Below are positions 1 through 64,000 of a stretch of 64,000 bases of DNA, one piece after another; position 1 is the first letter of the stretch; the number at the start of each line of letters is the position of its first letter. The notes beneath the pieces are model-generated. The model searched no databases and was not told the origin of the DNA. It was given only the letters and a program-made list of their open reading frames with translations. This stretch comes from an uncultured Acidobacteriota bacterium. Its GTDB lineage: Bacteria > Acidobacteriota > Vicinamibacteria > Fen-336. The DNA is taken from positions 41,282 to 105,281 of the forward strand of contig CAVUFF010000005.1 of the NCBI GenBank assembly GCA_963740655.1, read 5' to 3'. Position numbers and translations under genes: made by a program.

Positions 1-1
1 C

Positions 2-631
<630 letters not shown>

Positions 632-716
632 TCGGGACCTCGGGTGCGAAGGAAAACCGAAACCCTCATCTTAGGCCGGGAAGCGGCCCGCGTCGAGCCT
701 CAGAGGGCCGCCGCGC

Positions 717-1154
717 CTAGCGTCCGGTCGAGCCGAAGCCCGCGTCGCCGCGCGCCGTGTCGGCCACCGCGGGGGCGGCCGCGAAGCGCACGCGCTCGAC
801 CTTCTGCACCAGCAGCTGGGCGACGCGGTCGCCCGGCGCGATCCGGAAGCCCTCGTCGCCGTGGTTGACCAGCACCACCTTGAGCTCGCCCCGGTAGTCG
901 CTGTCGATCACGCCGGCGAGCGTGTCGATGCCGTGGCGCACGGCGAGCCCGCTGCGCGGCCAGACGAGCCCCACGTGGCCTGGCGGGATCTCGAGCCGCA
1001 GTGCCGTCGAGACCGCGGCGCGCGCGCCGGCCGCGATCTCCACCGACTCGCTCGCGCGGAGGTCCGCTCCCGCGGCCGCCGCCGAGGCGTACTCGGGCAG
1101 GGCGCCTCCCGGACCGACCACGACCCTGAGCTCCGCGCCGTCCGCGTCCGCCAT
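717..1154 (-). CDS. dut: dUTP pyrophosphatase
   Basis: C-terminal 145 aa of ORF 717..2264 from ATG 1154; dUTPase motifs AGADL, PRSGLA, GVIDSDYRGE, GFGSTG. Confidence 0.95.
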   Translation of the reverse strand: MADADGAELRVVVGPGGALPEYASAAAAGADLRASESVEIAAGARAAVSTALRLEIPPGHVGLVWPRSGLAVRHGIDTLAGVIDSDYRGELKVVLVNHGDEGFRIAPGDRVAQLLVQKVERVRFAAAPAVADTARGDAGFGSTGR

Positions 1155-1217
1155 CGCACCGCCTCGCTTCGCTTCGCCGCGCGCGATCGTAGCACCGGCG
1201 CGGGTTATGATCGCGGG

Positions 1218-2306
1218 ATGGGCAGGCCCAACCTGTTCGGCATGGGCGGCGCAGCCCTCGCGCGGCTCGTGGCGGAGCGCGGCGAGCCCGGCTTTCGCGC
1301 GCGCCAGCTCTACGGCTGGCTCTACGAGCGCCGCGTGCGCGAGCTCGGCGCGATGACCGACCTGCCGCAGGCGCTGCGCGCGTCGCTCGCGGCCGAGTAC
1401 GAGCTGCGCTGGCCCGACGTGCAGGAGCGCTCGCTCAGCTTCGACGGCACGCTCAAGTACCTGTTCCGGCTCGACGACGGCGCGACGGTCGAGGCCGTCT
1501 ACATCCCCGAGGACGACCGCCGCACGATCTGCATCTCGACCCAGGCCGGCTGCCCGCTGAAGTGCGCCTTCTGCCTGACCGGGATCGCGGGCTACAAGCG
1601 CAACCTGAAGCCGTCGGAGATCCTGGGCCAGGTCGCGGTCGTGATGGACGAGCACCCGGTGCGGGCCACGCACCCCGACCGGCGTGCGCAGGACCCCTTC
1701 CCCTGGAACGTCGTGATGATGGGCATGGGCGAGCCGCTGCTCAACTGCGAGGCGACGCTCGAGACGCTGCGCGTTCTGATGGACGAGGCGGGCTTCGGCG
1801 TGCCGCCGCGCAAGCTGACCTTGTCGACGGTCGGGATCCTGCCGGCGCTCGAAAAGCTGGCGAGCGAGCCGGTGCGGCCGAACCTCGCGATCAGCCTGCA
1901 CGCCCCGGACCCGGGCTTGCGGCGCGCGCTGATGCCGATCGAGGAGAAGTACCCGTTCGAGGCCGTCGTCGACGCGGCGCTGCGCTACCCGATCCCGCGC
2001 GGCGGCCGCGTGACGTTCGAGTACGTCCTGCTCGGCGGGGTCAACGACACGCCCGCGCACGCGCGCGCGCTCGCGCGCCGGCTCGGCGGGAGGCGCGTCA
2101 AGGTGAACCTGATCCCGCTCAACCCGGCGCCCGAGATCCCGTTCAAGGCGCCGCGCCCCGAGGCGGTCGAGGCGTTCCAGGCCGCGCTCGCCGCCGCGGA
2201 CGTCCCGGTGTCGGTGCGCCGGCCGCGCGGGCGCGACATCCTGGCCGCCTGCGGCCAGCTCCACCTCAAGAAGGGCGCCGCTCTGCCCGTCCCCGCCCGG
2301 CCCTGA
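1218..2306 (+). CDS. rlmN: Dual-specificity rRNA/tRNA methyltransferase RlmN (radical SAM)
   Basis: CISTQAGCPLKCAFC (CxxxCxxC), MGMGEPL and C-terminal ACGQL. ATG 1218 is preceded by TATGAT. Confidence 0.95.
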   Translation: MGRPNLFGMGGAALARLVAERGEPGFRARQLYGWLYERRVRELGAMTDLPQALRASLAAEYELRWPDVQERSLSFDGTLKYLFRLDDGATVEAVYIPEDDRRTICISTQAGCPLKCAFCLTGIAGYKRNLKPSEILGQVAVVMDEHPVRATHPDRRAQDPFPWNVVMMGMGEPLLNCEATLETLRVLMDEAGFGVPPRKLTLSTVGILPALEKLASEPVRPNLAISLHAPDPGLRRALMPIEEKYPFEAVVDAALRYPIPRGGRVTFEYVLLGGVNDTPAHARALARRLGGRRVKVNLIPLNPAPEIPFKAPRPEAVEAFQAALAAADVPVSVRRPRGRDILAACGQLHLKKGAALPVPARP

Positions 2307-4031
2307 CGCCTCCGCCGCTCGCCGCCTCCCGCTTCGCCGCCGGGCTCGCCTGCCTCGGGGCCGTGCTCCTCGCGCTGCTGCTGCCGCAGCTCGGGGCCGC
2401 GCCGCTCGTGCGCGCCGAGATCTACTTCCTCGACGCGGCGCGCGCGATGCTCGAGACCGGCGACTGGCTGGTGCCGCGCTACGAGGGCCACGCGTTCTTC
2501 GACAAGCCGATCCTCACGTACTGGGCGATGGCTGCGGCGATGAAGGCGCTCGGCCCCTCGGCGGCCGCGGCCCGGCTCGTGGCCGTGCTCGCCTCGGTCG
2601 CCCTGGCGCTCGCGTGCGCGTGGCTCGGGACTCTGCTGTACGACCGGCGCACGGGCCTCGCCGGCGCGCTGGTGCTGTCGACGACGCTCGCGTTCCTCTC
2701 GTTCGCGCGCGTCGCGATGTCGGACATGCTGCTCGCGCTCTTCGCGACGCTCGCGGTGAGCCTCGCGCTCCTCGCGCTGCGGCCGCGGCCGCGGCGCGGT
2801 GGCGGTGCCGCTGCTCGGCGCGGTCGCCGGCCTCGGCTTCGCGACCAAGGGGCCGATCGCGCTCTTGATCCCCGGCCTCGCCGTCCTGCTGCTGCTCCAC
2901 GAGAACCGCCGCCGGCCGCTGCCGGGCGGGCTCACAGCGCTCGCGCTCGGTGCGCTCGCGTGCGCCGTGCTCGGCCTCGGCTGGTTCCTGCTCGTGTACC
3001 TGCGGCTCGGCAAGGACCCGCTCGTCTACTTCTTCCTGCGCGAGAACCTGGAGCGTTTCGCGGCCGAGACCTACGACGTGGGCCGCCCGTGGTGGTTCTA
3101 CCTGCCGACCTACCTCGCCGAGGGGCTGCCGTGGTCGCCGTTCCTGCCGCTCGCGCTCGCGCGGCTCGTCCGCTCCGGCGACGACGAGGAGCGGCGGCGC
3201 GCCCGCTTCCTCGCCGTCTGGGTCGCGCTCGCGCTCGTGCCGCTCAGCCTCTCGCGCGGCAAGCTCGACTACTACCTGCTGCCGCTCTACCCGGCGCTCT
3301 CGCTGCTCGTCGCCCGCTACCTCACCGCCGTCACGTGGCGGAGAGCCGACGCCGGCTGGGCGCGCGCGGTCGCGCTGCTGCTCTCGGCGGCTTTGGCGTT
3401 CGTGGCGCTGCGGCCGCCGCGGCTGCCCGCCGAGTGGCTGCCAGGAGACGCGGCGCGCGCCGTCCTGCTCGCGGCGCTCGTGGCGGGCGCGCTCGGCCTC
3501 GCCGCGCTCGCGCTCGGCCCGAGCCCCGGGCGCGCGCTCTGGTCGCTCTCGCTCGCGGTGGCCATGCCCTGGCTCGCGGTCGTGACGCTGTTCCTGCCGG
3601 CGTTCGCCGCGGGGCAGCCGAACCGCGAGATGGTCGACGACGTGGCGCGCGAGCGGCGCTACCGGCCCGACCTGCGGATGGCGTTCTGCTCGGACCCGAC
3701 CCGTGTCCGCCGCGACGTCCTGCTCGAGGTGCGCATGGCGGCCGTCTCGGAGTGCGACCTCTGGAGCCTGGCCGGCTCGCGCGAGCCCTATCTCTTGCTC
3801 GCGACGCCGGCCCAGAACGCCTCGTTCCGCGTCGACCCGCGCTACCGGCACATCGCGACGTACCGCTACCTACCCGCCGACACCCTCACGCTCTCGGGCC
3901 TGGTCGGCGTGGCGGAGCCCGGCGAGATCATGCTCGGCGCCAACTTCCCAACCCCGGACCCCGTCGCCAAGGCGAAGCGCAAGCGCGAGAACCGCCGGAG
4001 GGTGTACCGCGAGCTGGGGCTCTTGCCCTGA
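2303..4031 (+). CDS. ArnT-like (GT83/GT39, GT-C fold) membrane glycosyltransferase; frameshift near 2780-2798
   Basis: EIYFLDAARAMLETGDWLVPRYEGHAFFDKPILTYW and ARVAMSDMLL in one frame; ATKGPIAL, RPWWFYLP and KLDYYLLPLYP in ORF 2799..4031. Start approximate. Confidence 0.85.
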
Positions 4032-4046
4032 GGGGTCGCGGCCTCG

Positions 4047-5393
4047 TCAGCGCGTTCGCGCCTTGAAGCGCGAGCGGCGCCCGCGGCCGCCGAAGGGCCG
4101 GCGCCCCGGGCGTGCGCGCCCGGGCGCGTGCGTGCGGCTCGTCGCGGCCTCGAGCCGGCCGGCCCAGGCGCTCCCGGGCTCCCGCGGCTGGCGCAGCGGC
4201 TCGGCGCGGCGCGGTCGCGCCGCCGGCTGCCGGCGGGCGGAAGGCGGCGCCTTCGTCTCGTCCGCCGCCTGACGGTAGTCGAAGTCGCTCAGCATCACGC
4301 GCGGCAGCGGCTTGCCGACCGCGCGCTCGATCGCGCGCAGCGCCGCCTCGTCCTCGGGAGCGACGAAGGTGAACGCCTCGCCCGTCGCCTCGGCGCGCCC
4401 GGTGCGGCCGACGCGGTGGATGTAGTCCTCGCTCGCCGCCGGCACGTCGAAGTTCACCACGTGGCCGAGCGCCACGACGTCGATGCCGCGCGCGGCGATG
4501 TCGGTCGCCACGAGAACGTCGTAGCGGCCGGACTTGAACCCCTCGAGCGCCTGCGTGCGCTGGCTCTGGCTGCGGTTGCCGTGGATGCGCGCGACGCGCA
4601 CGCCCTTCCCGCCGAGCCACTCGGCGAGCCGGTTCGCGCGGTGCTTGGTGCGGGTGAAGACGAGCGCGCTCGCCATGTCGCCGCGGCGCAGCAGCGCGAG
4701 CAGCAGCGCCGGCTTGAGCCGCGCCGGCACCGGGTACGCGGCCTGCGTGATGCCCGCCGCCGGGGCGGGGCGCCGCTCGAGGTCGATGCGCACCGGGTCG
4801 TTCAGCATCTCGCGCGACAGCTCGACGATCGGCGGCGGCATGGTCGCCGAGAAGAACAGCGTCTGCCGCCGCGCCGGCAGGTGACGCAGCACGCGGCGCA
4901 CGTCCGGCAGGAAGCCCATGTCGAGCATGCGGTCGGCTTCGTCGAGCACGAGCCACTCGATCCCGCGCAGCGTCGCGTACGAGAAGCGGAAGTGGTCGAG
5001 CAGCCGCCCGGGCGTCGCCACGATCACGTCCACGCCGGAGCGAAAGGCGTGCTCCTGCGGACCCATGCCGACGCCGCCGAACACGGCCGCGCTCGTGACC
5101 GGCGTGTGCACGGCGAGCTCCGAAACGTGCCGGTCGATCTGCGCGCACAGCTCGCGCGTCGGCGTCAGGATCAGGGCGCGCGTCGTGCGGCGCGGCTTCG
5201 CCATCAGCCGCTGCAGGATCGGCAGCCCGAACGCCGCGGTCTTTCCGCTGCCGGTCGCCGCGCAGGCGAGCAGGTCCCGTCCCGCAAGCGCGGGGGGGAT
5301 CGCCTGGGCCTGGATCGGCGTGGGTCGCGTGAAGCCGAGCTCGCGGATGCCGTGCAGCAGCAGCGGGTCGAGGCCGAGCGAGGTGAAGGGCAA
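4047..5393 (-). CDS. rhlE: DEAD-box ATP-dependent RNA helicase (RhlE-like)
   Basis: TTG start (MPFTSLGL); Q-motif PTPIQ, ATGSGKT, PTREL, TPGRLLD, DEAD, SAT, HRVGRTGRA. Confidence 0.88.
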   Translation of the reverse strand: MPFTSLGLDPLLLHGIRELGFTRPTPIQAQAIPPALAGRDLLACAATGSGKTAAFGLPILQRLMAKPRRTTRALILTPTRELCAQIDRHVSELAVHTPVTSAAVFGGVGMGPQEHAFRSGVDVIVATPGRLLDHFRFSYATLRGIEWLVLDEADRMLDMGFLPDVRRVLRHLPARRQTLFFSATMPPPIVELSREMLNDPVRIDLERRPAPAAGITQAAYPVPARLKPALLLALLRRGDMASALVFTRTKHRANRLAEWLGGKGVRVARIHGNRSQSQRTQALEGFKSGRYDVLVATDIAARGIDVVALGHVVNFDVPAASEDYIHRVGRTGRAEATGEAFTFVAPEDEAALRAIERAVGKPLPRVMLSDFDYRQAADETKAPPSARRQPAARPRRAEPLRQPREPGSAWAGRLEAATSRTHAPGRARPGRRPFGGRGRRSRFKARTR

Positions 5394-5401
5394 GGCTGCG
5401 C

Positions 5402-5800
5402 TCAGCGAGCGGGCAGCGGAGCCCGCGGCTTCTTGGCGGGGGCGCGGCGCGCGTCGCGATAGCGGTCGAGGTCGTCGGTCGTGATCACGAGCGCCGTGCC
5501 TTCGGGCAGCTGCGCGTTGGCCTCGAGCTCGCGCTGCAGGCGCTCGAAGCACAGCTCGGGAGCGTCCTGGAAGCGGGCGCGCCGCGTGTCGAACGCCTCG
5601 CTCGGAATCGCGACCGTGTAGAGCCGCGGCGTCTCGACGCCCGCGTCGACACGCAGCCGGTAGATGCGACCCTCGCTCGTGCACTCGAAGCCCAGGTAGC
5701 GGACGGTCGGCGGCCGCACAGCGACTCTCGGCACCGGGGGTGCGTCGGGCGTGGCGACGGGCGATACGAGGGGAGAGGTGTCGGGCGGGATCGAGCTCAT
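5402..5800 (-). CDS. Hypothetical protein (132 aa)
   Basis: ATG 5800 with GGAG upstream; typical codon use; fills the gap between hemL and the helicase, 8 bp before the helicase start. Confidence 0.7.
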   Translation of the reverse strand: MSSIPPDTSPLVSPVATPDAPPVPRVAVRPPTVRYLGFECTSEGRIYRLRVDAGVETPRLYTVAIPSEAFDTRRARFQDAPELCFERLQRELEANAQLPEGTALVITTDDLDRYRDARRAPAKKPRAPLPAR

Positions 5801-5901
5801 GGCCGGTACTCCTTGGGAGCGCGGAGGACCGGTTCGGCCCGCGTGGCTCGCACCGAAGAGGTTACCACGGGCGCGCTCGCGCCCCGCGCCGGAGCCCGGG
5901 C

Positions 5902-7179
<1,278 letters not shown>

Positions 7180-7207
7180 GGCGGGGGGTGCGCCGCTCGC
7201 GCACGCG

Positions 7208-8176
7208 CTACGCGCGGCGCGCGAAGTCCTTGGCGTGGTAGGTGAGGATCACGTCCGCGCCCGCGCGGCGGATCGAGGTCAGGATCTCGCGCAGCATGCG
7301 CTCCTCGTCGATCCAGCCGCGCGCGGCCGCCGCCTTCACCATCGCGTACTCGCCGGAGACGTTGTAGGCGGCGACCGGGCGGTCGCAGCTCTCCTTCACA
7401 GCGCGGATCACGTCGAGATAGGGCAGCGCCGGCTTCACCATCACGATGTCGGCGCCCTCCTCGACGTCGAGGCGCACCTCGCGCAGCGCCTCGCGCACGT
7501 TCGCCGGGTCCATCTGGTAGCCGCGCCGGTCGCCGAACTGGGGCGCGGAGTCCGCGGCCTCGCGGAACGGGCCGTAGAAGGCGGACGCGTACTTCGCCGC
7601 GTACGACAGGATCGGCAGCGCCGCATAGCCGGCGGCGTCGAGCGCCCCGCGGATCGCGCCGACGCGCCCGTCCATCATGTCCGAGGGCGCCACGACGTGC
7701 GCGCCGGCCTTCGCGTGCGACACCGCCATGCGCGCCAGCAGCGCGAGCGTCGGGTCGTTCTGCACCTCGCCGTCCGCGACGACGCCGCAGTGGCCGTGCG
7801 ACGTGTACTCGCACAGGCACACGTCCGTGACGACGAGCAGCTCTCGGCAGGCGCCGCGGATCGCGCGGACCGCCCGCTGCACGACGCCGTCGTCGGCGTA
7901 GCCTTCGGATCCGGTCGCGTCCTTGGCCGCGGGCAGGCCGAACAGGATCACGCCCCCGATCCCGAGCGCCTCGACGGCCTCGGCCTCGCGCGCGACCTGG
8001 TCGACCGAGAGGTGGTAGCAGCCGGGCAGCGAGGCGATCTCCTTGCGCACACCCTCGCCGGGCGCCACGAACAGCGGGTAGATCAGGTTCACGGGCGAGA
8101 CGGACGTCTCGCGCACCATCGCGCGCAGCCGCTCGCTGCTGCGGAGCCGCCGCGGCCGTTCGTCCGGGAAACTCAT
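7208..8176 (-). CDS. hemB: Porphobilinogen synthase (ALA dehydratase)
   Basis: [56 protein letters not shown]. Confidence 0.97.
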
Positions 8177-8225
8177 GAGGAAGCCATTCTAGGCCACGGA
8201 GACGAGCAGGGCACGGAAAGGGGAA

Positions 8226-8277
8226 ACGGACAAGGACGGCGGACAAGCACGACGGACAAGCACGACGGACAAGGAAC
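8226..8277. repeat. Four tandem 13-bp direct repeats (core CGGACAAG)
   Basis: ACGGACAAGGACG / GCGGACAAGCACG / ACGGACAAGCACG / ACGGACAAGGAAC; core at 8227, 8240, 8253, 8266. Confidence 0.9.
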
Positions 8278-8283
8278 CCTTCA

Positions 8284-8481
8284 GGGGGGTATGGGGGGAC
8301 GAAGTCCCCCCATCTCAAAGAGGGAAGCAGCAGGCCTGGCGTTCCGGTCCTCTTCGAGAGGGGTCATTGAGGAGCACGCGTGGGCTTCGACTCTCCAATG
8401 ATCGCTCGTGAAGGGGGTCGAATCGCGAGGCTGGTGACTTCGTTCTTTGAACTGGGGGGATTCCATCCCCCCAGACCCCCC
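8284..8481. repeat. 198-bp imperfect palindrome: two inverted ~91-bp units with G6/C6 hairpins (REP/REPIN/MITE-like)
   Basis: 8284-8374 aligns without gaps to the reverse complement of 8391-8481 (66/91 identical by hand count). Each unit has a perfect 10-bp stem with a GNA triloop. Confidence 0.85.
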
Positions 8482-8505
8482 TTGGGTGCGCGTTGCGCCC
8501 GGGCC

Positions 8506-8679
8506 TCAGTCCTCGTCGTCGCCGAAGAAGAAGAGGTGCGCGCAGCGCTGGCTGCAGAAGGTGCGACCGTACTCGCGCTTGCCGCAGTCGTGGCAGACCC
8601 ACTTGAAGCAGATCGGGCACTTCTGCAGCGTGACTTCCTCGTCGCTCTTCTGGCAAGTGACGCAGGTCGTAGGAGTCAA
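8506..8679 (-). CDS. Small Cys-rich zinc-finger-like protein (~57 aa)
   Basis: CxxC-x11-CxxC-x4-CxxC-x9-CxxxC and acidic tail FFFGDDED. TTG 8679 lies 8 nt after a TATACT box; the track's start at 8703 overlaps that box. Confidence 0.75.
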   Translation of the reverse strand: MTPTTCVTCQKSDEEVTLQKCPICFKWVCHDCGKREYGRTFCSQRCAHLFFFGDDED

Positions 8680-8774
8680 TCGGGCGCAGTATATAGCAGC
8701 CAAAGAGGGCGCTTGGTTTCGTAGTATGCTGCCAAGTCGCGGAGACGGGCCCGTTTCTGCGAGAGTCCGCCCGT

Positions 8775-8851
8775 GGCGGTGTAGCTCAGTTGGTTAGAGC
8801 ACGCGGCTCATATCCGCGGCGTCCGGGGTTCGAATCCCTGCACCGCCACCA
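8775..8851 (+). tRNA. tRNA with CAT anticodon, most likely elongator tRNA-Met
   Basis: Full cloverleaf: acceptor GGCGGTG/CACCGCC, anticodon arm CGCGG-CTCATAT-CCGCG, GGTTCGAATCC T-arm, encoded ACCA end. G1-C72 is paired, so it is not the initiator. Confidence 0.95.
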
Positions 8852-8878
8852 TTTCGATCGCCGGGGAGGCTCGAGCGC

Positions 8879-9868
8879 GTGAGGATGCCGCCTCTCGTCG
8901 CGGCCGTCGACCGGGCGCTGGTGGCGGCCGGGCTTCCCGCGCGGGGGGAGACGCTGGTCGTCGCCCTTTCGGGCGGCGCGGACTCGGTGGCGCTCACCGC
9001 CGTGCTCGCCGCGCTGCGCCGCCGCCGCGGCTTCGCGCTCGTGGCGGCCCACCTCGACCACGGCCTGCGTCCCGGCTCCTTCGACGACGCGGCCTTCTGC
9101 CTGGAACTGTGCGCCGCGCTCGGCGTGACGTTGCGCGCGGGGACGGCGCGCGTGCGCGAGCGCGCGCGCCGCGAGAAGGGTGGGCTCGAGCAGGCCGCGC
9201 GCCGCGAGCGCTACTCGTTCCTGCGGCGCGTCCAGGAGGACGAAGGCGCCGCGGCGATCGCGGTCGCGCACACGCAGGACGACCAGGCCGAGACGCTGCT
9301 GCTGCGCCTGCTGCGGGGCAGCGGCTCGAGCGGCCTCGCGGCGATGCGGCCGCGCAGCGGCGAGCTGCTGCGGCCGCTGCTCGCGGTCTCGCGGCGGGAA
9401 GTGCTCGCGTACCTCGCCGAGCGCGGGCTCGGCTGGCGCGAGGACCCGTCGAACCGCGAGCTCGGCTTCGCGCGCAACCGCGTGCGCCACGAGCTGCTGC
9501 CGTACCTCGAGGCGCGCTTCAACCCGCGCGTGCGCGAAGCGCTCGCCCGCACCGCGCACCTGGCCGCGGACGAGGCGGCCTTCGTCGGCGCGGCGGCCGC
9601 GCGCGCCCTCGCCGAGGCCGCCACGCGTGACGGCGACGCGCTGGTGCTCGACCGCGGCGTGCTCGCCCGCGCTCCGATCGCGGTCGCGCGCGTCGCGCTG
9701 CGGCTGGCCCTCGCCCAGGCCGGCGGCCTGTCGGGCGTGGACGAGGGCCACGTCGAGCGGCTCCTCCGACTCGCGACCGCGCGAGCGCCGTCGGGTCGTC
9801 GGCTGGACCTGCCGGGCCGCCGTCGCGCGCTCTTCACCCACCGCGCGCTGCGGCTCGAAAAGCGTTGA
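8879..9868 (+). CDS. tilS: tRNA(Ile)-lysidine synthetase (short form)
   Basis: SGGADS PP-loop, AHLDHGLR, ARRERY, AHTQDDQAET, RPLL, EDPSN, RNRVRH. Confidence 0.95.
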   Translation: MRMPPLVAAVDRALVAAGLPARGETLVVALSGGADSVALTAVLAALRRRRGFALVAAHLDHGLRPGSFDDAAFCLELCAALGVTLRAGTARVRERARREKGGLEQAARRERYSFLRRVQEDEGAAAIAVAHTQDDQAETLLLRLLRGSGSSGLAAMRPRSGELLRPLLAVSRREVLAYLAERGLGWREDPSNRELGFARNRVRHELLPYLEARFNPRVREALARTAHLAADEAAFVGAAAARALAEAATRDGDALVLDRGVLARAPIAVARVALRLALAQAGGLSGVDEGHVERLLRLATARAPSGRRLDLPGRRRALFTHRALRLEKR

Positions 9869-9908
9869 ACCGCCGGACGAAATCCGTATCATCGTCCCTA
9901 CCGAAGCC

Positions 9909-10469
9909 ATGAGGGACACCATCTCCGTTCTCTTCGACGAGGAGCGGATCGCTCGCCGCGTGAAGGAGCTCGGCGAGGAGATCACGAAGAGCCTGGCGGG
10001 GCGGGAGGTGTGCGTCCTCGCCCTCTGGAAGGGGAGCCTCGTCTTCATGTCCGACCTGATCCGCAGGATCCCGCTCGACCTGAGCGTGCACCTGGTGCGG
10101 GTGACCTCGAGCCTGGAGCAGGCCGCCGGCGGGGTCCAGACCGAGATCGTGTTCTCGACCGCGGTGCCTCTCGAGGGGCGGGACGTGCTGCTGATCGACG
10201 ACATCGTCGACACCGGGATCACGCTCAGCTACCTGCTCGCGCACATCCACGAGCAGGCCCCGCGCACCCTGAAGGTGTGCGCCCTCATCGACAAGCCCGA
10301 GGCGCGCAAGATCGACGTCCACCCCGACTGGACGGCGTTCCCCGTGCACGAGCCGCTCGCCGACCGCTTCCTGGTCGGTTACGGGCTCGACTGGATGGAG
10401 CGCTTCCGCGGCCTGCCCTTCATCGGCACCCTTCCCCGCCCCGCGCGCGCAGGGGCGCCGCAGGAGTAA
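9909..10469 (+). CDS. hpt: Hypoxanthine phosphoribosyltransferase
   Basis: ATG 9909; LLIDDIVDTGITL PRPP motif, FLVGYGLD; position in tilS-hpt-ftsH. Confidence 0.9.
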   Translation: MRDTISVLFDEERIARRVKELGEEITKSLAGREVCVLALWKGSLVFMSDLIRRIPLDLSVHLVRVTSSLEQAAGGVQTEIVFSTAVPLEGRDVLLIDDIVDTGITLSYLLAHIHEQAPRTLKVCALIDKPEARKIDVHPDWTAFPVHEPLADRFLVGYGLDWMERFRGLPFIGTLPRPARAGAPQE

Positions 10470-10485
10470 GCTAGGATAGGTGTTT

Positions 10486-10536
10486 CCTCGCGGACCGCTC
10501 GGGTCTGCGGGGAGCGGTGACGGTGGGGTAGCCGTC
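10486..10536 (+). promoter_or_regulatory. Two stem-loops in the putative ftsH 5' leader
   Basis: TAGGAT at 10472-10477; 11-bp stem 10486-10512; 6-bp stem 10519-10536; SD GGAGG at 10538-10542. Confidence 0.4.
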
Positions 10537-10550
10537 CGGAGGCCAATCTC

Positions 10551-12459
<1,909 letters not shown>

Positions 12460-12481
12460 GCCGCCGCCACAGGGGGCGAGC

Positions 12482-13351
12482 TTGACCACGGAGCGCCGCC
12501 TTTTCCGCATCCCGCTCCGGGGCGCCTCCGTGGTGCTCGGCGAGCGCACGCTCGTGATGGGCATCCTCAACGTCACGCCCGACTCGTTCGCGGGCGGGGC
12601 CCCGGACGACCAGCAGTCCGCGCTCGCGCGGGGCTTGCGGCTGTTCGAGGACGGGGCCGACTGGGTGGACGTCGGCGGCGAGTCCACGCGCCCGGGCGCC
12701 GAGCCGGTCGCCGAGACGGAGGAGCTGCGCCGCGTGGTCCCGGTGGTCGAGGCTCTCAGGCGCCGCGGCGCCGGTCCGATCTCGGTCGACACCACGAAGG
12801 CCGCGGTCGCCGCGGCGGCGCTCGACGCCGGGGCCGACGTCGTCAACGACGTGAGTGGGTTCGGATACGATCCCGCGATGGCGGCGCTCGTGGCCCGGCG
12901 CGGCGTGCCCGCGGTGCTGATGCACCTGCGCGGCGGCGCGGCCGAGCGCCATCGGGCGCCGGCTTACGCCGACGTCATGGGCGAGGTGAAGGCCGAGCTG
13001 CTGGCGGCGCTCGAGCGGGCGCAGGCCGCGGGAGTGCCTCGCGCGCACACGCTCGTCGACCCCGGGATCGGCTTCTCGAAGGACGCCGCGCACAGCCTCG
13101 AGACGCTGCGCCGGCTGCCGGAGCTCGCGGCGCTCGACCGCCCGCTGCTGGTCGGACCCTCGCGCAAGAGCTTCATCGGCCGGGTGCTGGAGCTGCCGGT
13201 CGAGCGCCGGCTGCTCGGTACGGCGGGCGCCGTCGCGGCGTGCGTGATGCTCGGGGCGCACGTGGTGCGCGTGCACGACGTGCGCGAGATGGTCGAGGTG
13301 GTCCGCGTCTGCGACGCGATCCGCGGCGACGCCGCGCGGAGGGCCGCGTGA
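12482..13351 (+). CDS. folP: Dihydropteroate synthase
   Basis: MGILNVTPDSF, DVGGESTRPG, ISVDT, DPGIGFSK, GPSRKSF, RVHDV. Confidence 0.96.
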   Translation: MTTERRLFRIPLRGASVVLGERTLVMGILNVTPDSFAGGAPDDQQSALARGLRLFEDGADWVDVGGESTRPGAEPVAETEELRRVVPVVEALRRRGAGPISVDTTKAAVAAAALDAGADVVNDVSGFGYDPAMAALVARRGVPAVLMHLRGGAAERHRAPAYADVMGEVKAELLAALERAQAAGVPRAHTLVDPGIGFSKDAAHSLETLRRLPELAALDRPLLVGPSRKSFIGRVLELPVERRLLGTAGAVAACVMLGAHVVRVHDVREMVEVVRVCDAIRGDAARRAA

Positions 13352-14175
13352 TCGCCGAGCGGCTCTCCGCCTTCTTCAGCGGCACCGAGTTCGGCTGGTG
13401 GGACCTGCTCGACATGCTGATCGTGGCGTTCCTGGTCTACGAGCTGCTGCGCTTCCTGCGCGGCACGCACGCGGTGCAGATCGCGCTCGGCGGCGCGGTG
13501 CTGGTGCTGCTCTACTGGTGCTCGGTCCTGCTCAACCTGCAGACGGTGAACTGGCTGCTGCGCACGTTCCTGCCGTTCCTCGTGTTCGGCATCATCGTCG
13601 TGTTCCAGGCCGAGATCCGCAAGGGGCTCGCGCACCTGGGCCGCGCGCCCTTCCTCGGCGGTGCCGCGCGCCGGCGGCAGGAGGAGGTGGTGGACGAGAT
13701 CGTGCTCGCCGCGACGCGCCTCGCCTCGGAGCACACCGGCGCGATCGTGGCCCTCGAGCGCGAGATGGGCCTGCGCAGCTACATCGAGACCGGCATCGCG
13801 CTCGACGCGGTGGTGACCTACGACCTGCTGGTGAGCATCTTCCACCCGGCGACGCCGCTGCACGACGGGGCCGTGGTGATCCAGGGCAACCGCGTCGCGG
13901 CCGCCGCCTGCTTCCTGCCGCTCACGGTGCACCCGGAGCTCAGCCGCACGCTGGGCAGCCGCCACCGCGCGGCGATCGGGCTCTCGGAGGACACCGACGC
14001 CGTGGCGATCGTGGTCTCGGAAGAGACCGGCACCATCTCGCTCGTCGAGGGCGGCCGCATTCGCCGCGGGCTCGACGGTCCGGCCCTGCGCCAGGCGGTG
14101 CTCTCGTCGCTGGGGCTCAGCGAGGCGACCGCCGCCGAGGCGCCGCAGGCGGCCGCGACCGAGGCCAAGCAGTGA
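13348..14175 (+). CDS. cdaA: Diadenylate cyclase CdaA/DacA
   Basis: GTG overlaps the folP stop; N-terminal TM helices; PLHDGA and GSRHRAAIG DAC motifs; SEETG. Confidence 0.95.
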   Translation: MIAERLSAFFSGTEFGWWDLLDMLIVAFLVYELLRFLRGTHAVQIALGGAVLVLLYWCSVLLNLQTVNWLLRTFLPFLVFGIIVVFQAEIRKGLAHLGRAPFLGGAARRRQEEVVDEIVLAATRLASEHTGAIVALEREMGLRSYIETGIALDAVVTYDLLVSIFHPATPLHDGAVVIQGNRVAAAACFLPLTVHPELSRTLGSRHRAAIGLSEDTDAVAIVVSEETGTISLVEGGRIRRGLDGPALRQAVLSSLGLSEATAAEAPQAAATEAKQ

Positions 14176-14867
14176 AGCTCGGGAGCGACAACGCGCTGCG
14201 GCTCGCGAGCCTCGGGCTCGCGGCGGGGCTGTGGTTCGTGATCGTGGGCCGCCAGACCGCGGAGCGCGGCGTGACGGTACCCGTCGAGCTGCGCAACGTG
14301 CCGCGCGACCTGGAGCTCACTGGCGACCCCGTCAACGCCGTCGACGTGCGCGTGCGGGCCTCGCCCGGCCTGATCAACAGCCTCGAGACCGGGAAGCTGC
14401 TCGCCACGATCGACCTCGCCGGCGCCGCCGAGGGCGAGCGCATCGTGCAGCTCACGCCCGCGGCGGTCCAGGTGCCGTTCGGCTTCCGGGTGGTGAAGAT
14501 CACTCCCTCGCTGCTGACGCTGAACCTGGAGCGCACCGAGCGCAAGTCCGTGCCGGTGCACCCGCGTGTGACGGGCCGGCCCGCGGCGGGCTTCGAGATC
14601 GCGAGCGTCGCCAGCGAGCCGCCCGAGGTGCGCGTGGCCGGCCCGCGCAGCCGCGTGCGCGAGATCGAGAGCGCCTTCACCGAGCCGGTCTCGATCGAGG
14701 GCGCGCGGGCGGACACCAGCGAGTCGGTGGCGGTCGGGCTCGAGGACCCGCTGCTGCGGCTCGAGGGCGGCAGCCGCGTGAGGGTCGACGTGGGCGTGGG
14801 CGAGGTCAAGGGCCCCGAGGGCCCGCAAGCGCAGCCGGAGAAGAAGAGGAAGGAAAGCGCGCCATGA
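14172..14867 (+). CDS. cdaR: YbbR-domain diadenylate cyclase regulator CdaR
   Basis: GTG overlaps the cdaA stop; TM anchor (LASLGLAAGLWF) then YbbR-like repeats; conserved position. Confidence 0.85.
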   Translation: MKLGSDNALRLASLGLAAGLWFVIVGRQTAERGVTVPVELRNVPRDLELTGDPVNAVDVRVRASPGLINSLETGKLLATIDLAGAAEGERIVQLTPAAVQVPFGFRVVKITPSLLTLNLERTERKSVPVHPRVTGRPAAGFEIASVASEPPEVRVAGPRSRVREIESAFTEPVSIEGARADTSESVAVGLEDPLLRLEGGSRVRVDVGVGEVKGPEGPQAQPEKKRKESAP

Positions 14868-16225
14868 GCAGCCGTTCCCTGTTCGGCACCGACGGCATCC
14901 GCGGTGTCGCCAACGTCTACCCGATGACGCCCGAGGTCGCCCTCGCACTCGGGCGCGCGGTGACGTTCGTCGCGGGGCGCGGCCAGCGCCACGCCCCGCG
15001 CGTGCTGATCGGCAAGGACACGCGCCTGTCGGGCTACATGCTCGAGACGGCGCTCGCGGCCGGCGTCACCTCGATGGGCGGGCGCGTGCTCCTGTGCGGG
15101 CCGGTGCCGACGCCGGCCGTCGCCCACCTCACGGTGAGCATGCGCGCCGACGCCGGGATGGTGATCAGCGCCAGCCACAACCCCTACGACGACAACGGCA
15201 TCAAGGTCTTCGGCCGCGACGGCTTCAAGCTGCCGGACGCGGCGGAGGTCGAGATGGAGACGCTGATCCGCGAGCCGGAGCGGCTGGGCGAGCGGCGGAC
15301 GGGGCCCGCGATCGGCCGCGCGCTCAAGCTCGAGGACTCGCGCGGGCGCTACGTGACGTTCGTCAAGAACACGTTCCCGCGCGACCTCACGCTCGACGGC
15401 GTGCGCGTGGTGGTGGACGCCGCGCACGGCGCCGCCTACGTGGTGGCGCCGCTCGTGTTCAGCGAGCTCGGGGCGCGCGTCTTCCCGATCGGCGTGCGGC
15501 CGAACGGCACCAACATCAACCGCGAGAGCGGGGCGCTGCATCCGGAGCACGCCTGCGCCGAGGTGGTGCGGCGCGGGGCGGGCATCGGGATCGCGCTCGA
15601 CGGCGACGCCGACCGCGTGATCGTGATCGACGAGAAGGGCGCGATCGTCGACGGCGACGCCGTGATGGCGATGTGCGCCTCGCGCATGAAGCACGACGGC
15701 GAGCTGCGCCGCGACACCGTGGTCGCGACGGTGATGAGCAACCTCGGGCTCGAGCGCGCGCTCGAGGCGCAGGGGATCGCACTCGTGCGCACGCCGGTCG
15801 GCGACCGCTACGTGGTCGACGCGATGCGGCAGGGCGGCTACAACCTGGGCGGCGAGCAGTCGGGGCACCTGGTCTTCCTCGACCACAGCTCGACCGGGGA
15901 CGGGCTGATCGGGGCGCTGCAGGTGCTCTCGCTCATGATTCGCACCGGCAAGCCGCTCTCGGAGCTCGCGCGCCAGGCGATGGAGCGCGTGCCGCAGGTG
16001 CTCGAGAGCGTCACGCTCGCGGCCAGGAAGCCGCTCGAGGACATGGCGTCGCTGCAGAAGCTCGTCGACACGGTGCGCTCCAGCCTGGGCAAGGAGGGGC
16101 GCGTGCTCGTGCGCTGGAGCGGCACCGAGCCCAAGCTGCGCGTGATGGTGGAGGGTCCCGACGCCTCCCGCATCGGCTCGCTGGCGCGCGAGCTCGTCGA
16201 CGCCGCGCGCAAGGACGTCGGCTAG
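14864..16225 (+). CDS. glmM: Phosphoglucosamine mutase
   Basis: LFGTDGIRG, GKDTRLSG, ISASHNP, DGDADR, GGEQSGH, RWSGTEP. Confidence 0.96.
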   Translation: MSSRSLFGTDGIRGVANVYPMTPEVALALGRAVTFVAGRGQRHAPRVLIGKDTRLSGYMLETALAAGVTSMGGRVLLCGPVPTPAVAHLTVSMRADAGMVISASHNPYDDNGIKVFGRDGFKLPDAAEVEMETLIREPERLGERRTGPAIGRALKLEDSRGRYVTFVKNTFPRDLTLDGVRVVVDAAHGAAYVVAPLVFSELGARVFPIGVRPNGTNINRESGALHPEHACAEVVRRGAGIGIALDGDADRVIVIDEKGAIVDGDAVMAMCASRMKHDGELRRDTVVATVMSNLGLERALEAQGIALVRTPVGDRYVVDAMRQGGYNLGGEQSGHLVFLDHSSTGDGLIGALQVLSLMIRTGKPLSELARQAMERVPQVLESVTLAARKPLEDMASLQKLVDTVRSSLGKEGRVLVRWSGTEPKLRVMVEGPDASRIGSLARELVDAARKDVG

Positions 16226-16341
16226 CGGAAAACCCTCGCGCGCGGCCGTCCATCGCTTGGCAGCGCGTGCCGGAGGCGTCCGACCTGTTTGTGTCGGGGT
16301 CGGCTTTCGGCGTATAGGGTACGCGTCAACGGAGGCTGGGA

Positions 16342-17943
16342 ATGAAGCTGCGCCGTGCGTCGCTCCTCGCGACCGTCGTACTGACGCTCCCCGCGCTGGC
16401 CCGGGCGGGGGATCGGCCGCTGCGGGTGTCCGCGGCCTCCGGCGGCGCGCTCGCGCAGTGGGCGGCGCGTGTCGACGGGCTCGTCGCGTCCCGCCAGCTG
16501 GTCCCGCGCTCGGTCCGCGACGACACGATGATCCCGGGCCGGCGGCACGAGCGGCTGGTTCAGCACCACCTGGGGGTGCCGGTCTTCGGCGGCGAGCTCG
16601 CGCGCCAGAGCGACGCGGCGGGCACGCTCACCGTGTTCGGCACGTTCTACGAGGGAATCGACGTCTCGGTCGAGCCGCGCCTGGGTGCCGGCGACGCGGC
16701 GGCGCGGATCGCGGCGCGGGGCGGACAGCCCTTCGGCCGCGCGGGCGGGCCCGAGCTCGTGGTGCTGCCGCTCGGCGCTGGCTACCGCCTGGCCTGGCGC
16801 GTGCGCGCGTTCTTCGAGCGTACGTTCGAGCTGCGCCAGGTGTTCCTGGACGCGGCCACCGGCCTGACCCTGCTCGAATACGACGACCTGCAGAAGCAGG
16901 AGGCCGCGATCGGCACCGGTGTGTTCGGAGACCAGAAGAAGCTCAGCGTCTCGAGCTCGGGCGGCTCCTACACGACGGCCGACCGCCTGCGGCCGCCGCT
17001 CATCTCGACCTACAACTTCGCCTTCAACGTGAACCGCCTGATCCTGTTCCTGAACGCCAACGACCCGGTCGCGAACCTGACGGCCGCCGACCTCGGCCGC
17101 GACGGCGACAACGTGTGGACCGACGGGGCGCTCGTCGACGCACACGCGTACGCGGGGCTCACCTACGACTACTACTACACCCGCCACGGCCGCCTCGGGC
17201 TCGACAACGCGAACATTCCCGTCCACGTCATCACGCACGCGCTGCTGCGTGACGACTGGGTGTTCTACACCACCGACACGGTCGACACCTTCTTCGCGAA
17301 CGCCTTCTACCTCGGCGATGGCATCGTGTACTACGGCGACGGCCTCCCACCGGGCGTCGTGTTCTTCGGCCAGCACGTGAACTACCTCGCCGGGGCGCTC
17401 GACATCGTCGCCCACGAGCTGAGCCACGGGGTGACCCAGTACTCCTCGAACCTGATCTACTTCGGCGAGTCGGGCGCGCTCAACGAGGCGTTCTCCGACA
17501 TCATGGGGACGGCGGTGGAGTTCTACTTCCAGCCCGCCAAGGCCAGCTACCAGCTCGGCGAGGACTCCTTCACGCCCGGCGGCATCCGCTCGCTGCAGAA
17601 CCCGCAGGCCTACGGCGACCCCGACCACTACTCGATCCGTTTCACCGGCACCGCAGACAACGGTGGTGTCCATACCAACTGTGGGATCCCCGACAACGCC
17701 TTCTACCTCGCGATCGAGGGCGGCACGCACCGGCTGGGCACCAGAGTGCAGGGCGTGGGCGGAGCCAACCGCGCGCAGATCGAGCGTGTGTTTTACCGGG
17801 GCTTCACCGCGTTCCTGACCCCGAGCGCCACCTTCTCGCAGGCGCGCGCGGCGACGATCCAGGCGGCGCGCGAGCTCTACCCCGGCAACGGCGCGGTCGA
17901 GGCCGCCGTCACCCAGGCCTGGACCGCCGTGGGCGTCAACTGA
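16342..17943 (+). CDS. Secreted thermolysin-like (M4) zinc metalloprotease with propeptide
   Basis: Signal peptide; NAFY; AHELSHGVT; GALNEAFSDI; PDHYS; DNGGVHTNCGI. Confidence 0.92.
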   Translation: MKLRRASLLATVVLTLPALARAGDRPLRVSAASGGALAQWAARVDGLVASRQLVPRSVRDDTMIPGRRHERLVQHHLGVPVFGGELARQSDAAGTLTVFGTFYEGIDVSVEPRLGAGDAAARIAARGGQPFGRAGGPELVVLPLGAGYRLAWRVRAFFERTFELRQVFLDAATGLTLLEYDDLQKQEAAIGTGVFGDQKKLSVSSSGGSYTTADRLRPPLISTYNFAFNVNRLILFLNANDPVANLTAADLGRDGDNVWTDGALVDAHAYAGLTYDYYYTRHGRLGLDNANIPVHVITHALLRDDWVFYTTDTVDTFFANAFYLGDGIVYYGDGLPPGVVFFGQHVNYLAGALDIVAHELSHGVTQYSSNLIYFGESGALNEAFSDIMGTAVEFYFQPAKASYQLGEDSFTPGGIRSLQNPQAYGDPDHYSIRFTGTADNGGVHTNCGIPDNAFYLAIEGGTHRLGTRVQGVGGANRAQIERVFYRGFTAFLTPSATFSQARAATIQAARELYPGNGAVEAAVTQAWTAVGVN

Positions 17944-17954
17944 GGTTCCGCGCC

Positions 17955-18764
17955 ATGAACCGACACCTCGCCTGCTTCGCTGCCACCCTGACGACCGCCC
18001 TCGCACTGCACGCGCCCCCGGCGCGCGCCCAGGCGACGACGGTCCCGCCGCGGCCCCCGAGCCGTCTCGCTAAGTCGAAGGCGCCCGCCGAGCCGCGCTT
18101 CCGGCTGGTGCTCGACTTTGCGGCGCTTCCGGGCGCCTCGAGCTACGGCGACGTGCGCACGCCGATCGCGTACGCCGAGCCCTCGCGGATCGCGACGAGC
18201 TACGACGCCGCCACCGGCCTCGGCGGAGCGGCCGCGCTCCAGGCGAGCCTCTACCGCGGTCTCGGGTTGCTCGTCGGCTACTCGCACCTGAGCCGCGACG
18301 CCTCCGGGACCGTGGACGTCTCGCGTCCCCACCCGCTCTATCTCGACCGTCCCCGCAGCGCCACGGCCGAGCTCCCGGGCAGCACCTACTCGGAAGGCGC
18401 CTTCGACGTGGACGCGGCCTACGCGCGGTCCAACGGGCACCTCGACTGGGCGCTCTTCGGCGGCGTCACGTTCTTCAGCGTCGAGGCCGAGCTGCTCGAC
18501 GTGCCGACGTTCAACGAGGTCTACCCGTACGACACACTGACCATCCTCTCGACGCCGAGTGTCGCCGTGAAGCAGAGCCCCACCGGCTGGAACCTGGGGG
18601 GACGGCTCGACTACCGCTTCGGGCAGCAGAAGCGCTTCGGGGCCGGCGTCACGCTGCGCTTCAGCAGCGCGAGCGTCGAGCTCGCGGGCACGCAGGCGGC
18701 AACCCCGGCGACGCTCGACGCCGGCGGCTTCTCGGTCGGCGGGGGGTTCCGCGTCTACTTCTGA
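17955..18764 (+). CDS. Putative outer-membrane beta-barrel protein
   Basis: Signal peptide, alternating amphipathic strands, terminal aromatic GFRVYF (BAM-type signal). Confidence 0.7.
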   Translation: MNRHLACFAATLTTALALHAPPARAQATTVPPRPPSRLAKSKAPAEPRFRLVLDFAALPGASSYGDVRTPIAYAEPSRIATSYDAATGLGGAAALQASLYRGLGLLVGYSHLSRDASGTVDVSRPHPLYLDRPRSATAELPGSTYSEGAFDVDAAYARSNGHLDWALFGGVTFFSVEAELLDVPTFNEVYPYDTLTILSTPSVAVKQSPTGWNLGGRLDYRFGQQKRFGAGVTLRFSSASVELAGTQAATPATLDAGGFSVGGGFRVYF

Positions 18765-19438
18765 GCGCCCGCTCCGCGCGCTCGTCCTCGGACCCGCCGC
18801 CGCCGGCTTCGCGGCCCCGGGTTGACGACCGCGCGCAGCCGCCGGAACAGGTCGTCGATCATCGCGCCGACGCTCGGCGGCCGCTGGTCGTACCAGACGT
18901 TGAAGGCGGTGTCCAGGAGTGCGCGCGCGAGGAACGCGAGCAGCGCGGGCGTCGGGTCGCGGCGCCGGTCGACTCCCGTCCGCACCGCGATCAGCACGGC
19001 CAGGCGCTCCTCGAGCCGCGCGTGGCGCTCGAGCAGCGCCCGCCGCAGCGTGCGGCTCTCGCGCAGCAGGCGGATGATCGCGCGCGACTCCGCAGCGTCA
19101 GCGAGCCGCGTCTCGATCGCGGGCCGCAGCGCGCGCTCGATCGCGACGAGCGGCGGCTCGTGCTTCGGCCGGCTGGCGAAGGCGGCGAGCACGTCCTCGG
19201 CGAGCGCGTCCGAGGTGCCGACCACGACGTCCTCCTTCGAGGAGAAGTAGCGGAAGAAGCTGCGGCGCGAGACGCCGGCCGCGCGCGCGATGGCCACCAC
19301 GGTCGTGTCCTCGTAGCCCCGCTCGGCGAACAGCAGCCACGCGGCGCGCGCGATCTCCTGGCGCACCAGCTGCCGCTTGCGCTCCGGAAGCGGCAGCGTG
19401 CGGCCGGGGGCGGGCGGCGCGCGTCTCGCGATCGGCAT
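18755..19438 (-). CDS. TetR/AcrR-family transcriptional regulator
   Basis: AAWLLFAERGYEDTTVVAIARAAGVSRRSFFRYFSSKEDVV HTH. Confidence 0.93.
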   Translation of the reverse strand: MPIARRAPPAPGRTLPLPERKRQLVRQEIARAAWLLFAERGYEDTTVVAIARAAGVSRRSFFRYFSSKEDVVVGTSDALAEDVLAAFASRPKHEPPLVAIERALRPAIETRLADAAESRAIIRLLRESRTLRRALLERHARLEERLAVLIAVRTGVDRRRDPTPALLAFLARALLDTAFNVWYDQRPPSVGAMIDDLFRRLRAVVNPGPRSRRRRVRGRARGAGAQK

Positions 19439-19448
19439 CAGCGCGCGC

Positions 19449-19493
19449 ATTCTAACACCAGGTGTTGACACTGGCACTCGGTGTCAATAGGAT
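19449..19493. promoter_or_regulatory. Overlapping divergent sigma70-type promoters with palindromic operator candidates
   Basis: + strand TTGACA(19465-70)-17 nt-TAGGAT(19488-93). - strand TAGAAT (19449-54). Palindromes TTGACAC-N9-GTGTCAA (19465-87) and AACACC-A-GGTGTT (19454-66). Confidence 0.8.
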
Positions 19494-19514
19494 GCGCGCG
19501 AGCGGAGGGACGCG

Positions 19515-21799
19515 ATGCGCCGTGGTGCCACGGTCGTGGCGGGAGCCGTGCTGGGAGCGGTGCTGGCGTCGGGGGCGGGCGCTTACGCCCAGGCTCAGGC
19601 ACCGGCGGGCGACGCCCAGGTGAAGGCGCGCGTCGACCTTCTCCTCGCGCAGATGACGCTCGAGGAGAAGGTGGGGCAGCTGAGCCAGGCCGGCGGCATA
19701 GCGTTCGGCGGCGCCCCCGAGCCGGAGGAGGCCCTGCGCAAGGGCGCCGGCTCGGTGCTGTGGATCAACGACACCCGGCGTTTCAACGAGCTGCAGAAGA
19801 TCGCCATGCAGTCGCGTCTCAAGATCCCGGTGCTCTACGGGCTCGACGTGATCCACGGCTACCGCACGATCTTCCCGATCCCGATCGGGATGGCGTCGTC
19901 CTGGGACCCCCAGGTCCACGAGCGGGCCGCCGAGATCGCCGCGCGCGAGGCGCGCGCGGCCGGAATCCACTGGACCTTCGCGCCGATGGTGGACGTGGCG
20001 CGCGACGCGCGCTGGGGACGCATCGCCGAGGGCGCGGGCGAGGACCCCTACCTCGGCGCGGCGATGGCGGCCGCCCAGGTGCGCGGCTTCCAGGGGCCCT
20101 ACCTGGGCGCGCCCGACCGCCTGCTCGCCTGCGCGAAGCACTTCGCCGCCTACGGCAAGGCCGACGGCGGGCGCGACTACGACCCCGTCTACGTCTCCGA
20201 GACCGAGCTGCGGAACGTCTACCTGCCTCCGTTCGCCGCCGCCGCGAAGGCGGGCGTCGGCTCGTTCATGAGCGCGTACATGGACCTGAACGACGTGCCG
20301 GCGGCCGCCAACCCCTGGCTGCTGCGCGACGTGCTGCGCGGGGAGTGGGGCTTCACGGGGTTCGTGGTGAGCGACGCGCTCGCGGTCGAAGAACCTGCTG
20401 CTGCAGGGCTTCGCCCGCGACGCGAAGGACGCGGCGGCGCGCTCGCTGCTGGCCGGGCTCGACATGGACATGGCGAGCGGGACCTTCGTCCAGAGCCTGG
20501 CCGCGCTCGTGAAGGACGGCGTCGTGAAGGAGGCGCAGGTCGACGACGCCGTGCGCCGGGTCCTCGCCGCCAAGGTGCGGCTCGGGCTCTTCGAGCAGCC
20601 CTACGCCGACGAGGCGCGCGCCGCGTCCGTGCTCGCCGACCCGAAGAGCCGCACCGAGGCGCGCCGCCTCGCGGAGCGCTCGATGGTGCTGCTCAAGAAC
20701 GACAAGCAGCTGCTGCCGCTCAAGGCCTCGCTCGCGAGCGTCGCCGTGATCGGCCCGCTCGCCGACTCGAAGGCCGACACCGAGGGGTCGTGGATGGTGT
20801 TCGGGCACGTGCCGGCCGCGGTCACGGTGCTCGAGGGCCTGCGCGCCCGGCTCGGCGGCGCGAAGGTCGCCTACGCACCCGGCCCGGAGATCCGCCGCGA
20901 GGTGCCGTCGTTCTTCGAGGACCTCGTGCCGGGTCCCAAGCCCGCGCGGCAGACGCCCGAGCAGGCCGAGGCGGCCTTCGAGCAGGCGGTCGAGACGGCG
21001 CGCGGGGCCGAGCTCGTGGTCGCGGTGATGGGCGAGCGCGCCGACATGAGCGGTGAGGCGGCCTCGCGTTCCTCGCTCGAGCTGCCGGGCCGGCAGCGCG
21101 AGCTGCTGCAGGCGCTCGTCGCGCTCGGCAAGCCCGTCGTGCTGGTGCTGATCGGCGGACGGCCGCTCGCGCTCGAGTGGGAGGCGGAGAACGTCCCGGC
21201 GATCCTCGAGGCCTGGCAGCCCGGCAGCGAGGGCGGCAACGCCGTCGCGGACGTGCTGTTCGGCGACGCCAACCCCGGTGGCAAGCTGCCGGCGACGTTC
21301 CCGCGCCGGACGGGCTCAGACCCCGCTCTACTACGCGCGCGTTCTCACGCACCAGCCGGAAGGCTCGACGATGTACCGCTCGCGCTACTGGGAGGGCCCG
21401 ATGTCGCCGCTCTACCCGTTCGGCTACGGCCTGAGCTACACCACGTTCTCCTTCGCGAACCTGAAGCTCGGCGCGCCGCAGGTGAGGCTCGGCGCCTCCG
21501 TCTCCGTCTCGGTCGACGTGACGAACAGCGGCGCAGTGGCGGGGGACGAGGTGGTCCAGCTCTACATCCACCAGCGCGCCGGCAGCGCCTCGCGCCCGGT
21601 GCGCGAGCTCAAGGGCTTCCGCCGCGTGACGCTGAAGCCGGGCGAGACCCGCGCCGTGAGCTTCCCGCTCGGCCCGGACGAGCTGCGCTACTGGAGCTCG
21701 TTCGAGCGCAAGTGGGTGCAGGAGGCCGAGGCCTTCGACGTCTGGGTGGGGGCCGACTCGCAGGCGACGCTGCACGCGGACCTGGCGGTGGTCCGCTAG
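19515..21799 (+). CDS. Exported GH3 beta-glucosidase (BglX-like); frameshifts near 20388 and 21316
   Basis: Signal peptide; DVIHG, WGRIAEGAGEDP, CAKHF, FVVSDA; then MVLLKN, PGGKLP, LYPFGYGLSYTTF and an Fn3-like tail, split over three frames by two extra bases. Confidence 0.9.
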
Positions 21800-21823
21800 G
21801 CGCGGGCCGCAGGAGGAGGCAGG

Positions 21824-23431
21824 ATGAGGACCATGAGGCTTCGCAGCTCGCTCGCGCCGGCGCTCGGAGTGGCGTTCGCGGCGTCGGCATCGCTCGCGGC
21901 GGCGCCCGTCAAGACCGAGAGCGGACTCGTCGCGGGCTCGATCCAGGACGGCGTCCAGTCCTGGAAGGGGATCCCTTACGCGGCCGCGCCCGTGGGGGAG
22001 CTGCGCTGGCGCGCGCCGCGGCCCGCTCCCGCCTGGACCGGCGTCAAGCAGACGACGTCCTACGCGCACGACTGCATGCAGCTGCCGTTCCCGAGCGATG
22101 CCGCGCCGCTCGGGACGCCGCCCGACGAGGACTGCCTCTACCTGAATGTCTGGGCGCCCGAGAAGCCGGCCGCCGCGAAGCTCGCAGTGATGGTCTGGAT
22201 CCACGGCGGCGGCTTCGTGAACGGCGGCAGCTCTCCCGCCGTCTACGACGGCTCGGCGTTCGCCCGCCGCGGCGTCGTGTTCGTGAGCTTCAACTACCGG
22301 CTCGGCCGCTTCGGCTTCTTCGCGCACCCCGCGCTCGCGAAGGAGAGCCCGGGCGCGCCGCTCGGCAACTACGGCTATCTCGACCAGATCGCGGCGCTCC
22401 ACTGGGTGCAGAGGAACGTCGCCGCGTTCGGCGGCGACTCGACGAACGTGACGCTCTTCGGCGAGTCTGCCGGCGGCGGGTCCGTCAACACGCTCATGGT
22501 CTCGCCGCTCGCGAAGGGGCTCTTCCAGAAGGCGATCTGCGAGTCCGGCGGCGGGCGCGCCAACGGCCCGCTCTCCGCGCCGAAGCTGCGCGAGCCGGGC
22601 CCGAACGGCCAGCCCTCGGCCGAAGCCGCGGGCCTGGCGTTCGCGAAGCTCGTGGGGGTGGAAGGCGACGACGCGGTGGCGCTCGCCGCCCTTCGCAAGG
22701 TGAAGGCGGCCGACGTCGTGCGCGGCATGAACATGATGAACATGGGCCAGCAGCGCGACAGCTACGCGGGCCCGATGATCGACGGCACGGTCGTGCCCGA
22801 GCCGGTCGAGGACGCCTTCCGCGCCGGGCGCCAGGCCCGCATCCCATACCTGATCGGCGCGAACAGCCGTGAGTTCGGCTTCTTCACGCCGCCGCCGCCG
22901 ATGGTCGAGGGCATGCTCGCGCGCTACGGCGCCGACAAGGACAAGGTGATCGCGGCCTACGACCCGGCGGCGACCGGCGACAAGGGCGAGGTCGGCGTCG
23001 GCCTCTCGAGCGACGGCGCGATGGTCGAGCCGGCGCGCATGCTCGCGCGCTTGACGGCCCAGGCCGGGCAGCCGACGTGGGCCTACCGGTTCTCGTACGT
23101 CGCCTCGTCCCTGCGCGCGACGACGAAGGGCGCGCTCCACGCGACGGAGATCCCGTTCGTGTTCGCGACGGTACGCGCCAAGTACGGCGACGCGACGACG
23201 GCCGAGGACGAGGCGATCGCAGCGCAGGCGAACGCCTACTGGGCGGCGTTCGCGAAGAGCGGCGACCCGAACGCCGTAGGCCTGCCGAAGTGGCCGGCCT
23301 TCACCGTCGCGGGCGACGTGGTGATGGACCTCGGGATCGGAGGCGCCAAGGCGGCGCCCGACCCATGGAAGGCGCGGCTGGACTTCGTCGAGAAGGCCGC
23401 CTCGACCCCGCCGCCTCCTCCGACCCGCTGA
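21824..23431 (+). CDS. Exported type-B carboxylesterase/lipase
   Basis: Signal peptide; KGIPYA, EDCLYLNVW, WIHGGGF, NYRLG, FGESAGG nucleophile, HATEIPFVF. Confidence 0.93.
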   Translation: MRTMRLRSSLAPALGVAFAASASLAAAPVKTESGLVAGSIQDGVQSWKGIPYAAAPVGELRWRAPRPAPAWTGVKQTTSYAHDCMQLPFPSDAAPLGTPPDEDCLYLNVWAPEKPAAAKLAVMVWIHGGGFVNGGSSPAVYDGSAFARRGVVFVSFNYRLGRFGFFAHPALAKESPGAPLGNYGYLDQIAALHWVQRNVAAFGGDSTNVTLFGESAGGGSVNTLMVSPLAKGLFQKAICESGGGRANGPLSAPKLREPGPNGQPSAEAAGLAFAKLVGVEGDDAVALAALRKVKAADVVRGMNMMNMGQQRDSYAGPMIDGTVVPEPVEDAFRAGRQARIPYLIGANSREFGFFTPPPPMVEGMLARYGADKDKVIAAYDPAATGDKGEVGVGLSSDGAMVEPARMLARLTAQAGQPTWAYRFSYVASSLRATTKGALHATEIPFVFATVRAKYGDATTAEDEAIAAQANAYWAAFAKSGDPNAVGLPKWPAFTVAGDVVMDLGIGGAKAAPDPWKARLDFVEKAASTPPPPPTR

Positions 23432-23492
23432 GGATGTCCGGGCTCCGCGGCGCTCGTGGCCTCCCGCAGGCGACGCGCGCGGCGCTCGACTG

Positions 23493-24101
23493 ATGCGCCG
23501 CGCGAGGCTGCTGCCCGACGGCATGCCGAGCCGCAGCCGCGACTTCCTGATCGGCAGCGCCGACCGCTTCACGGCCCTCGAGGAGGAGGACCTGAAGACG
23601 CTGGCAGCCGCGCTCGAGGAGAACGGCATCCTGTACGCGTTCCATCTCTACGACCCGTGGGAATACACGACCTATCGCGTGAACAAGGGACGCTACGCCT
23701 ATCCGGACCGCCTTCCCGGTCCGGACGGGACCCTCGTGCGCTGGGACAAGGACAGCTTGCGCGCGCGTGTCGCACCGGTCGCGCGCTGGGCGCGGCAGCA
23801 CGCGATCCCGAAGACGCGGATCGTGGCCGCGGAGTTCGGGGTCGACAGGCGCGTGGGCGGGGCGGCGGCGTACCTCGCGGACCTCGTCCAGGTCCTGAAC
23901 GAGGGCGGCTGGCACTGGGCCTTCTACGCCTTCCGCGGCGACGGGGACTGGACCGGCCTCGACTACGAGGTCGGCGAGGACAGGGACGACCCGCGGCTCT
24001 GGGACGCCACGGAGCGCGGCGAGGATCCCGAGCGCTACAAGAATCGTCACGACAACCCGCTCTGGCAGGTGCTGCGGCGCGAGTTGGCCAGCGCGCCCTA
24101 G
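23493..24101 (+). pseudogene. C-terminal half of a GH5 (cellulase-family) glycoside hydrolase
   Basis: [16 protein letters not shown] (nucleophile-like), WHWAFYAFR. No N-terminal half or NEP acid/base motif fits in the 61 bp upstream. Confidence 0.55.
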
Positions 24102-24121
24102 GCGATATACTCGCCGCCGGC

Positions 24122-24856
24122 ATGCTGCGCCTGGGCGTCAACATCGACCACGTGGCGACCCTGCGCCAGGCGCGCCGGGCGCACGCGCCGGATCCCGTCC
24201 ACGCCGCCGTGCTCGCGGAGCTGGGCGGCGCGGACGGCATCACGGTGCACCTGCGCGGCGACCGCCGCCACATCCACGACCGCGACGTGCAGGTGCTGCG
24301 TCAGACGGTCCGCACGCGCCTCAACCTCGAGATGGCGACCACGCAGGAGATGACGCACCTGGCGCTCACCGTGAAGCCCGACCAGGTGACGCTCGTGCCC
24401 GAGCGGCGCGAGGAGCTCACGACCGAGGGTGGGCTCGACGTCGTGCTGAACAGCGTACAGGTGCGGCCGCTGATCAAGACGCTGCAGGAGGCCGGGATCG
24501 AGGCGAGCGTGTTCGTCGACCCCGAGCTCGAGCAGGTGAAGGAGGCGCACAAGCTCGACGCCCACGCGGTCGAGCTCAACACCGCCGCCTGGTCGGAGGC
24601 GGCGAGCGCCAGGGCGCGCGAGGCGGCGCTCCGCAAGCTCACGGACGCGGCCCGGCTGGGGCGGAAACTCGGGCTCGCGGTACACGCCGGGCACGGCCTC
24701 GACTACCAGAACGTGGGCGAGATCGCCGCCATGAGCGAGCTCGGCGAGCTCAACATCGGCCACGCGATCGTGGCGCGCGCGGTGCTCGTGGGCATGGAGC
24801 GGGCGGTGCGCGAGATGGCCGACACGCTGCGAGCGGCCCGCTTCGGGCGCGTTTGA
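24122..24856 (+). CDS. pdxJ: Pyridoxine 5'-phosphate synthase
   Basis: [50 protein letters not shown]. Confidence 0.97.
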
Positions 24857-24893
24857 CCCTCTTCCGGAAACCCCCTATGCTGGGCGCACTTCC

Positions 24894-25655
24894 ATGATCG
24901 AGGCGTTCGGACGGACCGACGTGGGCCGGCGCCGGAAGATCAACGAGGACAGCTACCTCGTGTCGCCGGAGTCGAAGCTTTTCGCCGTCTGCGACGGCAT
25001 GGGCGGTCACAACGCGGGCGAGGTCGCCTCGAAGATGGCGATCGAGACGATCGAGGCGTTCATCCAGCGCAGCGGCGTCGAGAAGGAGATCACCTGGCCC
25101 TGGGGCCTGGACGCCAACCTCTCCTTCGAGGGCAACCGGCTCAAGACGGCGATCCGCCTCGCCAACGCGCGCGTGTTCCAGGCCGCGGACAACCGCGAGG
25201 AGCTCACGGGCATGGGCACGACCGTGGTGGCGCTGGTGCTGTCGGGCCAGGGCATGACGATCGCCTCCGCCGGCGATAGCCGCTGCTACCTGGTGCGCGG
25301 CGGCCAGCTCAAGCAGCTCACGCGCGACGACTCGTGGGTCTCGGCGGCGCTCGGCGAGGGGATCCTGAACTCGGACGACGTCGAGCACCACCCGCTGCGC
25401 AACGTCATCACGAAGGCGGTCGGCGCCCGCGACACGATCGACCTCGACGTGGTCGAGCACGACCTCGTGCCGGGCGACGTGGTGATGCTGTGCTCGGACG
25501 GCCTGCACGGCATGATCCACGACCAGGAGATCACGCGTATCCTGGCGAGCGGCGACACGTCGCTCGAAGACGCGAGCGCCAAGCTGATCGAGGCGGCGAA
25601 CGACGCCGGCGGGCGCGACAACGTGACGGTGGTGCTGCTGCGCCACCCGGCGTAG
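24894..25655 (+). CDS. PP2C-family (Stp1/PrpC-like) Ser/Thr phosphatase
   Basis: TDVGRRRKINED, VCDGMGGHNAGEVAS, MGTT, GDSRCY, LCSDGL, GGRDNVT. Confidence 0.93.
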   Translation: MIEAFGRTDVGRRRKINEDSYLVSPESKLFAVCDGMGGHNAGEVASKMAIETIEAFIQRSGVEKEITWPWGLDANLSFEGNRLKTAIRLANARVFQAADNREELTGMGTTVVALVLSGQGMTIASAGDSRCYLVRGGQLKQLTRDDSWVSAALGEGILNSDDVEHHPLRNVITKAVGARDTIDLDVVEHDLVPGDVVMLCSDGLHGMIHDQEITRILASGDTSLEDASAKLIEAANDAGGRDNVTVVLLRHPA

Positions 25656-25680
25656 AGTCGCGGCGGGATCGCGAGGTCCA

Positions 25681-26004
25681 ATGCCCCTCACCAGTCGCGA
25701 GAAGCGCGTGATGCTGCAGCTGCCGGTCGAGGTGCGCGGCGAGGACGCCCGCGGCGTCCCCTTCACCGAGCACACGCGCTCGCTCAACGTGAGCGGGGGC
25801 GGGATCTGCTTCGAGAGCCACCGGCGGCTCGCGATCGGGTCGCGGGTGCGGCTCGCGATCGAGCTGCCCGTCAGGTTGCGCCGCCATTTCGGCAACAAGG
25901 GTGTCTACCGCGCGCGGGCCGTCGTCTGCCGCGTCGAGCGCCAACCGAGTCCGGAGGCGACCCGGATCGGCGCTCGCTTCCTCCGGGAGGAGGCCCCGGA
26001 ATAG
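25681..26004 (+). CDS. Stand-alone PilZ-domain protein
   Basis: REKR...LPVEVRG...TRSLNVSGGG (NxSxxG) PilZ pattern. Confidence 0.75.
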   Translation: MPLTSREKRVMLQLPVEVRGEDARGVPFTEHTRSLNVSGGGICFESHRRLAIGSRVRLAIELPVRLRRHFGNKGVYRARAVVCRVERQPSPEATRIGARFLREEAPE

Positions 26005-26031
26005 GTGGTATGATGTAGTGTTCCGCACCCG

Positions 26032-26760
26032 ATGAATGAGCCGCGGTTTGCCGGAAGGGTCGCCGTGGTCACCGGAGGGGGGCGGGGCCTGGGGCGTGCA
26101 CTCGTCCGCGCCCTGGCCGGGGAAGGGGCCGACGTGGCCTTCTCCTACCGGGAGAGCCGCCGCGGCGCCCTCGAGGAGGCCGAGGCGGCGAGGCGCCTGG
26201 GGCGCCGGGTGTTCGCGGGTCCCGCGGATGCGCGCGTCCCGGGCGAGATCGCGGCCTTCGTGGACGAGGCGGCGGCCGCGCTGGGCGGCTTGGATTTCCT
26301 GGTCAACAACGTGGGTGTCTTCCGGCGCATCCCGCTCGACGAGCTGAGCGAGGAGGTCCTCGACGAGGCCTTCGACGTGAACGTCAAGGCCGCGGTGGTG
26401 GCCTCGCGCGCCGCCGCGCCGCACCTGAAGCGGCGCGGGGGCGGCGCGATCGTCAACGTGGCGAGCCTCGGGGCGCTGCGGCCGTGGCCGGCGCACCTCG
26501 CGTACTGTGCGTCGAAGGCGGCGCTCGTGATGGCCACTCAGTGTCTCGCGCTCGCGCTCGCGCCCGAGATCCGGGTGAACGCCGTCGCACCCGGCATCCT
26601 CGAGCCGCCCGGGGCCGAGGAGCCGCTGAAGCGGCGCGTGCCCATCGGCCGCTTCGGAACGCAAGCCGAGGTCATAGGAGCCGTGACGTACCTGCTCGCG
26701 GACGCGAGCTACACGACGGGCGAGGTGCTGAAGCTCGACGGCGGCCGCAGCCTGCGCTGA
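26032..26760 (+). CDS. Short-chain dehydrogenase/reductase
   Basis: TGGGRGLG, LVNNVG, YCASK, VNAVAPG. Confidence 0.9.
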   Translation: MNEPRFAGRVAVVTGGGRGLGRALVRALAGEGADVAFSYRESRRGALEEAEAARRLGRRVFAGPADARVPGEIAAFVDEAAAALGGLDFLVNNVGVFRRIPLDELSEEVLDEAFDVNVKAAVVASRAAAPHLKRRGGGAIVNVASLGALRPWPAHLAYCASKAALVMATQCLALALAPEIRVNAVAPGILEPPGAEEPLKRRVPIGRFGTQAEVIGAVTYLLADASYTTGEVLKLDGGRSLR

Positions 26761-26803
26761 CGGCCGCGGCATCTCAAGAAGACACGGAAGGAGTAGCATC
26801 GAG

Positions 26804-27325
26804 GTGAGCATGACGGTGACGCGGGAGGACGAGAAGCCCTGGAAGACGGACCTGGCGCGCAAGGCGGCGCAGCGGCGCGAGCAGGTCGCCCTGGAGCTCG
26901 ACGAATTGATCAAGAAGGCCCCCTCGTTCGAGGAGGCCCTGCGCCAGTCGGTGGAGCTGATGAAGTCGCGCTTCGCGCGCTACTCCTCGGTGACTGCCTA
27001 CGTCGCGGACGGCGAGGAGCTCGCCGTGCACACGGCGCTCGAGCGGCCGCAAGGCCCCGAGCGCGTGGCCTCGGGCGGCGGGCCGCTGGCCGAGGCCGCT
27101 CAGGGCCAGCAGCCCACGGTGTTCTCCGACCTCACGGCGACGCCGGCCTGGGCGGCGGTAGGGCTCGCCAGCGGCAGCGCCATGGTCGCGCCGGTCCGCA
27201 CCGAGGCGGGGCTCTGGGCGATCGTCGAGGTCTGGAGCGACTTCCGCGCCGCCTTCTCGCCGCAGGACGTGAAGCTGCTCGCCCGCGTGGCGCAGGGGCT
27301 CGCCAAGAAGACCCCGGCGGCCTGA
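26804..27325 (+). CDS. GAF-domain protein
   Basis: SD GGAG/GAGG upstream; C-terminal GAF-like SAMVAPV...VEVWSDFRAAFSPQDVKLLARVA. Confidence 0.65.
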   Translation: MSMTVTREDEKPWKTDLARKAAQRREQVALELDELIKKAPSFEEALRQSVELMKSRFARYSSVTAYVADGEELAVHTALERPQGPERVASGGGPLAEAAQGQQPTVFSDLTATPAWAAVGLASGSAMVAPVRTEAGLWAIVEVWSDFRAAFSPQDVKLLARVAQGLAKKTPAA

Positions 27326-27330
27326 CGCAC

Positions 27331-28212
27331 GTGTCGCTTCGCGGCGTCATCCCGCCGCTCGTCACGCCGTTCCACGCGGACGGCGGGCTCGACCTCGAGG
27401 GCTTCACGGCCGGCCTCGAGGCGCTCGCCGTCCACGCGTTCGCGGGCTTCCTGGCGCTCGGCTCGACCGGCGAGGCGGGCAGCCTCGACGAGGACGAGAA
27501 GCTCGCGCTCGTGAAGGCCGCGCGGCGCACGGTGCCGAGCCGCTTCCTGCTCGTCGGCAGCGGGCTCGAGTCGACGCGCGCCACCGTCGCCTTCACCCGC
27601 AAGGTCGGCGATCTCGGGGCGGACGCGGTGCTGGTGCTGACGCCCTGCTACTACAAGAACCGCATGACGGTCGACGCGCTCCGCCGCCACTTCGAGACGG
27701 TGGCCGACGCGTCCGCGGTGCCCGTCTACCTCTATTCGGTGCCGGCGTTCACCGGCCTGCCGTGGCCGCCCGAGCTCACCCCGCAGCTCGCCTCTCACCC
27801 GCGGATCCGCGGGCTCAAGGAATCGAGCGGCGACATCAACCTGTTCTCGCGCATCGCCGCCTCGGTCCCGAGCGGGTTCGAGACCGCCTGCGGCAACGCG
27901 ACGGTCTTCTATCCCGCTCTCTGCCTGGGCGCGGCGGGCGGGGTGCTCGGGGTCTCGAACTGCGCGCCGCGCGCGACGCTCGCGCTCCACCAGGCCTTCT
28001 GCGCCGGAGACCACGCGAAGGCCCGTCGCATCCAGCGCGCGCTGCTGCCGCTCGCGAGCGCGATGGCGGCAAACGGGATGGCCGGGCTCAAGCTCGCGAT
28101 GAGCCTCGCCGGGATGCGCGGCGGCGCGGTCCGCGCGCCGCTCTTGCCGGCCCCCCCGAGCCTGCTCGAGGAGATCCGGCCGCTGCTCGCGGCCGTCGAC
28201 GCGGCGCTCTAG
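27331..28212 (+). CDS. Dihydrodipicolinate synthase-family class I aldolase
   Basis: PPLVTPF, GSTGE, YLYSVP, GLKES. Exact substrate not determinable. Confidence 0.85.
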   Translation: MSLRGVIPPLVTPFHADGGLDLEGFTAGLEALAVHAFAGFLALGSTGEAGSLDEDEKLALVKAARRTVPSRFLLVGSGLESTRATVAFTRKVGDLGADAVLVLTPCYYKNRMTVDALRRHFETVADASAVPVYLYSVPAFTGLPWPPELTPQLASHPRIRGLKESSGDINLFSRIAASVPSGFETACGNATVFYPALCLGAAGGVLGVSNCAPRATLALHQAFCAGDHAKARRIQRALLPLASAMAANGMAGLKLAMSLAGMRGGAVRAPLLPAPPSLLEEIRPLLAAVDAAL

Positions 28213-29138
28213 ACGGCCGGCGCCGGAAGGGCGAACGGCCCGCTCGGGTCCGCCACCGCGGCACCCGAGGCCAGCACGGTGATCGCACGCGGCCGGAGCG
28301 TGACCTCGACACGCTCGCAGTCGGGCTCGGGGTCGCCGTCGCGGTGCGCCACGAGCGGCGCGTCCCCGGTGATCACGAGCCGCGTGGCGGCGAGCCGCCG
28401 GTAGCCGCGCATCCGCTCGATGCCACCGAGGAAGAGGCGCGGCGCGGCCGCCAGCAGCGCGACGGCGGGCCGCTCGTCCACCACCACCAGCTCGAGCCGC
28501 CCGTCGTCCAGCTTGGCGCCCGGGTTGATCACCGCCCCCGCGCCGTACTGCGGCCCGTTCGCGAGCACCAGCACGAACGGCCGGACCTCGAGCCTTTCGC
28601 CCTCCGTCTCGACCACGACGTGCGGCGCCCGATAGGCGCCCATCTCGCGCAGGCTCAGGCGCAGGTAGCTGAAGAGCCCGCGCCGGCCGCCGGCCTTGCC
28701 GCTGTCGTGGAAGGCGCGGCTCACCGCGGCGTCGAAGCCGATGCCGGCGACGTTCAGGAACGGCCGCCCGTTCAGCATGCCGACGTCGATCGCGCGCCGC
28801 ACGCCCGTCTCGAGCACGTCCAGCGCCTCGAGCGGGCGCAGCGGAATGCCGAGCGCGCGCGCGAGGCCGTTGCCGGAGCCCATCGGGACGATCCCGAGCG
28901 CCGCCGAGCGGCCCAGCAGGGCGCTCGCCACCTCGTTGGCGGTGCCGTCGCCACCCACCGAGAGCACGACGTCGGCTCCCGCGTCCGCGGCGGCGCGCGC
29001 CAGCTCGGTCGCGTGGCCTGGCCCCTCGGTCACGCTCAGGTCGAAGTCGTCCCAGCGCGGGTGGCCGCGCTCGGCGGCGCGCCGCGCCTCGTTCGGCGAG
29101 ACGCCGGCGCGCGGGTTGAGGATCGCCCGCACCTTCAC
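28209..29138 (-). CDS. Diacylglycerol/lipid kinase family protein (YegS/DgkB-like)
   Basis: GTG 29138; ILNPRAG, GGDGTANEV, PMGSGNGLAR, GIGFDA, NGPQYG. Confidence 0.9.
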   Translation of the reverse strand: MKVRAILNPRAGVSPNEARRAAERGHPRWDDFDLSVTEGPGHATELARAAADAGADVVLSVGGDGTANEVASALLGRSAALGIVPMGSGNGLARALGIPLRPLEALDVLETGVRRAIDVGMLNGRPFLNVAGIGFDAAVSRAFHDSGKAGGRRGLFSYLRLSLREMGAYRAPHVVVETEGERLEVRPFVLVLANGPQYGAGAVINPGAKLDDGRLELVVVDERPAVALLAAAPRLFLGGIERMRGYRRLAATRLVITGDAPLVAHRDGDPEPDCERVEVTLRPRAITVLASGAAVADPSGPFALPAPAV

Positions 29139-30226
29139 GACGCGCGCTCCGGGACGCTCCGCACGACGCGCAGCGTCTCGTCGACCATGCGCTCGCTCGT
29201 GAAGCACTCGAGGTAGCGCCGGCGCCCGGCCTCGCCCCAGGCGCGGCGCTTCGGCTCGTCGGCGAGCGCGTCCGCGAGCGCCTCCGCGAGCGCCCGCGGG
29301 TCGCGCGGCGGGACGACGCGGCCCGTCACGCCGTCGAGCACGGCCTCGGGAATGCCGCCCGCGGCCGTCGCCACCACGGGCACGCCGAGCGCCATCGCGT
29401 CGAGCACGCTCGTGCCGAGCCCCTCGAGCCGCGACGACAGGCAGAAGACCGCGAAGGCCGGCAGCAGCCGGTCGAGGTCGCGGCGGAAGCCGGCGAAGAC
29501 GACGCGGTCGGCGACGCCCAGCGCGCGCGCCTGCGCCTCGAGCGCGCCGCGCAGCTCTCCCTCGCCCGCGATCACGAGCCACGCCTGCGGGTGGCGGGCG
29601 CGCACCACCGCCATCGCGTCGACGAGTGTCGCGTGGTCCTTGTGGCCGGTGAGCGCCGCGGCGTTGCCGATCACCGCCGCCCCCTCGGGGACACCGAGCG
29701 CCGCGAGTGCCTCGCGCCCGCCGGGCGCCGGGCTGCGGTCGGGCACTCCTTCGTAGACCAGGTCCAGGCGCTCGCGCGCGATCCCGCCTTCTTGCATCGC
29801 CGTCCCGATCGCACGGCTCACGACGATCACGCGGTCGCAGGCGGCGTACTTCGCGCGCGACAGGACGCCGCGCAGCGGGAAGTCGACGCGGCGCACGGCC
29901 ACGAGCGGGACGCGGCGGGCGAGCCGGGTCGCGACGAGCCCGGCAGAGACGGCGTGGGGATCGTGCAGCACGAACACGCACGCGGGCGCCTGCGCCGCCC
30001 GGCGTCGCAGCGCCAGGATGCCCGCCGGCCACAGGTCGCCCCGGAACGACACCGGACGGACGACGGCGCCCGCGGCGCGCGCGCGGGCCTCGAGCTCGCC
30101 GCCGCGGCGGCAGGCGATCTCGGTCGCGACGCCGCGCTCGGCCATGCCGAGAGCGGTGAGCAGCACCTGGTTCTGGCCGCCGCGCCAGCCGCGCGCGGTG
30201 TCGACGTGGACGACCGCGAGGCTCAT
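29135..30226 (-). CDS. Glycosyltransferase family 4
   Basis: HVDTARGWRGGQNQV, KDHATL, EGLGTSVLDAMA. Confidence 0.9.
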   Translation of the reverse strand: MSLAVVHVDTARGWRGGQNQVLLTALGMAERGVATEIACRRGGELEARARAAGAVVRPVSFRGDLWPAGILALRRRAAQAPACVFVLHDPHAVSAGLVATRLARRVPLVAVRRVDFPLRGVLSRAKYAACDRVIVVSRAIGTAMQEGGIARERLDLVYEGVPDRSPAPGGREALAALGVPEGAAVIGNAAALTGHKDHATLVDAMAVVRARHPQAWLVIAGEGELRGALEAQARALGVADRVVFAGFRRDLDRLLPAFAVFCLSSRLEGLGTSVLDAMALGVPVVATAAGGIPEAVLDGVTGRVVPPRDPRALAEALADALADEPKRRAWGEAGRRRYLECFTSERMVDETLRVVRSVPERAS

Positions 30227-30987
30227 CGCGAGGCGTCGCCGGAGCTGGCGAGCTCGCGCAGCTTGGCGAGCTTCACGAACGTGTAGTGGGTGTTGAGGAC
30301 CGAGACCAGCAGCCCGGCGCTGCCGAGCAGGAAGCCCCGCTTCAGCACGTAGTTGCGGAAGAAGGCCCAGGTCGCTCCCGCGAAGACGTCGACCACGTTC
30401 GTGCGGCGGCCGGCGCCGTGGGCCTGGCGCGCCCAGAGCGTCGTGTAGGAGTCGATCTTGCGCAGGTGGTCGGAGATGTCGGAGTACGGGTGGTGCTCGA
30501 GCTCCCCGTGCAGCCGCCCCACCGGTCCCCGCACCCCCACCGACTCGTGCACCAGGTCTCCCTGCCACGCGGCGCGCGTTCGGTCGAACAGTCGCACCTG
30601 CCAGTCGGGGTACCAGTCGGTGCCGCGGATCGAGCGCCCGAGGTAGAAGGCGACGCGCGGCATCCGGTAGCCGGCCACGCCGAAGCCGCTCGCGCGGAGC
30701 GTCTCGATCTCGACGCGCAACGCGTCGCCCACCCGCTCGTCGGCGTCGAGCGCCAGCACCCAGTCGTGCCGCGCCGCGCGCACGGCGAAGTCGCGCTGCG
30801 CCACGAAGCCCGGCCAGGGAGCGTTCACGATCACGCGCGCCCCCGACTCCGCCGCGATCTCGCGCGTCCGGTCGCTCGAGCCCGAGTCGACGAGCACGAC
30901 GTCGTCGCAGAAGGAGACGCTGCGCAGCGCCGCCTCGAGCATCTTCTCCTCGTTGAGCGCGATCAGCACGGCCGACAGCGGGATCAT
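30223..30987 (-). CDS. Glycosyltransferase family 2 (WaaE/KdtX-like)
   Basis: IALNEE, DSGSSDRT, WVLALDADE, WYPDWQVRLF. Confidence 0.9.
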   Translation of the reverse strand: MIPLSAVLIALNEEKMLEAALRSVSFCDDVVLVDSGSSDRTREIAAESGARVIVNAPWPGFVAQRDFAVRAARHDWVLALDADERVGDALRVEIETLRASGFGVAGYRMPRVAFYLGRSIRGTDWYPDWQVRLFDRTRAAWQGDLVHESVGVRGPVGRLHGELEHHPYSDISDHLRKIDSYTTLWARQAHGAGRRTNVVDVFAGATWAFFRNYVLKRGFLLGSAGLLVSVLNTHYTFVKLAKLRELASSGDASR

Positions 30988-31089
30988 CGCTCCAGCAGTA
31001 TACGAATTGGAGGGGGAACCCCGCTCGCCGCGGACCACTGAATCGCGCGCGCTCGCGGCTCGTGGGCCGCGGCGAGGTAGGATGCCGCC

Positions 31090-31692
31090 GTGGACGACGA
31101 GCCTCTGACGAGCCAGTCGTTGCTACGAATCTTCGAGGAGCGCGGAGCACTGCTGCAGGGGCACTTCCTGCTGTCGTCGGGGCTGCACTCGCCGCGCTAC
31201 CTTCAGTGCGCGCGCGTGCTGATGGACCCTCCGCTCGCCACCCGGCTCGGCGCGGCGCTCGCCGCCCGGCTGCGGGCGCTCACCGGCGGCGAAGCCCCGA
31301 GCGGTGTCGTGGCGCCGGCGCTCGGCGGCGTGCTCGTGTCGCACGAGGTCGCGCGCGGGCTCGGGTGCCCGGGGCTCTTCACCGAGCGCCAGGACGGCCG
31401 CATGGCGCTGCGCCGCGGCTTCGCGCTCGAGCCCGGCGCGGGCGTCGTGGTGGTCGAGGACGTGATCACGACCGGCGGCTCGACGCGGGAGGTGATGGAC
31501 GTGGTTCGCGCCCAGGGTGCGCGCGTGCTGGTCGCCGGCAGCCTGGTCGACCGCAGCGGCGGCAAGGCCGAGCTCGGTGTCGCGTACGCCAGCCTGCTCG
31601 AGCTCGAGGTGCCGAGCTACGAGCCCGCGGCGTGCCCGCTGTGCGCGCAGGGCGGAACGCCCGTCAAGCCGGGCTCTCGCCCCGGGCGCTGA
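31090..31692 (+). CDS. pyrE: Orotate phosphoribosyltransferase
   Basis: GHFLLSSGLHSPRYLQC, VVEDVITTGGS. Confidence 0.95.
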   Translation: MDDEPLTSQSLLRIFEERGALLQGHFLLSSGLHSPRYLQCARVLMDPPLATRLGAALAARLRALTGGEAPSGVVAPALGGVLVSHEVARGLGCPGLFTERQDGRMALRRGFALEPGAGVVVVEDVITTGGSTREVMDVVRAQGARVLVAGSLVDRSGGKAELGVAYASLLELEVPSYEPAACPLCAQGGTPVKPGSRPGR

Positions 31693-31712
31693 GGCCCCCC
31701 CCGGCCGAGGCC

Positions 31713-32486
31713 TTGGCCCGCTACCGCGTCACGCTCGCCTACGACGGCTCCGACTTCGCGGGCTTCCAGCTCCAGCGCGGCGCGGGCCGCACCGTCCAGG
31801 GCGAGCTCGAGCAGGCGCTCGGCCGTCTCGCGGGCGGCGAGCGCGTGGCCGTCGCCGCGGCGGGCCGAACCGACGCGGGCGTCCACGCGCTCGGACAGGT
31901 CGCGGCTTTCGAGCTGGCGCGCGCGCTCGAGCCCGCCCAGCTGCAGCGCGCGCTCAACGGCCTGCTGCCGGAGGACGTCCGCGTGACGCACGCCGCCCTC
32001 GCGCCGCCGGGCTTCCACCCGCGCAAGAGCGCGACGTCCAAGCTCTACCGCTACGTGCTCGACTGCGGCGGCGTCCAGCCGCCGCAGCGCCGCCGCTTCG
32101 CGGGCTACTGCCCGGACGCGCTCGACGAGACGGCGGTGCGCGCCGCCGCGGCGCTCTACGTCGGACGCCACGACTTCGCCTCGCTCGCCTCCTCGGGCTC
32201 GTCCGTGAAGACGACGGTGAGGACCGTCACGCGCTCCGAGCCGGCGTTCGAGCCCGGTACGCTCGTCTACGAGGCGGCGGCGGACGGCTTCCTGCGCAAG
32301 ATGGTCCGCAGCATGGTGGGCGGGCTGATCGCCGCGGGCCGCGGGGCGGCCTCCGTGGGCGAGCTCGAGCGAGCGCTCGCGGCGCGCGACCGACGGCTGT
32401 GGCCGGCCCCGGCGCCGGCCTGCGGGCTCACGCTGGTGCGCGTGGACTACCCGGCGGATTACCCGCTCGCTCCGCGGCGGGGCTAG
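31713..32486 (+). CDS. truA: tRNA pseudouridine(38-40) synthase
   Basis: TTG start; YDGSDFAGFQ, AGRTDAGVHA, GRHDFAS, FLRKMVR. Confidence 0.95.
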   Translation: MARYRVTLAYDGSDFAGFQLQRGAGRTVQGELEQALGRLAGGERVAVAAAGRTDAGVHALGQVAAFELARALEPAQLQRALNGLLPEDVRVTHAALAPPGFHPRKSATSKLYRYVLDCGGVQPPQRRRFAGYCPDALDETAVRAAAALYVGRHDFASLASSGSSVKTTVRTVTRSEPAFEPGTLVYEAAADGFLRKMVRSMVGGLIAAGRGAASVGELERALAARDRRLWPAPAPACGLTLVRVDYPADYPLAPRRG

Positions 32487-32503
32487 GATAGACGACCGCG
32501 GCC

Positions 32504-33286
32504 ATGGCGCTACAGGAGCTGCTCGAGGTCGTCCAGGCCGGCACCGGCGAGGAGGATCTGCTTCGCGCGATCGACTTCGCGAGGCTGCCGCGCCACGTGG
32601 CCGTGATCATGGACGGCAACGGGCGCTGGGCGCAGCTGCGGCAGAAACGGCGCGTCGAGGGCCACCGCGCGGGGATCGACGCCGTGCGCGACACGCTCGA
32701 GACCGCCGCACGGCTCGAGCTCGAGGTGCTCACCCTCTACGCCTTCTCGATCGAGAACTGGAAGCGGCCGGAGAGCGAGGTCGCGACGCTCATGGGCCTG
32801 CTCAAGCACTACCTGCGCAGCGAGCTCGACACGCTGCTGCGCAACAACATCCGCTTCCGGGTGGTGGGCCGCGGCCAGGAGCTCGACACCGACGTGCGCG
32901 ACGAGCTCGGGCGCGCCGTCGAGCGCACCGCGCGGAACACGGGGCTGCAGTTCAACATCGCTCTCAACTACGGCGGCCGCGCCGAGATCATCGACGCCGT
33001 GAGGCGCCTGTGCGCGGAGGTCGCACGCGGCGCCGTCGACGCCGAGTCGATCGACGAGGCTGCGCTCGCGAGCCGGCTCTACACGGCCGGACAGCCCGAC
33101 CCGGACCTGCTGATCCGCACGAGCGGAGAGCTGCGCGTCTCGAACTTCCTGCTGTGGCAGATCGCCTACTCCGAGATCTGGGTCACCGATGTGCTCTGGC
33201 CCGACTTCCGGCGCCGCCACCTGCTCCAGGCGATCCTCGACTTCCAGAAGCGTGAGCGACGCTACGGCGGAATCGTCCCGGCCTGA
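32504..33286 (+). CDS. uppS: Undecaprenyl diphosphate synthase
   Basis: HVAVIMDGNGRWA, YAFSIENWKRP, DLLIRTSGELRVSNFLLWQ. Confidence 0.97.
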   Translation: MALQELLEVVQAGTGEEDLLRAIDFARLPRHVAVIMDGNGRWAQLRQKRRVEGHRAGIDAVRDTLETAARLELEVLTLYAFSIENWKRPESEVATLMGLLKHYLRSELDTLLRNNIRFRVVGRGQELDTDVRDELGRAVERTARNTGLQFNIALNYGGRAEIIDAVRRLCAEVARGAVDAESIDEAALASRLYTAGQPDPDLLIRTSGELRVSNFLLWQIAYSEIWVTDVLWPDFRRRHLLQAILDFQKRERRYGGIVPA

Positions 33287-33287
33287 G

Positions 33288-34130
33288 CTGGGAGCGCCGC
33301 GCGGCCGGCGCGCACCCGGCTTCGCCAGGAACCTCGCGCTGCGCGTGGGGACGGCACTCGTGGCGCTGCCGCTCCTGCTGGCCGCGCTGCTCGTCGGTCC
33401 GTCCTGGCTCGCGCTCGCGATCGTGCTGGCCGCGCTCGGGCTGGGGCTCGCCGAGTTCTACGCGCTCGTGGCCGCGCGCGGGATCCGGCCGATGCCGCTC
33501 GCCGGGGCGCTGCTCTGCGCCAGCTTCTTCGCGGAGGTCGCCGCTCCCGGCTGGCTCGCGCTGCCGCCCGGCCCGCTCGCCGCGCTCGTCCTGCTCGTCG
33601 CCATGCTGCGTCGAGGCGTCGACCGGGACGCGGTCGGCGCCGGAGCCGCGACGCTGCTCGGCGCGCTCTATCTCGGGGTGCTGGGCGGCACGCTCGGCGC
33701 GCTGCGGCTGCGCCCGCCCGTCGAGGCCGGCGGCCGGCGCGTCGTGCTGCTGCTCGCGATCGTGATCCTCGCCGACACCTTCGCGTTCTTCGTGGGCCAC
33801 GCGCTCGGGCGGCGCCGTCTGGCCCCGAGCCTGTCGCCCGGCAAGACGGTCGAGGGCGCCATCGGCGGGCTCGTGGGCGGCGTGCTCGGAGCGCTGCTGG
33901 TCCAGAAGCTCGCGCTCGCGGAGCTGCCGCCGCTCCACGCGGCGGGCCTCGGTGTCGCCGTCTCCGCGCTGGGCATCGCCGGCGACCTCGAGGAGAGCCT
34001 GCTCAAGCGCTGGGCGGGCGCGAAGGACTCGGGCCGCCTGTTTCCCGGCCACGGCGGCATGCTCGACCGCCTCGATAGCTTGCTGTTCGGCGCGCCGGTC
34101 CTGTACTATTATTTCCAGTATCTGCGCTGA
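33288..34130 (+). CDS. cdsA: Phosphatidate cytidylyltransferase (start approximate)
   Basis: DTFAFFVG, SPGKTVEG, KDSGRLFPGHGGMLDRLDS. Confidence 0.93.
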   Translation: MGAPRGRRAPGFARNLALRVGTALVALPLLLAALLVGPSWLALAIVLAALGLGLAEFYALVAARGIRPMPLAGALLCASFFAEVAAPGWLALPPGPLAALVLLVAMLRRGVDRDAVGAGAATLLGALYLGVLGGTLGALRLRPPVEAGGRRVVLLLAIVILADTFAFFVGHALGRRRLAPSLSPGKTVEGAIGGLVGGVLGALLVQKLALAELPPLHAAGLGVAVSALGIAGDLEESLLKRWAGAKDSGRLFPGHGGMLDRLDSLLFGAPVLYYYFQYLR

Positions 34131-34154
34131 GCGCCGTGCCTCGCGCGGCTCCCC

Positions 34155-35330
34155 ATGAAAGGCCTCGCGATCCTCGGCTCGACGGGCTCGATCGGCGCGA
34201 ACGTGCTGCGCGTGGTCGACGCGTTCCCGGGCCGCTTCGAGGTCACGGGCCTCGCCGCCGGCAGGAACGTCGAGGAGCTCGCCGCGCAGGTCGCGCGGCA
34301 CCGGCCGCGCGTCGTCTCGGTCGCCGACGCGGAGGCGCGCGAGCGGCTCGGGCGGCTCGTGGACCTCTCCTCGGTGCGGGCGCTCACGGGGACCGAGGGC
34401 ATGGTCGAGGTGGCGACGCACCCCGAGGCGCGCATGGTGGTGGCCTCGGCGGTGGGTGCCGTCGGCCTGGTGCCCACCTATCGCGCGCTCGAGAGCGGCA
34501 AGGACGTGGCGCTCGCCAACAAGGAGACGCTCGTGATGGCGGGCGAGCTGATGCTGGCGCGCGCGCGGGAGACGGGGGCGCGCATCCTGCCGATCGACAG
34601 CGAGCACTGCGCGCTGCACGAGTGCCTGGACGGCCGCCGTCCCGAGCACGTACGGCGGCTGATCCTGACCGCCTCGGGGGGCCCGTTCCGCAACCGCCCG
34701 CGCGACAGCTTCCTCGAGATCACGCGCGAGGAGGCGCTCGCGCATCCGACCTGGCGCATGGGCCGCAAGATCACGATCGACTCCGCGACGCTCATGAACA
34801 AGGGGCTCGAGGTGATCGAGGCGCGCTTCCTGTTCGGCGTCCCCGCGGCGCGCATCGACGTGCTGATCCATCCGCAGTCGGTCGTCCACTCGATGGTGGA
34901 GCTGGTGGACGGCACCGTGCTGGCGCAGCTCGGGGTCACCGACATGCGGATGCCGATCCAGTACGCGCTCAGCTACCCCGAGAGGTGGGAGGCCGCGATC
35001 CCTGGGATGGACTTCGGCAAGCCGCTGCAGCTCGACTTCGCGCCGCCCGACCGCGAGCGCTTCCCGTGCCTTTCGCTCGCGTACCGGGCGCTCGAGCTCG
35101 GCGGCACCGCGCCCGCGGCGCTCAACGCCGCGAACGAGGAGGCCGTGCAGGCCTTCCTCGACGGGCGCGTGCCGTTTCTCGCGATCCCCGAGTCGATCCA
35201 GGAGGTGCTCGAGGGCGAGCCGTGCGCGCCGGTCGCGACGCTCGATGACGTGCTGGCGGCCGATCGCCGGGCGAGGGAGCGCGCCCGGCAGGCCCTCGCG
35301 CGCCGCGCCGTGGCGCGCGCGATCCACTAG
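34155..35330 (+). CDS. dxr: 1-deoxy-D-xylulose-5-phosphate reductoisomerase
   Basis: LGSTGSIG, LANKETLV, PIDSEH, LTASGGPF, TIDSATLMNKGLE. Confidence 0.97.
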   Translation: MKGLAILGSTGSIGANVLRVVDAFPGRFEVTGLAAGRNVEELAAQVARHRPRVVSVADAEARERLGRLVDLSSVRALTGTEGMVEVATHPEARMVVASAVGAVGLVPTYRALESGKDVALANKETLVMAGELMLARARETGARILPIDSEHCALHECLDGRRPEHVRRLILTASGGPFRNRPRDSFLEITREEALAHPTWRMGRKITIDSATLMNKGLEVIEARFLFGVPAARIDVLIHPQSVVHSMVELVDGTVLAQLGVTDMRMPIQYALSYPERWEAAIPGMDFGKPLQLDFAPPDRERFPCLSLAYRALELGGTAPAALNAANEEAVQAFLDGRVPFLAIPESIQEVLEGEPCAPVATLDDVLAADRRARERARQALARRAVARAIH

Positions 35331-35363
35331 GCGGCGCTCCGCAGCTCATCGGAAACGGAACTC

Positions 35364-36686
35364 ATGGACTTCCTCAGGACCTCGCTCGCTTTCGTGGCCG
35401 TGCTCGGCATCATCATCTTCGTGCACGAGTTCGGACACCTGATCACCGCCAAGGCGTTCGGGATGCGCGTCTTCATCTTCTCGTTCGGCTTCGGCAAGCG
35501 CCTGTTCGGCTTCCAGTGGGGCGACACCGACTGCCGCGTGTCGGCGATCCCGCTCGGCGGCTACGTCAAGCTCGAGGGCGAGCCCGGCGACAACCTGAGC
35601 GAGGACACGAGCGCGCGCGGCGACGGACGCGACTTCGTCTCGCGCCCGCGCTGGCAGCGCTTCCTCGTCTACCTCGCCGGCCCGATCATGAACGCGGCGC
35701 TCACGATCAGCGTGCTCACCGGCTTCTACATGGTGGGCTTCGCGGTCGAGGCCAGCCGCTACGACCGTCCGATCATCGGTGCCGTCGACCCCGGCTCGCC
35801 CGCGCAGAAGGCCGGGCTCGTGCCGGGCGACGAGATCCTGTCGATCGACGACAAGGCGCTGCCGTCCTGGGAGGACGCGCAGTACCACATCCTGATCCGG
35901 CCCGACACCACGCTCAAGCTCCACGTGCGGGGTGTCGGCGGCGAGCGCGACGTCACGCTGCGCTCGGAGGCCACCACGGCCGAGCGGATCGGCTCGATCG
36001 GCGCCCACCCGCTCGTGCGCGTCGGCCTGGTGGTCGCCGGCCAGCCCGCCGAGGCGGCCGGGCTCAAGACCGACGACGCCATCCTCGCGATCGACGGCAA
36101 GCCCGTCACCAGCTTCTCGGAGATCCCGCCCATCGTCGGCGGCGCAGCCGGCAAGGCGCTCGCGTTCCGCATCTACCGCGACGGGCAGACGCTCGAGCTC
36201 AAGATCGCGCCGAAGGACACGAGCTCGGGACCGCGCGTCGGGATCGGCCCGAAGACGGTCCTCAAGCAGTTCGGCCCGGGCGGGGCCTTCGTCGAGGCGC
36301 TGCGCTGGAGCTGGGACATGACGAAGCAGACCTTCGACGTGATCGGGCGCCTGGTGACGGCGCGCATCTCGCCGAAGTCGATGATGGGGCCGCTCGGGAT
36401 CGCGCAGGCCTCCGGCGACGCCGCGCGCAACGGCCCCGGCACGCTGCTGTTCCTGGTCGCCGTGATCAGCCTGCAGGTCGGGATCCTGAACCTGTTCCCG
36501 CTCGCCCCGCTCGACGGCGGGCACCTCGCGATCCTGGCGGTCGAGGGCGTGGCGCGGCGCGACATGAGCCCGCTCATCAAGAGCTGGATCATGAACGCAG
36601 GCGCCGCCGTGATCTTCCTGCTGATCGGCCTCGTGCTCTACTCGGACATCAGCAAGATGTCCTTCGTCCAGCGCCTGCTCCAGTAG
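35364..36686 (+). CDS. rseP: RIP metalloprotease RseP with two PDZ domains
   Basis: HEFGH, NLFPLAPLDGG. Confidence 0.95.
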   Translation: MDFLRTSLAFVAVLGIIIFVHEFGHLITAKAFGMRVFIFSFGFGKRLFGFQWGDTDCRVSAIPLGGYVKLEGEPGDNLSEDTSARGDGRDFVSRPRWQRFLVYLAGPIMNAALTISVLTGFYMVGFAVEASRYDRPIIGAVDPGSPAQKAGLVPGDEILSIDDKALPSWEDAQYHILIRPDTTLKLHVRGVGGERDVTLRSEATTAERIGSIGAHPLVRVGLVVAGQPAEAAGLKTDDAILAIDGKPVTSFSEIPPIVGGAAGKALAFRIYRDGQTLELKIAPKDTSSGPRVGIGPKTVLKQFGPGGAFVEALRWSWDMTKQTFDVIGRLVTARISPKSMMGPLGIAQASGDAARNGPGTLLFLVAVISLQVGILNLFPLAPLDGGHLAILAVEGVARRDMSPLIKSWIMNAGAAVIFLLIGLVLYSDISKMSFVQRLLQ

Positions 36687-36701
36687 CGGGCGCCGGACCC
36701 C

Positions 36702-37097
36702 TCACGGCTTGGGCGGTGGCGGCGGCGGGGCCGGCGTGCGGCCCCAGTCGGGGGTGAAGCCCGGGTCGAGCGCGAAGGCCTTGGCGAAGAGCTCCTTGGC
36801 CTGCTGCTTGTCCGCCGTCAGCCGCTTCGTCGGCTCGGCGATCTTGTAGTGCGTATAGCCGAGGTAGAAAGCGGCCGCGGCGCTCTGCGGGTCGGCGGCG
36901 AGTGCTTTCTCGAAGTCCGCCTGGGCGGCCTTGAAATGGCGCTTCTTGAAGGCCGCCTGGCCGGCGGCGATCGCCGAGGGGGCGTCCGCGGCCGAGGCGG
37001 GAGCGTCGGCGGCGGGCCGGGCGTGCGGCTCGGCTGCGGGGGGCGGCGCGTCCTGCGGCAGGAGCGCGGCGAGCACGAGAAAGGCGGCGAGCGGCAT
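36702..37097 (-). CDS. Exported TPR-like protein
   Basis: Signal peptide; AAIAAGQAAF...ALAADPQSAAAAFYLG TPR-like helices; Pro-rich ends. Confidence 0.7.
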   Translation of the reverse strand: MPLAAFLVLAALLPQDAPPPAAEPHARPAADAPASAADAPSAIAAGQAAFKKRHFKAAQADFEKALAADPQSAAAAFYLGYTHYKIAEPTKRLTADKQQAKELFAKAFALDPGFTPDWGRTPAPPPPPPKP

Positions 37098-37156
37098 GGC
37101 GTGCCTCCTCTGAAGGGTAACGAGTAAGGAGACTTCTATCTTACGCCGGGCCGGCT

Positions 37157-37170
37157 GTGAGGGCCCTCAC
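37157..37170. promoter_or_regulatory. Perfect 14-bp palindrome GTGAGGGCCCTCAC
   Basis: Lies at about the -35 position relative to a minus-strand TAAGAT (37138-43) upstream of the TPR gene. Confidence 0.35.
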
Positions 37171-37173
37171 GGG

Positions 37174-37728
37174 CTAGCTCTGGGGTCCGAGGACCTGGAT
37201 GCGCCCGATGCCGACCCCGCCTGGCACGCGGTTCGTGAACGGGAACACCGTCAACCCGAGCTGGATCGAGACGGCCTCGGTGTTGTCGCTGCCGTTTCCG
37301 GTGAGCGGGTCGCGCGGCACGTTGTACAGGACGAGGTAGTAGGTGCCGGAGTTGAGCGAGGTCGTGACGAGCACGCGCGGCTTCGGGTCCTTGGTCTCGG
37401 ACATCAGGAAGAACGGGCAGCTGCGGCCGGCGAGCTGCGAGTAGCTGCAGTTCGTGTCGCTCATGTAGACGTACATCCACGTGTTGTCGAACGTCCAGTC
37501 CACCGAAATGTCGACGATGCCCTTCTGCGTGATCGGGATCTCGAGCGACACCCAGGTGTCCGTCTGGAAGCCCGAGAAGGAGGTCTGGGCGATGACCCCG
37601 CGCACGGGCTCCGGCGTGATCACGGCGACGGGCGGACGCACCGTCTCGTCGCCGCCGCACGCCGAAAGCGCGAGGACGACCGCGGCCACCCAGGCCCGGC
37701 GAAGCGTTCTACCCGCGCCGAAGTTCAT
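37174..37728 (-). CDS. Lipoprotein of unknown function
   Basis: Lipobox LSAC after a hydrophobic stretch; beta-rich mature region. Confidence 0.75.
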   Translation of the reverse strand: MNFGAGRTLRRAWVAAVVLALSACGGDETVRPPVAVITPEPVRGVIAQTSFSGFQTDTWVSLEIPITQKGIVDISVDWTFDNTWMYVYMSDTNCSYSQLAGRSCPFFLMSETKDPKPRVLVTTSLNSGTYYLVLYNVPRDPLTGNGSDNTEAVSIQLGLTVFPFTNRVPGGVGIGRIQVLGPQS

Positions 37729-37870
37729 TCGCTATGACCCCCGGCAGATTCTAGGACCCCACCCTCGAGAGCGCAAACGGCGGAGGCTCCGCCGCCCACC
37801 GGCCCCGAGCCCTTCCTCGCCACCGGCCGTTCCCATAGAATGCCGCTCGAGCGACTCGACCGCCGTGACG

Positions 37871-39325
37871 ATGCCCCTCCTCCCGTGTCGCGCGGTCCTG
37901 GCCCGGCTCATGGCCTGTGGCCTCGCGTCGCTCGCCGCCGGGCCGGTGCGCGCGGCGGAGTCCCCCCGGCCCGCCGCGGCGCCGCAAGCCGCGGCGCAGC
38001 CGGACGTGATCGACATCGAGTACACGGCGCCCGCGTGCGTCGCGGCGGGCAAGTACTCGCGGCTCGCCGCCTGCTTCCGTCCCGCCGGCCAGCTGGCGCG
38101 AGCGCGCGTCTACTTCCGCGCCGCGGGGACGACCGACTGGTTCTACGTCGAGATGACGCGCGACATGCCGTGCTACCGCGCCCTGCTGCCGCGCGTCCGC
38201 AAGGAGGTCGCCCGCATCGAGTACTACATCTCGGCGACCGACCGCCGCTCCTCGGAGTTCCGGACCCGGGACGGCTCGCTGCGCGTGACGGCGGACGGCC
38301 GCTGCGCGGAGGGTCCGCTCGCGCCGATCGCGGATTCGGGAAGCGTCGTGATCGGCTCGGTCTCGGGCGCGGCGCCCGCCGGCTTCGTCACGGGCGGCGG
38401 GCTGTCGCCGCTGCTGGTGGCGGGCGGCGTCGCCGTCGTCGGCGGAGGCGCCGCGGCGGTGATCGTGAAGGGCGGCGACGAGCCGACCACCACGACGACC
38501 ACCACGACCTCGACCACGACCGCCACGACGACCACCACGACCACCGCCACCACGACCACCACGACGACGCTGCCGCCCGTGACCACGACCACTACGACGA
38601 TGCCGTGCGAGTCGCCGAACCAGAAGCCGGTCGCGAACATCACGAGCCCCTCGACGGGGCCCGTCGGGAACCCGGTCGCGATCGTGGCGACCGCGAGCGA
38701 TCCCGCTCCCGGCTCGGGGGTGAAGGAAGTGCGCTTCGGCTACCAGTACTGCCCGGGCGGCGTGTGCGGAGCCGAGGTCGCGATCGGCACGGCGACGAGC
38801 GCCCCCTACAGCGTCTCGTGGTCGAACCAGCCGAGCTGCGGCGCGGCCCCGGAAGACCGCTTCAAGCTGCTGGCGCGCGCGGTCGACAACTGCGGCAACG
38901 TGAGCGATCCGGCCTTCGTCGACGTGCGCTCGGTCGGCCGCGGCTGCTTCCGCTTCGCCTCGACCGGGGCGCGCAGCGTCGCCTGGCAGAGCGAACTGCA
39001 GCTCGAGGGCGGCAGAGGCCAGGTCGTCGTGGACGGCACCGAGGCGGTCTTCCCGGACGCGGGCTTGGCGTCCTTCGCGAGCGCGCTCGGGCCGGGGGCG
39101 CACCGCTTCGAGGCGACGCTCGTGGACGCGCGCAGCGGCGGCCGGCGCGAAGGCGGGGCGGCGGGGATGTGGCGCTTCGACCTGTCGGCGCTGCGCGTGC
39201 GCGCGGGGTCTCTGCGCGTCGTGGCAGGCGAGGTGGCTCAGCTGGCCGCCGACACCGTGGCGTTCCGGCTGCACGGGCGCTCCGGCGAGCGCGTCGTGTT
39301 CGCGTTCGAGGTGGTGGGCCCTTAG
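37871..39325 (+). CDS. Exported multidomain protein with Gly/Ala hydrophobic segment, poly-Thr linker and Ig-like domain
   Basis: ATG 37871; signal-like N-terminus; LLVAGGVAVVGGGAAAVIV; poly-Thr tract; ATASDP...GVKEVRF...APYSVSW Ig-like segment. Confidence 0.75.
   Translation: MPLLPCRAVLARLMACGLASLAAGPVRAAESPRPAAAPQAAAQPDVIDIEYTAPACVAAGKYSRLAACFRPAGQLARARVYFRAAGTTDWFYVEMTRDMPCYRALLPRVRKEVARIEYYISATDRRSSEFRTRDGSLRVTADGRCAEGPLAPIADSGSVVIGSVSGAAPAGFVTGGGLSPLLVAGGVAVVGGGAAAVIVKGGDEPTTTTTTTTSTTTATTTTTTTATTTTTTTLPPVTTTTTTMPCESPNQKPVANITSPSTGPVGNPVAIVATASDPAPGSGVKEVRFGYQYCPGGVCGAEVAIGTATSAPYSVSWSNQPSCGAAPEDRFKLLARAVDNCGNVSDPAFVDVRSVGRGCFRFASTGARSVAWQSELQLEGGRGQVVVDGTEAVFPDAGLASFASALGPGAHRFEATLVDARSGGRREGGAAGMWRFDLSALRVRAGSLRVVAGEVAQLAADTVAFRLHGRSGERVVFAFEVVGP
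38486..38600 (+). repeat. In-frame ACC/ACG low-complexity repeat encoding a poly-Thr tract
   Basis: Encodes TTTTTTTSTTTATTTTTTTATTTTTTTLPPVTTTTTT. Confidence 0.9.
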
Positions 39326-39338
39326 CCGCGCCCGGCGG

Positions 39339-40451
39339 CTAGCTCGCCCCGTAGAAGGCGCGGATCTCGCGCGCGATCCGCTCGACCGCCTCGAGCGGCA
39401 GCTCCGGGTAGAGCGGGATCTGCAGCACCTCGCGCGACAGGCGCTCCGAGACCGGCAGGTCGCCCGGCTTGCCGCCCGCCGCGGCCATCGCCGGCTGCAG
39501 GTGGATCGGCCGCGGGTAGTGGAGCGCGGTCGCGATCCCGCGCGCCTGGAGGTGTGCCTGGAGCTCGTCGCGCCGCTCGGCGCGCAGCGTGTAGAGGTGC
39601 CAGGCCGAGCGGCCCCAGCCCTGCTCGCGCGGCAGCACGAGCCCCGGCGTGCCGTGGAGCAGGCGGTCGTAGGCGAGCGCGCGCTCGAGCCGCTCGGCCG
39701 TCCAGCGCTCGAGCTGCCGCAGCTTGACGCGCAGCACCGCGGCCTGCAGCGCGTCGAGCCGGCTGTTGGTGCCCAGGACGACGTTGTCGTACTTGTGCGT
39801 CCCGCCGCCGTGGTTGGCGATCTGCCGCACGCGCGCCGCGAAGTCGTCGTCGCTCGTCGTCACCATCCCGGCGTCGCCGTAGGCGCCCAGGTTCTTGCCC
39901 GGGTAGAAGCTGAAGCAGGCCGCGTGGCCGAGGCTGCCCGCGCGGCGGCCGCCTGCCTCGGCGCCGTGGGCCTGGGCGGCATCCTCGAGCACGGGCAGGC
40001 CGTGGCGGGCCGCCAGGGCGCCGATCGCCGCGACGTTCGCGGGGTGCCCGTAGAGGTGGACGAGGAGGATCAGCTTCGTGCGCGGGGTGAGAGCCGGCTC
40101 GATCTTCGCGGGATCCATCGTGAACGAGGCCTCGTCCACGTCCACGAACACCGGGCGCGCCCCGTTCAGCAGGATCGCCTCGCCGGTGGCGATGAACGTG
40201 TTCGCGACGGTCAGCACCTCGTCGCCCGGCCCGATGCCGTACGCCCGCAGCGCCAGCGTCAGCGCGTCGGTGCCGTTCGCGACACCCACGGCGTGGCGCG
40301 CGCCGCAGAAGGCCGCGAACTCCTGCTCGAACAGCCGGCACTCCTCGCCGCCGATGAACCGCGTGCTCGCGACCACGCGCGCGATCGCCTCGTCGACCTC
40401 CGGCTGGATGCGCTGGTACTGGGCGCGCAGGTCGACGATCGGGACATTCAT
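39339..40451 (-). CDS. DegT/DnrJ/EryC1/StrS-family sugar aminotransferase
   Basis: VANGTDAL, EDAAQAHG, SFYPGKNLGAYGDAG, NSRLDALQAA. Confidence 0.95.
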   Translation of the reverse strand: MNVPIVDLRAQYQRIQPEVDEAIARVVASTRFIGGEECRLFEQEFAAFCGARHAVGVANGTDALTLALRAYGIGPGDEVLTVANTFIATGEAILLNGARPVFVDVDEASFTMDPAKIEPALTPRTKLILLVHLYGHPANVAAIGALAARHGLPVLEDAAQAHGAEAGGRRAGSLGHAACFSFYPGKNLGAYGDAGMVTTSDDDFAARVRQIANHGGGTHKYDNVVLGTNSRLDALQAAVLRVKLRQLERWTAERLERALAYDRLLHGTPGLVLPREQGWGRSAWHLYTLRAERRDELQAHLQARGIATALHYPRPIHLQPAMAAAGGKPGDLPVSERLSREVLQIPLYPELPLEAVERIAREIRAFYGAS

Positions 40452-40464
40452 GGCCGCGAGCAGT

Positions 40465-42763
40465 CTACCTTTCGCGCGCGGAAGCGACCAAGCGCAGCCC
40501 CGTCACGATGACCGGCTCGCGGGCGGCGCGCTCGCCCCGGCCCTCATCCAGCACCAGCACGACCGTGCTGAGCCCGCCGGTCAGGTCGAGCGGGATCGCG
40601 GGCTCCGTGTCTCCTGCGAGCGGAACTGTGGCGACGGCGCTCTCGGCGGCCGCCAGCCGGACGCTGCGGTGGCTGTAGTCCTCCCGCGCGAGGTAGACGA
40701 CAAGCCGGGTGCCCGGCCGGCCGGGATAGGGCGAGAGCCGCAGCGCGAGCATCGCGCGGAGCGGCGCCGGCGCGAGGACCACGAGCTTGGTGCGGCCCTC
40801 GCCGATCGCGAACGAAAGGGCGCCGGTCGCGTCGTCCCGGCGAACGCCCGACGGGTTGACGACGTGCAGCAGCGTCAGCCCGACGGGCTGCCGCAGCCGC
40901 GCGTATCCGAACCCCAGCCGCTCCGTCCCAGGCTGCTCGATCGGTGGCAGTCCCGCGACGAGCGGCACGAAGCGGCCGTCGTCGCGGCGGGCGAGCGCCT
41001 GCTCGTAGAGGGCCTCGCCGTAGACCGGGTGGTTCGAGATCGACGCGCTGTCGACCCAGTCGCCGACGATCGCGCGCGGGTACGCCAGCAGCCCGGTATA
41101 GGCTGCGAGCCAGCGGTTCGCGTTCGCCGGGCGCCCGACCACGAGCAGCGTGCCGGCCGGCTGCTCGAGCACGCGCCGTTTGAGCGCGGGCAGGTTCCGC
41201 ATGGGCGTCGTGTCGGGGAGGATCTCGCGCATCGTCTGGCCGAGCGTCTGGCTCCAGGCCCAGTGCGCCGGCGCGAGGGTGAGCGGCACGAGCACGGCGA
41301 GGGTCGTCAGCAGGCCGCGCGCCCGCCCGGCGTGACGCGCGAGCGCGCGCACGCCGAGCGCGGCGGCGAGCAGCAGGAACGGCAGCGACCACTGGCAGAG
41401 CTTGAAGATGTTCCAGGTGTGACCGCGGCTGTGCGTCCACGGGTCGGCGACGAACCCGGCGTAGTAGCCGATGGCCAGCAGTAGCAGAGCGAAGCTCGCC
41501 CCGAGCGCCCGGCTCGGCGCGCGCCGCAGGGCCAGGGCCATGCCGAGGAGCGCGAGCGCGAGGACAAGGGGGGAGAGCAGGCGGTTGAGCAGCGTTCCTG
41601 GCACGACCTCGACGCTCGACCAGCCCGGCGCAAGGATCCGCACGCCCAGCCCGAACTGGAGGAACTCGAGCGGGCCGTAGGGCACGTGGCCGCCGGCGGC
41701 GTCGGTCATGAAGTTGTGGAGCCGCAGCGCCACGCCCACGAGGTCGCGCAGCCCCAGCAGCACGAAGCTGGCGCAGGCGACCGCGACGAAGGCCGCGAGG
41801 CTCGCGACGCCGCCGAAGCGCCGCGCCCGAAGCGCCGCTCGGGCGAGGGTCACCGCCGCGGCGACGCCGAGCGCCGGGAGCAGTGGCAGATAGACGATCA
41901 GCAGGAAGACGAACGGGAGGGCGACCAGAAGGGCGTCGCGGAGGTGCAGCCGCCGCGGCCGCAGCCCGCGGGTGAGCAGCAGCGTACCAAGCAGCAGGAC
42001 GCCGAGGGCGTAGGTCTGCTGCAGGAAGCCGTTGTGGTGGCCCCAGTAGAGAGCGTGCGGCACGAGAGCGAAGACGAGCGCGACGGCGCCGGCGCCCGTC
42101 GCGCCGAGGCGCAGCGACTGTCGCGCGACGAGGAAAATCGCGGAAGCGAGCGTAACCATGCCGAACGCCGCGGTCGCCGGGAAGGCGAGGAGGGCCACGG
42201 GCGCTCGCATCGCGGCCTGCACGAGAGCCAGCAGGTGGGCGATCCCGAGGTCGTAGTGCTGGCTCTGCCAGAGCCACGGGATTCCTGTGACCGGCGAGAA
42301 CGGGTCGAGCGCGCAGGTCTCGGAGAAGCCATGGTACTGCAGCCATTCGCTGAACGCGCTGTAGGTGTAGGTGTCGTTCCCGATCGAGAAGCCGTCCGTG
42401 CGCAGCACCGGCAGGTGCGAGACGAACGCGCAGAGGCCGGCCGGCACGCGAGCGCCAGCCAGTCGCGCCGCCGACGACCGGGCGGAACACGTCGAGCCGG
42501 CGACGCGTCCAGGCAAGCCACAGAAGCGCGAGCACCAGAGCCGGCAGCAGCCGCAGCACCTCGGGCGCGGGAAGCCCGACGCCCGACAGGCCGACGCTCG
42601 AGAGCGTCAGCAGCGCGCCGCCGAGGACGAGCGAGCCGGCGGTGCTGGCCGGGTCGAACCGCTGCAGCAGGTCGGCGCCGAACGCGCCCACGAACGCGCG
42701 CGCCAGGAAGAGTGCGCAAAGCGCAAGCGCCGCGGTGGCGAGGAGCGAGCCCACCGCCGTCAC
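40465..42763 (-). CDS. Polytopic membrane protein, GT-C-like; frameshift near 42470
   Basis: N-terminal TMs in ORF 40544..42763 continue in ORF 40465..42516 (GNDTYTYSAFSEWL acidic loop, many TMs, soluble C-terminus). Confidence 0.6.
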
Positions 42764-44526
42764 CGGTCGGCACCTCCGGGTTTGGGCGGCACGACGCGCT
42801 CCGGCGGCTCCGGGTTCGTCCCCGGCTGCAGCCGCACGAAGAGGAAGTCGCGGTCCGCGCTCTCCCAGGCCTCCTGACGGCCCGCCTGCGCCAGACCGTC
42901 GCGTAGCTCCGCGCCGCCGTCGGCGTAGGCCTTGCGGTTGACGAGCACGCCGGCGAAGCCGATCCGCTCGAGCGCCGCCGCCATCGCGGCGGGCTCGAGC
43001 GCTTCAACACGCCGCTGCCACGCCTCGCGCTGCCGTCCCTTGTCCGAGCCGTAGCTGAAGCGCAGCCGGTCGGCGTGCAGGTAGGGACGGAGGTGCTCGT
43101 AGTCGCCGGAGCTCTGAAGCCGCTGGCCCTCGGGATAATCGACGGCCGGCAGCTGGAACAGCATGGCTCCCGTGGGCAGCGCGGCCTCGAGCGAGCGCAC
43201 GAGGCTCGCGTCTGAAGCGACGTGCGCGCCCTGGTCGCGGATGGAAGCCAGGCTCCTGCGGGGCGGAAGCTGATCGGCAAGCGTCAGCACCCCCACGACC
43301 GCCGCCGCGGCGACGCTCGTAGCGCGGTGCCGGGCGAGCGCCGAGCGCGAGACCGCGCTCGCGGCCCAGAGCAGCACGAGCGCATGGATCCAGACGACGT
43401 TTCGGCCCCCGGCCCGAAGCCAGACGAAGCCCGTCAGGCCCAGGAGGCCATTCAGGCCGCCGACCACGGAGTAGCCGAGGATCCAGGCGACCGCGAGCGC
43501 CGCGACCGGCAGCGGACGCCGAGGCCGCCCGAGCGTGGCACGCGCCGCGACGAGAGCGAGCGCCGCGAGCGCTCCGATCCCCGCGAGACCGAGGTAGCCG
43601 GAGCCGATCTCGCCCCGCACGAGCGCCTGCCGCACGTAGCTCATGCCCGCCGCGCGCCACGGGCACGATCGAGCCGCTCGCCCGATCGGAACCACGAGCT
43701 CGATCGGCTTGAGCGCGTAGCGCTCGAGGTTGCCGTAAGGCCGGCACGAACGCGTGGGTCGGCCCCTGGCTCGCGCGCTGGAGCAGGAGGTTCGCGTTGT
43801 CTGCGAGCACCGCGCCCAGGAGCAGCGCCAGGATCGCGAGCGTACCGAGCGCGGCGCGCCAGCGAGCGGCGCAGCAGCCATTGGGCGAGGAACGCGAGCC
43901 CGAGGAACTGGGCGAAGAGCGCCGCGAAGTAGATGTTGTGCAGGCCAGCCACGATCGCGATCGGAGCGGCCACCCAGAAACGGCGCGTGCCGGGCACGAC
44001 TCCGCGCCGCCCGAACGCCCACGAGACCACCAGGATCGCGAGCGGGATCGGCCAGTCGTTGGCGAGCGTCAGATGGGTGAGCGAGCGGTAGAAAAAGAAG
44101 GGCGAGAGTGCGAACGCCAGGCTGCCGGCGAGCGCCCATTCCAAGCGCGCGCCGGCGTGACGGCTGACGGCGAAGAACGATAGCGCGGCGAGAACCGCGG
44201 CCAGGAGCACCAGGAGGTTCGCGGCGGGGAACAAGCCGAGCACCCTCGCGGCCGCGCCGGCGAGCGCGTACTGCAGCTTGTGCTGTCTCAGGAAGTCGTT
44301 CCAGCTCGCCTCGTAGGGCGCGCCGAGGGCGGGCACCGTGATCACGGCCGAACGGCGTCAGGTCGCCCTGCTGCGCCGCGCGGAGCGTCCCGAGCGTGAA
44401 GAGCGCGTCGTCCGAGTACTCGACGGGGACCTGCCACGCCTCGCGGCTCGTCCGTCCGGTCACGACGCACCACAGCCCGGCGACCACGAGCGCGAGGCCG
44501 GCGGACCAGAGGGCGCCGCGCCTCAT
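42760..44526 (-). CDS. Polytopic membrane protein, GT-C-like; several frameshifts (~44340, ~43850, ~43700)
   Basis: Segments in three frames: EYSDDALFTL loop; SPFFFYRSLTHLTLAND; YSVVGGLNGL...QLP...YEHLRPYLH...FSYGSDKGR. Confidence 0.6.
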   Translation of the reverse strand: MRRGALWSAGLALVVAGLWCVVTGRTSREAWQVPVEYSDDALFTLGTLRAAQQGDLTPFGRDHGARPRRALRGELERLPETAQAAVRARRRGREGARLVPRREPPGAPGRGSRRAIVLRRQPSRRRALGMGARRQPGVRTLALLFLPLAHPSDARQRLADPARDPGGLVGVRAARSRARHAPFLGGRSDRDRGWPAQHLLRGALRPVPRARVPRPMAAAPLAGAPRSVRSRSWRCSWARCSQTTRTSCSSARARGRPTRSCRPYGNLERYALKPIELVVPIGRAARSCPWRAAGMSYVRQALVRGEIGSGYLGLAGIGALAALALVAARATLGRPRRPLPVAALAVAWILGYSVVGGLNGLLGLTGFVWLRAGGRNVVWIHALVLLWAASAVSRSALARHRATSVAAAAVVGVLTLADQLPPRRSLASIRDQGAHVASDASLVRSLEAALPTGAMLFQLPAVDYPEGQRLQSSGDYEHLRPYLHADRLRFSYGSDKGRQREAWQRRVEALEPAAMAAALERIGFAGVLVNRKAYADGGAELRDGLAQAGRQEAWESADRDFLFVRLQPGTNPEPPERVVPPKPGGADR

Positions 44527-46218
44527 GATCCCGCCGCCGTCCGGCGCAGCCTGTCGAGCACGGCCGCGACGTTGCGGTCCCAGGTGAACGACTGCGTGAC
44601 CAGCCGGCGTGCCTCGGCGCCGAGCGCGTCGCGCTCGGCTGGAGGCATCTCCACCGCCTTGCGGAGGCCGGCGACGAGGGCGTCCACGCTCCCCGGCTCG
44701 ACGAACACGGCCGCCCGCACGCGTCCTGCCTCGCCCTTGGCAGGCGGAGCCTCTCCAGGCCGCCAGCCTTTCAGTACCCAGCCGATCTGGTCGAGTTCCG
44801 AGGCGACGATCGGCTTCGCCATCGCCATGTACTCGAAGAGCTTCGTCGGGCTGCCGAAGAACGGCGTGCCGTCGGGGTTCGGGACGTGCGGCGACAGCAG
44901 CACGTCCGAGGCGGCGAGCGTGAGCGGCGTCTCGGCCTGCGGGCGGATGCCAGCGAGTGTGACGAACGGCGCGCCGGCGCCAGGGCCGAGGAGTTCACGC
45001 ACCCTCGGAGCGAGGGCCCCGTCGCCCACGTAGAGGAGGTGCACGCTGCGTCGCTCGAGCCAGCTGCGGTCGGTGTCGAGGAGCTTCCTGATCGCGGCGG
45101 CGAGCACGTCCGTCCCGTGCCAGGTGCCGAAGGTGCCGACGAACGTGAGGAGCGTCGCGTCCGCCGGCACTCCGAGCGACTCGCGCGCGCGACGGCGCTC
45201 GTCGGGCGCGAAACGGGCCGGGTCGAACACGCGAGGGTCGATGCCGTTCGGGTAGAACAGCACGCGTTTCGGGTCGGCGCCGAGCGAGACGGCCTGCTCA
45301 ACGAGAGGCTGTGAGACGACCACGACCAGGTCCGCGTGCCGCAGGTTCGCACGCTCGATCGCCGCGGCCAGCGTCTCGAAGCGCAGGCGCTCGCCCCAGT
45401 GGCGCTGGGCCCAGACCTCCGAGCCGTTGAATTCCAGAACGAGCGGGACCCCGAGCTCCTCGCGCAGCAGCACCCCCGACAGGTCGTTGAGCGCGTAGCG
45501 CTGGTAGAGGAAGTCCGGCCGGTGTTCGCGCGCCTCGGCGCGGGCGGCCTCGACGAAGGCTGCCCTGGTAGCGGTGCGCGTTCATTTCGAAGGGAAACGA
45601 GATCACGAAGCGCGGCGGCACCACGCGCTGGCGCGCCGCGGGAGCGACGAGGGGCTGTTCGTGGGCGCTCAGCAGCCGCAGCGCCACGCCCGCGCGCGTG
45701 AGCGCGTTGGCCACGCCGGCGACGTGGGCGACCGAGCCGCCCACGCTGGCCCCGAAGCTGAGCGTCGGCTTGAGGTAGAGGCATCGCGTCGCGCCGGTCG
45801 GAGGCAGGGAACGAAACCGCGTCCGCCCCAGCCGCCGCGCACAGCTCTGGTTGAGGGCGAGCGCGGCCAGTCCCTTGACGAGCGCCGCCGCGACGCGTAG
45901 AGCCGCGCGCGCGAAGTCGAGCCCGCCCAGCTGCTGCGGAGCCTCGCCCGGCAGCTGGCGCTCGCGACGCCCGGCCCTGACCAAGAACGCGAGCACCACC
46001 AGGTAGTCCTGGAAGAGCGGCAGCTCCTCGGCGTTTCCCGTGGCCACGGCGTAACGCGGCCGCCAGCGCCGCAGCGTCGCCAGGCCGGCGCGGCGCAGCC
46101 CCGCGAGGTCGGCGAACGCGACCGCGCCCCCGAACCGCTCCCCGAAGAACGACCGCATCCCGGCCGTCGCCGCGGTCGCCGAGACGACGAGCGCTTCCGA
46201 ACTCGCGGGATCGGGCAT
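44523..46218 (-). CDS. Glycosyltransferase family 4 with N-terminal extension; frameshift near 45560
   Basis: GGSVAHVAGVANAL, then YQRY, LEFNGSEVW, FVGTFGTWHG, FFGSPTKLFEYMAM. Confidence 0.85.
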
Positions 46219-46317
46219 GCGGGACCGGTCGAGCAGCCTACCACACGCTGCATGGCCTCCCCGGCCGCGTGCGCGCTTGCGCCTTTGGCGTGAACCGTCG
46301 AGGATTCGAGCTGATCG

Positions 46318-47994
46318 ATGCGCTGGATCGCCTGGGCCGCCGCTCCCGTGGTCTTCCTCACCCTGTTCGGGGGCTACGCGTTCCGGCTCGGCATCCAGCC
46401 GGCGCTCGAGCACGACGACTTCGAGTACACCTATCCGTCCTTCGACCTCGCCGAGCGCGGCAGCTTCGGCTCGCCGCTGCTGGGGCCGGGCCTGAACGTC
46501 GCAAACCGCACCTACAACCTGATCGTCTACTACTACGCCAGCGTCCACGCGGTGCTGATTCGCCTGTTCGGGGACGGCGCGGAGTCGATACCGCTCGCCA
46601 ACACGTTCCACTTCGCTCTGCTCTCTGCCGTCGGCTGCCTGTTCCTGCTGCGGCGCGGGGCCTTCCTGGGCGCGGCCGCCTTCCTGCTCACTCTCGTCAG
46701 CGACTCGCGCGTCGTCGACGCCGCGCGTCGCGGGCGGCCAGAGATGACAGCCGGCTGCTGCCTGACGCTCGCTGTGATGGCGCTCTGGCTCTGGGTGGGC
46801 GAGGGCCGGCACCGGCCGCTCGTGCTCTTCGCGATGAGCGCCGCGCTCACGGCCGGGATGCTGTCCCACACCTCCGTGGTCTTCTTCGCACTCGCGCTCG
46901 TGTTGACCTCGGCCCTGAGCGTCGTGCGCGGGACGCCGGCGCGCACGCTCGGGATCGGATTCCTGCCGTACCTCGCGCTGCCGACGATCTTCGGCTACTT
47001 CGTCTTGACCGATTCGCCAGGCAACATCACAGGGCAGCTCGCCCTTGCTCGGGGGAACGTCGAGCTCGTGCGAGTGGTGGCAATGGCGAGGCAGGGGGGA
47101 TTCGGAGCGCTGCGCGACCGAGCTGCCGAGTTCATCGGCACTCACGCGGGCCCGGCCGTGCTCTGGGTGGCAGTGTTCGTGGCGCTGGCGCTTCCGGCGT
47201 TCACGGATGCGCCGTTCGCGCGCGCGGCGCGCTTCTTCGCGGGAGTCTATGGTCTCTTCTTCGCAGTTCACTTCCTGTGCTTGAAGACATTCGTGATCTC
47301 GTATCGGGTTCTCTACGAACCGACGCTGTATCTGGCGCTCGCGCTCGTGGCCGAGGCGCTGCTCGCGTTCAGCTCGAGCTGGCAAGATGGGGCCGCCTGG
47401 CGGCGCGGTGTCGTGGTGGCTCGCGTCGCTGCGACCGCGGTGCTGCTTCTGGCCGTGGCCCGAGAGGGGACCCGCTTTCGCGAGCGCCTGCTCGGACATC
47501 CCTTGCCGTTCGCACGCCTTCAAGGAGCGCTCTCGTACGTCCTGCTGGAGTCCGGGGCGCACCACGGAGATCGCGTCCTGGTGCCCTCTCCCTTCGGCTT
47601 CCACCTGAGACGGACGTTCGACGTGCTCGCGCAGCCCGCTCCGAACTACGTGAAGGCGCGCTGGAGCCACGGCTTCCGGGACGGCCTTCGGGGGCTCTGG
47701 GGCCCGCAGGCGCTCGAGAACGTGAGCTCGCCATCGCTCTGTGACGCGATGGCGCTCGCGTATCTCGAGCCCATGTGGGTGGTCGCCTGGGACGCGGACT
47801 ACAGCACGATGCAGCCCTTCTACGATTTCCTGCGGAAATACCCGGACCTGCCCGGGATCGAGGTCACGCGCGAGCGAAAAGCGGTGCTCCCGCCGCCTTA
47901 CTCGGGCACCGTCCGGGTGTATCGGCTGGTGTACTCCGACGGCGTCCTCGCGCTAGACCGGCGCCTTCCGGGAGTCCCGAGCTCGTGCCCGTGA
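46318..47994 (+). CDS. ArnT/PMT-like GT-C membrane glycosyltransferase
   Basis: N-terminal TM, then EHDDFEY acidic loop; ARRGRPEM; multiple TMs; soluble C-terminal domain. Intact ORF. Confidence 0.7.
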   Translation: MRWIAWAAAPVVFLTLFGGYAFRLGIQPALEHDDFEYTYPSFDLAERGSFGSPLLGPGLNVANRTYNLIVYYYASVHAVLIRLFGDGAESIPLANTFHFALLSAVGCLFLLRRGAFLGAAAFLLTLVSDSRVVDAARRGRPEMTAGCCLTLAVMALWLWVGEGRHRPLVLFAMSAALTAGMLSHTSVVFFALALVLTSALSVVRGTPARTLGIGFLPYLALPTIFGYFVLTDSPGNITGQLALARGNVELVRVVAMARQGGFGALRDRAAEFIGTHAGPAVLWVAVFVALALPAFTDAPFARAARFFAGVYGLFFAVHFLCLKTFVISYRVLYEPTLYLALALVAEALLAFSSSWQDGAAWRRGVVVARVAATAVLLLAVAREGTRFRERLLGHPLPFARLQGALSYVLLESGAHHGDRVLVPSPFGFHLRRTFDVLAQPAPNYVKARWSHGFRDGLRGLWGPQALENVSSPSLCDAMALAYLEPMWVVAWDADYSTMQPFYDFLRKYPDLPGIEVTRERKAVLPPPYSGTVRVYRLVYSDGVLALDRRLPGVPSSCP

Positions 47995-50057
47995 GCGCGG
48001 CGACGTCGGGCCGCGGCGTGCGAGGCCACCTCGCCTCGGCCGCGCTGGCGTGCGTGGGCGGCTTCCTGCTTCTGAACCTCGCGGTGCGCGCCCAGGCGTT
48101 CCACGCGGGCTGCGGCGGAAACCTCGCGGCGAGCCTGGCGCTTTGTGCGCTCGGGCTCGTCGTGGTCGCCGGTGTCGCACGGCCGGCGGCGCTCAGGTGG
48201 CTGCTGCAGCTCCTCGCGTCGTCGCTCTTCCTCTTCGGCTTCCACTCGTACCGGCTCTCGAGCCAGCTGCTCGAGCTCGGCATCACGGTGCTGGCGCTCG
48301 TGATGCTCGTCCGCCTGTGGCGCGGCGGCGCCACGGCCGAGGCGCGCTCGCCTTGGCCGCTCGGTCTGCTCGCGGTCTACGCGGCGCTCGCGTCGCTCTC
48401 GCTGCTGCTCCTGCCGGCTCGCGTCCTCGAGCACCGCCTGTTCCTCGAGGGCGCCGGCATCGGCCGCGCGCTCGTCTCGGCGTTCCCGAAGGACCCGCTC
48501 TACCCGATCGCCTCGGTCGACCGGCTGTGGCTGTTCTGGTCTTCGCCGGGTCTCGTGGCGCTTCAACCGGACGCGCGGCGCGCTCTTCCGACGGCTCGTC
48601 CGCGGCGTCGCCGCGGCGGTCGATCGCGGCCGTCGTGCTGGGCGTGCTCGATTTCCGGGCGTGTTGCCGCTCGCGCGCTACAACCTGTCGCAGCTCTTCT
48701 ACGGCGCGGGCTACAGGCGACTGCAGTCGACGTTCGGGAACCCCAGCTGGTTCGCCTGCTTCGTCGCCTGCGCGCTGCCGTTCGTCTGCTCGAGTGGCGC
48801 GAGGCTCGGCGTGGCGGCGGCTCGCGTTCGCGCTCGTCTTCCCGCTCTGCGCCGCCAGCCTGCTTCTTCTCGGGCGGCGCGGGCCGCCTGGCTCGCCGGG
48901 GTCGCTGATGCTGGCGGCGTCGCGGCGGCGGCGCTTGTACGGCGCTCTCGGGGTGCCGCGCTCGTGCGGCCCGAGCGCCGTCTCGGCAAGGCCGTGCTCG
49001 CGGCGCTCGCTGCCCCTCGCGCTCCTCGGCCTCCGGCGCCTTGGCCCGCCAAGGGCCCGTCGACGGGCGCCCGCGCCCCCCGGCCGGCTCGAGGGCCTCT
49101 CGCGCGAGATGGGCTATCGTGGTCTGGGGCTCACGTCTCCGCGGCGCGTGGCGGTCGCCTATGCGCTCGAGCTCGCGCGGCGCGGCCGCTTCTGGGCCTC
49201 GGCTACGAGAGCTTCAACATGCACCTCCTCGCCCAGCTCGACCGGCCCGACTCCGGCGTGGCGCGCGTCGTCAACACGGCCGTCTCCGCCGATCCCACCG
49301 AGACGGTCTTCGACGACAGCCACAACACCTACCTCCAGGTGCTGACCGGCACGGGCGCGCTGGGCTCGCGCTCTGGCTGCCTGGCCGCTGCGGCGGCTCT
49401 CGTCGCCGCGCGCTCGGGCGTTCCTGGGCGCACGGCCGCCCTAGGGCTCGCGGTGCTGCTGGGCATGCCGTCTTCCACTTCTACGGCCTGTTCCAGGGCA
49501 TGGCGTACCTTCCGGTTATCTTCTTCCTGGGCGTGGTACTCGAGCTCGGCTACGCGATGACGCTCGCCGACGCCGCCGCCGGGGCCGCGCGCGCGGCCGG
49601 GATGGCGGCGCTCCTGCTCGGCGGCCTCTGCTCGTCGCGCTGCCGCGGCACGCGCGCGACCAGGGTTTCCGCAGCCTCAAGCGACGCTGCTCGACCGAGG
49701 CCTACCTGCCCGACGAGAAGGCGGAGTACGAGGGCTTCTATCGCCCGGAGACCGGCCCAGGCGGCGAGTTCCGCTGGATGGCATGTCGCGGCATCGTGAA
49801 CCTCCGGGGGCGGCGCCCTTCCGCCTCTCCTTCGCGTGCGCAGCGCCGACCTCGAGCGGGAGCCGCTGCTGGTGTCGCTGCGGTTCGAGGGCCAGGCCGT
49901 CGGGCGGATCGTCTGCCGCCGCCCGGGAACGCAGGACAAGCGGTTCGATCCGGGACGACCAGGCGCGCTGCGGCTGAGCGTCTCGCGCACGTTCCGGCCG
50001 GCGGGATCCGACCGGCGCGAGCTGGGGGTCGCCGTCAGCGCGATCCGCTGGGAGTGA
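47991..50057 (+). CDS. O-antigen ligase / O-OTase-like (Wzy_C) membrane protein; multiple frameshifts
   Basis: GTG overlaps the previous stop; [31 protein letters not shown] motifs spread over several frames. Confidence 0.75.
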
Positions 50058-50059
50058 GC

Positions 50060-51945
50060 GCGGCGGGGCCGTCGCCGATGGCGTGTAGCCGGCACCACCT
50101 CGCGCAGGGCGGCGAACACGAGCTCCCGATCGCCCACGCTGGCCACGGCGTGCAGCCGCTCGATCCGCACCAACAGGTCGGGCGGAGGCGGTGCGCTCTC
50201 GACCGCGCGCACCTTGGGCCGCACCTCGCGGCTGCGGGCCGCCTCCTCGGCGGTCATCAGCTCTTCGTCGAGCTTCTCGCCGGGGCGCAGCCCGGTGATC
50301 ACGATCGGGATGTCCTTGTCGGGGACGTGGCCCGCGAGCGAGATCATCAGCCGTGCGAGGTCGAGGATCCGGATCGGCTCGCCCATCTCGAGGATCAGGA
50401 GCTCGCCGTAGCCGCCCAGGCCGGCCAGCAGCACCAGGCCGACGGCCTCCGGGATCGTCATGAGGTAGCGGCGGCACTCCGGGTGGGTGACCGTCACGGG
50501 CCCTCCGCGCGCGATCTGCTCCTTGAAGAGCGGCACCACGCTGCCGGCGCTGCCGAGCACGTTGCCGAAGCGGACCGTGCTGAAGCGCGTCTTCGACGTC
50601 GCGGCCTTCTGCTGCGACGAGCAGCTCGGCCGCGCGCTTCGTCGCGCCCATCACGCTCGCCGGATTGACGGCCTTGTCGGTCGAGACGAGCACGAAGCGC
50701 TCGACCCGCAGCCGGTCGGCCGCCTCGAGCACGTTCAGGCAGCCGATCACGTTGTTCTTGACCGCCTCCTCGGGCGCGTACTCCATCAGCGGCACGTGCT
50801 TGTGCGCGGCGGCGTGAACCAGGTCCTGCGGCCGGAACTCGCGCAGCAGCTGCTCGACCCGCGCCTCGTCGCGGATGTCGATCACCTGCGCCTCGACCGG
50901 GAGCTCGCGGGTAGCTGTGGAGCAGGTGCCGGTACAGGAAGTAGAGGTTGTTCTCGTCGATGTCGGCGAGCACCAGCCGTGCCGGCGCGTGGGCGGCGAT
51001 CTGCCGGCAGGCCTCGCTGCCGATCGAGCCGCGGCTCCGGTGACCAGGATGCGCCGGCCGCGCACGAGCGCGTCGCGTCTCGCTCGTCGTCGAAGCGCAC
51101 CTCGTGGCGCGGCAGCAGGTGGTCGGGCGAGAGGTCGGCGAGCATCGAGGCGTCCGCGCGGTCGTTCAGGTAGGCGAACGAGACGGGCAGGATCTTGTAG
51201 CTGAGCTTGAGCTCGGCGCAGGCGGCCAGGATCTCGCGCAGGCGTCGCCGCGGGCATGCGCGGGATCGCGAACAGCAGCTGCTCGACGTCGCGGCTGCGC
51301 GCCAGATCCGGGCAGTTGCGGCGATCGGCCCGAGCACCGGCCGTCCGCCGATCCACTGGCCCCACTTGCGGCGATCGTCGTCGACGAAGCCGACGACGTC
51401 GTAGGCGTGCTCCTCCGAGCGCAGCAGGTCGCGCTGCAGCAGGTCGCCCGCGGAGCCGGCGCCGACGATGAGCGTGCGCTTGCGCGAGCCCGAGCGCGAG
51501 CGCGACTGTGCGAGCAGCCAGGTCTGGGCGAAGCGCGGCGAGAAGCGGAAGGTGCCCACCAGGCTCGCGGTCAGGAAGAACTCCATCACCAGCACCGAGC
51601 GCGGCGGGCCCGGCGTCTGCAGGAAGTAGAAGACCGCCACGAAGACCGCAGTGCCGGCGAGCGTGGCGGTCACGACGCGCAGGGCCTCGTGCAGGCCGGA
51701 GAGCCGGAACGACCAGCGGTGGAGCCCCAACGCGAGGTGCAGCGAGAGGCGGATCGCGAGAAAGAGCGGGCAGGAAGCGCCAAAAGATCTGCCCGATACT
51801 CGGGCCAGATTGCGCCCTCGAAGCGCAGGAGGTAGGCCGCGTAGATCGACAGCGTGATCAGCAGCGCGTCGAGACCGAGGATCAGCAGCAGGCGGCGGGC
51901 GCCGCCGAACCACGCGGGAGCGCGGAAGCGCCAGGCGCTGGTCAT
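50060..51945 (-). CDS. CapD/WbpM/PglF-type nucleotide-sugar 4,6-dehydratase; many frameshifts, end approximate
   Basis: N-terminal TMs; IVGAGSAG; GFVDDD; [12 protein letters not shown]; [17 protein letters not shown]; [14 protein letters not shown]; GLRPGEKL. Confidence 0.9.
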
Positions 51946-52980
51946 GCCGCGCGCACCCGGCGCGTGGCGTGGAACTCGCCCGCGAAGAACAGAAGCGCCA
52001 GCGCGAGCGCGATCCAGGCGGCGCCCACGCGGCCGCTGCGCCAGATCGAGACCCCGATCGCCGTCAGCAGCGCCGACCCCGCCGCGAGCGCGAGGGTGAC
52101 GCGCGCATGCCCGAAGCGCACCGCCAGGTCCTGGTAGAGATGCTCGCGGTGCGCTTCCTAAACGCGCTCGCCACGGGCCGCGCGTCGCGCCAGCGTCAAG
52201 CCGGCGTCCGCCAGGAAGAGCCAGAGGCTGAGCGCCACCAGCAGCATGGCGCTCGAGCGCGCTTCGGGCGCGGCCGTGAGCGGCAGCGCCGCGAGCACGC
52301 CGCCCAGGAAGTAGCTGCCCACGTCGCCCAGGAAGATGCTCGCAGGCGACCAATTGAAGGGCAGGAAGCCCGCCGCCGCTCCAGCGACCGCGGCCGCCAG
52401 CAGCACGGCGCCGGCCTCCCACGAGGCGAGCGCGATGCCCATGGCCGTGATCGTCGCCTGTAGCGCCGCGAGCCCGTCGATCCCGTCGAGGAAGTTGAAG
52501 AAATTCACGACCGTCACGATCCAGGCCACAGCCAAAGGGGCGCCGAGCGACCCGAGAGCGAGGTCGAAAGGCGTGGGCAGCGGCAGCCGCTCGGGCGGTC
52601 CCACGCGGGCGACGAGGACGAGAGCGATCCCCAGCTGTGCGGCTATCCGGACGGCGGCGGAGAGCCCGAAGCGGTCGTCGGCGAGGCCGAGCGCGCCGAG
52701 CGCGACCGCGCCTAAGAGCACCGTTGCTGCAGCGCTGCTCCAGAATGCAGGCGTCAGGAACAGAGCGGCGAGCGCCGCCACGGCGACCGCCACGCCGCCC
52801 GCGCGCGGGACCGACCGTCCGGTGGGACGAGCGTGGGTTCGGGCGGTCGAGCAGGCCGAAGCGCCGCGCCAACGCTCGTAGCGCGGGCGTGAGCAGCAGC
52901 GCGAGCGCGAAGGCCGCGGCCGCCGAGATCGTCGGCGAGAGTTCGTCGTGCATGGCCGGCGGCCCTGGGAGGGACGCCAC
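51942..52980 (-). CDS. MraY/WecA/WbpL-type undecaprenyl-phosphate HexNAc-1-phosphate transferase; frameshifts
   Basis: DRPNPRSSH, GLADD, NFFNFLDGIDGLA, IFLGDVGSYFLG, HREH. Start is GTG 52980 or ATG 52953. Confidence 0.9.
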
Positions 52981-53015
52981 CGCGAATCATACGGGAGGAG
53001 CGAGGTCGGCGCGGC

Positions 53016-55086
53016 TCAGCGCAGGTACCAGGCGAAGGGCGCGGGGTCCAGGAACGGCGTCCAGTAGCGCCAGCGCGTCCGAGGCGAGGATGGCCCGGTC
53101 GGCCCAGTGGGCGGCGGGCCAGAGCACCAGGACTATCGCGCCCACCGCCAGGGTGCGCCCCCAGCGCGCGAGCGCCGCCCTGTAGAAGCGCGCGCTCGAG
53201 AAGGGCGGGTACCGCCGTCACCAGCAGCGCGGCCGAGCAGGGAGCGACGTGGCGCATCCCGTCCGAGAAGAAGACGAGGAAGAGAGGCAGGTTGAAGAAG
53301 AGCGGCCAGCCAAGGAAGAGCGTCCGGCGGGCATCGTGCGGAAGCAGCATGCGAGAGCGCGACCATGCCCATCAGCGCCCAGACCGCGGGGCCGCGCAGC
53401 CTCTCGTAGACGACGTGGGGAAAGCTCAGCACGCCGTTGAAGACGTTGACGTCGAAGAAGTCCAGGAGGCTTGTGGAGCACGAGGTGGGCTCACGTAGAC
53501 CGGGTAGGTCGAGGACGAAGCGCGCCACCTCGCGCAGCGCGCGATCGGACGCGCGCTTCGAGGTCGCGGGGACGCCGACCTTTCGGACCCACTCGAAGTA
53601 GCTCGGCGTCGGCGGTCTGCCAGCGGAACTGGCTCGGCACCTGCCAGAGGCCGATCCAGGCATTGTCCCCGACGGTGTTGGTCGTCATCGAGAACTCGCC
53701 AGTGTAGCGGCCCTTGTAGACCCCCCACGAGGTCCCGATCGCAACGTAGAGTGCGGCCGGAAGCAGTGCGTAGCGCGACGCGCGCCAGTACAGGATCAAC
53801 GACAGCGCCGCCCAGCCGACGACGCCGTCGGGCCGCATCAGGAACCAGAGCGCGAACGCCAGGTGCACGAGCAGGTGGTAGCCGAAGGGCGGCCAACCGA
53901 CGCTGCGCTCGCGCTCGAGGTAGAGGCACAGCGCCGCTGCAGTCAGCAGGTAGACGGCGACCATGATCGAGTCGGCCTGGGTATTGGCGAGCTGGTTGGG
54001 CATGAACGCGACGAGCGCGGCGGCGGCGGCGACCGCGGCCCGGTCTCATGACGCGGAGCGCCGCGGCCGCGAAGGCCGCGTTGGCGGCGGCCAGCAGCAG
54101 CACGTGGAGCCGGATCGAGACGAGGCCGATCGCGAAGAGGTCGGTCGTGCAGCCGGACAGGATGCCCGCGAGCGCGCCGAAGAAGCCGTAGCCGGGCATG
54201 CGCTCCCACGGGACCCAGCCCGGGCCGAACGTGAGCCCCTGGCCGGCGAGCAGCCGCGAACCGAGGTACATGCCGTAGTTGAGGTTGGCGCCGACTCCCT
54301 CCTGGAGCGGCCCTGAGGCCAAGAGCACGCGCAGGTCGCGGGCGTGATACCAGTAGGGGTTGTGCTCGGCGTAGAGCGCGAGGCACGCCGCGGCCAGCGT
54401 CAGGCAGAAGACGAACGCGGGCAGGATCCGAGCGGGCGTGGCCCTGGCGCAGGCCGAATGCCGCGGCGACGCCGAGCGCCGCGAGCCAGAGGCAGGCCCG
54501 CGGCAGCAGGCCGTAATAGAGCCGGCGGTCCGGCAGCGAGCGCAGGAAGCCGCGCGCGTCGGTCGCGAGTCCCGACGCGGACGCGAAGAGGCCAACCTCC
54601 TCGACGCGCAGGAGCTCGCTCGCGTCCCCTTCGCGCACGAGCCGGACTCGCAGCCGTCCGCCGCTCTGGCCCCGGCGGGAGCTCGACGACGCGCCGGCGC
54701 GCGCCGCCGCCGCCGCTCTCGCGAGTCTCGACGTCCTGCCAGGTCGATGCGTCCGGGGAGCGTGCGACGGCGACCGCGAGCGCGTCGGCGCTGGCTCCGA
54801 GCAGCAGCGCCCGCGGCGGGGAAGCGGACGGCGGCAAATCGAACTCGAGCTCGAGCGCGTTCGCTCCTGGCGCCGTTGCTTCCACCCAGAAGCGGCCCGG
54901 GCCGAGCGTCAGCAGCTTCACCTGGCAGCTCGACGGGGGCAGCGCCTCGCAGCGCGCGGCGGCAAGACGGCCGACGCCCGCGGGCGTCGAGTCGAACAGC
55001 CGCGGCCAGACCACGGCGCCCAAGGCTGCTGCGGCGAGCGCAGCGAGCGCGAGCACGGTCGGAGCCGCGCGCTCGACGCCCGTCAA
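53016..55086 (-). CDS. GT-C-like membrane protein with an N-terminal extracytoplasmic domain; multiple frameshifts
   Basis: TTG overlaps the upstream stop; TM anchor, soluble beta-rich region, then ERMPGY, MRPD and many TMs. Confidence 0.55.
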
Positions 55087-57109
55087 ACGCCCTCCGCGGG
55101 CGCGATGCGTACCACGAGAGGCGGGCTCGAGCGGGCCGTCGCGTCGCCAGAGCAGGCGAACGATCGGGAGGGCTATGCCGTAGCTCGGCGAGACGCGGCC
55201 CGTCCCGATCTCGAGCGACCACGCCGCGACCGGCTGCCAGTCCAGGCGGAAGCGACGCGAGCCGCAGCGCAGCTCGACGACGCCGGGTTCGCTCTGCCTG
55301 GCCTCGACCCCGGTCGCGAGGTGCAGCGGGATCTCGATGCGGTGGCGGCCCGCGCCCTCGAAGGCGTCGCGGACCTCGAGCGCGTGCCGGGCGTGATCGA
55401 GCTTGATCGTGCGGACGGGGGCGACCGGCGATGGAGGCGGTGCGTAGCCCGGGTGGGCGCCCTCGAAGACGTCTCGATCGGAGCCGGTCTCGAACCGGCG
55501 CGGATCGGGCCGGGCGTCGTAGTGCAACAGCCAGAGCAGCTTCGGATCGATCCGGTTGATCTCCGCGCCGTCGACCAGCGGAGTGTTGTGGTACGCGGTC
55601 GAGCGAAAGTGGTTGCGCTCCGCGAACGACGCCGTGTATACGAACAAGCCGCAGTCGGTGACGAGCTGCACGCCGTCGAGCGCGGCCTCGAACGCCAGGC
55701 AGTCGTTGTGGCCGTGGCCGCCGCGGCCGGCGAGGCCGACGGGTCCGCAGTCGACGAAGACGTGGTCGACCGCGTTGCGCATCACGTAGAAGCCGCCGTC
55801 CCGGAAGGCGCGCGAGCCGGGCGGACGCGGCGGCCGCTCGCACTCGGGCAAGCTCGGCCGCCGCGGGGCCGAGCAGCCAGAACGCCTCGCTGCGGCTGCC
55901 CGCCGACGACTCGCGGAGCTCCGCAACGTCGAAGGCGGCGCCGACCAGGCCGGCCAGGTAGCGGTGGTCGTCGAGCGGCTGGCCGCCGAGCGGCAGCGCT
56001 CGCGCGTCGTCCGCGTCGCCCCAATAGGGCGCGCCGCCGTCCTGCCGCGAGTAGGCCGCCGCGAAGGCGGCCATCGCGACCAGGCGCTCGCGATAGGCCG
56101 CGGGCACGTCGAGTGCGAGCGCCCGGCGGTAGAGCGCCGGCAGCAGGAAGAGCTCGGCGACCAGGCGGTGGTAGGCGACCGACGCCTCGAAGTCGACGCC
56201 GTCAGGGAAGACCTGGCGCGGAAGCTCGTCGCACAGCAGCGACCAGCCCCGCAAGAGCCAGCGGTCGGCCCGGGGCGGCGGCCGGAAGAAGAGCCCGGCA
56301 AACATCAGCCCGGCGGCATCGGCCGTGCAGTGATTGCCGTTCACGTCCGAGTACTCGAGATGGCGCTCGGTGAAGTCGCCGTGCAGGTAGAGCGCGCACA
56401 GGAAGCGCTCGCGAAAGCCGGCGTCCGCCCACGCGCGGCTGGCGTGGAAGACGCGGAAGAGCCAGGTCCAGCTCAGGATGCGCAGCGCGGCCTCCATCGT
56501 GCAGGACCAGTTGACGGTGCCCGCGTACGGGTTGGCGGCGATCCAGCTCTCGAGCACGTCGCGCACAGCCTCGGCGTAGCGCTCGTCGCCGTCGAGGAGG
56601 TAGGCCTGTCCCGCCGGCATCAGCCACTGCAGCCGCGAGAGCTCCCACGGGACCTTCACGTCGCTGTGGTCGCGCGGGTTCACGTACGCGATGGCGTGGG
56701 ACGGTCCGGGCGGCCAGCGCACGCCGGACTTGAAGTCGCGCAGCCAGTCGATGCGAGGTCCGAGATCCACGAGGTCGGAGCCGAGCAGCCGGACGCGGTG
56801 GGCGAGGGCGTCCTCGGCGGCGCGCCGGATCCGCTCGTCGTCGCCGGGGCAGAGGCGCGTGTAGGCCGCCGGGTCGACGCCGCTCGGTGTGCGCCGGGTA
56901 CGGAGCCGCGCCAGCCGCTGCCACAGCGCGTCGAGGTCGCGCTCGCCGCACTCCCGCAGCAGGCTGCTGCCGTCGAAGCGGCGCGCGCGCCAGGGGCCGA
57001 GGTGGCCGTCCACGCGGGCCCGCGCCTCCTGGACGAGGCGGCCCACGACGACTCTGGGCGGCTTGCGCAGCGCACGTCCCACGAGACGCACGAGGTCGGG
57101 CGCCGGCAT
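55083..57109 (-). CDS. Heparinase II/III-family (polysaccharide lyase-like) protein; frameshifts near 56880, 55860 and 55110
   Basis: DVKVPWELSRLQW, NWSCTMEAALR, NGNH, DGVDFEASVAYHRL, GDADD, GHGHND, FRSTAYHNT. Confidence 0.88.
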
Positions 57110-57174
57110 CCGCGCATGATAACGCGCGCTCGTAGTAGGCTCGTGCGCAAGATGCGGCGCCCCGCTTCCTCGGG

Positions 57175-58550
57175 ATGACGGCAGGGCGAGTCTCAGCCGG
57201 CTCGAAGCCCTGATCGCGTGGCTCGGCTCCGGTCGGCTGCTCGTCGCCGCCGCGATCGTGCTGGTCCTGCTGTGGGCCAACACCCGGATCCTGACAGTCC
57301 GTGTCTATCAGCAGCCAGCCAAGCCAACCGTCCCGTCCGCCTATTACATCTTCCACGGGATCGCAGTGGCGCTGGAGGAGGCCAGGATCGGCCAGCTCGA
57401 TCTTGCGCTCTACCGCGAGTACACGTCTCGCGGCGACGTCTTCGCCGAGTACCCCGGCCGCTCGAGCGGAACGCCGCAGCTTGTGGACTACTACGCCCTC
57501 GACGTCGGCTACGGCTTTGTGGTCGAGCTCGGACGCCTGCTGTTCCCGGTCCTACCGGACGACTACCTGCGGGTCCTGGCGCTCCAGCTCGCGTTCGACT
57601 TCTTGAGCATCGCAGCGGTCTGGTTCCTGTTCTCCCGCTGGTGCGCGCCGCTGGGCCTCGTGGCCGCCTGCGCCTACGTGGCGAACGCGGTCTTCGTACG
57701 CCTCGTCAGCGTGCCGCTCTACTACTACTGGGATGTTCCGATCGGCTTCGCCGTCCTCGGCGGCCTGCTGATGGCGCTCGAGGATGACCGGCGGGCCAGC
57801 GAGCCGGCTCTCAGAGCCGGCGCCGTGCTCGGCCTCGCGGTCTGGGTCAGGGCTTCCTGGTGGCCCCTGAGCGCCGTGTTCTTCCTGACCTGCGCCGCGT
57901 CGCGCGAACTCCGCCGGAAGCTGGTGCCGGCTCTTGCGATCTTCGTGTTCCTCGCGGCCCCGCAGGTGGCCCGGTCCTCGCTGGCGCGGGGCACGCTAAC
58001 CCTGTCTACGCGCGCCACCTGGCATGTCGCGCTCGTCGGCCTCGGTTACTACCCGAACCGCTACGGGTTTGAGCTGAGCGACGAGTCCGTGTTCCGTCGG
58101 ATCCATGACAAGTACGGCGTCGTGATCCGGACCGAGGACTACGGCTCGCATGACGAGGCCGCGCGGCGCGAGTACCTCGAGGTCCTGCGAGGGGATCCCG
58201 GTTTTGTGGCGCGTTTCGTTCTTCGGCCGCCTCCGCGAATCGGTTCTGGGTACGACAGTCACGAGCGCTCGGGCCTACCCGGGAGTGCCGAACCCGCTCT
58301 ATCGACTGCTGTGCGTGCTGGGCTCATCGCAATGCATCGGCGGGGGGGCGCCCGGCGAACGGTAGGCTGGGCCGCGGCGGCGCTCTTCGCGACGTATGTC
58401 GGCCTGACCAGCCTCTTCTACTTCGTGGGGCTCGCCTATGATAACGTCTCCGAAGTTTCGCTCCTTGTCCTCCTGATGGGCCTGCTGGAGGCAGCTGGGT
58501 GCGCTCTGACGCGCGCACGCGGTGAGTTCGGAGGACCGACGCCGTCATGA
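57175..58550 (+). CDS. Polytopic membrane protein, GT-C-like; probable indels near 57190, 58215 and 58320
   Basis: LDVGYG loop, TMs, WHVALVGLGYYPNRYG. ATG 57175 is out of frame with ORF 57258..58550. Confidence 0.55.
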
Positions 58551-60089
58551 AGAGCCCTGGCGGAGCCGAACGTCCCCGCCTCCTGATCCTGGTCGTCGCG
58601 TACAACGCCGAGCGCACCATAGCCTCGGTCTTGACGCGCGTGACCGCCGGCATCGGCGGCGGACTACGAGGTCGAGGTCCTGGTCGTCGACGACGCGTCC
58701 GGCGACGAGACCTTCGAGCCGGCCGAGGCGCCTCTCGAGCGCGGCCAGCTCCCGTTCCCGCTCCACGTGCTTTTCAACCCCGTGAACCAGGGGTACGGCG
58801 GGAACCAGAAGATCGGCTACCATTACGCCCTCGAGCGCGGCTTCGACTTCGTCGCGCTCGTCCACGGCGACGGGCAGTACGCGCCCGAGAAGCTCCCCGA
58901 GCTCGTGCGGCCCTTGCGCGACGGCGAGGCGGATGCCGTCTTCGGCTCGCGGATGATGGAGCGGGGCGCGGCGCTGCGGGGCGGCATGCCGCTCTACAAG
59001 TTCGTCGGGAAACAGATCCTCACCACGTTCCAGAACTGGATGCTTCGCACTCGCTGACGCGAGTTTCACTCCGGCTACCGGGTGTATTCGGTCGCGGCCC
59101 TGCAAGCGCATGCCGTTCGCGCAGAACACCGAACGATTTCCACTTCGACACCGAGATCATCATCCAGCTCCTGCGCGCGGGCTGCGCATCCTCGAGCTGC
59201 CGATCCCGACCTACTACGGCGACGAGATCTGCCACGTGAACGGCATCGAGTACGCCTTCCAGCGTGACGCGATCGGTCCTGAAACGCGGGCCCAGGGGCT
59301 CGGGCTGCTCTACGACCGGCGCTTCGAATCTCCGAGCCGGCGCCGCGGTAACGCGCACTACGGGCTGAAGACCGGATACGCGAGCCCGCACACGCTCGCG
59401 GTCGACCGCGTCCCCGCCGGTAGCGCGGGTGCTGGACCTCGGCTGCGCCGGCGGCGGAGTGGCCGAGCTGCTCGCGAACGGCAGCAAGGGCTGCCGCGTG
59501 ACCGCCGTCGACCGCGCAAGCCGTCGCCGCGGAGTCGCGATCGACGGAGTTCGCGAGCACGACCTGAACGAGGGCCCGCCCGGCTGGACGAGCGGGCGCT
59601 ACGACTACGTGCTGATGCTCGACGTGATCGAGCACTTGAGATCCCCGAGGAGTTCGTCGAGCAGCTGCGCGAGGCGCTCGACGATGACGCCGGCGTGAAG
59701 CTGATGGCGAGCACCGCCAACGTCGGCTTCTTCGTGAACCGCGCTGATGCTCCTGTTCGGCCAGTTCAACTACGGCAAGCGCGGCATCCTGGATCTGACG
59801 CACACGCGCCTGTTCACGTTCCAGTCGTTCCGGCGCCTGTTCGAGCAGGCGGATTCCGAGTGGTCGAGACAGAAGGGCGTGCCGGGGCCGTTTCCGCTCG
59901 CGCTCGGCGACAACTGGCTGAGCCGCGCGCTGGTCCGCCATCAACGCATGGCTGATCCGCGTCGCCAAGGGACTCTTCTCGTACCAGATTTTCTTCACGG
60001 TGGAGCCGCTGCCGTCGCTCGACTACCTGCTCACCCAGGCGGTCGAGCAGTCGGCGCGCCGGGCGGAGACCGAGGACGCGCTCGCCTAG
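58547..60089 (+). CDS. Bifunctional GT2 (polyprenol-phosphate glycosyltransferase-like) / class I SAM methyltransferase; many frameshifts
   Basis: VVAYNAE, VDDAS, NQGYGGNQK, HGDGQY, EFHSGYR, FHFDTEII, PIPTYYGDEI, then VLDLGC, LDVIEHL, YGKRGILDLTH. Confidence 0.85.
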
Positions 60090-60140
60090 CGGCGCGAGCC
60101 ACCCCGACGCGCCTTACGCATTGCCGCTATAGTTGCGGGC

Positions 60141-61065
60141 ATGTCTGTTTTCGTGCACGCGCAAGGCCTCTGCGAGAGCCCGCACGTGGGGGAAGGGACC
60201 CGCGTCTGGGCCTTCGCGCACGTGCTGCCGGGGGCTCGCATCGGCCGCGACTGCAACATCTGCGACCACGTGTTCGTGGAGAACGACGTCGTGCTCGGCG
60301 ACCGCGTGACGGTGAAGTGCGGCGTGCAGCTGTGGGACGGGCTGCGCGTTGGCGACGACGTCTTCATCGGACCCAACGCCACCTTCACCAACGACCCGAG
60401 CCCGCGCAGCAAGCAGCACCGGCCGCCGCTCGTGACCACGATCGCGAACGGCGCGGGCATCGGGGCGAATGCCACGATCCTGCCGGGGATGACGATCGGT
60501 ACGCGCGCCATGGTCGGCGCGGGCGCCGTGGTCACGCACCCCGTGCCGGCGCGCGCCGTGGTCATGGGCAACCCGGCAAGGATCGTCGGCTACGTGGACA
60601 CGCAGGCGCACCCGAAGACCGAGCCGGCCGAGGCGTCGAAGCGCGAGCTGCCGGGAGGGGCGCGGCTCGTGCCGCTCGGGTCGTTCGTGGACCTGCGCGG
60701 GACGCTGTCGGTGGCCGAGATCCAGGGGCACGTGCCCTTCGTGCCGAGCCGACTGTTCTTCGTGGCCGAGGTGCCGGGCAAAGAGGTGCGCGGGGAGCAC
60801 GCGCACCGGAGGTGCCAGCAGTTCCTGGTCTGCGTGCGCGGATCCCTCTCGGTGATCGTGGACGACGGACGCACGCGGCACGAAGTCGTCCTCGACAGCC
60901 CGGCACTGGGGCTCGTCCTGCCGCCGCTCATCTGGTCGGTCCAGTACCGCTTCTCCGAGGACGCGACGCTCGCGGTGCTGGCCTCCGATCCCTACGACGC
61001 GGCCGACTACATCCGGGACTACGACGAGTTCCTGGCGCTGCGGGGCCTCTTCCGCCCGCTCCTAG
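60141..61065 (+). CDS. wxcM: WxcM-like bifunctional N-acetyltransferase (hexapeptide repeat) / FdtA-like 3,4-ketoisomerase; in-frame stop missing
   Basis: WAFAHVLPGARIGRDCNICD LbH domain, DLRGTL, RGEHAHRRC, YIRDYDEFL. The track ORF reads through antisense to 62462; a TAG at 61063-65 is one base out of frame. Confidence 0.85.
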
Positions 61066-62093
61066 CCGGCCTTCGTCCCCTCGACCAGGATCAGGCCGCC
61101 GTTGTCGCGCAGCAACGGTATCGCTCGGGCGACCTGGTCCGTCGCGCGGATCAGGCCTCCCGCGAGGCGCGGCGACAACAGGTTGAGCAGGTGCGGCGGC
61201 AGGAACACGGACGTGCGCGTCGCCAGCGACATCCGCGTGCCGGCGAAGCACTCGCCGAAGCTCCGCGCCGAGAAGAGCGCTTCGGGTCCGGCTTCCTCGT
61301 ACCACTGCGGCCGGATCTTCTGCAGCAGCTCGAACATCCCGCGGAACACGCTGGTGCTGTTCTCGGAGCCCAGGTAGCGCCCGCCGGGCCGCAGAACGCG
61401 GTCGATCTCGCGGCACACGAGCGGCGGGTCGGGCACGTGATGCAGCACCCCGTACGCCATTACGCAGTCGAGGCTCGCGGACCGCACCGGGAAGCGCATG
61501 GCGTCGGCGGTGAAGAAGAGCGCGCGTGCCTTCGCTCCCGACCGGCGCAGCCGCTCGGCCGCCAGCCTCACCATCGCCTTCGAGACGTCGAACGCCAGGA
61601 TGTCGATGTCGAGGTCGACGAGCTTCAGCGTCGCGCGCCCCGGCCCGCAGCCGACGTCGAGCAGCCGGCTGCCGGGCCGGATCAGGCCGCGCCAGCGCGA
61701 GAAGGCCATCTCGTCGGCCGCGACCCAGAAGGGCAGCCGCTCGTACTCGTCGTAGCTCTGCTTCTCGTTGTCCGAGTACCAGTCGAAGTGGCGCTGCTGC
61801 GCCCGCTGCAGCTCCGCGGCCTCGCCCGTGGCGGGCGCGTCCGGAGCGAGGCCGAGCTTCGCGAGCGCGGACTCGTGGGACGCCCAGAAGCGGGCGCGAT
61901 CGTCGGCGTAGGCGAGCTCGCCCGTCAGGAGATCGGGGATGCCGTCCTCGACCGGGAACCACGCCCGGCACGCCGCGCACACGATGACGCCCTCGACGAC
62001 GGCATTCGGCTCGCCGCCGAAAACGTGCAGCGCGAGCTTCTCGTGGCCGTCCCGCGGGCAGGCGAGCGTTTCGAGGACGTCCTCGCGGAGCAT
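61062..62093 (-). CDS. Class I SAM methyltransferase with N-terminal Trm112-like zinc-binding domain
   Basis: LACPRDG...CAACRAWFPVEDGIPDLL (Trm112 pattern); LLDVGCGPG; YGVLHH; LRPGG. Confidence 0.85.
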   Translation of the reverse strand: MLREDVLETLACPRDGHEKLALHVFGGEPNAVVEGVIVCAACRAWFPVEDGIPDLLTGELAYADDRARFWASHESALAKLGLAPDAPATGEAAELQRAQQRHFDWYSDNEKQSYDEYERLPFWVAADEMAFSRWRGLIRPGSRLLDVGCGPGRATLKLVDLDIDILAFDVSKAMVRLAAERLRRSGAKARALFFTADAMRFPVRSASLDCVMAYGVLHHVPDPPLVCREIDRVLRPGGRYLGSENSTSVFRGMFELLQKIRPQWYEEAGPEALFSARSFGECFAGTRMSLATRTSVFLPPHLLNLLSPRLAGGLIRATDQVARAIPLLRDNGGLILVEGTKAG

Positions 62094-62191
62094 GAAGCCG
62101 CGATTCTCGTGCCGCGTGCCCGGTTTGACAAGCATCGTGTCCCGCCCTTACGGTCCGGGCGTGAGCCCCGCCGGCCCGCCTGCCGCGAGCG

Positions 62192-63163
62192 ATGCCGCTC
62201 GTTAGCGTCGTGGTTCCCGTGTTCGGCAACGCCGCCGACCTGCGGGCGTTGCACGCGCGGCTCGGCGCGGCGGCGCGAGCCGTCGAGGCCTTCGAGTGCG
62301 AGTTCGTCTTCGTCGACGACGGCTCGACCGATACGTCCTTCGAGGTGCTCGCGGCGCTCGCGGCCGAGGACGCGCGCGTCCGCGTGCTGGGGCTGTCGCG
62401 CAACTTCGGCTCGAACGCCGCGATTCTCGCGGGCCTCCAGCAGGCAAGAGGCGACGCCGTGATGACGCTCGCCGCCGACCTCCAGGATCCGCCCGAGCTC
62501 CTGGGTCCGCTCGTCTCCGCCTGGCGCCGCGGCGCCGAGGTCGTGCTGGCGGTCCGGCGCAAGCGCGAGGACCCGCTTCTGAGCCGCGTGCTCGCGTCCG
62601 CGTTCAATGGCCTCTTCCGCCTGCTGGTGTTTCGCCAGTTCCCGAAGGGCGGCTTCGACCTCGTGCTGCTCGACCGCGTCGTTGTCGACACGATCCTCAC
62701 CATGCCGGAGAAGAACTCCTACCTCTTCGGCCAGGTGCTGTGGGTGGGCTTCCGCCGCGCCACGGTGCTGTACGACCGCGCCGCCCGCCAGAGCGGTCGT
62801 TCGGCGTGGACGCTTTGGCGCAAGGTGAAGTACTTCATCGACGCCTTCACCGCGTTCTCGTACCTCCCGGTGCGCGCCGCCTCGCTGCTCGGCCTGCTGC
62901 TCGCGGCGCTCGGCTTTGCCTACGCAGCCTTCGTCGTCGTGCTGCGGCTCCGCGGAGACATCGTGGAGCCGCGCGGCTTCTCGGCGCTGCTCGTGACGAT
63001 CCTGGTGACGGCGGGCGCGCAGCTCGTGGTGGCCGGGCTGACCGGCGAGTACCTCTGGCGCGTGCTCGAGGAGGTCCGCCCGCGGCCGCCATACGTGGTC
63101 GCACGGCGCGTGAACGCGCCTGCACCAGAGGCGGAGCGGCGGGGCGCACGGAGCGAGGCCTGA
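62192..63163 (+). CDS. GT2 polyprenol-phosphate glycosyltransferase (GtrB/ArnC-like)
   Basis: VVPVFGN, VDDGSTD, LSRNFG, ADLQDPPE, two C-terminal TMs, GEYLWR. Confidence 0.92.
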   Translation: MPLVSVVVPVFGNAADLRALHARLGAAARAVEAFECEFVFVDDGSTDTSFEVLAALAAEDARVRVLGLSRNFGSNAAILAGLQQARGDAVMTLAADLQDPPELLGPLVSAWRRGAEVVLAVRRKREDPLLSRVLASAFNGLFRLLVFRQFPKGGFDLVLLDRVVVDTILTMPEKNSYLFGQVLWVGFRRATVLYDRAARQSGRSAWTLWRKVKYFIDAFTAFSYLPVRAASLLGLLLAALGFAYAAFVVVLRLRGDIVEPRGFSALLVTILVTAGAQLVVAGLTGEYLWRVLEEVRPRPPYVVARRVNAPAPEAERRGARSEA

Positions 63164-63165
63164 TC

Positions 63166-64000
63166 GTGGCGGACTTCGAGCGTGGCCTGCTGAGCGTCAT
63201 CATCCCCTGCTACAACGAGATCACGGTCCTTCCACTGCTGGAGGAGCGCCTCCGGGCCGTGCTGCCCGGCCTGGGCATGCCGTGGGAGGTCGTGTTCGTC
63301 GACGACGGCTCGATCGACGGCTCGTACGAGCGGCTGGCGGTCCTGCACGCCTCCGACCCTCGCTTCAAGCTGCTCCGCTTCTCGCGCAACTTCGGCCACC
63401 AGGCCGCGATCGCCGCGGGCCTCGCCTGCGCGCGCGGCGAGGCGGTCGCGATCCTCGACGCGGACCTCCAGGACCCGCCGGAGCTCCTCGCCGAGTGCCT
63501 GAAGCACTGGCGCGACGGAGACCACGTGATCTACTGCCAGCGTGAGGAGCGGCGCGAGGGCGCGCTGCTGCGCCTGCTCTACGCCGGCTTCTACCGCCTG
63601 CTGCGCGCGTCGGCGGAGATCTCGATGCCGCTCGACGCCGGCGACTTCTGCCTGATGGACCGGCGCGTGGTGGACGTGATCACGCAGCTGCCCGAGCACC
63701 GCGTCTTCGTGCGCGGACTGCGGGCCTGGGCCGGCTTCCGGCAGCGCGCGCTGCCCTACGCGCGGCCGGCGCGGGCGGCTGGCGAGACGAAGTACGGCCT
63801 CGGGCGACTGGGCAGCCTGGCCGCGAACGGCCTCTTCTCGTTCACGCTGATCCCGCTCCGCGTCGCGACCTTCGTCGGCGTGCTGCTGATCCTGCTGAGC
63901 GGCGCCTGGGGCCTCTTCGTGCTGTCCTGGCGCCTCCTGGGCTTCCGCGTGTTCGGGCTGACCGCATCCGAGCTTCCCGGTTGGACCGGTTTCGTGCTGC
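63166..64000 (+). CDS. Second GT2 polyprenol-phosphate glycosyltransferase (GtrB/ArnC-like), partial at window end
   Basis: Manual translation from GTG 63166: IIPCYNE, VDDGSID, FSRNFGHQAA, DADLQDPPE, GDFCLMDRR. Confidence 0.92.
   Translation, partial: MADFERGLLSVIIPCYNEITVLPLLEERLRAVLPGLGMPWEVVFVDDGSIDGSYERLAVLHASDPRFKLLRFSRNFGHQAAIAAGLACARGEAVAILDADLQDPPELLAECLKHWRDGDHVIYCQREERREGALLRLLYAGFYRLLRASAEISMPLDAGDFCLMDRRVVDVITQLPEHRVFVRGLRAWAGFRQRALPYARPARAAGETKYGLGRLGSLAANGLFSFTLIPLRVATFVGVLLILLSGAWGLFVLSWRLLGFRVFGLTASELPGWTGFVL

Follow-up and report, generated by a model that had tools for sequence, protein, structure and literature searches.

A palindrome of 198 bases upstream of hemB in a Vicinamibacteria genome is formed by two back-to-back copies of an undescribed non-coding repeat

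The DNA analysed here, referred to as the window, is a stretch of 64,000 nucleotides from the genome of an uncultured soil bacterium of the Vicinamibacteria (Acidobacteriota), and the locus of interest is the spacer in front of hemB. This gene, encoding delta-aminolevulinic acid dehydratase, lies on the minus strand at 7208-8176 (Pfam ALAD, E 8e-150) and is accompanied on the same strand by a gene for a class-III aminotransferase, probably hemL, at 5902-7179. Directly upstream of hemB is found ORF65 (8506-8703, minus strand), which encodes a cysteine-rich protein of 65 amino acids, ends in a TGA stop codon and is conserved in the genus, with 77-93% nucleotide identity in relatives. Further on lie a tRNA-Met gene (8775-8851), tilS and ftsH, and the gene order around hemB is kept within the genus. 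A long palindrome occupies the spacer between ORF65 and hemB, so placed that hemB is downstream of it on the minus strand. Between the palindrome and the hemB start there are also four copies of a 13-nt tandem repeat (ACGGACAAGCACG-like, repeat family D1; 8213-8273, plus strand), which is missing from the orthologous sites in two congeners (G001 and G015). A scan against Rfam 15 with permissive E-values gave one match above threshold, the tRNA-Met at 8775-8848, which is outside the element; over the element itself nothing reaches the gathering score (11-21 bits vs. cut-offs of 34-111).

A repeat search of the window returned inverted-repeat arms of 92 nt at 8283-8374 and 8391-8482, which are 73% complementary, match without gaps at 67 of 92 positions and are separated by 16 nt. 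The left arm carries a perfect 10-bp stem, ATGGGGGGAC/GTCCCCCCAT, at 8291-8300 and 8304-8313, closed by a GAA loop, and the right arm a second one, CTGGGGGGAT/ATCCCCCCAG, at 8452-8461 and 8465-8474, with a GGA loop as read on the minus strand. Exactly two compensatory swaps distinguish the stems, A:T vs. C:G at the base and C:G vs. T:A at the top. This hairpin pattern occurs twice in the window, with 0 occurrences expected from 100 shuffles, and the 216-nt region folds with a z of about -8, as DNA or as RNA. An earlier note on this DNA had described two inverted units of ~91 bp, matching at 66 of 91 positions around a 16-bp centre, with perfect 10-bp stems, GNA triloops and two compensatory swaps between the stems, and this description is borne out.

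The palindrome of 198 bases is made of two back-to-back copies of an undescribed non-coding repeat of ~100 bases, the basic repeat unit being a single arm. The left unit, L (8284-8374, plus strand), is a 91-nt core with its head at the 5' end; it matches positions 1-91 of the nhmmer model of the repeat (E 8e-18; contig coordinates C5:49565-49655) and scores 93.6 bits with the covariance model (R1), and orthologues of it are found in G015, G001 and metagenome contigs. The right unit, R (8391-8481, minus strand), is inverted and placed tail-to-tail with L, and matches the same model positions (E 4e-17; C5:49762-49672; 91.1 bits with R1). At the junction of 16 bp (8375-8390), according to the flank conservation profile, the weak 3' extensions of L and R (consensus CCACGAGCC) meet and overlap; this centre of the palindrome contains CACGCGTG at 8375-8382.

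The repeat forms a family of ~60 copies in this genome. The assembly, which is 86% complete, has 11 contigs totalling 4.99 Mb and a G+C content of 71%. Searched in its entirety by BLAST with the 216-nt region, it gave 63 matches, an iterated nhmmer profile 66, of which 59 at E<1e-6 and the majority spanning the entire model, and a covariance model 62. In the flank profiles a weak conservation extends ~10 nt upstream (consensus AGGCAACCCA) and ~9 nt downstream of the core, as is the case for unit L, so that the unit measures ~100-110 nt and has fuzzy ends. The 5' flank consensus of the units is (A)GGCAACCCA. The suggestion that the palindrome belongs to a repeat family of the REP/REPIN/MITE type, to be checked by BLASTN of the unit against the genome, was right in kind: the copies are many and intergenic, part of them stand in inverted pairs, and compensatory changes in the hairpin are found family-wide. 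The second G6 run on the 5' side of the hairpin and the ~60 copies in the genome are missing from the earlier note.

From a structural perspective, each unit consists of a head and a tail. The head has the layout A-G6-N3-(G6 hairpin)-C6, that is a G-run, a 3-nt turn and a G/C hairpin of 10-12 bp, whose loop is mostly a triloop and usually GNA (GAA, GGA; also GAC, TAC and TTC). In L the head spans 8283-8313 on the plus strand (inverted repeat I4) and comprises A8283, the G-run at 8284-8289, the turn at 8290-8292 and the hairpin with its GAA loop. In R it spans 8452-8482 on the minus strand (inverted repeat I5) and reads A (8482), G6 (8481-8476), TCT, G6, AT-GGA-AT, C6, AG. The palindromic part therefore takes up only 23-27 nt of the ~100-nt unit. 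Across the family the hairpin is 92% paired and shows 40 double-sided changes, a result matched by none of 500 shuffles; the maxima of mutual information fall on the stem pairs, and compensatory stem differences are also seen between orthologous copies. Within the stem, G:U pairs are no more favoured than C:A. The covarying stems at hemB, pointed out before, are explained by the two arms belonging to two different subtypes of the family.

The tail, of ~60 nt, is less conserved than the head, begins with NNCAAGGAAGGAGG and finishes with CATTGGAGAG. Neither RNAalifold nor mutual information, applied to the whole unit on both strands, gave any structure in the tail, the head hairpin alone being supported; an apparent pairing between GGAAGGAGG and CCTCTT was dropped, as it shows no covariation. 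In several units the last ~45 nt of the tail are duplicated in tandem, or shorter sub-repeats follow behind, which indicates a mosaic build of the unit. Head and tail are unrelated in alignment, and single units are consequently devoid of the terminal inverted repeats that define a MITE, an inverted look being confined to the juxtaposed doublets. The sequence directly behind the heads is NNCAAGGAAGG, not a run of T, and a search for intrinsic terminators between 8000 and 8900 gave 0 terminator-like sites and no U tract.

The G-run in front of the hairpin is a one-sided feature. A genome scan for hairpins with an arm of at least five G gave 120 cases, in 96 of which a further run of at least five G lies within 6 nt on the 5' side of the G arm, while the opposite arrangement occurs in 0; most of the remaining G-arm hairpins carry a degraded G-run. 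The strict pattern G6-N3-G6-N5-11-C6 occurs 37 times in the genome, and 0 times when reversed. The heads are built from G5-9, a turn and again G5-9, with a hairpin loop mostly of 3-6 nt; the turn measures 3 nt in 87% of them, and the lengths of the two G-runs are equal in 68% and within 1 in 99%. Moreover, interruptions of the two runs stand in mirror register: arms with CGAGGGGG go with GGGG(T/A)GC, arms with CTAGGGGG with GGGGGTC, and arms of a second family, B, with TCTGAGGGGGG go with GGGGAG. An A in the arm has A or T as its mirror base in 53 of 64 cases in this genome (G000) and in 35 of 37 in relatives, and a G in the arm has A or T in about 5%; similarly, 19 of 19 heads in G000 with an A behind the arm G-run also have an A preceding the first run, and in relatives the preceding base is A (36) or T (5) in 41 of 43, this mirror covariation being drawn from copies related by descent and amounting to ~4-5 independent events or lineages, including family B and a distant acidobacterial family. 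In the head of L the mirror partners run from G8289-G8293 through G8284-G8298, with A8283-A8299 in addition.

The interruptions in the heads match purine-motif triplets (G*G:C, A*A:T and T*A:T). The alternative that the first G-run forms Watson-Crick pairs with the C arm is ruled out, since the interruptions lie in mirror and not in direct register, which makes such pairing impossible. In the nomenclature of Holder et al. (2015; PMC4666352), class I designates motifs with the reverse-Hoogsteen block on the 5' side, followed by the purine and then the pyrimidine block, and the E. coli TM_ECO (BoxC/PIT) belongs to class II. Such motifs are defined there by stems of 6 or more and by loops measuring 1-6 nt. 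The head shows the blocks in the class-I order (third-strand purine, purine and pyrimidine, 5'-3'). Judged by its sequence, it conforms to the class-I type of potential intrastrand triplex motif and mirrors the BoxC/PIT/TM_ECO of E. coli, and the mirror arrangement of the two G-runs appears to fit such a motif better than a G-quadruplex. The same head is found in at least three further families of the genome, namely family B, which has an additional 5' hairpin with a GGCGCA loop, family C, which starts with TAGC-G6 and has the tail AAAGCCGGTCCAGAG, and a G7-TGAG variant; a two-hairpin repeat of the distant acidobacterial family bears it as well. The TRIP1 repeats of E. coli, despite their name, are unrelated to triplex motifs.

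Tail-to-tail doublets with the heads outward, as at hemB, occur nine times, with spacers of 16, 17, 27, 28, 36, 42, 84, 126 and 133 nt. They are located mainly between convergent genes, with one head per gene. The mean identity between doublet partners (68%) equals the mean of all pairs (68%); at hemB, L is 81% identical to its nearest paralogue (C1_647232) and R 85% identical to its own (C11_790009), vs. 73% between L and R. Partners are thus no more alike than random copies, which means that different subtypes have been juxtaposed and that the doublets are neither REPINs nor fold-backs or local inverted duplications. At several loci with a doublet in this genome, only a single unit was found in relatives by profile search. 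Among the nhmmer matches in the genome there are no outward-facing heads 0.7-3 kb apart, the arrangement of a possible autonomous element.

Gene calls for the placement of the units came from our own crude GC3-based caller, which covered ~80% of the genome. With these calls, 59 of 66 units are intergenic. Among the strictly defined heads (n=78), 31 lie between convergent genes, 34 between genes of the same direction and 2 between divergent genes, the reference spacers of at least 60 nt numbering 247, 1051 and 498, respectively; the units are over-represented in convergent spacers and almost missing from divergent ones. In 54 of 67 cases the nearer gene boundary lies on the side of the G-run, the median distance being 20 nt there and 152 nt at the opposite end. 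For at least 31 of 58 units the head is preceded, at a distance of 0-49 nt (mode 8 nt), by the end of a co-oriented ORF whose GC3 is of the coding type; typically the head stands 7-30 nt behind the stop codon. The stops preceding heads are TAG in 20 cases, TAA in 8 and TGA in 3, so that TAG and TAA make up 28 of 31, and genome-wide usage is 62% TGA, 34% TAG and 4% TAA (p = 2e-9 for the TAG/TAA bias near heads). A TAG stop is present already at two or three orthologous empty sites, and the stop is consequently not supplied by the element. This suggests that genes ending in TAG or TAA are preferred as sites, or that insertions there are better tolerated. Between genes of the same direction, as called by the same crude procedure, 17 heads are co-oriented and 17 antisense, and several of the latter may be due to overlooked ORFs. 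No significant bias for the replication strand was seen: the GC skew is weak, and the putative leading strand carries 18 of 31 units.

The distribution of the family is narrow. Within the genus, the covariance model detected it in 13 of 17 genomes (0-78 copies each), and almost not at all in other genera of the same family; other families of the order had none. Of 185,579 species genomes, only three, all of them Vicinamibacteria MAGs, contain the exact pattern of head plus tail. For 31 loci from relatives with mappable flanks, the orthologous site in this genome is occupied in 19 cases and empty in 12. Orthologous copies are 91% identical in the head vs. 71% in the tail, and paralogues 81% vs. 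61%; the best paralogues reach about 85-87% in G000 and G010, and there are no near-identical copies. From the orthology, the identities of head and tail, the compensatory changes and the divergence of the paralogues, we infer that the family is old and mostly vertically inherited, with occasional gain and loss, and that the head is under constraint.

The hemB locus itself illustrates this pattern of occupied and empty sites. The spacer between ORF65 and hemB is empty in G011 (4 nt), in G002 (29 nt) and in three metagenome contigs (about -4, 0 and 10 nt). Units of the family are present where it measures 200-460 nt, in G000, G001, G009, G006, G014 and G015 and in three contigs, and other head-type elements in two contigs where it measures 114-122 nt. 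The comparison with orthologous empty sites that had been proposed thus gave such sites in two congeners and three metagenomic relatives. In this genome the head of R begins 23-24 nt past the TGA stop of ORF65, and the head of L, which follows no gene, is directed toward hemB. The doublet is an insert splitting the formerly coupled pair ORF65-hemB rather than a regulator of hemB. Furthermore, the sequence TAGAAT (8186-8191, minus strand) is found 9 nt before the ATG of hemB, and CATTCTA(G/A/T), which gives TAGAAT when read on the coding strand, recurs 9-15 nt before the hemB start in several metagenome contigs and in 7 genomes of the genus whose spacer is expanded, and is missing where ORF65 and hemB abut. 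TAGAAT might serve as the -10 box of a nearly leaderless promoter of hemB; a scan of the hemB region for consensus promoters gave no match.

The palindrome is probably a doublet in which two copies of a dispersed, DNA-level repeat specific to the genus, acquired independently of each other, lie tail to tail; the repeat is similar to REP/BIME and most closely to BoxC/PIT/TM_ECO, and has settled behind gene ends. The repeat would have spread in the ancestor of the genus, with no recognisable transposase, and would have settled intergenically, preferentially a few bases behind TAG and TAA stops. Once inserted, the head hairpin may have been kept by selection as a structural element at the 3' ends of genes, where, perhaps adopting a triplex fold in single-stranded DNA, it could block 3' exonucleases, RNA polymerase or the replication fork. 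At hemB the insert would have parted the ancestrally coupled ORF65 and hemB, hemB being then read from its own promoter. The idea that hemB has here a conserved cis-regulatory RNA of its own, present once and acting perhaps as an attenuator or in the manner of a riboswitch, can draw on the position upstream of the gene and on a region that folds far better than its shuffles; it is refuted by the ~60 copies next to unrelated genes and by congeners whose hemB is entirely without the element, and no Rfam match over the element is above threshold. An assembly artefact of the fold-back kind, named beforehand as what could undo the observation, is ruled out by arms that are only 73% alike and by units at the same locus in independent assemblies of related species, and we give next to no credence to either of these readings.

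The placement of the heads could also be the mark of an element of RNA selected by the host, in which modular 3'-UTR or terminator cassettes act in the mRNA behind genes ending in TAG or TAA and owe their spread and retention to this function. At least 31 of 58 heads do stand 0-30 nt behind a co-oriented stop, with a strong bias towards TAG and TAA; convergent spacers are rich in heads and divergent ones almost free of them; compensatory changes accompany the conservation of the head; and the doublets lie mostly between convergent genes, with one head per gene. The same account has to face the negative terminator scan and the missing U tract, the equal numbers of co-oriented and antisense heads (17 and 17) between genes of the same direction, a unit L that follows no gene, a stem in which G:U is not favoured over C:A, and a copy number going from 0 to 78 inside one genus; moreover, a purine-motif triplex is impossible in RNA (PMC4666352), so that the conserved G-run would be left unexplained. 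On balance we regard it as unlikely. Mobilisation as a REP or REPIN by a RAYT, an HUH transposase of the Y1 type, had been put forward on account of the hairpins, and the repeats are indeed intergenic, hairpin-bearing and sometimes in inverted pairs; GTAG REPs likewise abut TAG stops (PMC3733652), and mini-hairpins of the GCGAAGC type favour single-stranded DNA. A single transposase gene could be missing from an assembly that is 86% complete. The Y1_Tnp domain (PF01797) gave 0 matches in this genome and was detected in control genomes, and across the genus it has no link with copy number: G010, with 78 copies, and G005 and G003 have none, and G012, with 0 copies, has five. Weak matches in G001, G015, G002 and G014 have no heads within 1.5 kb, and a RAYT or TnpA gene flanked by the repeats, looked for in the genome and the genus, was not found. 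In addition, there is no conserved terminal GTAG or CGTC tag, the base before the TAG being G in only 8 of 20 cases and the TAG itself standing at a variable 0-30 nt upstream, and the arms of doublets are no more alike than random copies. This reading is largely refuted, and we hold it to be very improbable. An insertion sequence of the cut-and-paste type, with a TA- or TAG-type target, from which the doublet or a lone unit would derive by deletion, is improbable as well. Presence and absence differ between species, the units adjoin TAG and TAA, that is TA-containing sites, rare at 71% G+C, and a few units have direct repeats matching at 8 of 9 positions in their flanks. Single units without terminal inverted repeats, doublets with variable spacers (16-133 nt) and unrelated partners, stop-to-head distances from 0 to 30 nt and the lack of an outward-facing head pair around a transposase-sized insert all speak against it, and the candidate duplications lie at inconsistent offsets with a weak overall signal (similarity of the flanks of the same unit vs. 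shuffled partners, z = 2.4 in G000 and 0.9 with relatives). Comparison of empty and filled orthologous sites involves relatives ~85% identical in their genes, too diverged for exact borders of the insertion or for a target-site duplication to be read off.

Dispersed hairpin repeats are known mainly from Proteobacteria, and mini-hairpins of the GCGAAGC type, which the head hairpin contains, are known to be very stable. To our knowledge, the triplex-type repeats among them (BoxC/PIT/TM_ECO) have no assigned function. The closest counterpart of the DNA-level repeat proposed here is BoxC/PIT/TM_ECO of E. coli and other Proteobacteria (Hoyne et al., 2000; Holder et al., 2015; PMC4666352). Both have three blocks on one strand, two of them G-rich and one C-rich, a loop of 3 nt between the purine blocks and a hairpin loop of 3-6 nt; both are intergenic, with tens of copies and a sharp variation of copy number between close relatives, and both include some inverted doublets that join two different subtypes, and are surrounded by spacers of unusual variability. 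TM_ECO is found exclusively between genes and without strand bias; its inverted doublets, five in number, always combine two subtypes, and it forms a triplex in vitro and has neither promoter nor terminator activity in E. coli (PMC4666352). It differs from the repeat described here in its block order (class II, whereas here the third-strand block is on the 5' side, as in class I), in its blocks, GGGNGAGGG instead of plain G6 runs, and in having no defined address, while the present repeat is found just behind TAG and TAA stops. Moreover, the motif heads here a longer unit with a tail of ~60 nt, the host is an acidobacterium, and the triplex is a prediction from the sequence. The Vicinamibacteria family would thus be a second, independent and much more regular example of a triplex-type repeat, in a poorly studied soil phylum, and its one-sided architecture (96:0) together with the mirror covariation points to a triplex fold rather than to a plain hairpin.

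A bolder version of this proposal is that the head is kept by selection as a genuine intrastrand DNA triplex, a "paperclip" of the class-I purine motif (A-G6, 3-nt turn, G6/C6 hairpin) whose architecture rather than sequence would be conserved in at least four families of this genome and in the distant acidobacterial family, and which would be recognised in single-stranded DNA by a non-RAYT machinery placing the head behind TAG and TAA stops. As a whole, we consider this distinctly unlikely. If true, it would be the first triplex-forming repeat with a defined genomic address, probably functional at gene ends, and the head might hold up the replication fork or RNA polymerase, or offer a protein a landing pad.

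Other repeats share part of these features. REP/BIME and the REPINs with their RAYT, in Enterobacteria and Pseudomonas (for GTAG-tagged REPs see Di Nocera et al., 2013; PMC3733652), are likewise G/C-rich extragenic hairpins behind genes, present as singles and inverted pairs, in mosaic with other modules and often adjoining TAG stops. The family described here differs from them in having no GTAG/CGTC tag and no associated RAYT, in the unrelated subtypes of its pair partners, in its unit of ~100 nt with a palindrome of only 23-27 nt and in its extra, obligatory G-run. For annotators, the family explains many of the long "palindromes" and expanded spacers in Vicinamibacteria genomes. The BOX elements of Streptococcus pneumoniae (boxA-boxB(n)-boxC) are modular non-coding repeats too, with an internal or terminal module repeated in tandem a variable number of times; the two have no relation in sequence, and the terminal modules of BOX pair mutually, whereas here the structure is confined to the head.

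The head of the approximately 100-nt interspersed units, formed by a G-run, a 3-nt turn and a G/C hairpin, also occurs in two further repeat families of the same genome, both located outside the window. Family B, with about 23 copies (for example C1:102086-102160, C1:629870-629945 and C3:372700-372770, as contig and position), is a two-hairpin repeat with the sequence CGAGCGGAGCGGGATTCACTCCCGC-GGAGCGAGC-G6-TCT-G6TGC-GGCGCA-GCAC6AGA; covariation is found in its first hairpin too, and its C-arm side often adjoins an opposite-strand stop codon. Family C, with about 18 copies (for example C9:458890-458990 and C11:198245-198340), reads TAG-C-G6-CA-CGGGGGG(Y)G-loop-CCCCCCG-AAAGCCGGTCCAGAG.GTCCGTTAGC; its G-run begins 1-5 nt past the TAG stop, and tandem repeats of the GTTCGTTGTCC type come after its elements. 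The same G-run, turn and hairpin head is present in an unrelated repeat, GGAGCGGCGnCTTTCnnGCGCCGAnccA-G7-(C)TA-G6AC-GGCA-GTC6-TGTACAC, in two genomes from a distant family of the phylum (G127 and G187), where the A of the arm has an A in the mirror position.

Long poly-G/poly-C fold-backs were observed at or near contig ends in several Acidobacteriota MAGs (e.g., G144:C114:16-61, G061:C1:44-78 and G145:C410:11-50, as genome, contig and position); these have the look of artefacts of sequencing or assembly, and they raise pattern counts artificially. Among the G-arm hairpins listed for the genome under study, the only one noticed that resembles a canonical intrinsic terminator, T tract included, is AAGGGGGGCCTTCGGGCCCCCCTT, followed by TTTTCTTG, on the minus strand of contig C11. 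This genome appears to contain few such classical terminators.

In the flanks listed, those of C2:126798-126899 included, several units are followed by a tandem copy of roughly the final 45 nt of the tail (GCCGTTCnnnCCCCTTCGAGAGCGGTCATTGGAGAG). After other units come shorter sub-repeats of the tail end, of 18-24 nt. Short A/C-rich tandem repeats, CGACGAACAA and ACGAGCGAC (T/G-rich on the opposite strand), adjoin many units and family C elements elsewhere in the genome. At hemB, four copies of a comparable 13-nt tandem repeat, like ACGGACAAGCACG (window 8213-8273), separate the gene from the head of the left unit of the doublet. Such short tandem repeats may mark the sites where the elements preferentially land, or they may arise as a side effect when spacers expand.

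The spacer upstream of hemB is bounded on its far side by ORF65 (window 8506-8703, minus strand), a cysteine-rich ORF of 65 aa (CVTC..CPIC..CHDC..C..C) with an acidic C-terminus, FFFGDDED, and no Pfam match. It is kept immediately upstream of hemB across the whole genus, abutting or overlapping the hemB start in some relatives, and may encode a small zinc-binding protein that serves tetrapyrrole synthesis as a partner or regulator. The hemB start lacks a Shine-Dalgarno sequence, with CTTCCTC in its place, and a TAGAAT (window 8186-8191, minus strand) lies 9 nt before the ATG, which together suggest that, where a species has the expanded spacer, its hemB mRNA is nearly leaderless.
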